Of a stretch of 37,517 nucleotides of DNA, positions 1-37,517 are shown piece after piece. The position numbers and the translations under genes are program-made. The stretch lies in assembly GCA_946411895.1 (NCBI GenBank), contig CAMKFP010000003.1, forward strand, positions 1-37,517, read 5' to 3'. Numbering within the stretch: position 1 is the first letter of the stretch; every line of letters begins with the position of its first letter. The DNA comes from an uncultured Bacillales bacterium (GTDB lineage: Bacteria > Bacillota_I > Bacilli_A > RFN20 > CAG-826). A model generated the notes under the pieces. It was not told where the DNA came from, did not search any database, and saw only the letters and a list, made by a program, of their open reading frames with translations.

Positions 1-143
1 AATGTATAATGGTAATGGGTTTGTAGATAAAAGTCTAAAAACTGGGTCAGCCTCAAATATAATCTCTGATTTATTCAGGGTTTTTTTAACGTAAATAAGC
101 AAGAAGTCCCCACTTCTATATATAAGTGGTGGGAGCATGTTAC
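1..143 (+). mobile_element. Probable right end (omega-RNA 3' portion) of an IS200/IS605-type TnpB element, truncated by the window edge
   Basis: AAGCAAGAAGTCCCCACTT-CTATATAT-AAGTGGTGGGAGCATGTTAC: subterminal hairpin at 107-134 followed by a TTAC end at 140-143. This resembles the 'caagaagccccacttc...aagtggggtagttcac' ends of TnpB elements. An open frame ends at TAA 92-94. No transposase or TnpB motif is visible in the window. Confidence 0.5.
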
Positions 144-214
144 TTATTACCTAACTATATAATCTCTTTTCACTATGCTAAAATGATATTAACAAAGTTA
201 CAAAGGAGATAACT

Positions 215-1126
215 ATGTCTGAAAAAATCTTTGAAGCGCAAGCTAACGGTGGCCACATTCAAAAGGGTCTTTCGTTTGAAAAAGAAGGTAATAAGAAGAA
301 CCTTGTCATTATGACTGGAATGCAAGAATATTCCAGAAGATATGAGGGTTTTGCGAAGTTTTTGAACACTTTGGGCTATAACGTCCACGTTTTAGATGCT
401 GTTGGACAGGGCTTAAATGTTGATAAAGTTGAAGACTTACAAAAGTGGTATGTTGACGCGTTTGATTCTAACGTGAGCGCTGCTAACGCGAAAGTCGAAG
501 AACTTAAAAAAACGGGCAGTGAACAAACCGTTATCTTTGGTCACTCCATGGGTTCATTCATGGTTACTAGATATATGGAACTCTATCCAGAGACCACTGA
601 TGGAGTCATCATCTGTGGTTCTAATGGACCAGATGGTATGAAGATGTCAGTTGCATACGCTTTAGCGTGCATGAACACCAATAAAAAGAACTGGGATAAG
701 CCATCTCCAAGCATGACTAAACTCGCTATGGGTGGATACGCTAAGGCTATTAAGGATAGAAAGTCTGATTTAGACTGGCTCTCCTATAACGAAGAAAACG
801 TGAATAAGTACGCTGCTGATGAGTATTGTGGGCATATGAATACATATGGCTTCTGGCATGAGTTCTTAAAAGGTATGAAACACTTATATCAAGGCAAGAA
901 CTGGAAGAAGATTTCTCCTAATGAACATGTTCTAATTATTTCAGGTGAAGAAGATCCAGTTGGTGCGATGGGTAAAGGTCCAAGAAAGCTAGAAAAAGCC
1001 CTTAAGAAACTCGGACTAAAAGATGTCACGCTTCATATGTATGAGAAGATGAGACATGAAATCCTTAATGAAGATAAAAAAGATATCGTCTATAAGGATG
1101 TCGAAGAATTCTTAAAGACTTTATAA
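215..1126 (+). CDS. Alpha/beta hydrolase, lysophospholipase/monoacylglycerol lipase-like
   Basis: GHSMG nucleophile elbow, SGEEDPVG acid region, RHEILNE catalytic His; SD AAGGAG upstream. Confidence 0.9.
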   Translation: MSEKIFEAQANGGHIQKGLSFEKEGNKKNLVIMTGMQEYSRRYEGFAKFLNTLGYNVHVLDAVGQGLNVDKVEDLQKWYVDAFDSNVSAANAKVEELKKTGSEQTVIFGHSMGSFMVTRYMELYPETTDGVIICGSNGPDGMKMSVAYALACMNTNKKNWDKPSPSMTKLAMGGYAKAIKDRKSDLDWLSYNEENVNKYAADEYCGHMNTYGFWHEFLKGMKHLYQGKNWKKISPNEHVLIISGEEDPVGAMGKGPRKLEKALKKLGLKDVTLHMYEKMRHEILNEDKKDIVYKDVEEFLKTL

Positions 1127-1141
1127 AGAAAGCCTAAATTG

Positions 1142-1170
1142 AGGGGTCCAAAAATGGACCCTTTTTCTTT
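1142..1170 (+). terminator. Rho-independent terminator
   Basis: GGGTCCA-AAAA-TGGACCC followed by a T-tract. Confidence 0.8.
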
Positions 1171-1191
1171 CCCTCTTTTATAAAATAATTA

Positions 1192-1220
1192 TTGATTTAT
1201 ACATACCATAAGTATAAAAT
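1192..1220 (+). promoter_or_regulatory. SigA-type promoter of tRNA-Ala
   Basis: TTGATT (1192-1197), 17 nt spacer, TAAAAT (1215-1220), ending 10 nt upstream of the tRNA. Confidence 0.7.
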
Positions 1221-1230
1221 CATTAACGCT

Positions 1231-1306
1231 GGGTCTGTAGCTCACCTGGGAGAGCGCCTCCATGGCATGGAGGAGGTAGAGGGTTCGATCCCCTTCAGAT
1301 CCACCA
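1231..1306 (+). tRNA. tRNA-Ala(GGC)
   Basis: Full cloverleaf: acceptor GGGTCTG/CAGATCC with the G3:U70 Ala identity pair, D-arm GCTC/GAGC, anticodon stem CCTCC/GGAGG with loop AT-GGC-AT, T-loop TTCGATC, encoded CCA. Confidence 0.97.
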
Positions 1307-1396
1307 TAATTACACGCTACCAAAATCCAAAGCAAAAAGGATTTAGGTGGAAATATAGACCATTCGTATGGTCAAAGTACTAGAAACTTAGTAATT

Positions 1397-1437
1397 AAGG
1401 TGGAAGGTCCTAAAAATCTAGGATTTTTCACCTTTTT
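1397..1437 (+). terminator. Terminator-like hairpin downstream of the tRNA
   Basis: AAGGTGGAAGGTCCTA-AAAATC-TAGGATTTTTCACCTT (16 bp including G:U pairs) followed by Ts. Confidence 0.65.
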
Positions 1438-1553
1438 ACTATCTACGACCCTCAAGCAAACGAAAAATACAAAAAACTGGACCCATAGCTCATTTGGTAG
1501 CGAGTTCAGCGAGAACTAGTACAAAAGACTAGGGGGAATATCACTGTCAAATT

Positions 1554-1581
1554 AGCATCACTTAGCGGTGGTGCTTTTTTT
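1554..1581 (+). terminator. Rho-independent terminator
   Basis: AGCATCAC-TTAGCG-GTGGTGCT followed by a T-tract. Confidence 0.7.
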
Positions 1582-1694
1582 ATCGGATGAAGAAGAATTA
1601 CCTAATTAATCGATATATGCACCTTGAAATTCTCGTTTTTTCGGGATTTTTGGGTAATTAACAAAGAAATGAGCTATCATTATTGTATAACTAA

Positions 1695-2033
1695 ACATTA
1701 CCGATTCGTTATCTTAGACAAGGACAATTCGTTGTCGATATTGATTTCCATCTAAAAATCGAAAAAATAAATATAGGTAATAAAACTTCCTATAAATACG
1801 GATATTTATTTTTAGGTTTAGATGAAAAAGACAATCCAAGCATCAATTTAAATGAATTGAATGATCTAGATATTAAAGATTTCCAATTGATAAATAATGT
1901 TGATGCCCAAATGGTGGCTTTTTAAGCCAATTATAAAAAGCAAAAGCTCATATTTAAAGACTATGCTTCATGTGGTAAATATTGGGATTTAAATAATTGT
2001 TATATGACCGCATTTGTAAATAGAGGTGAATAA
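1695..2033 (+). pseudogene. 3' fragment of a gene, possibly the C-terminus of a GH127-like glycoside hydrolase
   Basis: Frame 3 reads LPIRYLRQG...YKYGYLFLG...QMVAF*ANYKKQKLIFKDYASCGKYWDLNNCYMTAFVNRGE*. It has one internal TAA (1923-1925) and no start. Its stop (2031-2033) abuts the fucosidase ATG as in an operon. The family guess rests on the DYASxGKxW-like end. Confidence 0.5.
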
Positions 2034-2034
2034 A

Positions 2035-3018
2035 ATGAATAACAAAGAATATTTCAAGCAAGCTAAATACGGCATGATGATCCATTTCGGTTTATATTCC
2101 ATCTTAGCCGGTGAATATAAAGGAAAAAGAATGGGCACCACCATTGGCGAATGGATTCAATCATATTTTCGTATCCCCAATAAAGAATATGAACAATTGG
2201 CCAAAGTGTTTAATCCTATTTATTTTAATGCTGAAGAATGGGTTGATTTAGCCATAAGGGCGGATATGAAATATATGGTGGTCACCACAAAACACCATGA
2301 AGGCTTTGCCTTATTCCACAGCAAAGTTGACAAATTTAATGTTGTGGATGCCACTCCATTTAAAAGAGATATTATCAAAGAATTAGCGGATGCTTGTCAT
2401 CGCAAAGGATTGAAATTCGGTATTTATTATTCCCAAGCTTTAGACTGGCATGAAGAAAACGCTGGTGGTTGGGATGCCTCAACATTTAATGTTGATAATA
2501 TGCATTGGGGAAATGATTGGGATTTCCCTGATAATAGCAAAAAAGATTATAAAGAAGTATTTGAAAGAAAAATAAAGCCACAAGTTATCGAACTATTAAC
2601 CAATTATGGTGATATTTTCTCCATTTGGTTTGATACTCCTTGGACTATATCAAAAGAACAATCTATTGAGCTTTATAATCTCGTTAAGAAATATCAACCT
2701 GATTGCTTAGTAAATTCCCGTATCGGCTTATTTGAAGGCATTGAATTCGATTACACATCATTTGGTGATAACGAAATACCGGAAGAATATAAAAATGGGG
2801 AATTATTATTTGAATCAGCATGTACATTAAATGATACATGGGGATATAAATCATATGATCAAAATTGGAAATCACCAGAAGAGATTCTCAAAAACAAAAA
2901 ACATTTGAATGAGAGAAATATTAATTATTTATTAAATGTCGGTCCTGATTATCTTGGAAGAATACCAGGGCCAAGCGTAGATATTTTACTTAAAGTAAAA
3001 GAGTTGGAAGATAGATAA
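2035..3018 (+). CDS. Alpha-L-fucosidase (GH29), cytoplasmic
   Basis: YGMMIHFGLYS, EW, FNAEEW, TTKHHEGF, GIYYS, WFD (nucleophile Asp), TWGY and LLNVGP motifs. SD GAGGTG precedes ATG 2035. No signal peptide. Confidence 0.93.
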   Translation: MNNKEYFKQAKYGMMIHFGLYSILAGEYKGKRMGTTIGEWIQSYFRIPNKEYEQLAKVFNPIYFNAEEWVDLAIRADMKYMVVTTKHHEGFALFHSKVDKFNVVDATPFKRDIIKELADACHRKGLKFGIYYSQALDWHEENAGGWDASTFNVDNMHWGNDWDFPDNSKKDYKEVFERKIKPQVIELLTNYGDIFSIWFDTPWTISKEQSIELYNLVKKYQPDCLVNSRIGLFEGIEFDYTSFGDNEIPEEYKNGELLFESACTLNDTWGYKSYDQNWKSPEEILKNKKHLNERNINYLLNVGPDYLGRIPGPSVDILLKVKELEDR

Positions 3019-3037
3019 TCCAACTCTTCTTTTTTTA
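2999..3037 (+). terminator. Terminator of the fucosidase gene
   Basis: AAGAGTTGGA...TCCAACTCTT followed by a T-tract. Confidence 0.75.
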
Positions 3038-3047
3038 TTTTGTTTTA

Positions 3048-3167
3048 ATAGCCAGAGCAGAACATTGGTGCGAAGGATTTTTTGAAGAATTCTTGAAGGA
3101 CGGAACTATCTTGAGAGTACTGAAACGACTCAAAGAATTGACTTATGAGGATGACGAAGAGGACTAA
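3048..3167 (+). pseudogene. C-terminal gene fragment, DUF6508-like
   Basis: IARAEHWCEGFFEEFLKDGTILRVLKRLKEL...* with no start codon or SD. Resembles the recalled RAxRFCxG...GxIxxWLxRLKE pattern. Confidence 0.45.
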
Positions 3168-3198
3168 TTAACCTCTATGATAGCGTCAAGCAAAGTCA

Positions 3199-3366
3199 AT
3201 TTCCCCGTTTTTGAGTAATAAACTGAAAAATGAGAAAAAGTGCCAAAAATCGCATAAAATGCTGTATTTTATAGGCAAAATACCTATATAATAGATGCCA
3301 GACCGCATCTCTTGGATGTGGTTGAAGTGGAATTGATATACCGAAGCCAAACAAAAACGGGGAAAT
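3199..3366. repeat. Perfect 15-bp inverted repeats flanking a 138-bp promoter-like segment
   Basis: ATTTCCCCGTTTTTG (3199-3213) and CAAAAACGGGGAAAT (3352-3366); TATAAT at 3287-3292 lies between them. Confidence 0.8.
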
Positions 3367-3435
3367 CAGTTGTCCTGCCCCGAAAATGGTAGAGGTAGCG
3401 GGTTATCATCGTAACCCTTCAGATCCACCAGAAAG

Positions 3436-3479
3436 AAAAAAATACCCCCAAACATATCGAATGTTGGGGGTTTTATTTT
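3436..3479 (-). terminator. glnS terminator, probably bidirectional
   Basis: CCCCCAAACAT-ATCGA-ATGTTGGGGG flanked by A- and T-tracts. Confidence 0.75.
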
Positions 3480-5124
3480 ACTTATTGAATGAAGATTTTA
3501 ATGAACAAGTTCTATTGAAGATCAAATGTTCTTTTGTGGATTCTTTATCAGTGCAGAAGTATCCGTTTCTAATGAATTGGAATCTATCGAGTGGTTTAGT
3601 GTCTATTAATGAGGCTTCGACATAGCCTTCGACTTTCTCCCATGAATTTGGATTAAGTCTTTCTAAGAAAGATAATCCTTTAGTTTCTTCTGTTTCGTCA
3701 AAGACAAGAGGTTCATATAAGTTAAATGTTGCTGGTAAAGCGGTTGTGGCTTCAACATAGTGAATCGTGCCATTAGGCTTTCTTCCTTCAAACCCGCTTC
3801 CAGATTTAGTCTCTGGATCATAGCTACAGTGAAGTTCAACGATCTTGCCGTTTTCGTCTTTCAGGACGCTATTACATTTAATGAAGTAGGCGTGCATGAG
3901 TCTTACTTCATCACCTAAAGATAATCTCTTCCATTTGCGGTTTGGCTTTTCTTCAATGAAGTCTTCCTCTTCAATATAGAGATATTTGCCAAAGGCAATT
4001 TGACGAGTTCCAAGCTCTTCATTTTCCATATTGTTAGAGGCTTCAACGTATTCGATTTGACCTTCTGGATAGTTATCAATAACTACTTTTAATGGATGAA
4101 GGACCGCCATTGGACGGGTGGCTTTCATCTTTTGTTCTTCTCTAAGGAAGTAATCTAGATTATCCGCATCAGTCGTGGAGTTAATTCTCGATAAACCAGT
4201 ATAGAGGATGAAGTTCTTAATCGCTTCAGCGGTAAAGCCTTTACGTTTTAGACCCACTAAGGTTGGCATTCTGGGATCATCATATCCAGTGACATAGCCA
4301 CCTTCAACGAGTTGACGAAGATATCTTTTAGACATCACGGTGTTAGTGATGTTAAGTCTACCCCATTCATATTGATGTGGGACGTGTTCCATCTCACACT
4401 TTTCCACAAACCAGTCATATAAGACTCTATGGTTATCATATTCTAAAGAACAAAGGGAATGTGTCACTCCTTCAAAAGCATCTTGAAGTGGATGGGCGAA
4501 GTCATACATTGGATAGATGCACCATTTATCACCTTGACGGTGGTGACTGACGTGAAGGATACGGTACATGACAGGGTCACGCATATTGATGTTTGGAGAA
4601 GACATATCGATCTTCGCTCTTAAGGTCTTTTCTCCGTTTGCGTACTTGCCTGCTCTCATTTCTTCAAAGAGCTTTAAGTTTTCTTCAACGCTTCTATTTC
4701 TACATGGAGATTCTCTTCCTGGTTCAGTGAGAGTTCCGCGGTATTCAGTCATTTCTTCTGGAGACAAATCATCAACATAAGCAAGGCCTTTTTTAATTAA
4801 AAGAATGGCTTTTTCATAGGTTTTTTCAAAATAATCAGAACCAAAGAAGATGTTCTTGGGTTCATAGCCTAACCACTTTAAATCATCAATAATGGCGTTG
4901 ACATATTCAGCACCTTCATTGACTGGGTTAGTGTCATCGAATCTTAAATTGGTATAGCCACCAAAGCATTTAGCAAGTTCAAAGTCATTGACAATCGCTC
5001 TTGCGTGACCGATGTGTAAATAGGCATTTGGTTCAGGTGGAAAACGAGTCACGATTTGTTTGACTCGACCTTCTTTAAGGTCTTTTTCCATGATTGTTTT
5101 AATAAAGTTGTTGATTTCTTCCAT
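3478..5124 (-). CDS. glnS: Glutamine--tRNA ligase
   Basis: TRFPPEPNAYLHIGH, LRFDDTNP, YPMYDF, THSLCSLEY, VMSKR, DDPRMPTL and C-terminal FQFIRNGYF. ATG at 5124 follows a GAGG SD. Confidence 0.96.
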   Translation of the reverse strand: MEEINNFIKTIMEKDLKEGRVKQIVTRFPPEPNAYLHIGHARAIVNDFELAKCFGGYTNLRFDDTNPVNEGAEYVNAIIDDLKWLGYEPKNIFFGSDYFEKTYEKAILLIKKGLAYVDDLSPEEMTEYRGTLTEPGRESPCRNRSVEENLKLFEEMRAGKYANGEKTLRAKIDMSSPNINMRDPVMYRILHVSHHRQGDKWCIYPMYDFAHPLQDAFEGVTHSLCSLEYDNHRVLYDWFVEKCEMEHVPHQYEWGRLNITNTVMSKRYLRQLVEGGYVTGYDDPRMPTLVGLKRKGFTAEAIKNFILYTGLSRINSTTDADNLDYFLREEQKMKATRPMAVLHPLKVVIDNYPEGQIEYVEASNNMENEELGTRQIAFGKYLYIEEEDFIEEKPNRKWKRLSLGDEVRLMHAYFIKCNSVLKDENGKIVELHCSYDPETKSGSGFEGRKPNGTIHYVEATTALPATFNLYEPLVFDETEETKGLSFLERLNPNSWEKVEGYVEASLIDTKPLDRFQFIRNGYFCTDKESTKEHLIFNRTCSLKSSFNK

Positions 5125-5142
5125 AAACAAGTCCTCGGAGAT

Positions 5143-5170
5143 ATTTTACTCTAGTAATAATTATTCTCAA
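5143..5170 (-). promoter_or_regulatory. glnS promoter
   Basis: Minus strand TTGAGA, 16 nt spacer, TAAAAT. Confidence 0.55.
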
Positions 5171-5245
5171 TAAAAAACAACTATAGTTTACATCTAGATA
5201 TAAACATTAGTTTGTTTTTACGTGCCTAAAATTTTTATAAAACTA

Positions 5246-5274
5246 TTCACACTTTTACTTAGCATGTATATAAT
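5246..5274 (+). promoter_or_regulatory. SigA promoter of a putative small RNA
   Basis: TTCACA (5246-5251), 17 nt spacer, TATAAT (5269-5274). Confidence 0.7.
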
Positions 5275-5280
5275 ATGTTC

Positions 5281-5357
5281 AACGTTTGAGTGGGAGACCA
5301 CTTAAAACGGACCCTTTATTGAAAATAAGCATCGCTTGCGATGCTTTTCTTTTTTTT
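5281..5357 (+). ncRNA. Putative ~75-nt small RNA or attenuator of unknown family
   Basis: Promoter directly upstream. 5' hairpin CGTTTGAGTGG-GAGA-CCACTTAAAACG has a GNRA loop. Terminator AAGCATCG-CTTG-CGATGCTT is followed by a long T-tract. Confidence 0.6.
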
Positions 5358-5494
5358 GACTTCTTGTGTTTACTAAACCAGCTTTTTTGTTCACTGAAAA
5401 ATGAGGGACAAAATGTTCTCAAACTATGAATATATCTACGTTTCAGTAAAAAAATAAACTTACTCACGAAAGATTTTTGTGAGATAATAAATGT

Positions 5495-5971
5495 ATGAAA
5501 TACGTTGTTGGAGAAAGCGTTATTCACCGTCGCAACGGGCTCGCCACCATCACCGACTTAAAGGTCATCAACAACAATGAATATTACATTGTTAAGACGC
5601 TTAGTGATGATAGTGAAACCATCTATGCCCCTGTTAATGGAGCGGATGCGATTATACGTAAAATTATGTCACCTGAAGAAGCTGACGTCGTTTTAAAAAA
5701 CTTAAAAGGTGTCCTAGAAGTCTTTAATTCAAACACTAAACAACGTAGAGATGCCTTTAAGAAGAGATTATCTTCTGGAGACGTTAATGATATCGCTTAT
5801 TTATATAGACAGTATTATTTCTATAAAAGAGATCCTGATAACGTTAAGCTAGGTAAATCTGATGTCGACATGCTCGAATACGCAGAAAACATGTTGCTCT
5901 CAGAGTTATGCATTACCTACAAGGTAGATAGGGAAGAGATAGAATCGTTTATCTCTCATAAGATCGTATAA
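5495..5971 (+). CDS. carD: CarD-family RNA polymerase-binding regulator
   Basis: N-terminal Y/FxVGExVxH..G...I..I Tudor-like domain, IxxPV..., IRKIMS and the helical C-terminus (L+SGD, AExML.SEL). Confidence 0.8.
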   Translation: MKYVVGESVIHRRNGLATITDLKVINNNEYYIVKTLSDDSETIYAPVNGADAIIRKIMSPEEADVVLKNLKGVLEVFNSNTKQRRDAFKKRLSSGDVNDIAYLYRQYYFYKRDPDNVKLGKSDVDMLEYAENMLLSELCITYKVDREEIESFISHKIV

Positions 5972-5972
5972 G

Positions 5973-6000
5973 AAAAGATGAGTTGAACGCTCATCTTTTT
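5973..6000. terminator. Bidirectional terminator between convergent carD and HAD genes
   Basis: AAAAGATGAG-TTGAACG-CTCATCTTTT. Confidence 0.75.
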
Positions 6001-6641
6001 AATAAATTAAATAGTTCTTCACATGTGTCCACTGTCTTAGCCTTAGGACACATTTCTTTTAATTCATCTTTAGTTCGATAACCATAAGTCACAAGGTAAT
6101 AGTCTAATCCTGAGTTGACCGCCGTTTCTTCATCGACGTTTGTGTCTCCTATATATAAGCACTCGTCCTTTTGAATACCAAATCTGGAGATAACGTTATT
6201 AATCATAGATGGGTCGGGTTTCTTTTTAAGTTCAGGAACATCACCTTGAATAATATCAAAGACTTTAGGGAAGAATTTCTCGATTAAAAGGACTGCAACA
6301 TCTTGTAATTTGTTGGTGCAAACCGCTAAAAAATAGCCTTCTTGTTTAAGTCTCTTCAATAGGTTAAAAACCTCACTGTATGGAATAGTGTTATCTTGAT
6401 AGTGTATTTTATAGTGTTGTTCAAAGATTTTTAAGGTCTTTTTATACTCCTCTACCGGAGTGTTTTCAGGGACACTTCTTTCTATTAACTTAGCCACCCC
6501 ATTACCGATAGAACATCTAGTGTGTTCTAGGTCTCTATTTGGATAATTTTGGGATTTTAACGCGTAATTTACGGAAATATTTAGATCAATTAGTGTATTT
6601 AGGAGTGTTCCATCTAGGTCAAAAATGATGGCTTTTATCAT
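5991..6641 (-). CDS. HAD-superfamily hydrolase, phosphoglycolate phosphatase-like
   Basis: IIFDLDGTLLNT motif I, CTNK motif II, KKKPDP, YIGDTNVD motif IV. The start overlaps the sirtuin stop (ATGA). Confidence 0.92.
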   Translation of the reverse strand: MIKAIIFDLDGTLLNTLIDLNISVNYALKSQNYPNRDLEHTRCSIGNGVAKLIERSVPENTPVEEYKKTLKIFEQHYKIHYQDNTIPYSEVFNLLKRLKQEGYFLAVCTNKLQDVAVLLIEKFFPKVFDIIQGDVPELKKKPDPSMINNVISRFGIQKDECLYIGDTNVDEETAVNSGLDYYLVTYGYRTKDELKEMCPKAKTVDTCEELFNLLKR

Positions 6642-7363
6642 TGGATTCTCTCAATAACTTTCTCAACGTCTTCATTGAAAACTAAATCACAATTATTGTC
6701 GTACGCTGTCTTATCCTTATTAATTAAAATAATATAGCGTCCGCGGAAGTATCTAATGAAGCCTGCTGCAGGATAAACAGTTAGACTTGTTCCAACCACA
6801 ATTAAGGTCTCACAAGTCATGATTGCAGAGATAGAGCGATTGATGATGTCTTCATTAAGAGATTCTTCATATAAAACCACATCTGGTTTAACAATTCCGC
6901 CGCACTTATCGCAGTGGGGAACACCTTCATGATTCATAACGTATTGGACGCCAAAAGATCTTCCACATTTTTCACAATAATTTCTTAAGACGCTGCCATG
7001 AAGTTCTAATACTTGGGATGATCCAGCTTTTTGGTGAAGACCATCAATATTTTGAGTGACAACTATAACGTGTTTTCCTTGCTTCTCAAGATCTGCAAAG
7101 TACTTGTGCGCTTTATTTGGTTTAGCGTTAGGATAGACCATCTTGGATTTATAGAATTCATAGAATTGGTCTGTATGAGAGACAAAGAAAGAATGAGAAA
7201 TAATCTCTTCTGGTCTCACTGTGTATTTGGTCTTTTGGTTATATAGACCATCTGCACTTCTAAAATCAGGGATGCCACTAGGGACAGAGATGCCAGCTCC
7301 TGTAAAAACAACGATGCTTGAGGAGCGGTCAATAATGCTTTTTAGTTCTTCGTATTCGTTCAT
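6638..7363 (-). CDS. cobB: NAD-dependent protein deacylase (Sir2/CobB family)
   Basis: FTGAGISVPSGIPDFRS, TQNIDGLHQKAG, ELHGS, two CxxC, KPDVVLYEE, VGTSL. The start is more likely MNEYEEL at 7363. Confidence 0.94.
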   Translation of the reverse strand: MNEYEELKSIIDRSSSIVVFTGAGISVPSGIPDFRSADGLYNQKTKYTVRPEEIISHSFFVSHTDQFYEFYKSKMVYPNAKPNKAHKYFADLEKQGKHVIVVTQNIDGLHQKAGSSQVLELHGSVLRNYCEKCGRSFGVQYVMNHEGVPHCDKCGGIVKPDVVLYEESLNEDIINRSISAIMTCETLIVVGTSLTVYPAAGFIRYFRGRYIILINKDKTAYDNNCDLVFNEDVEKVIERIQ

Positions 7364-7467
7364 GTTTTTATTGTATGGCTCGCTAAAACAATAGACAAGA
7401 GCAAGATATGTTTTTCTCAATTTAATAAATTGATGACTTATTTTCTCTTCATTGTATAATATACACA

Positions 7468-9564
7468 ATGGGCAAATTGAGATTTGTTATAACAAATACA
7501 TTACTTTGGGTGTCTTTAATTTTCACCTGCTTCTTTTTAGAAGCTTTCCCGTGTTATTTAGAAGCCCCATATAACGAAGTGGGAGGATTCCAAAATTCCA
7601 CTTTCTTTGTGCTCACTCTCATTTTGCTTTTGCTCTATCTCTTCTATTTCGTCTCCGAAAGGCGACATAACAAAGTTAGAGGAGATTTCTTATTACTCGC
7701 TTTATTCACCTCTTTGATGGTGACAATGAGCGTGGCAATTTGGATTAATCCAAATTATATCGAATTTGTGAACCAAACTTCGCTTAATGTTCATAGTGTG
7801 ACTTTCACATTTATGGATAAACTAAGATATAACATTCAAGCCTTCTTTGCTTTAACAGGCCTATACCTTTTGATGTTCTTCTACTCAAGAAATAAACTCA
7901 GGGCAAACAGCATCAACTGGTTAGCGTATGCCTTCATTTTTGTTTGTATTATCATTATCGGTTTATCGTTCTATCTTGATAGAGCAGCTTATTACGATAT
8001 CTTCGTTAAAGGTAACAGTGAGAAAACTATCACCTCCATTTGCGGTAATCCAAATAATATTGGTTTAGCTATGCTACTAACCATATTGGCGTGCATTATT
8101 ATCAATGGTAAGAAGTTCAAATGGTGGACATTTATTATTATCGGCGCGGCTGAAGTCTTTAATATGCTTAGCTTCTGCGCGACAACGATATTTATCTCAT
8201 TTGTTCTTTTACCAATCTACATGATTTATCTCATCTGCTACGCCTTTAAAAAAGGCTTAGCCTCTGGAACAGTAACAACGATTTTCTTCATTTTCTTCTC
8301 TTTAGGTCTTGTTTGCTTAATGCACTATGCCTCAATTGATAAACTTGGCAATGTCTCGAAAGCCTATCACGCAGTCTTCAATTATCTGAAAGATAAAGAC
8401 TTTGATACATTCACTAATAGAACTATTATTTGGAAGATTGTGGTTTCTTTACTTAATGAGAACCCATTATATTGGCTCTTTGGTAGAGGCTATAACATTG
8501 GTAATCTCATCCTTGGAAAAGGCTTACAGTGCTATTATGACGCGACTGAATCTGTTTATACATGTCACTCTGGATTTATCCAAACCATCTTCAATAGTGG
8601 TCTTATTGGCTTTGGCTTCGCCACTGCTGGATTTATCTATTTCATTGTGGCTTGTGTCCATCACCTCAAAAAGAAGAGAATTCGTTTCGTTTTTATATAT
8701 GTCCTATGCGTCGTCACATATTTAGCGCATAATGCGGTTAACGCAGCGAGATTCTTCGATGTTACCACAACCAATTTGATCGCTATGCTTCTTTTCTATC
8801 TCCCACCTGTCGTGGCTTATAAACAAGAGAAACATCCATCTCTGATGGAAGAAGTCTATCATTCCTCCAATTTCCAAAAGAGAGTGTCCGACAAAAACTT
8901 CACAGGTGCGATTGCCTGTGCTTGCGTTTGCTTGCTTATGACATGCTTGTTTGTGCTATGCACACCTTTTGCTTATGAGGGTGCATATGAGAATGCGAGC
9001 TTAAAGAACGTCGCCATTACGGTATTAGAGTATGTCGCAATCTCTGCGGTTTTCTTACCATATTTGCTCACTTTGTTCTATAGAAAATCTAAGACTTGGC
9101 ACTTCATCTTAAGAGTAGCTTTGCTATTCTTAATTGGTGGAGGAATTCTATTCATAGTGGCGTATTTTGGACCAAAGAATGGTTTGAGTGTTGAAACGCT
9201 CAATTGGTTGTTACCTGTTATTTATGCTGGCTACCTATTTGTTGTTCTGTTTGATTATGTCATTTTGTGCCGTGGCAAGTTCAGACACTGGATCAAATTT
9301 ACCCTTAGAGGTTTAGTGGTGGTGCCTAACTTTGTTCCACTTGCAACTGCGTTACTTGTTGGTCTACCAATCGTTTTATACATCCAAATGAATACCGCTG
9401 AAGTGTCGTTATTAACACTCTTTTCTTTAGTGGCCCTCTTCATCTTGGGATTTACGATGTTATACTTCCTCTTCCCATTCAAGAGTCAAAAAGAAATATT
9501 AAACGAGTTTAATAGGACTAAATATGCTAGACTTAAATACTCCTTGATTAAGGAGGAATACTAA
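7468..9564 (+). CDS. Polytopic membrane protein with an O-antigen ligase/Wzy-like domain and a C-terminal multi-TM extension
   Basis: Many hydrophobic helices; GNPNxxG, FTNRxxIW, LFGRGY and HSGFIQxxxxxGLIG match the O-antigen ligase pattern. Confidence 0.7.
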   Translation: MGKLRFVITNTLLWVSLIFTCFFLEAFPCYLEAPYNEVGGFQNSTFFVLTLILLLLYLFYFVSERRHNKVRGDFLLLALFTSLMVTMSVAIWINPNYIEFVNQTSLNVHSVTFTFMDKLRYNIQAFFALTGLYLLMFFYSRNKLRANSINWLAYAFIFVCIIIIGLSFYLDRAAYYDIFVKGNSEKTITSICGNPNNIGLAMLLTILACIIINGKKFKWWTFIIIGAAEVFNMLSFCATTIFISFVLLPIYMIYLICYAFKKGLASGTVTTIFFIFFSLGLVCLMHYASIDKLGNVSKAYHAVFNYLKDKDFDTFTNRTIIWKIVVSLLNENPLYWLFGRGYNIGNLILGKGLQCYYDATESVYTCHSGFIQTIFNSGLIGFGFATAGFIYFIVACVHHLKKKRIRFVFIYVLCVVTYLAHNAVNAARFFDVTTTNLIAMLLFYLPPVVAYKQEKHPSLMEEVYHSSNFQKRVSDKNFTGAIACACVCLLMTCLFVLCTPFAYEGAYENASLKNVAITVLEYVAISAVFLPYLLTLFYRKSKTWHFILRVALLFLIGGGILFIVAYFGPKNGLSVETLNWLLPVIYAGYLFVVLFDYVILCRGKFRHWIKFTLRGLVVVPNFVPLATALLVGLPIVLYIQMNTAEVSLLTLFSLVALFILGFTMLYFLFPFKSQKEILNEFNRTKYARLKYSLIKEEY

Positions 9565-9565
9565 T

Positions 9566-10009
9566 ATGCCTGGAATTAAGATTATTGCTCAAAATAAAAA
9601 AGCTCACTTCAACTACTTTTTAAGTGACTTCACAGAATGTGGAATTGCTTTAAGAGGTACCGAGATTAAGTCTTTAAGAGTGCACGCTTGCTCTATTACC
9701 GATTCTTATGTTGTTATTAGAAACGGCGAAGCCGAGATTATCAATATGCATATTAACCCTTATGACCAGGGCAATATTTTTAATCATGATCCACTGAGAA
9801 CAAGAAAACTTTTACTTCATAAAAAACAAATCAAATGGTTTGAAGAAAAGGTCACTCGTGGTGGATTTACCATTGTCGCTACAAAAGTCTATTTTTCCAA
9901 AGGAAAATGCAAAGTAGAAATTGCTTTAGCAAAAGGTAAGAAGATGTACGATAAGCGCGAGACTATAAAGAAGCGCGACATCGAAAGAAGAATGAAAGAG
10001 GGAGAATAA
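9566..10009 (+). CDS. smpB: SsrA-binding protein
   Basis: IAQNKKA, GIALRGTEIKSLR, NHDPLRTRKLLLHK, AKGKKMYDKRE. Confidence 0.97.
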   Translation: MPGIKIIAQNKKAHFNYFLSDFTECGIALRGTEIKSLRVHACSITDSYVVIRNGEAEIINMHINPYDQGNIFNHDPLRTRKLLLHKKQIKWFEEKVTRGGFTIVATKVYFSKGKCKVEIALAKGKKMYDKRETIKKRDIERRMKEGE

Positions 10010-11253
10010 TGAAGGACATCAATGAACTTCTCTCATTAAGAGAATCCAGTGATTATCAAAGAGATGATTTTGATGCTTTTCTTAGTAAAGAAAAGTTCTC
10101 CTTTAACTTGCCTTCTATTCATATCGCAGGCACAAACGGAAAAGGCAGCACCGCTAACTACATCAACAACATCTATCAAAAAGCTGGTTATAAAGTTGGT
10201 CTTTTCACCTCGCCTTATTTCTATGAAATAAACGAGATGATTAAGATTAATAACGAGCCTATAAGTGATGAACGAATTAAGAAATATATTTCAGAACATA
10301 AGAAACTCATGGAGAAATATAATCTCTCTTCTTTCGAAGTGATGACATATATTGCTTTAGAGTATTTCAAAGATGAGAAGTGTGATGTCTGTGTTATTGA
10401 ATGTGGCATGGGTGGAGAGATTGACGCCACCAATATCTTTGAAGCGTCTTTAGCCATCATCACATCCATCTCTTTAGAGCACACCGCCTTCTTAGGGAGA
10501 ACAATATCTGAAATCGCACTTAACAAAATCGGCATTGTCCATGAAGAGACACCGGTTCTTATAGATGAGTTTGACGAAGAATCCAACAACGTCATTGCTG
10601 AATACTGTCATGATAAGAAATCCAAGATTAATCTCATTGGTAAAACTAACGCGATTGTGCATCACGATGATGGAATTACTTTTGAGTATGGCATCTATAA
10701 AGATCTCAAGATTTCTTCTTTTGCGGAATACTCCGTTAAGGATGCTTGCTATGCGATTGAGGCTGTTAATTTATTAAACAAATTACTTCCTGTTTCTGAA
10801 GAGAATATCAAGGATGGATTATTAACCTCATATAACGAACTTCGTTTTGAGGTAATTAGCAAACACCCACTCTTCATCTTAGATGGTGGACACAATCCTG
10901 AAGCTTTGGATAATTTGAAAAAATCACTCATGAAATTCACAGATTTTAAACCAGTTCACACATTATTTGCTTGTTTCAGAGATAAGAATCTCCCAGCGAT
11001 GCTAAACACATTAGGAGAAATTTCTACGACTTTGAATTTAACTACTTTTGATCATCCAAGAGCTAGACAAATGGAAGATTATTTCTTATTCGGTGATGAG
11101 TATGAATTCAAGAGTGATGCGGTAGCAGCAGTTAACGAGTTATTAGCACAATATCCAGACGACATTATTCTAGTCACTGGCTCTTTAGCCTTTGTTAGTT
11201 TTATCAAATCACAAATCAAGGAGGGAAAGATTCATGTACCTAGTGAAGCTTAA
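10009..11253 (+). CDS. folC: Folylpolyglutamate synthase / dihydrofolate synthase
   Basis: IHIAGTNGKGST, GLFTSP, IECGMGGEIDATN, ITSISLEH..LG, LDGGHNP, TGSL. Confidence 0.92.
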   Translation: MKDINELLSLRESSDYQRDDFDAFLSKEKFSFNLPSIHIAGTNGKGSTANYINNIYQKAGYKVGLFTSPYFYEINEMIKINNEPISDERIKKYISEHKKLMEKYNLSSFEVMTYIALEYFKDEKCDVCVIECGMGGEIDATNIFEASLAIITSISLEHTAFLGRTISEIALNKIGIVHEETPVLIDEFDEESNNVIAEYCHDKKSKINLIGKTNAIVHHDDGITFEYGIYKDLKISSFAEYSVKDACYAIEAVNLLNKLLPVSEENIKDGLLTSYNELRFEVISKHPLFILDGGHNPEALDNLKKSLMKFTDFKPVHTLFACFRDKNLPAMLNTLGEISTTLNLTTFDHPRARQMEDYFLFGDEYEFKSDAVAAVNELLAQYPDDIILVTGSLAFVSFIKSQIKEGKIHVPSEA

Positions 11254-12022
11254 ACCAACCTTGAAGATTACTTTGGCTGCTTTATTTATGGCTCTTGCTG
11301 CAATCTGCCAGAAGGTTTTAGCTATTAACTATTTGCCTTTCGCGCCCTTCATGCGTATCTCATTTGGCGGGCCAGCGCTTATTATTTTAGCGAGCATACT
11401 TCTTGGACCTGTGTATGGAGCAGCTGTAGGTGCGGGTTGTGATATCATTGGCTTCATTGCTTTTGATCGTAGTGGTTTCCCATATAACCCGCTTATAACA
11501 ACTACGTATGCTTTATTAGGTTTATTGCCATTCTTCGTTTTCTATTTTGCTCGAAAGATCAAAAACGAGAAACTTTTGTTCATTTTACAAAATTCAATCA
11601 TGTTTGGACTATTTGTAATAGTCAGCATCTTCTTATTCACAACTGATTCATTTAAGGTCTTTTCAACCACTTATTCTTTAGAATTATGGCAAAAAATAGC
11701 GATAGTCTCTGGTCTATTTTCCTTAGGCCTATTGCTATCAATCTTTTTACTCATCTATAAACACAAAGCCCCACATAGAATGATCTATAACCTCTCATTT
11801 ACGATGTTTGTGGTGGAGATCATTGTTATGGTGCTTTATGGCACTCTTATGAAAGGAATAGTTTTTGGTTTCTCAACTTATGGCCCAATTCTTATTACTC
11901 AAGTAATTACGGCCTTTGTGAATATCGCTTTAAACACTGTGATTATTTCTATTGTTTTAGAAATGTTTCTCAAACGTTATGAAGCGTACACCGCTAATGA
12001 CAGAGAAAAGAAAACTTTATAA
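11234..12022 (+). CDS. ECF transporter S component, folate (FolT-like), with extra TM segments
   Basis: AALFMAL..., RISFG, ILLGPVYGAAVGAGCDIIG, PYNPLIT pattern of FolT-type S components; overlaps folC. Confidence 0.75.
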   Translation: MYLVKLKPTLKITLAALFMALAAICQKVLAINYLPFAPFMRISFGGPALIILASILLGPVYGAAVGAGCDIIGFIAFDRSGFPYNPLITTTYALLGLLPFFVFYFARKIKNEKLLFILQNSIMFGLFVIVSIFLFTTDSFKVFSTTYSLELWQKIAIVSGLFSLGLLLSIFLLIYKHKAPHRMIYNLSFTMFVVEIIVMVLYGTLMKGIVFGFSTYGPILITQVITAFVNIALNTVIISIVLEMFLKRYEAYTANDREKKTL

Positions 12023-12031
12023 AATAAAGAT

Positions 12032-12202
12032 ATGCTAGAAAACAACAAAACCAGATTAGAAGACGCTACTGAAGAAGAAATCCAAAACGATGATGGAAAA
12101 GTTCATTTCCCTCTCGCTGGAATTATTACTCTTAGTGTTTTAGTCGTGATTGTGATAGCTCTTATCATCACATTGCTTGCTTTAGGAGGTCCAGTTAAGT
12201 AA
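12032..12202 (+). CDS. 56-aa single-pass membrane protein (not in the ORF track)
   Basis: MLENNKTRLEDATEEEIQNDDGKVHFPLAGIITLSVLVVIVIALIITLLALGGPVK*. Its stop overlaps the next ATG (TAATG). Promoter ATGACA-17-TAAAAT lies directly upstream. Confidence 0.75.
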   Translation: MLENNKTRLEDATEEEIQNDDGKVHFPLAGIITLSVLVVIVIALIITLLALGGPVK

Positions 12203-12948
12203 TGTTTAAGCTACTCGCTCTACTTCCATTACTTGCTCCAACCGCTGGCGGTGTTCTTTTCTCATCCCCAAAGATCCATGAAGGAACTTATAACGAAGAA
12301 CACTATGAAATCGTCTCAGGTGTCTTAACCTCTGTCAAAGATGCATATCTCGACGCTACTGAGCTTAGGATTTATGGTTCAGAATTTGACGATAATGCGA
12401 TAACTTCTATCAGTGATAATGCGTTTGATTCGATGACTAATTTGCAATCCATCATGATTTCAAAAGAGGTCACTTTAACAAGCCCAGATTTCTTACCAAA
12501 TACTGTGAAAAACTTGTATTTCACTGGCAAAACTGAGGAATTTTCTTTAAATAATCTTTCAGAAGTAGTAGTGGTCCATTACGAAGCTTGCGATGAAGGA
12601 TTCATCTCTAAATGGCACGCTGAGATCAGAGAATATAACGATACAACAGTCTCAATTTGTGACACTGTTTCTAAAGCACAATACAATGAATTTGCGGAGT
12701 TATATTCTAACCTATCTTATACTGGTGATTTTGAAACTGTTAAGCTATATCCTGACACTGAAGAATTCAATATTGGTGAGTCTATGAAGAAGCTCGCTGA
12801 TATCTATTCTCCAAGTAGTGATAGTAAAAATACCGAAAAAAATATGACTCAATCCTCAATGATTGTCCTCATCTTGATCATTGCGGCGATTGGTATGACT
12901 TCTATCGGTCTATTCTATGTACTCAAGGACAAAAAAGTTATTTCGTAA
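12202..12948 (+). CDS. Surface protein with signal peptide, BspA-like LRR segment and C-terminal membrane anchor
   Basis: Hydrophobic N-terminus, ITSISDNAFDSMTNLQSIMI (LRR_5-like), C-terminal TM followed by KDKK; SD AGGAGG. Confidence 0.65.
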   Translation: MFKLLALLPLLAPTAGGVLFSSPKIHEGTYNEEHYEIVSGVLTSVKDAYLDATELRIYGSEFDDNAITSISDNAFDSMTNLQSIMISKEVTLTSPDFLPNTVKNLYFTGKTEEFSLNNLSEVVVVHYEACDEGFISKWHAEIREYNDTTVSICDTVSKAQYNEFAELYSNLSYTGDFETVKLYPDTEEFNIGESMKKLADIYSPSSDSKNTEKNMTQSSMIVLILIIAAIGMTSIGLFYVLKDKKVIS

Positions 12949-13019
12949 AGAAATTATTTACATGTGGTGCGCATAATGATAGACTTGTGGAGCAAACTTA
13001 AGATAGGAGTTTAAGATAG

Positions 13020-13166
13020 ATGAGAGAAAAAGTTCTTTTGATTTGCGAAGAGTGCTTGTCTAGAAACTACACAACTACTATCAAAAAAGAAGACAGTCAG
13101 CTCAAGACTGTGAAGAAGTATTGCCCTCACTGTGGAAAGCATACATTCCACAAGGTGAGTAAATAA
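13020..13166 (+). CDS. rpmG: 50S ribosomal protein L33, Zn-binding form (not in the ORF track)
   Basis: MREKVLLICEECLSRNYTTTIKK...KKYCPHCGKHTFHKVSK; two CxxC; sits before secE. Confidence 0.95.
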   Translation: MREKVLLICEECLSRNYTTTIKKEDSQLKTVKKYCPHCGKHTFHKVSK

Positions 13167-13180
13167 TAAAGGAGGCCTTT

Positions 13181-13375
13181 ATGGGACTTAAAAGTTACGC
13201 AAAAGGTGTGGTCAAAGAAGGAAAGAGAGTTCGTTGGCCAAAAAGAGATGTGCTTATTCCATCTGTCGTCGTTGTTGTGATTATTGCGGCTATCACCGGA
13301 TTAATCCTTTTTGCTGAAGACGTTGCTGGAGCGCAAATTATTAAAATCTTACAAAGTGCATTTGGAGGCAAATAA
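13181..13375 (+). CDS. secE: Preprotein translocase subunit SecE
   Basis: EGKRVRWP motif plus one TM helix; rpmG-secE-nusG synteny. Confidence 0.93.
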   Translation: MGLKSYAKGVVKEGKRVRWPKRDVLIPSVVVVVIIAAITGLILFAEDVAGAQIIKILQSAFGGK

Positions 13376-13376
13376 T

Positions 13377-14027
13377 ATGGCAGAAGAAGCAAAATTTACA
13401 GATACTACTACTGGTTTAAACGATGAACAACCTTCATCTAATAAATTAGGTGAAAAAGCTTGGTACGTTGTGAACACATACTCCACACACGAAAGAAAAG
13501 TGGCGTACAACCTTCAAAAACGTATTGAATCCATGGATTTAGGAAATTTAATTTTCCGTATCGTCGTCGCTGAACAAGAAGTTCCAGTCATGGATAGAGA
13601 AACTGGTTTACCAGCCACAACCGTGGATAAGGAAACCGGTCAAACCGTGACCAAGACCAGAATGAAGAACTTATATCCAGGTTATGTCTTTGTGGAAATG
13701 ATTATGACTGACTATGCTTGGTATGTCGTAAGAAACACTCCAGGTGTTACAGGCTTCGTTGGATCTTCTGGTAAAGGTACAAAGCCATTCCCAGTTCCAA
13801 GAGAACAAATCGAACCAGTCTTAAAGAGAATCGGTATGATTGATGAATCAATGTATGACCGTTACTCCGATGGTGACCTTGTTAAAATCATTCATGGTCC
13901 ATTTGAAGGAACTGAAGGCACCATCCTCTCCATTAATAGAGATACTGGTGAAGTGGAAGTTCAATCTATTCTCTTTGGTAGAGCTACTAATATTTCTGTG
14001 GACTTCACTGAAATCGAAAAGATCTAA
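13377..14027 (+). CDS. nusG: Transcription termination/antitermination factor NusG
   Basis: WYVVNTYS..E, YPGYVFVEM, VRNTPGVTGFVG, KOW VKIIHGPF, IFGR-like end. ATG 13377 follows a GGAGG SD. Confidence 0.96.
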   Translation: MAEEAKFTDTTTGLNDEQPSSNKLGEKAWYVVNTYSTHERKVAYNLQKRIESMDLGNLIFRIVVAEQEVPVMDRETGLPATTVDKETGQTVTKTRMKNLYPGYVFVEMIMTDYAWYVVRNTPGVTGFVGSSGKGTKPFPVPREQIEPVLKRIGMIDESMYDRYSDGDLVKIIHGPFEGTEGTILSINRDTGEVEVQSILFGRATNISVDFTEIEKI

Positions 14028-14045
14028 TCAAATTATTATCATATT

Positions 14046-14070
14046 GGCCCTTTATAAGGGCCTTTTATTT
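14046..14070 (+). terminator. nusG terminator
   Basis: GGCCCTT-TAT-AAGGGCC followed by a T-rich tail. Confidence 0.75.
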
Positions 14071-14197
14071 TGCCTGCCTATTTAAGTATTTTTTTAGCAA
14101 AAATACCGAATTAAAGTTGATTTAGAAAAACGGAAAGAATATGATAATTACAATAATTTTTACTCGTAGGCAGTAAAAGAACTGAAAAGGAGATTTT

Positions 14198-16025
14198 ATG
14201 AAAAAGAAATTTTTAACAGTTTTAGCCGTTTCCTTATTAACCACTGCTGTTGGGGCTTGTTCCCCTTCCCCAGACTCTGGAGGAGGTGGTGGTGGAAGCA
14301 CGCTTGATTCCGTCTTCGCTAATTTAAAGAAGTCCCCACTTGCTTTAGCCGGAACCCTTCATTCCACAATGACTTATGGTGAAGGAGAGGACCAAGAAGT
14401 CTATGATAATGGTACTTATGAACTTAAAACCATACTCACAGATTCATACTTCTTTTCCTCTAACACATCAGAATTTTTTGGTGAAATGGTAGAGGATAGA
14501 GTCCGTTATGACAAAAACCCTGGTGGTGGAGAAACCTTACAAATCCTTCTTAGCCCATTTACCAATCAGCTTGAAGCGATGGTCTATCAAGACTATACAG
14601 GACAATACATTCCATTTGATGCCTTGTTCTCTTACCGTTTCCGAAAACAAATTAGTCCTATCAGACGCCTCTTATATCGATACTGCATTCCTTGGCAATG
14701 TCGTGTTTGGTGGAGCGAATGTTAGATTGCCTCTAACAAAACTCGATATCGGTTTTGATAAAGATTATAAACCAACCACATTAGATATCGTTTTTGAAGA
14801 AGGAACGCCTTATTATTCTCAAAAACTTACTTATACCGGAGCATTTGTTGATGAAGCAACAATTGATCCTGATCCAATCCCGACTCCAAGAGCTCCTCAA
14901 GCTGGACAAGAAAAACTTCAAAGTATCTTTGATTCCTTACAAGGAATGAATTACACAGTGGAATTCTCTTGCTCTGTTGATGTGTATGAATATGAGTTCG
15001 ATGAAGAAACCGGTGAAGAAATCATGGTTAAAACCGGTACTCAAGATTCTACAGTTACCACCTATATCACTCCAGAGGGTTACTTCTATGATTTCGGTGG
15101 TTCTTTAGCAGAATTTGAACAAGCAGAAAGAACTGGTCAATTTGCCGATCACGGTGAAATCGAAACAGAAAAAGGCTTAGTGGAATTCAAAAGAAACGAT
15201 GATTTATCTTTAGAAGCCACTAGAACACCTCGCCCAATTAGAACCGTTGAACAAAAATTCGGTGATTATTGGAAATATTCCGCGTTAGCATTTGATGTTC
15301 AAGCTGATGGCTCATTTACTTTAGCCCCACAAAAAGGCTTTGATAATTATCTTAGAACCTCATTAATGACTGATGGTGAAGTCTATAGCCCAGCGTTCGT
15401 GCAAAATCTCTCTTTAACAGTTAACGAAGAAGAAAATACTTTATATTATCGTTATTCTGATGAACAAGCTGTTTGTGAAGCCACCATTAAAGATATCGGT
15501 ACAACCGTTTTACCAGTTGATACCTCTAATATCACTCCATATAACGCCCCACAAAGTTGGGATGATTATGAAGCAATTAGTAGTTGGAATGCTCGTCAAG
15601 TCGCTCAAATCGACTTCATTACTAAAGATCATCGTGAGGCGATCCCTTACATTTATACGCCATATGATTATGAAAAGAGTATGGATGGTGAATCTGATTG
15701 GGAATTCAATCCTGAAACCGGAGAAGTCATTGAAACTATAACTGGTATCCATTACATCAACATGACTTATCAATGCGATACATGCGCTGAAGCAGTTGAG
15801 GGATATAACTCCGCTATTGCTCAAATTGAAAGTGCTGGATATTTCACCTATGACGTCACTCAAGATGCTTATTATTGGGCTGATGAAGACATCGGCGTTA
15901 ACTTACTCCTTAGAGTGTCTATCACCGATAAGTTCAACGGTCAGCTCGCTGATGAACAATTCAAATATGGCATTGTTATCTATGTAGAGAACTTAGACTA
16001 CGTCTCTCCATGGGCACAATTCTAA
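14198..16025 (+). pseudogene. Large acidic lipoprotein gene split by a frameshift near 14620-14640
   Basis: ORF 14198 has an SD, signal peptide and lipobox (AVGAC), but its composition turns aberrant after ...PFDALF. The overlapping ORF becomes protein-like from ...LTVSENKLVL and lacks its own SD or signal peptide. Confidence 0.75.
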
Positions 16026-16034
16026 ACTAGTTTA

Positions 16035-16079
16035 GAAAAAGAAAACCCTTAGCCGATTGACTAAGGGTTTTTTCTTTTC
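16035..16079. terminator. Bidirectional terminator
   Basis: AAAACCCTTAG-CCGATTGA-CTAAGGGTTTT with A/T flanks. Confidence 0.8.
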
Positions 16080-16086
16080 GTTAATT

Positions 16087-16767
16087 TTATTTCTTTCTTT
16101 CTCTAGAGCCGTTAAGAGCTTCTCTAAAGGATCTGATATCTTTAGTAGTGCCGACAACGAAGATGTTGTCATCTGGAAGTAATGAGTCATTACCACCAGG
16201 GACGAATGATTTCTTGGCTCTAGTAATTAAGACGACAGAAACACCATATTTAATCTTTGGATTGAGTTCTGCTAAGGTTACAGGAATAAAAGCGCTATTA
16301 ACGATTAAGGAGACAACACTATATTTCTCGTCGAGTTTATAGAAGTCTTTATAATCATCATTACCTAAACGGTTTGCTAAAGCAATACCAGCAGCTTTTT
16401 GTGGAGTGATAACCTCTGTCGCACCGAGTTTTTTCATAATTGGGACATAATAGTCATCATCAACACGGACGATTAACTGATTAACGCCTAATTCACGAAG
16501 AATAACGGTTGTTAAGATAGACGCTTGAATATTAGAGCCAAACGCCACGATAGCGGCGTCTACGTCGCCAATACCGAGTTCAATTAAGGCTTGTTCGTCT
16601 GTACTATCTGCAATAAAAGCAGTAGGGAGAATTTCTCCCGTCTTCTTGACGGTCGCTTCATCATTATCAATCGCGATCACGTCTTTGCCATTAGCCACTA
16701 ATTCTTCGACCACGGCGTGACCGAATTGGCCAAGGCCAATAACAGCGTAAGATTTTTTGTTTGCCAT
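16087..16767 (-). CDS. ktrA: Potassium uptake regulatory subunit KtrA/TrkA
   Basis: VIGLGQFG Rossmann motif, VIAID, ADSTDE, LGATEVITP, C-terminal RCK_C domain. Confidence 0.9.
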   Translation of the reverse strand: MANKKSYAVIGLGQFGHAVVEELVANGKDVIAIDNDEATVKKTGEILPTAFIADSTDEQALIELGIGDVDAAIVAFGSNIQASILTTVILRELGVNQLIVRVDDDYYVPIMKKLGATEVITPQKAAGIALANRLGNDDYKDFYKLDEKYSVVSLIVNSAFIPVTLAELNPKIKYGVSVVLITRAKKSFVPGGNDSLLPDDNIFVVGTTKDIRSFREALNGSRERKK

Positions 16768-16779
16768 ATATACTTCCTC

Positions 16780-18210
16780 CTAACCGATTAAGAAGTCATC
16801 TTCGACATACCAGAAGTGGCTGTCGTTTTTAATTGATAAGTTTCTTTGGAAAATGCTTAAGAAGGTCATTGGACCAAGTCTTCCTATAAACATTAAAACA
16901 CAAAGGACGATTTTGGCGCCAACAGAATAGTAGGCTTCCGCGCCAATCATAAAGCCAACTGTGCCAAAACATGAGAACATATCAAAGAAATAGAACATCG
17001 ATGTTTCGGTTTTAATATGCGCCAATTCACCTTCTCCTAAGGCATAGCCTTTTTGTAAGCCAAAGGCGTTGAGACAGAGATAGGCAATAATTAGAGCGAT
17101 AACAACAGTGAACACCAAAGAGAGGGCCTTTAAGACCATCTTGGTGGAATAATAACGTTTAAAGGCGATAACGTTACGACCTCTTAAGTAAGAGATCATC
17201 GCTAAGAACAAAAGGAAGATAGTGGTGATTTTGATACCACCAGCAGTGCCGAGTGGGGCGCCACCAATGAACATCAACATACAGGAAATAACTTTTCCTG
17301 CCACGGATAATGAATCGCTAGAGTAGGTTGCAAAACCTGCGGTTCTGCTGGAGACGGATTGGAACAAAGCATCAAAGTAAGACATAGATCCATCACCCTT
17401 AAATCCATCAGTGAGATAGATGAGCACAGAACCAGTGACAATTAAGAAGAGAGTGCACCACAAAACAATCTTTGTAAGAGCGCTCCACTGTCTTGGTTTC
17501 TTTCTACTGGTGAATACTTCGATAATAACTAAGAAAGATATACCGCCAGTGACGATTAATAGCATCTGATAAACACAGAAATAGAAGTACATCCAGTTGC
17601 CTGTGCCTATAGCAACAACATTGTTACCGGCTGCAGCTAGGCCTCCTACATAACCGTTTTGAAGCAGATCGAATCCGGCATTATTAAAAGCAGAAATACT
17701 ATGGAATAAAGAGTACCAAATAGCTCTACTTGTATCCTTAGGGAACATCGTAAAGAAGACTGGTAAACCAAAAAGGAATCCAATGAATTCTGCAATGAAG
17801 GAAATAAGGATTAATTTACGGACAAATTTCACGACATCAGCGAAGTTGGTGGATGAAACCATCTGAGAAATAAAGTACCTATCTCTAAACTGTAACTTCC
17901 TCTTGAATAGTGTGATAAGGAAGGTTAAAACTGTAACGAAACCGAGACCGCCAATTTGGATTAAGACGGCTAAGATTACTTGTCCAGCGAAAGTGAGAGT
18001 GTTATAGACCGTATCCTTCAAGGTGGTGAGACCAGTCACACAAGTGCCGCTCACAGCAAGTAAGAAGGAATCCATATAATTTCCCCATTTTCCGCTTTTA
18101 TTGGCAAATGGCATGTTTAAGAGCAATGAGCCAATCAAAATGATGATCATGAAGGAGAGGATCACCAAGACGTATGGGTTAAAAGTGCGTTGAGATTTTA
18201 CTTTTGCCAT
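16780..18210 (-). CDS. ktrB: Potassium uptake membrane subunit KtrB/TrkH
   Basis: CVTGL, IQIGGLG, FHSISAFNNAGF, RTAGF, LMFIG, GGIK, FGTVG, MFIGRLGP. Start likely MAKVK at 18210. Confidence 0.92.
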   Translation of the reverse strand: MAKVKSQRTFNPYVLVILSFMIIILIGSLLLNMPFANKSGKWGNYMDSFLLAVSGTCVTGLTTLKDTVYNTLTFAGQVILAVLIQIGGLGFVTVLTFLITLFKRKLQFRDRYFISQMVSSTNFADVVKFVRKLILISFIAEFIGFLFGLPVFFTMFPKDTSRAIWYSLFHSISAFNNAGFDLLQNGYVGGLAAAGNNVVAIGTGNWMYFYFCVYQMLLIVTGGISFLVIIEVFTSRKKPRQWSALTKIVLWCTLFLIVTGSVLIYLTDGFKGDGSMSYFDALFQSVSSRTAGFATYSSDSLSVAGKVISCMLMFIGGAPLGTAGGIKITTIFLLFLAMISYLRGRNVIAFKRYYSTKMVLKALSLVFTVVIALIIAYLCLNAFGLQKGYALGEGELAHIKTETSMFYFFDMFSCFGTVGFMIGAEAYYSVGAKIVLCVLMFIGRLGPMTFLSIFQRNLSIKNDSHFWYVEDDFLIG

Positions 18211-18327
18211 ATGCCATATAATAAATGCTTTGTTTTTAAAAGTCAACTAGCTAGCAAATTAGAATAATTTGAAAGTAGTGTTTTCCTACGTATTTTTGCC
18301 AATGAAATAAATTTTTAGAAAAAATTG

Positions 18328-18357
18328 TTGCATTCGCATATACGCATTTGATATGAT
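18328..18357 (+). promoter_or_regulatory. rplK operon promoter
   Basis: TTGCAT, 18 nt spacer, TATGAT with a TG extension. Confidence 0.6.
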
Positions 18358-18416
18358 GTTCAAGCATGTTGCCTTCACGTATGTTGGTGTGTCGCGCATA
18401 TATGTAAACAATCGTT

Positions 18417-18452
18417 CTGTGGAAGAGTGGCGATTTCCACTCGCTTACCACA
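18417..18452 (+). promoter_or_regulatory. Putative ribosomal protein L1-binding leader
   Basis: CTGTGG-AA-GAGTGG...CCACTC-GCTTA-CCACAG stem with an asymmetric internal loop, just upstream of rplK-rplA where Firmicutes L1 operators lie. Confidence 0.6.
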
Positions 18453-18486
18453 GCACGGACAAAATACTCAAAAGGAGGTAAGTCAC

Positions 18487-18900
18487 GTGAGTAAAAAAAT
18501 CGCTAAAGTTGTGAAGATGGAACTCCCTGGTGGTGACGCAAAACCAGGTCCAAAATTAGCTTCCGCTGGCGTGAACATGGGTAAATTCTGTACCGATTTC
18601 AACGCTAAGACAGCTGATAGACGTGGACAAATCGTTCCAGTCATTATCACAGCCTATGAAGACAAATCTTATGATTTTGCCATCAAAACCTCACCAGTCG
18701 CTGGTTTAATCCTTAAAGCCGCTGGTGTTGCAAAAGGAAGTGCCACTGGCCGTAAAACCGTCATTGGTCACATCAGCAGAGCTCAATTAAGAGAAATCGC
18801 TGAGTACAAATTACCAGATCTTAACTGCAATGATATTGAGGCAGCTATGAAGATCGTGGAAGGCAGTGCCAACAATATGGGCATTGTCGTGGATGACTAA
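18487..18900 (+). CDS. rplK: 50S ribosomal protein L11
   Basis: [41 protein letters not shown] start after AAGGAGGT. Confidence 0.96.
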
Positions 18901-18914
18901 GGAGAATCAGATTT

Positions 18915-19598
18915 ATGAAAAGAGCAAAGAAATACGTTGCCGCTTCTAGTAAAGTTGACGCTACAAAGTTATACACCATTGAAGAAGCCGCTAAATTAGT
19001 CAAAGAGACATCAACCGTGAAGTTTGATGCCACTGTCGACGTCAGCTTCAAACTCAATATCGACCCAAAACAAGCCGATCAACAAGTGAGAGGTACATTA
19101 GTTCTCCCACATGGTAACGGTAAGACCAAAGTCGTCTTAGCCATTACTGATAAAGTTGAAGACGCCAAAGCCGCTGGTGCAGATTTCGCCGGTGGTGCAG
19201 AAATGATTGAAAAAATCCAAAAGGAAAACTGGTTCGCTTACGATGTTATCGTTGCCACTCCAAATATGATGGGTGTCATTGGTAAAGTCGCTCGTGTCTT
19301 AGGTCCTAAAGGATTAATGCCAAACCCAAAAGTTGGTACAGTCAATCCAGATATCGCTAAAGCGATTAAAGAAATCAAAGCTGGTAAAGTGGAATACCGT
19401 GCCGATAAAGAAGCCAACATGCACGTATCTATCGCTAGAGTCTCCTTTGATGAAAAGAAGATTGCCGAGAACTTAACAGCCTTAGTGGAAGCCGTCTTAA
19501 AGGCCAAACCAGCAGTTGTGAAGAGCAACTACATCAAAACCGCTGTCATCCATACGACCATGGGTCCAGCTATCAACTTCACATTTAACGGTCGTTAA
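18915..19598 (+). CDS. rplA: 50S ribosomal protein L1
   Basis: [36 protein letters not shown]. Confidence 0.97.
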
Positions 19599-19616
19599 TT
19601 AAAACTTAGATTTCAA

Positions 19617-19702
19617 TATACCAAAGACAGTAACGGACGATAGTGTCTTAATAATGTTACCGAGGCGTAAGAAATAAATTTCTGCCCGTATATTGGAGCC
19701 TC
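19617..19702 (+). promoter_or_regulatory. L10 leader (rplJ autoregulatory RNA)
   Basis: CCAAAGACAGTAAC...TTAA...GTTACCGAGG...CCTC follows the L10 leader layout, between rplA and rplJ. Confidence 0.8.
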
Positions 19703-19737
19703 AAACAAACACAAAATTGAAAAGGAGGTCAAAGAAT

Positions 19738-20226
19738 ATGAATCAACAAGTCTTAGAAGCAAAGCAAAGCGTCGTCAAAGAAATCGTTAGCAAAGCTCAA
19801 GATAGTTCTTCCTTATTGATCGCCGAATACCGTGGATTAACAGTCGCCCAACTTCAAACCCTTCGTAGAGCTTTACGCGAAGAAGGCGCTGAGATGTGCG
19901 TCTATAAGAATTCCATGGCTACCCGTGCTTTCAAGGAATTAGGCTATGAAGGCTTAGACGAATATTTAAGTGGCCCAAATGCATTCTTCTTTTCTAAAGA
20001 AATTGCTAATGGTCCAAAAGTCGTCGCTAAGTATGCAAGAAGATTCGGAGACGCTCTTTCCATTAAAGGTGGTTTCGTAGAAGGCAAGGCTTTCGATAAG
20101 AAAGGAATGCTTGAAATCTCCAAATTACCTGGAAGAGAAGGTCTCATTTCCATGTTCTTATCGTGCTTACAAGCACCAATCCGTCAATTTGCTTGCACTG
20201 TGCAAGCCGTGGCGGATGCCAAATAA
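19738..20226 (+). CDS. rplJ: 50S ribosomal protein L10
   Basis: EYRGLTVAQLQTLR, VYKN, LSGP, IKGG, KLPGREGL; AAGGAGG SD before ATG 19738. Confidence 0.96.
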   Translation: MNQQVLEAKQSVVKEIVSKAQDSSSLLIAEYRGLTVAQLQTLRRALREEGAEMCVYKNSMATRAFKELGYEGLDEYLSGPNAFFFSKEIANGPKVVAKYARRFGDALSIKGGFVEGKAFDKKGMLEISKLPGREGLISMFLSCLQAPIRQFACTVQAVADAK

Positions 20227-20249
20227 TGCCAATTTAGGAGGAAATAATT

Positions 20250-20627
20250 ATGGCAAAGTTAACACAAGAAGAAATCATCGCGGCCTTAAAAGAAATGACC
20301 GTCGTTGAACTTAATGAATTAGTCAAAGCAGTCGAAGCCGAATTCGGTGTCACCGCTGCTGCTCCAGTTGCAGTTGCTGCTGCTCCTGCTGAAGAAGAAG
20401 GCCCAGCCGCTGGCCCAGCCGAAGTCTCTTTATTAGTTACTTCCGTTGGTGCAAGCAAGGTCCAAGTCATCAAAGCTGTTCAAGCTATCACTGGCTTAGG
20501 CTTAATGGATGCCAAGAAGCTCATCGATGCTCTTCCAGCGACAATTAAGGAACACATTTCCCCAGTCGAAGCTGAAGAACACAAGAAAGCTCTTGTCGCC
20601 GCTGGCGCTGAATGCGAAATTAAATAA
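20250..20627 (+). CDS. rplL: 50S ribosomal protein L7/L12
   Basis: LNELVKAVEAEFGVTAAAPV, KVQVIKAV, TGLGLMDAKKL. Confidence 0.97.
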   Translation: MAKLTQEEIIAALKEMTVVELNELVKAVEAEFGVTAAAPVAVAAAPAEEEGPAAGPAEVSLLVTSVGASKVQVIKAVQAITGLGLMDAKKLIDALPATIKEHISPVEAEEHKKALVAAGAECEIK

Positions 20628-20662
20628 TTTAATTTCAAACTATTATTATCTTTGAGGTAAAT

Positions 20663-21268
20663 ATGGCCCAATACTTCCAAAATGACCCTTCTATTGCGTC
20701 TAAAGAAAGAGAGATCAGCTTTGAAATTGCGGGGCAAAAAATTAACTTATTTACCGATAATGGAGTATTCTCCAAATCTCAAGTTGATGAGGGGAGTCTG
20801 GCCTTTTTAAAGGTTTTAGTCCCCCTCCAACTGAGGGGAGAAGTACTCGATCTAGGATGCGGTTATGGCACTATTGGCTTAACTATTGCCTTAACTTCAC
20901 CTGCGGCAAGGGTCACCCTTGCTGATATTAATACGCGCGCTGTCGCGTTATGCGAGAAGAACGCGAAAAAACTTGGATTAAGCCAAAGAGTTACTGTCCT
21001 TCAAAGTGACATCTATGAAAAGATTGAAGGTCCATATCATGTAATTGTTATTAATCCCCCCATCAGAGCAGGAAAGAAAGTGACTTATGCGATGTATGAG
21101 GGTGCAAGACAATATTTGATTGATGGCGGCTCGTTATATATCGTGATACGAAAAGCCCAAGGCGCGAAAAGTGCCAGTGAGTATATCCAAAAATTGTTTG
21201 GAAATATCACTCTTCTGAAAAGAGATAAAGGCTATTACATCTATCAGGCTATAAAGAGCGAAAACTAA
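20663..21268 (+). CDS. Class I SAM-dependent methyltransferase (YbxB/RsmC-like)
   Basis: [23 protein letters not shown], KxQGA, KGY; Bacilli position between rplL and rpoB. Confidence 0.9.
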
Positions 21269-21287
21269 TTGTAAAGGAGCCATTATA

Positions 21288-24200
21288 ATGTCTAGAAACA
21301 TCACAGACTTAAAGAAACTCAATAACGATCGATATGATTATTCCCGAGTCAGTGGTAAACTCCCACTTCCTAATCTCGTGGAAATCCAGACCAAGTCATA
21401 TCAAGAATTCATTGAAAAAGGCTTGGATGATGTCTTCAAAGAGTCTTTCCCTATTTATAACTATACGGAAACACTCGCTATTGAATACGTCTCACTCCGT
21501 TATGGTGAACCAAAGCATTCACTTTTAGAATGCAAAGCGCAAGATTTGACTTATGAGCGTCCAATTTATGTGACTGTGCGTTTAGAACGCAAAGACAACA
21601 ATGAAATTCAAGAGAGTGAAGTCTATATGGGTACAATTCCATTAATGACAAACTCAGGAACATTCATCGTCAATGGTGCGGAAAGAGTTATCGTTAGCCA
21701 AATCGTCCGTTCCCCTGGTGCGTATCTCTCTAAAGAGATGAAAGCCGGAAAATATCTTTACGAAGCTGACCTCATTCCTGGTAGAGGAACATGGTTACAA
21801 TTCGAAAGTGATAACAAAGATCTCTTAAGCGTTCGTATTGACCGCGCTAAGAAGATGAGAGCGAGTTTAATTCTCCGCGCCATCGGCTTAGAAAATGATG
21901 AAGATATCTTAAAATTGTTTGGCAAAAATGCAGCGTTAAAATTAACGCTTGATAAAGATGATGATTTGCAAGCCAAGACTACTAGAGGTGCCCTTGTTGA
22001 AATCTTTAGAAAGATGAAACCAGGCGAACCTATCACCGAAGAAGGTACAATCAACTATCTCGTACAAAAATTCTTTGATGATAAGAGATATGACCTCGGT
22101 AGAGCTGGCCGTTACAAATATATTAAAAAACTCGGCATCTATAACCGTTTAGCTGGCCGTATCTTAGCGGAAAACTTAGTTTCTGCGGATGGCGAAGTCA
22201 GATTTAAGAAGGGTTATCAACTCACCGTTGAAGATGTCGAAAACTTAAGAAATGAAGACTTCTTTGAAAAAGGTGCTCATACATTAGTTATTAAAACTAA
22301 TGAACGTATTGACACACACGGCACAATCAACTTAGTCAAAGTCTACAATAACGAAAAAGAAAAGAAAGAATGTCACATCATCGGTACTGATTTAAATAGC
22401 ACCGCGACAACTGTGACCATCAGCGATATCTTAGCTGTTTTCTCCTATTTCCTTAACGTTATGGAAGGCTTTGGTGATACCGATGATATCGACCACTTAG
22501 GCAATCGTCGTATCAAATGCGTTGGTGAACTTATCCAAAATCAATTCCGTATTGGTTTAGGTAAGATGATCAAAACCGTGCAACAAAAGATGTCTATTTC
22601 CGATATCGGAAATATCAAACCAAAGGCTTTGATGAATCCTCGCCCACTCACTGCAGCGGTGAGAGAATTCTTCGCCTCTTCTCAACTCTCTCAATTCATG
22701 GATCAAACCAACCCATTAGCAGAGTTAACCAATAAGAGAAGAATTTCCGCTTTAGGTCCTGGTGGTTTAACTAGAGATAGAGCTTCTACCGAAGTGCGTG
22801 ACGTTCACGTCTCACACTACGGCAGAATTTGTCCAATTGAAACACCTGAAGGCCAAAACATCGGTTTGATTAACAACCTCGCGAGCTACGCGAAAGTTAA
22901 TAAATATGGATTTATAGAAACTCCATACCGTCGTGTTGATAAAGAGACACGTCGCGTCTTAAGCGAAGCTGATGATTCCGTTTATTTATCCGCGGATGAA
23001 GAATGGAACTATGTCATCGCTGAAGCAAACATTAATTTAGGTCCTAATGGAGAAATCTTAGACGAACAAGTCGTCGCTCGATATAAGGGTGAAAACATTA
23101 TGGCGGATAGAGAAGAAGTTGACTTTGTCGACGTCTCTCCAAAACAGATTGTCTCAATCGCCGCTGGCTGTATTCCATTCTTAGAGAATGACGATACCAT
23201 GAGAGCCCTTATGGGTAGTAACATGCAACGTCAAGCTCTCCCATTACTTAGACCAACAGCGCCACTCGTTGGTACTGGTTTAGAGCATCAAATCGCTCGT
23301 GATAGTGGACTTGCGGTTGTCGCTAGTGAAGATGGTGTTGTCACTTACACTGATTCACGCGAAATCGAAGTTTTAGAGACCGGTAAAAAGGAACCTCACG
23401 TCTATCACTTACAAAAGTTTGAACGTTCTAACCAAGGTACATGTATCAATCAAAAATCCATTGTTAAAGTGGGTGACAAAGTGAAAAAAGGCCAAATCAT
23501 CGCTGATGGTCCTGCTATGCAAAACGGTGACCTCGCGCTTGGTCAAAACGTCACAATCGCCTTCATGACATGGAATGGTTATAACTATGAAGACGCTGTC
23601 ATCATGTCTGAAAGACTCGTCAAAGATGACGTCTATACATCCGTTCATATTGAAAAATATGAATTAGAATGCCGTAGCATTCCAAAACTCGGCGATGAAG
23701 AAATCACCGCCGATATTCCTAACGTCTCTACTGAAGCGAAAGCTCACTTAGACGAAAGAGGTATTGTCATTCCTGGTACAGAAGTTAAGGAAGGCGATAT
23801 CTTAGTCGGTAAAGTCACTCCACGTGGCTTAACTGAGCCAAGCCCAGAAGAAAAGATCTTAATGGCTATCTTTGGTGATAAGACCAATGAAGGTAAAGAC
23901 GCTTCCTTACGTGTTCCTCATGGTGGCGCGGGTATCGTTTTAGATGTTAAGATCTTCAAAAACGACGGAAAGAACAAAGACTATGAACTTCCAAAGGGAG
24001 TCAATGAAGTCGTCCGTGTCTATATCGTCCAAAAGAGAAAGATCTCTGAAGGTGATAAGATGTCTGGCCGTCACGGTAATAAGGGTGTTATTTCCCGTAT
24101 CTTACCAGAAGCCGATATGCCATTCCTTCCAGATGGCACACCTATTGACATCATGCTCAACCCACTCGGCGTTCCTAGCCGTATGAATATTGGTCAGATT

Positions 24201-24896
24201 CTTGAAGTTCACTTAGGCTATGCCTTAAAGAAACTCGGCTATAAGATAGCCACTCCAGTTTTCGATGGTATTACCAATGAAGAAATCTTCGAGATGATGG
24301 AAAAGGCCAAAATGGATAAAGATGGTAAAACCATTCTTTATGATGGTACAACCGGTGAGAGATTCGATGAGAGAATCACTGTCGGATGTATGTATATGAT
24401 TAAACTCGTCCACATGGTCGATGATAAATTACACGCTCGTGCGACTGGTCCATATAGCTTAGTCACACAACAACCACTCGGTGGTAAAGCGCAAAATGGT
24501 GGTCAAAGATTTGGTGAAATGGAAGTCTGGGCTCTTGAAGCCTATGGCGCCGCTCACGTCTTACAAGAAATCATCACTGTTAAATCCGATGACCGTGTCG
24601 GTAGAAGAAAGACTTATGAGGCCATTATTAAGGGTCAAACCTTACCAAAACCAGGCATCCCAGAAGCTTTCCGAGTTTTAGTTAAAGAATTACAAGCCTT
24701 ATCAATGAATGTTGAACTCTTAGATCAAGAAGGACGCGACATTGATATGGATGCTCTTGCAAAAGAAGCAGAAAAAGAAGAAAGAAAGATCAATAGTGCT
24801 ATCCGTAACCTTACAGGTGAAGGCGCTGTGGAAAGTGTCGTCGAAACCGAGGGCATGACCGCCAGAACCGCCGCGGAAGACCGCTATGATGATTAA
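21288..24896 (+). CDS. rpoB: RNA polymerase beta subunit
   Basis: [64 protein letters not shown]. Confidence 0.99.
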
Positions 24897-24914
24897 TGAA
24901 AGGAGAAAATAGTC

Positions 24915-27900
24915 ATGTTTGATGTAAAAAGATTAACTGCTATCAAAGTGAGCTTAGCTTCTCCTGAAGCCATCCGTGGCTGGAGCCATGGTGAGGTCAC
25001 TAAACCTGAAACCATTAACTATCGTAGCCAAAAGCCAGAAATGCAGGGCTTGTACTGCGAAAAGATCTTTGGTCCTGCTAAGGACTATGAATGCCATTGT
25101 GGTAAATATAAGAAGATTAGACATGCTGGTGTCGTCTGTGAAAAGTGCGGCGTCGAAGTCACTTCTAAAGAAGTGCGTAGAGAGAGAATGGGTCATATTG
25201 AACTCGCCTCTCCTTGCACCCACATCTGGTATCTTAAGGGCATTCCAAGCCGTATCGGCTTAGTGCTCAACATTTCTCCTAAACACTTAGAAGAAATCGT
25301 CTATTACGCCGCCCACATTTGTTTAAATGCGGGTAACTCTAAGATTCTCACTTACCGTGAATTCATTAACGAAAGAAATGGTAGAGATGTCTTTATCCCT
25401 GTCATGAAGGAAATCTTAGACCGCGCGGATGAATTTAATTTATACCCAGAGAGCGATGATTATAACCGCATTTTAGAATTAATCGCGAAGTTAGAAAATC
25501 ACTCCGAAGTCTTTGACTTCCAATCTAACGCTAGAATGGCTAATAAGTACCTCAAAGCCGAATTCGGTGAAGGTGCCGCCGCCATTAAGCGTTTATTAAC
25601 CGAAGTCAATATCGACGAAGAAATCGAAAAACTCTCTTCTTCTATGAAAGAAGCGAGCTCCGTTTCCCGTCCAAAACTCACCAAGAGACTTGAAGTCTTA
25701 GAGGCTTTTAAAAAGTCCTCTAACAAACCTGAATGGATGGTCTTAGATGTCGTTCCAGTCATTCCACCAGATTTACGTCCAATGCTTCAACTCGATGGTG
25801 GTAGATTCGCCACTTCTGACTTAAACGATTTATATAGAAGAGTGATCTCCCGTAATAATCGTTTAAAGAAGTTGATCGATATGAACTCTCCTGACGTTAT
25901 GCTCAATAACGAAAAACGTATGCTTCAAGAAGCTGTTGACGCGTTAATTGATAACGGCAGAAGAAATAAACCAGTCCAAGGTCCTGGTGGAAGAGCTCTT
26001 AAGAGCTTAAGCAGCGCTCTTAAAGGTAAACAAGGTAGATTTAGACAAAATTTACTTGGTAAACGTGTCGACTACTCTGGTCGTTCCGTTATCGCTGTTG
26101 GTCCATTCTTAAAGATGTATCAATGTGGTTTACCAAGAGAAATGGCGATTCAATTACTCCGTCCATTTATCGCTTGTGAACTCTTAAAAAGAGGCATCGC
26201 TAACGCGCATAGACAAGCCGACAAGATTATCGATAGATATGAAAACGTCGTCTTTGATATCGTTGAAGAGATTATCTCTAAACACCCAGTCTTATTGAAC
26301 CGTGCTCCAACACTTCATAGACTTGGTATTCAAGCTTTCCAACCAATCTTGGTTGATGGTCGTGCCATCAGATTACACCCACTCGTTTGTACTGGCTTTA
26401 ACGCCGACTTCGACGGTGACCAAATGGCCGTCCACGTCCCATTAAGTAAGGCTGCTCAAGAAGAAGCTCTTCACTTAATGCTTGCTAGTAATAACATCCT
26501 TGGTCCAAAAGATGGAAAACCAATCGTTACTCCATCTCAAGACATGGTTATTGGTAACTACTATTTAACCACTGAAGAGACCAAAGAAGACTTCCTTAAC
26601 CGCGCTAAAGAATTACGCGCTAGAGGAGACGAAGAAGAAGCCGAACGCTACGAGCTTTATGCCGCTAGTGAGGGTAAAGTCTTCCGTACAGTCGATGATG
26701 TTTTACTCGCTTATCAAACAAAACAAGTCCACCTTCATAACCGTATTGCCATCCTCGGTAGTGCGATGATGAAGAAAGAATGGAATGAAGAGAAGAACAA
26801 ATCCTACTTATTAACATCTGTTGGTAAAGTGATTTTCAACCTCATCTTCCCAAGTGACTTCCCATATCTTAACGAAGTAACCGCTTCCTCTTTAAGTGGA
26901 AATGGTGCGGCTTTTGCTAAAGATTTCGCGCCAAAAGGCAGCAATATTAAAGAAATCTTTGCTTCTAGACCTATCTATCCTCCATTTAAGAAGAAGAATC
27001 TTGGAAAGATCATTAACGAGATCTTCCAACGTTACGATCGTCAAGGCATCTCTAAGACAAGCGCGGTCCTTGATAAAATCAAAGACCAAGGCTTCCATTA
27101 CTCCACAGTGGCTGGCTTATCCATCTCCTTAGATGATATCCACATGGTGCAGGGTAAAGAGGAAATCTTAAAACGCGGTGATGAAAAAGTCGCCAAACTT
27201 AGAGAAATGTATGAAATGGGTCTTCTCACCAATGAAGAACGTTATAAACACGTGATTCAAGTTTGGAATGGTGTGAAGGATGAAGTTCAATCCAAACTTC
27301 AAAATCAATTCAATAAAGATCCACGTAACCCAATCTTCATGATGTCCGATTCCGGTGCTCGTGGTAACATCTCTAACATCCTTCAATTAGCCGGTATGAG
27401 AGGCCTCATGGGTTCTACAACTGGTGAAGCCGTTGAATTACCTGTTAAGAGCTGCTTCCGTGAAGGTATGAACGTGTCCGAGTTCTTTATTGCGACGCAT
27501 GGTGCCCGTAAGGGTGGTGCTGATACCGCGTTAAAGACCGCTGACTCAGGTTATTTAACTAGAAGACTTGTTGACGTTTCTCAAGACGTTATCGTTAGAG
27601 AAGAAGACTGTGGCACTGACCATGGCTTTGTCGTGAAAGAAATTAGAGATACCGCCCAAAACGCTGTCATCGTCAAACTCCAAGATAGATTAGTTGGCCG
27701 TTTCTCTTTAAGAGAAATTGTCAATCCAACTACTGGAGAAGTGATTGTTCCTGCTAATAAGATGATTAATGAGGAACAAGCAGAAGCCATCGTTAACGCT
27801 GGTATTAAAGAAGTGGAAATCAGAAGCTTATTTGGTTGTGAAACCAAAGATGGCGTCTGTGTCCATTGCTATGGACGTAACCTTGCCACTGGTAGAACTG

Positions 27901-28841
27901 TTAAAGTTGGTGAAGCAGTTGGTATTATGGCGGCTCAATCCATTGGTGAACCAGGTACTCAATTAACCATGAGAACCTTCCACACAGGCGGCGTTGCTGG
28001 CTCTGATATTACTCAAGGTTTACCTCGTGTTCAGGAATTATTTGAAGCAAGAACTCCAAAGGGCGAAGCTTTAATCTCTGAAATCCCAGGTAAAGTTACC
28101 AAGATTGAAGAAAAGAATGGTTGTTACTTAGTAACAGTCAAAAACGATCTTGAAGAAAAGACTTATACAACTGCTTTCGGTGCTCGTTTAAGAGTCAAGA
28201 AGGGCGACACCGTCAAGAGTGGTGGTAAGATCACCGAAGGTGCTATTTCACCTAAGAAGTTACTTGAAGTCGCTGACATCACTTCTGTAGAGAACTACAT
28301 CTTAAAAGAAGTAAGAAAAGTCTATAGCGCCCAAGATATCGCTATTAGTGATAAGCACATCGAGGTTATCGTTAGACAAATGCTTAGAAAAGTGTTCGTT
28401 ATCGACGCTGGTGATACCGATATGATCTCTGGAACAAGAGTGAATATCAACACATTCACCGCGAAGAACAATCAAGCTTTGCTTGAAGGCAAAAAACCTG
28501 CCGTCTTCTCTCCACTTGTCTTAGGTATTACCAAGGCTGCTCTTGAAACAGAAAGCTTCTTATCTGCGGCTTCCTTCCAAGAAACCACCCGTGTCCTTAC
28601 CGATGCGGCCATTAAAGGAAAGACTGACTACTTACATGGCTTAAAAGAAAACGTCATTACTGGTCACCTTATCCCAGCCGGTCGTGGTTTATTAACCGAA
28701 GAGGAAGAAGATGCTATCTTAGATGGCTTCTCTGTTGAAGGCACGATGAAAGAAGTCTCCGACCGTTACGTCGAAGAGCATGACCGTGTCATCAGCGAGA
28801 TTCAAGATAAGATCAAAGCGGCTGAGGAAACTCATAAATAA
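24915..28841 (+). CDS. rpoC: RNA polymerase beta' subunit
   Basis: N-terminal Zn finger, NADFDGDQM active site, GARKG..DTA.KTA bridge helix, [15 protein letters not shown]. Confidence 0.99.
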
Positions 28842-28849
28842 CTTCCAAT

Positions 28850-28880
28850 AAGCTCTAGAGAAATCTAGGGCTTTTTTGTT
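28850..28880 (+). terminator. rpoC terminator
   Basis: AAGCTCTAGA-GAAA-TCTAGGGCTT followed by Ts. Confidence 0.8.
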
Positions 28881-28927
28881 GTTATATTTTGTCTTTTTAT
28901 ATGTATTACAATACAATATATATCAAC

Positions 28928-30466
28928 ATGAAATACAAGGTTGTCTCATTGTTATTACTTTCTAGCTTAGCGCTTACTGGCTGCTCTAATTCTATTTCCT
29001 TAGAATTTAGGCCCTATAAGCCTTTTAACTACGACGGAGAGGCAATCACTCAAAACTCGATAGAAGTCTCCTCTAAAGCGGGTTTAGAGGGCAATATAGT
29101 TAAAACTATCCAAGATATTTCCTATCGTCATCTAAATAATAGAACCCTCGCTAATAGTGAAGGCGAATTTAAGATGCTTGTTCTTCCGATTTATTTTGAT
29201 GCAAACGCCAATTCGCCTCATCACGATGATGAAGACGGAAGAGCGCGTGAAGAGAAATACACCATTTATCTAGAGAATGCTTTCTTTGGTGAAGCGAAGA
29301 TGACAGATTATGAATCCGTAGCCTCTTATTATAATAAGTCTAGCTATGGCAAACTTAAGATCACTGGAGAAGTCGCTCCATGGTTTGGTTATAGTTCCAA
29401 GGTCAGCCCCACCGCGAAGAAATCCGGCGCGGAAGATATCGTTTTAGCGGCCCTTAGCCACGCTAAGACTGAAATGGGTGACTCCTATAACCAATACGAT
29501 AGAGATAATGATGGCTATGCTGACGATGTATTTGTCATCTATGACTATCCATATGAGAAGGACAATAGTAGTGATACAATCTTCTGGGCTTTCACTTCTT
29601 CCTTTGGAAGCAATAAAGGACAAGCGGCACACGGCAATGCCTATTCTTGGGCTAGTAGTGAATTTATGCATCCAAGCGGCAACCGCGTGGAAACATATAC
29701 TTATATCCATGAAACCGGTCACCTTCTTGGTTTAGTGGACTACTATAACACCTCCACAAGCGACAAGACATATCAACCCACTGGTATGTTTGATATGATG
29801 GACTCTAATTTAGGTGATCATAGTGCTTTCTCTAAATATTCCCTTAACTGGGTGAAACCAACAGTCATCACCGAGCCAGGAACATATAAACTCAAATCAC
29901 TCACCAAAGGTGAACAGTTCTTCTTAATTCCTAAAGAGAACTGGAATGAGACAGTTTATGATGAATATATTCTTATAGAATATTTTGTTCCAGAGGGACT
30001 TAATGATTCTCATAATTTCCCTAACTATAAGTACTACGATAAAGATGGGAAAGAGCAAATCTTCTCCTATCCAACAAAATACGGCATTAAAGTCTATCAC
30101 GTCGATGCGAGATTATTCTATTACAGTAGTGGCTCTACAACTATCTCTGGTACACCAATAGGATTCATTACCGAACCAGGTATTGAAGAGAGACTAACTG
30201 AATCCGTCAGTGTCTATTATGCCTATCAAAACGAAGGCTCTAATCAAAACGAGATTCTCTATCACCTTTTAGAAAGTAGTGGAGAGAATTCCTTCTATGA
30301 AGGGAAAGGAGCTTCTAATGAGACGCTATTCATGATGGGAGATGACTTTGGCTTCACTAAATATAAAGACTTCACCTTCCATGATGGAACTAAGTGTCCA
30401 CTTAAGTTCAGAATTGATATGCTCACTCTTGAGGGAGCCTCTATTACATTTAAAGCAGATAATTAA
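28928..30466 (+). CDS. Lipoprotein, M6-family (immune inhibitor A-like) zinc metalloprotease
   Basis: Lipobox LTGC; ESVASYYNKSSYGKL, DRDNDGYAD, HETGHLLGLVDYY, FDMMD, HSAFSK..LNW, EYILIEY. Confidence 0.88.
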   Translation: MKYKVVSLLLLSSLALTGCSNSISLEFRPYKPFNYDGEAITQNSIEVSSKAGLEGNIVKTIQDISYRHLNNRTLANSEGEFKMLVLPIYFDANANSPHHDDEDGRAREEKYTIYLENAFFGEAKMTDYESVASYYNKSSYGKLKITGEVAPWFGYSSKVSPTAKKSGAEDIVLAALSHAKTEMGDSYNQYDRDNDGYADDVFVIYDYPYEKDNSSDTIFWAFTSSFGSNKGQAAHGNAYSWASSEFMHPSGNRVETYTYIHETGHLLGLVDYYNTSTSDKTYQPTGMFDMMDSNLGDHSAFSKYSLNWVKPTVITEPGTYKLKSLTKGEQFFLIPKENWNETVYDEYILIEYFVPEGLNDSHNFPNYKYYDKDGKEQIFSYPTKYGIKVYHVDARLFYYSSGSTTISGTPIGFITEPGIEERLTESVSVYYAYQNEGSNQNEILYHLLESSGENSFYEGKGASNETLFMMGDDFGFTKYKDFTFHDGTKCPLKFRIDMLTLEGASITFKADN

Positions 30467-30500
30467 ACAAAAACTCACGTTTCCGTGAGTTTTTTGTGTT
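30466..30500. terminator. Bidirectional terminator
   Basis: AAAAACTCACG-TTTC-CGTGAGTTTTT. Confidence 0.8.
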
Positions 30501-30510
30501 TTCAATAGTT

Positions 30511-31053
30511 CTATTGTTGATAAGAAATTGTAAAATCCAATTTCTCAGTCATAACTCGATTATCTGAGCTACTTGCTTTAGTGACGTAGAAAGCTGATCT
30601 AAGTGTGCCATCATTCTTATCATATTTTTTATTACACTCAATTTTCATATTCGTATTCCCATCCATAGTGCTATCTAATGAAATAAAATAGGATAGATCA
30701 TCATAGAAGGTGAAAAAACTTAAATATTCTTCCTCATATTTTTCTAGATTTAGTGTTTTCGCGTTTTCCCGTAAATCAGTTTCGATGGTATCTGGGACTC
30801 TTGTATTTGATTGGATAACCATCCAATCATGAGTTGTTTCGTTTTTCTTATAAACGGTTGTGTCACTCGTTTTGTTTCCCTCATAATCGATATATGACCA
30901 TTTAACAGTGGCTTTTTGATAATCAACTACTTCAACTTTACTTGCTAAAGATGACCACTCTTGCAAACTAATTTCGGTTTTAGTCTTCTTGCTAGTGCAC
31001 CCATTAACAACAAATAAACCGATGAATAAAAGCGATAGTGTTATTTTTCTCAT
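30511..31053 (-). CDS. Hypothetical lipoprotein
   Basis: Basic N-terminus, hydrophobic core, lipobox-like VNGC. Confidence 0.75.
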   Translation of the reverse strand: MRKITLSLLFIGLFVVNGCTSKKTKTEISLQEWSSLASKVEVVDYQKATVKWSYIDYEGNKTSDTTVYKKNETTHDWMVIQSNTRVPDTIETDLRENAKTLNLEKYEEEYLSFFTFYDDLSYFISLDSTMDGNTNMKIECNKKYDKNDGTLRSAFYVTKASSSDNRVMTEKLDFTISYQQ

Positions 31054-31093
31054 ATCAATACTAGTACCTTCAAGTTAATTATATCTTTAGATA

Positions 31094-31130
31094 AAAGAAA
31101 ACCCAAGACTAGGTCCTGGGTTTTTGTTTT
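31094..31130 (-). terminator. Terminator between the two minus-strand lipoproteins
   Basis: AAAACCCAAGAC-TAG-GTCCTGGGTTTT with A/T flanks. Confidence 0.6.
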
Positions 31131-31143
31131 GACTTACTTTTAA

Positions 31144-31791
31144 TTATTTTGAATAAGAGTAGGAAACACTCATACTTGATTTGGTTTCGCCATTAGCATA
31201 ATTATATTGAGCCATCGCTTCAGCATATTCATCTGGGATACCAGAAATGGTCACTGTGGAACTTTGTTCCATCTTTGTTAAAATACCTGTTTTTTGATCA
31301 AACTTATAAGACATTGAGGCATCTTTGGTTTCCATAGTGATTGTGAATAGAGGTGATTCTTCATTTGGGTATGGCATGGTTTCTGTTTCAGCTTCTGTTG
31401 CAACAGCTTTGATTGATAAATCACTGTAGCATGTGACTTCGTAGTCCTCTGGGATGGCGCTAACATTTAAATCTTGAGCATTCATTCCAAGCATGCCACC
31501 AACCATAATTATGACACCGTATTCTTCCATTGTTTGTGGTCCTGTTTCGCCTTCTGCTAAGTCCCAACCAGAAAGATCTGGTTCTTCTTCGTCTACAACA
31601 TATGCCCAGTTCCAGGAATAGTTTTTGCCACTATAGCTGACTTTGGTTGTACACTTTGTGTATTCAACTGGTTTAACAGCAGCGGCTTTTTCAGTCCATT
31701 CTTCGGCAGTGATTTCTTTTTTGGCAGATCCGCCACAAGCGGTTAAACCTAATAAAGAAACGGCTAATAATGTTCCAACTTTAAAATTCAT
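31144..31791 (-). CDS. Hypothetical lipoprotein
   Basis: Lipobox LTAC, AAGGAG SD. Confidence 0.8.
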   Translation of the reverse strand: MNFKVGTLLAVSLLGLTACGGSAKKEITAEEWTEKAAAVKPVEYTKCTTKVSYSGKNYSWNWAYVVDEEEPDLSGWDLAEGETGPQTMEEYGVIIMVGGMLGMNAQDLNVSAIPEDYEVTCYSDLSIKAVATEAETETMPYPNEESPLFTITMETKDASMSYKFDQKTGILTKMEQSSTVTISGIPDEYAEAMAQYNYANGETKSSMSVSYSYSK

Positions 31792-31939
31792 AATTTTTCT
31801 CCTTTTAAAACATTAATGATTTGCCTAGAGTTACAACACGTAAACTCTTTGCGTTACTAAATAGATTTTATAGCAAGCCATATTTTTTGCAAACAAAAAA
31901 TGCTTATATGTGTCATTAACGAACAAAAAAGTATGCATA

Positions 31940-31960
31940 TATGACATTTAAATTGTCATA
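31940..31960. promoter_or_regulatory. Operator-like palindrome in the divergent promoter region
   Basis: TATGACA-TTTAAAT-TGTCATA. Confidence 0.45.
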
Positions 31961-32009
31961 GAGGTCATATTTCTTGTAGACTATTGCTATATCAATCGAG
32001 GTGATGGTT

Positions 32010-33131
32010 ATGAAAAACTATGTTTCTAAGATTATATGTTTATTATCCGCGGGTGTCCTTTTAGGAGCCTGTAATAACTCTGGTGGTTCTAAAGCCAAAG
32101 AGCAATATTTTAAATATGTCGCGGAAGCTTTAGAAGATCCTGAACCAGAAGAGATATATGCGACATTTTATGACGCAAAAGAAAACCGTTTTTATATGGA
32201 ACTATGTTATGACCAACACTCTGGCTTAGCATTAAAAGTCGTGGAGTATGATTTATGGGACTTCATTTTCTATCCTAATCAAGGAGAGATAAGTGAAGAT
32301 TATGAATCTATTTCTTTAACTTATTCCGCTTATGAAGAAAGCGATTTGTTTGCTCGTGGAACCTATGTTTTATCGCATTCTCTTAAGAATGGTAAAGATA
32401 CATTTGCTTTAGATGCAGCGGGGACTAGTTACTCCTTAACATTAAGTAAAAAAGAAAATCCTCACTATATCGATAAAGATCTTGTTGGGGAATTTGAATA
32501 TCAAAGCGAGGGTAACGTCTTATTCTCTATGAGTGTTGATGTTGGCGAAAAAAGTGATGGTTATCCTGTCTCTATTTCTTTAGAAGAACAAGATTTATCA
32601 TTCACTACTTCAAATATCGAAAATAGTGATGTCACCACAACTTTTAATATCAAAGGGACAGAAGATGGAACATACGTTAAAAGAGTAAACGACGCTTCAT
32701 TTACTTATAACGAAGGCTATGAGTTATATCAATTAACTATTGGTGAAGAAACATATTCTCTCACTAAAACCAGAGGTTACGATGATGAAGATGAAGAGAC
32801 TAACTATTTCTTCCTTAACGCTGGATTAGTCAAATTTACTTGTGATGATTTTGAAGCGAGATTAACAACTAGTGGTGGAGATATGGTGCAGCTCATCTTT
32901 AAAGAATTAGTGGAACAAGGTAACCCTAACTTCTGGTGCTGGTTTAAAAAAGGTGAGGATGATTCCATTACTAACGCTCAATCGATCACTAATCCAAATA
33001 ATAAAGTGTTTGTTAATGTGACAACATATTCATTTAAACATCGTGTGGAAAATGAAGCAGATGTTGTTGATTTATATTTTGATGGTGTATTAACTTATCC
33101 AAACCTCACAATCGTGGAAGTTAAGGAATAA
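32010..33131 (+). CDS. Hypothetical acidic lipoprotein
   Basis: Lipobox LGAC, GAGGTG SD; beta-rich acidic sequence. Confidence 0.8.
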   Translation: MKNYVSKIICLLSAGVLLGACNNSGGSKAKEQYFKYVAEALEDPEPEEIYATFYDAKENRFYMELCYDQHSGLALKVVEYDLWDFIFYPNQGEISEDYESISLTYSAYEESDLFARGTYVLSHSLKNGKDTFALDAAGTSYSLTLSKKENPHYIDKDLVGEFEYQSEGNVLFSMSVDVGEKSDGYPVSISLEEQDLSFTTSNIENSDVTTTFNIKGTEDGTYVKRVNDASFTYNEGYELYQLTIGEETYSLTKTRGYDDEDEETNYFFLNAGLVKFTCDDFEARLTTSGGDMVQLIFKELVEQGNPNFWCWFKKGEDDSITNAQSITNPNNKVFVNVTTYSFKHRVENEADVVDLYFDGVLTYPNLTIVEVKE

Positions 33132-33139
33132 TTTCATAT

Positions 33140-34684
33140 ATGAAAAAGATTATTTTATTACCAATTTTATTAACCTTATTAAGTGGATGTTCTGGTGGAT
33201 CATCCACCTTTAAAATTGAATCTTTTTATACTGATTTAGAAGCTCGTAATTATGTCACTTATGATGGGGAGCTAAAACAGATTTTTTATGATGAAAATAT
33301 GATTATGTTTAATGCCCCTAATCAAGTTAATTATGGAGTGGTTAAAATGTCTCAAGGTATCTTTGAAATACACGAGACTAGTGATGGAAGTTATGAGACG
33401 CATGGGATGCTCACACCTAATGTAGAACTTGATATTCTTGATGGCTGTCATAATTTTCATAATATTGCCTATATTGCAAAGTCTCAATGGACATATGACT
33501 CCGCGAATAAAGAATATAATCTAAAGATTAGTAAGAAGAATTATAGCACTCTTTCCTATACTGGATATTTCTCTAATGACGATTATAATTCGATAAAAAA
33601 TATCTCTTTAAAAAGAATAAAAACTCATGAATATCAAGTGGATGTTATTTATAAAGATGGAGTGAGCAAAGAAAATTACTCTATTACTTTGAATAATTAT
33701 AAGAAAAACACCAATAGTGAGCTTAAGGAGTTTATCACTAATACTGTAGTGAGTCCACAAACTGACTGGAACGATTATCAAAAGTCCGCTTTAGAGGTGT
33801 ATGGCCTTAATGATATACCATTTTTATCTAGCTATACGATTGGCTTTTTCATGTATTTTCAGCGTATCGCGACTTATTCTAGTGGTGGATATGCTTGTAT
33901 AGTCTATGACTATATGAGTAGCCAAGAAAAAGAAGAAGATATCGCTAAAGAATTAGAAGATCTTCATTTTCTTCCTGATGGAGAGAAAAAATATTATAAA
34001 CCTTCGAGTGATATTCCTGGGCTTAATCTTAATGTAGAGTACGCTTTTATATCTTACGAAGAACTCGAATATATGGCGGAGCGTGGAGAAATTTCTCCAG
34101 GCAATTTACTTGCTTATCCATATGGATATATGCAGCTATTATTCGCTTATTCATTTGGAGAAATAGAAATTAGCTTAGCGGATTTAAACACCGTTTTGCT
34201 AGATAAGATGGCTTTATCTCCTTTAGATAACACAGTGAGCTTCATTAATAAAATCACCACAGTTGACTATAAAGATAGCGTTAACGAAGCGGCGATGAAT
34301 GATGAAGAATATCTAGAGATGTTTGAGGAGTTAGGTTTAGAACCTGGTCCATTATATGAAGAACTTGCCTCTTATTATTTATATATAGATTTAGAAAATG
34401 ATGCGGTTAGTTATATTGATAATTACCGCGAATCAATTAGAAATAGTGGTTATATCTATTCTAATAATGGTGCCGCCTCTGATAACGATTCTTTATCGAT
34501 AAAAGATATGTCCTCAAAGATGGTGGAGTACTATAAAGTTTCAAAAGATGGCTTACCTGAATATACGATTGATATATATTTATATGATTCAAGTAGTCCA
34601 GATAATCTAAATTATGACGGAGTGGTGGAAATAGTCTTATCCCGTTATACGGAACTTGGATTAGCCTTCTTCTTCGCTGAATAA
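33140..34684 (+). CDS. Hypothetical acidic lipoprotein
   Basis: MKKIILL... signal peptide, lipobox LSGC, Gly/Ser linker. Confidence 0.8.
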   Translation: MKKIILLPILLTLLSGCSGGSSTFKIESFYTDLEARNYVTYDGELKQIFYDENMIMFNAPNQVNYGVVKMSQGIFEIHETSDGSYETHGMLTPNVELDILDGCHNFHNIAYIAKSQWTYDSANKEYNLKISKKNYSTLSYTGYFSNDDYNSIKNISLKRIKTHEYQVDVIYKDGVSKENYSITLNNYKKNTNSELKEFITNTVVSPQTDWNDYQKSALEVYGLNDIPFLSSYTIGFFMYFQRIATYSSGGYACIVYDYMSSQEKEEDIAKELEDLHFLPDGEKKYYKPSSDIPGLNLNVEYAFISYEELEYMAERGEISPGNLLAYPYGYMQLLFAYSFGEIEISLADLNTVLLDKMALSPLDNTVSFINKITTVDYKDSVNEAAMNDEEYLEMFEELGLEPGPLYEELASYYLYIDLENDAVSYIDNYRESIRNSGYIYSNNGAASDNDSLSIKDMSSKMVEYYKVSKDGLPEYTIDIYLYDSSSPDNLNYDGVVEIVLSRYTELGLAFFFAE

Positions 34685-34689
34685 AAGTT

Positions 34690-34722
34690 AAAAGCCTCGA
34701 AATTGAATGGGGCTTTTACTTT
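34690..34722 (+). terminator. Terminator of the lipoprotein pair
   Basis: AAAAGCCTC...GGGGCTTTT followed by Ts. Confidence 0.6.
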
Positions 34723-34786
34723 GTAAATTAGAAATTAATAACTCACATATTCGCAAAAGTTGTTAGCTGTTTTATATAAATAGCGA

Positions 34787-34815
34787 TTGCTTTGAATATA
34801 GTCCAATTTTATATT
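34787..34815 (+). promoter_or_regulatory. Promoter of the CptI-like RNA
   Basis: TTGCTT (34787-34792), 17 nt spacer, TATATT (34810-34815). A short hairpin GTAGC-AAA-GCTAC starts at the predicted +1. Confidence 0.6.
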
Positions 34816-34835
34816 ATTTGTGTAGCAAAGCTACA

Positions 34836-34925
34836 ATGTTTACCGCTGACTAGCATGCGGTATATAAGTGGCTAGGTCGTAAGTATCCCGCTGACTAGCA
34901 TGCGGAATATAAATAGCTAGGTCGA
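34836..34925 (+). ncRNA. cptI: CptI-like type III antitoxin RNA: two tandem 45-nt pseudoknot repeats
   Basis: Repeats 34836-34880 and 34881-34925 are 38/45 identical. Each folds as an H-type pseudoknot (CCGC/GCGG stem; loop CTAGC pairs with downstream GCTAG). Length, layout and sequence match CptI of Eubacterium rectale as recalled. Confidence 0.85.
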
Positions 34926-34934
34926 AGAAGAAAT

Positions 34935-34966
34935 GCTCCTATACTTCAAAGTTTAGGAGCTTTTTT
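34935..34966 (+). terminator. Terminator following the antitoxin repeats
   Basis: GCTCCTATACT-TCAA-AGTTTAGGAGC followed by six Ts. Confidence 0.85.
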
Positions 34967-35077
34967 ATGTTAATAGTACAAAGGTTGGAAAAATCTATAG
35001 TAGAAAATGGGGGAAAATATTTAGTAGAAACCACCGAAAAACAAATTAAAGAAGCATTGATATCATTGCTTAATTGA
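34967..35077 (+). CDS. 36-codon ORF at the position where cptN would start (microprotein or toxin remnant)
   Basis: MLIVQRLEKSIVENGGKYLVETTEKQIKEALISLLN*; AGGAG inside the terminator stem, 7 nt before the ATG. Confidence 0.3.
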   Translation: MLIVQRLEKSIVENGGKYLVETTEKQIKEALISLLN

Positions 35078-35095
35078 AATTATTTTATTTTTTTC

Positions 35096-35124
35096 TTGCA
35101 CTAATTATTTTATTTCCATATTAT
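35096..35124 (+). promoter_or_regulatory. str operon (rpsL) promoter
   Basis: TTGCAC, 17 nt spacer, TATTAT, with an AT-rich upstream region. Confidence 0.75.
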
Positions 35125-35232
35125 ATATGAGCGAGTAAGCAAACCCTTCGGGGTCGTTTTTTAAGAAGAGAATACGATACACCCGGAATAGTTGTTACTC
35201 AAATGAAATAGTTAAGAAAAAGGAGCAATTAT

Positions 35233-35652
35233 ATGCCAACAATTAACCAATTAGTTCGTGAAGGCCGTCAAAACAAGACATTCAAGTCTAAGTCTCCTGC
35301 TTTAGGTTCCAGATGGAATTCTTTAAAGAAAAAACAAAAGGAACAAGCTGGTCCACAAAAACGTGGTGTTTGCACCCGTGTCGGTACCATGACTCCTAAG
35401 AAACCTAACTCTGCGTTACGTAAATATGCCCGTGTTAGATTATCAAACGGATTTGAAGTTACTGCCTATATCGGTGGTGAAGGTCACAACTTACAAGAAC
35501 ACTCCACAGTCGTTATTAGAGGTGGAAGAGTGAAAGATTTACCTGGTGTGAGATATCACATCGTGAGAGGTAGATTAGATTGCGCGGGTATCGAAGCCCG
35601 TAGACAAGGCCGTAGTTTATACGGCACAAAGAAGCCAAAAGCTTCTGAATAA
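35233..35652 (+). CDS. rpsL: 30S ribosomal protein S12
   Basis: [33 protein letters not shown]; carries the Firmicutes-type N-terminal insertion. Confidence 0.99.
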
Positions 35653-35670
35653 GATAGGAGGTAGATCATT

Positions 35671-36138
35671 ATGCGTAAAGGAAATGCGACAAAACGCGAT
35701 GTGTTACCAGATCCAATTTACAATAGTAAATTAGTCACACGCTTAATCAACAAAATTATGCTTGATGGTAAAAAGGGAACCGCTGAAAAGATTCTCTATT
35801 CTGCCTTCAACAAAATTGAAGCAAAGACTGGTAAACCTGCCATGGATGTCTTCGCTACTGCGATCAATAACATCATGCCAGAAGTCGAGCTCAAGATGAA
35901 AAGAATGGGTGGTGCGAACTATCAAGTTCCTACCGAAGTGAGCCCAGAAAGAAAAGTCACTTTAGGTCTCAGATGGTTAGTTAACTATTCTAGACTCAGA
36001 AACGAAAAGACCATGGAAGACCGTTTAGCTAGCGAAATTATCGACGCTGCTAACGGAACAGGTGCTTCTGTCAAGAAGAAAGAAGATACCCACAAAATGG
36101 CCGAAGCCAACAAGGCTTACGCACATTATCGTTGGTAG
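35671..36138 (+). CDS. rpsG: 30S ribosomal protein S7
   Basis: [34 protein letters not shown]. Confidence 0.99.
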
Positions 36139-36153
36139 TAGGTGGCAACTAAT

Positions 36154-37517
36154 ATGGCACGCGAATTTGATTTAGCCCATACCCGTAATATCGGGATTAT
36201 GGCCCATATTGATGCTGGTAAAACTACTACAACTGAAAGAATCCTCTACTTCACTGGTAAGATCCATAAAATTGGTGAAACACACGAAGGTGCTGCCACC
36301 ATGGACTGGATGGAACAAGAACAAGAAAGAGGTATTACCATTACTTCCGCGGCGACAACCGCCATGTGGAAGGGAAACCGTATTAACATCATCGACACTC
36401 CTGGGCACGTCGACTTCACCGTTGAAGTTGAACGTTCTCTCCGTGTTCTTGATGGTGCGGTCACTGTCTTAGATGGTAAGAGTGGTGTTGAACCACAAAC
36501 TGAAACCGTCTGGAGACAAGGTTCCAAATACGGCGTTCCACGTATTGTCTTCGTCAATAAGTTAGACGCGATTGGTGCAGACTTTGAAATGAGTGTTCGT
36601 TCATTGCATGAACGTTTAGGCGCTAATGCCGCTGCGGTGCAATACCCAATCGGCATTGAATCCACACTTAAAGGATGTATCGATATCATCGAACAAAAGG
36701 CTTGGGTTTATTCCAGTGATGTTCATGAAGAACCACATGAAGAACCAATTCCAGAGGAATATAAAGCCAAGGTGGCGGAACTCAGAGAAAAACTCTTTGA
36801 AGCTCTCTCCAACTTTGATGAAGAAATCCTAATGATGGTGCTTGAAGGTGAAGAACCAAGCATTGAAAAAACTAAAGAAGTTATCCGTAAGGCTGTTTTA
36901 AAAGGTGAATTCCACCCAGTCTTCTGCGGCTCTGCTTATAAAAACAAGAATATTCAACTTCTCCTTGATGGTGTTGTTGATTATCTACCAAGCCCACTTG
37001 ATATCCCTGCCGCTAAAGGCGTGGATGATAGAGGCAATGAAGTCGTTTGTGAGCCAACAGACGACGCTCCACTCGGCGCATTAGCCTTTAAGATCGCTAC
37101 TGACCCATTCATTGGTCGATTAGCATATGTTCGTGTTTATAGCGGCGTTCTTAAATCCGGTTCTTATGTCATTAACTCCACTAAAGGTGTTAAAGAAAGA
37201 ATCGCCCGTGTCGTGCTTATGCACTCCAATCACCGTCAAGAAGTTGAAGAACTCCATGCTGGTGATATCGGGGCAGTCGTTGGACTTAAGTCCACAACTA
37301 CAGGCGACACACTTTGTGAAGAAAAGCACGAAGTCATCTTAGAGCAGATGGAATTCCCAGATCCAGTTATCGAAGAAGCCGTTGAACCTAAGACCAAGGC
37401 TGACCAAGAAAAGATGGCTAACGCCTTACAAAAACTCGCTGAAGAAGATCCAACCTTCAGAGTGAGAACTAACCCAGAAACTGGTCAAACCATTATCGCT
37501 GGTGTTGGTGAATTACA
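36154..37517 (+). CDS. fusA: Elongation factor G, 5' part (runs off the window)
   Basis: ATG 36154: [31 protein letters not shown]...[11 protein letters not shown]...IDTPGHVDF...NKLD; open to the window end. Confidence 0.98.

Follow-up and report, generated by a model that had tools for sequence, protein, structure and literature searches.

A diverged CptI-type antitoxin RNA array without a toxin gene upstream of rpsL in an uncultured Bacillales bacterium: a probable relic of a cptIN module

The window analysed here, a stretch of 37,517 nt from an uncultured Bacillales bacterium (contig CAMKFP010000003.1 of assembly GCA_946411895.1), carries upstream of rpsL a genuine, diverged CptI antitoxin RNA array that has no toxin gene. 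This cassette is probably the antitoxin half of a CptIN type III toxin–antitoxin module whose toxin gene was lost or deleted, and the observations on which this view is founded are the RNA family of the repeats, their intact pseudoknot core, the absence of CptN from both the window and its assembly, and the frequency of the toxin-less state at CptI loci elsewhere.

Repeat units, terminator and pseudoknot of the cassette

The elements of the cassette and of its immediate surroundings are the following (positions in the window).

34690..34722, plus strand: hairpin with T-rich tail that terminates the preceding lipoprotein gene (its stop codon is at 34684) and forms the left edge of the variable segment
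34729..35087, plus strand: strain-variable segment holding the entire cassette and the 36-aa ORF (from the X3 contig and the alignment of relatives)
34787..34815, plus strand: putative promoter, TTGCTT (34787–34792), 17-nt spacer, TATATT (34810–34815), read from the sequence
34836..34880, plus strand: CptI-family unit 1, 45 nt (model R1, 54.2 bits, E 2.7e-16)
34881..34925, plus strand: CptI-family unit 2, 45 nt (model R1, 48.4 bits, E 2.6e-14)
34935..34966, plus strand: intrinsic-terminator-like hairpin and T6 run (from the fold and from its position relative to 80 cptIN loci)
34967..35077, plus strand: 36-aa ORF opening directly 3' of the T-run (ATG at 34967)
35088..35232, plus strand: rpsL promoter and leader, conserved in relatives and other strains; right edge of the variable segment
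35233..35652, plus strand: rpsL, followed by rpsG and fusA

The two tandem units, which can be read directly from the sequence upstream of rpsL, are identical at 38 of 45 positions, and their length of 45 nt and number of two agree with the CptI tandem repeats of 40–48 nt in 1.9–3.4 copies given in Table 2 of PMC3401426. TRF at score 30 returned no array at the cassette, since a pair of copies with 84% identity stays below that score. The hairpin that follows the units has its arms at 34935–34941 and 34954–34960, forming a 7-bp outer stem with further inner pairs, runs into T6 at 34961–34966, and is present in both the MFE and the centroid fold; our terminator scan, which allows loops of up to 8 nt, overlooked it because its own is longer. 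When 80 cptIN loci were compared, the position of this hairpin was found to be that of their attenuating terminator. Support for the promoter that an earlier note on this DNA had placed ahead of the repeats is divided, in that both hexamers are present, but promoter-like sites in this AT-rich stretch occur at chance frequency (4, against 3.2 ± 2.1 in shuffles), and the TTGCTT/TATATT pair scores under the threshold of the promoter scan, which offers a pair at 34808–34837 instead.

The units were assigned with a covariance model, R1, made from the 38 distinct CptI units that precede bona fide cptN genes in a set of 81 loci, this set being composed of 80 cptN loci fetched from genome contigs via 40 CptN homologues, plus locus L002, which is described below. 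Two units are present in 69 of these loci, three in two, one in five and none in the remaining five, which are mostly cut by contig ends. On the window, R1 found the two units with the scores listed above, the next best match reaching 15.7 bits, and a search of the assembly gave no further copies. As canonical CptI units score 70–77 bits on the same model, the units of the window must be counted as divergent within the family. At the cassette, Rfam matched no type III antitoxin family, at either the gathering or the E≤10 threshold. The Rfam matches that did appear in this region are terminator look-alikes and were discarded.

The likeness to the CptIN system of Eubacterium rectale (PDB 4RMO; PMC4627078) extends from the layout, i.e. 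two units of 45 nt with a terminator directly after them, to the RNA fold. Each unit can form an H-type pseudoknot with stems 7–11/22–26 and 15–19/36–40, the pairs of stems 1 and 2 being 5/5 and 5/5 in unit 1, and 4/5 and 5/5 in unit 2. With this two-stem pseudoknot 99% of the cells pair, compared with 93.8 ± 0.6% in shuffles (0 of 500 as high) and with at most 45% when the partners are slid, and changes on both sides were found at 5 pairs compared with 1.5 in shuffles. The single-base L1 (G13) is also shared, as is the A-rich L2 loop (27–35) with A29 and U30 that has been described for CptI RNA (PMC4627078), which reads AUAUAAGUG in unit 1 and AUAUAAAUA in unit 2.

The earlier note had compared the units with an E. 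rectale repeat, and that repeat corresponds to the commonest unit upstream of cptN (44 occurrences), which fits the E. rectale repeat in the primers of PMC4627078; the compensatory pairs that it had proposed from this comparison (10:23, 16:39, 17:38 and 18:37) are borne out in our alignment of units. At 16:39 the window units have U-A where 38 others have C-G, at 18:37 they have G-C where 37 others have A-U, and at 19:36 they have C-G where 38 others have U-G. Since one window unit is a copy of the other, these changes represent one lineage, with two double changes and one single change. Stem 2 accordingly reads CUAGC/GCUAG in the window, whereas the E. rectale-type stem is CCGAU/GUCGG or CCAAU/GUUGG, and the promoter and terminator sequences of the window are not alignable with canonical cptIN ones. 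The earlier reading of two tandem repeats, each able to form a pseudoknot, followed by a terminator and belonging to the CptI family, is thus upheld in all of these parts. In most of the E. rectale-type loci (L009–L088) the two units of one array also differ from each other by compensatory pairs, 10:23 being A-U or G-C and 17:38 being G-C as opposed to A-U or G-U, indicating copies that are kept distinct and yet are both foldable.

Further departures from the E. rectale system are found in the window at the outer junctions, which are not GA|AAG, and in the altered 5' tails of the units. According to PMC4627078, cleavage takes place after A45, a single repeat was given 5'-GA and 3'-AAG flanks so that it could be processed, and the toxin holds the RNA by its single-stranded tails at both ends, the 5' tail forming the larger protein interface. 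Of the three window junctions, the 5' outer one is CA|AUG, the middle one GU|AAG and the 3' outer one GA|AGA, whereas the cptIN loci that we listed have A|AAGU-type junctions at all three positions. Neither CA|AUG nor GA|AGA occurs among these listed loci; the U at position 45 of the middle junction is also found in nine of the 38 canonical units. In addition, each window unit carries one or two changes in its 5' tail (A2U in unit 1; U5A and A7C in unit 2). We regard the deviant outer junctions and the tail changes as signs of decay, which favour the loss of the toxin, and they count against an RNA retained for its own sake in that they depart from conserved processing and contact sequences. 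On the opposite side, the pseudoknot is complete in both units, A29 and U30 are in place in the A-rich loop and the terminator is a good one, and in this respect the units look better preserved than the degenerate single-unit relics L123, L127 and L128 considered below. This preservation speaks against a relic, although the young relics L124–L126 are equally intact, so that intactness cannot separate function from recent loss.

Absence of the toxin gene and the fate of cptIN modules elsewhere

No cptN gene (NF047359) lies directly downstream of the repeats in the window, and the absence of a toxin gene, which the earlier note had claimed for this locus, extends to the assembly (964,687 bases in 98 contigs, 79.5% complete), where the CptIN, TenpIN and ToxN profiles NF047359, NF047358 and PF13958 gave zero matches. 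A weak match to a CptN of genome G371 (E 0.038; contig 82, G000) proved to be a small conserved ORF in the alaS operon, downstream of alaS and the gene that follows it. At the locus itself, the CptN protein profile reached −0.8 bits at best in the six frames of 34900–35240, and a cptN DNA profile (nhmmer) gave zero matches over the same interval. This DNA profile does detect toxin stubs in two other loci, L124 (68.8 bits) and L126 (14.9 bits). A stub that would prove a former toxin is therefore missing from the window locus, and this argues against a relic, as does the incompleteness of the assembly, which leaves room for a toxin elsewhere in the genome.

The 36-aa ORF starts exactly at the position of cptN, 7 nt after a GGAG in the 3' arm of the terminator, and could on that account be a truncated or novel small toxin that is still paired with the repeats. 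Blower et al. (PMC3401426) list cptIN loci with toxins of 45–66 aa, and the ORF has by eye a weak likeness to CptN residues 106–120, which the profile also picks. However, its score on the CptN profile is −1.5 to 0.6 bits, with 194 of 2000 shuffles as high; it shows no match at the DNA level; BLASTP against two CptN proteins of G371, a genome of the same order, gave nothing significant; and searches of Pfam, NCBIfam and PDB returned nothing. One metagenome contig (X1, below) also skips 34964–35050, although this is weak evidence. By the profile score, nhmmer and BLASTP it is not a detectable remnant of CptN; the ORF is doubtful, and probably not a gene, and we judge a small toxin at this position to be extremely unlikely. 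A homologue search with the CptN of G371 for a toxin on a 2303-nt contig also produced nothing usable, the best homologues being E. rectale-type proteins that are 63% identical.

Arrays of this kind were also found elsewhere. We searched with R1 and NF047359 151 genomes of the Lachnospiraceae-type family around G167, which holds L062, and recovered 13 R1 loci plus one contig-end fragment. An intact CptN adjoins seven of these 13 loci, and the other six are without it, as follows.

L123, L125: promoter, one unit and terminator, then unrelated genes; no toxin trace
L124: two units and terminator; CptN only at about residues 100–145
L126: two units and terminator; 31-aa stub of CptN fragments
L127, L128: one degenerate unit and terminator

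Genomes of the same family also contain cptN frames interrupted by stop codons. The toxin-less state accounted for about half of the CptI loci in the two samples in which we searched for the RNA first, and such arrays are thus a common fate of cptIN, so that the layout of the window is not very unusual. The earlier note had taken it to be so, and on this point we differ from it, given the six of 13 loci without an intact cptN and a precedent in print, PMC3401426 having listed cptIN loci with full repeats and terminators but toxin fragments of only 45–101 aa. The window, these published truncated loci and L123–L128, in all of which a complete or partial set of repeats and a terminator are kept while the toxin is shortened or gone, probably lie on the same decay path. 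The published loci retain 45–101 aa of their toxin, whereas the window retains none, like L123 and L125; the cases listed in that paper all keep toxin remnants because they were found through those remnants. More generally, surveys of type III systems start from the toxin, so toxin-less arrays go uncounted. A toxin-less share of about one half fits the decay order that would be expected, with the toxin lost first, and searching for the RNA first offers an easy means of following cptIN modules through their life cycle.

In the order to which the window belongs, R1 arrays were found in one of 150 other genomes, G371, and CptN above the cut-off in three of 150; in its own family, arrays were found in one of 150 genomes, G021. 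G371, a genome of 1.5 Mb, has tandem cptIN modules at L144 (G371:C1:62345-65390), with arrays that combine units of differing stem-2 sequences. Both modules contain an intact CptN (159 and 133 bits on NF047359), in contrast with the window, and the CptN of G371 has 60% identity to an E. rectale-type CptN. The stem 2 of the window, CUAGC/GCUAG, recurs in units of these intact modules, and over a core of 33 nt, 31 positions are identical between unit 2 of the window and unit 3 of module A, although most of the G371 units differ from those of the window in the L2 loop. The presence of this stem in intact modules indicates that the variant of the window comes from a cptIN sub-lineage present in its order. 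A pattern of the window's stem-2 type had 0 matches in metagenome contigs and 0 in viral contigs. G371 also holds two arrays, L140 and L141, without CptN within 891 and 1000 nt downstream respectively, and a genome of the same order that holds both intact modules and toxin-less arrays adds to the case for loss, together with the frequency of such arrays elsewhere, some of them still with toxin stubs, and with the published truncated loci.

Loss of the toxin would fit into the following scheme. In an intact module, about two 45-nt repeats are transcribed from the promoter and the terminator passes only part of the transcripts into cptN; the CptN RNase then cleaves the repeat RNA after A45 to give single pseudoknots, by which CptN is bound and silenced. 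In the window, cptN would have been deleted without recognisable trace, leaving the repeats and the terminator. The toxin would thus once have stood at this locus, and the array would now be dispensable and starting to drift.

CptI-like RNAs on mobile DNA and a possible role in trans

The principal alternative to a relic is a retained stand-alone antitoxin that would neutralize in trans the CptN of plasmids or phages, the benefit being anti-addiction, or immunity to killing of the abortive-infection type, at no cost of an own toxin. The earlier note had offered both readings, and its relic stands as the favoured one, on the strength of the frequent toxin-less arrays and stubs, the deviant outer junctions and the strain-variable segment in which the cassette lies; its trans-acting antitoxin, as judged from the sequences compared here, is possible but unlikely. 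In its favour are the two intact pseudoknot cores and the array's own terminator, and the evidence that cptIN modules and CptI-like RNAs travel on mobile DNA.

Among 40 relatives searched at the DNA level, one meaningful match was found, on contig G021:C123. At this locus, L002 (G021:C123:6300-8285), two 45-nt repeats and a terminator lie next to a MobV/Mob_Pre relaxase, and the contig breaks off within an ORF that encodes a CptN (E 7e-62 to the CptN chain of PDB 4RMO; 161 bits on NF047359). Its CptN is 98% identical to one (L009) at the end of a 146-kb Lachnospiraceae MAG contig, and either the element is promiscuous or the short contig has been mis-binned with G021. Three IMG/VR contigs from one metagenome (L130, L131 and L132) likewise carry complete cptIN, with two units each and a CptN of 204 bits. 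The relaxase beside cptIN and these three contigs show modules that are mobile.

Seven other IMG/VR viral contigs carry one solitary CptI-like unit each, with R1 scores of 38.6–65.1 bits, as follows.

L133:736-780: solitary unit
L134:3820-3864: solitary unit
L135:4066-4110: solitary unit
L136:14652-14696: solitary unit
L137:1198-1242, minus strand: solitary unit
L138:~8633-8678, minus strand: solitary unit
L139:~4777-4820, minus strand: solitary unit

No CptN was found in the 900 nt downstream of these units (190 nt in the case of L136). Five of the seven lie inside a tRNA gene cluster and on the same strand as it, and the unit of L136 abuts the 3' end of tRNA-Asn. The units retain the pseudoknot core, with a 5' tail unlike the canonical one, and their neighbours are phage genes for replication and nucleotide metabolism, with serine integrases in L139. 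By analogy with pseudo-ToxI, the toxin-less repeat RNA of phage PhiTE that is a proven trans-acting decoy for ToxN (PMC3475682), these solitary units may serve the phages as decoys for CptN and mature along with the tRNAs. Both they and the proven decoy lend some weight to a retained antitoxin. The window cassette and PhiTE pseudo-ToxI have in common that an antitoxin-like repeat RNA is encoded without a toxin; they differ in that pseudo-ToxI is phage-borne, of the ToxI family and experimentally functional (PMC3475682), whereas the cassette is chromosomal and of the CptI family, with any function putative.

Several observations weigh against a retained antitoxin in addition to the outer junctions and 5' tails discussed above. 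The putative promoter is matched at chance level, and CptI RNAs were reported in PMC4627078 to give no cross-protection between CptN proteins of 35–44% identity. The genus of the window has no known partner toxin with matching units. Moreover, the toxin stubs in L124 and L126 indicate that comparable toxin-less arrays arise by simple decay. The fuller form of this proposal, that the array is both maintained and expressed, free of any toxin, and would protect the cell against plasmid or phage CptN RNases, we consider rather unlikely from what the sequence suggests. Were it true, the array would act from the chromosome as an RNA 'vaccine' against addiction and abortive-infection modules of type III, mirroring the solitary CptI-like units found in tRNA clusters of large phages. 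If orphan arrays or the single phage units were functional decoys, mimicry of antitoxin RNA would extend past the one known case.

Genomic context and strain variation of the locus

The relic that we favour, and its rivals, can also be considered from the surroundings of the cassette. In 24 relatives the gene upstream of rpsL ends 38–615 nt before it, most often 130–260 nt, and in many of them it is a long plus-strand ORF; ahead of rpsL, their sequences can be aligned with the window no further upstream than about 35082. The window contains ~6.2 kb extra between rpoC (which ends at 28841) and rpsL when compared with these relatives. A lineage-specific stretch of ~6 kb at 28889–34684 encodes an M6-like peptidase, two small minus-strand ORFs and two lipoprotein-like ORFs, and the genes of the insert between rpoC and rpsL contain no mobile-element domains. 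Homologues of the 514-aa lipoprotein-like ORF were absent from 150 genomes of the family and from the metagenome contigs, and because the upstream lipoprotein has no homologues there the locus is not comparable gene by gene with that of relatives.

Contigs from public metagenome runs of sheep and goat gut were compared with the window over 34000–35800. Coverage by run X1 extends over 34476–34963 with six differences (~99% identity) and that by run X2 over 34482–34958 with 24 differences (~95% identity), and both include the cassette. Its presence in these two other studies indicates that the cassette has persisted across some strain divergence, which speaks for a retained antitoxin and against a relic. 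In contrast, an X3 contig (record 17) aligns with 34000–34728 and with 35088–35184 and has 1427 other letters in between. This replacement of 34729–35087 indicates a segment that is strain-variable and replaceable in the population, and the position of the cassette inside such a segment favours a relic.

The same contigs bear on the proposal that a toxin has been missed, whether through an assembly collapse, a chimeric join at the T-run, a toxin present in only part of the population, or a contig left unbinned. At the T-run of the terminator the contigs of X1 (34963) and of X2 (34958) break off, X1 then running on for 9 letters unlike the window, and X3 has a much longer insert at this site; in addition, the MAG is in 98 contigs and 79.5% complete. 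Against this, one X1 contig joins 34963 to 35051 and so gives a junction that is toxin-less and even shorter than the window, although it is weak evidence, with a side of 21 letters, and the three toxin profiles had no match in the assembly. We know of no type III system in which the toxin stands apart from its repeats. A missed toxin thus appears quite improbable to us. Cover over 34976–35036 is none in X1 and X2 and almost none in X3, a hole of a kind that proves nothing, and the contigs of an RNA run (X6) lie on rpsL and rpsG only, with none on the cassette or the lipoprotein gene, making it uninformative on expression of the cassette.

Taken by itself, the window gains from this analysis a modest annotation, that of a degenerate cptIN locus at a strain-variable site ahead of rpsL. 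The window also contains an L10 leader at 19603–19703 (Rfam RF00557, 47.6 bits) ahead of rplJ, and a tRNA at 1231–1303, both of which are ordinary.
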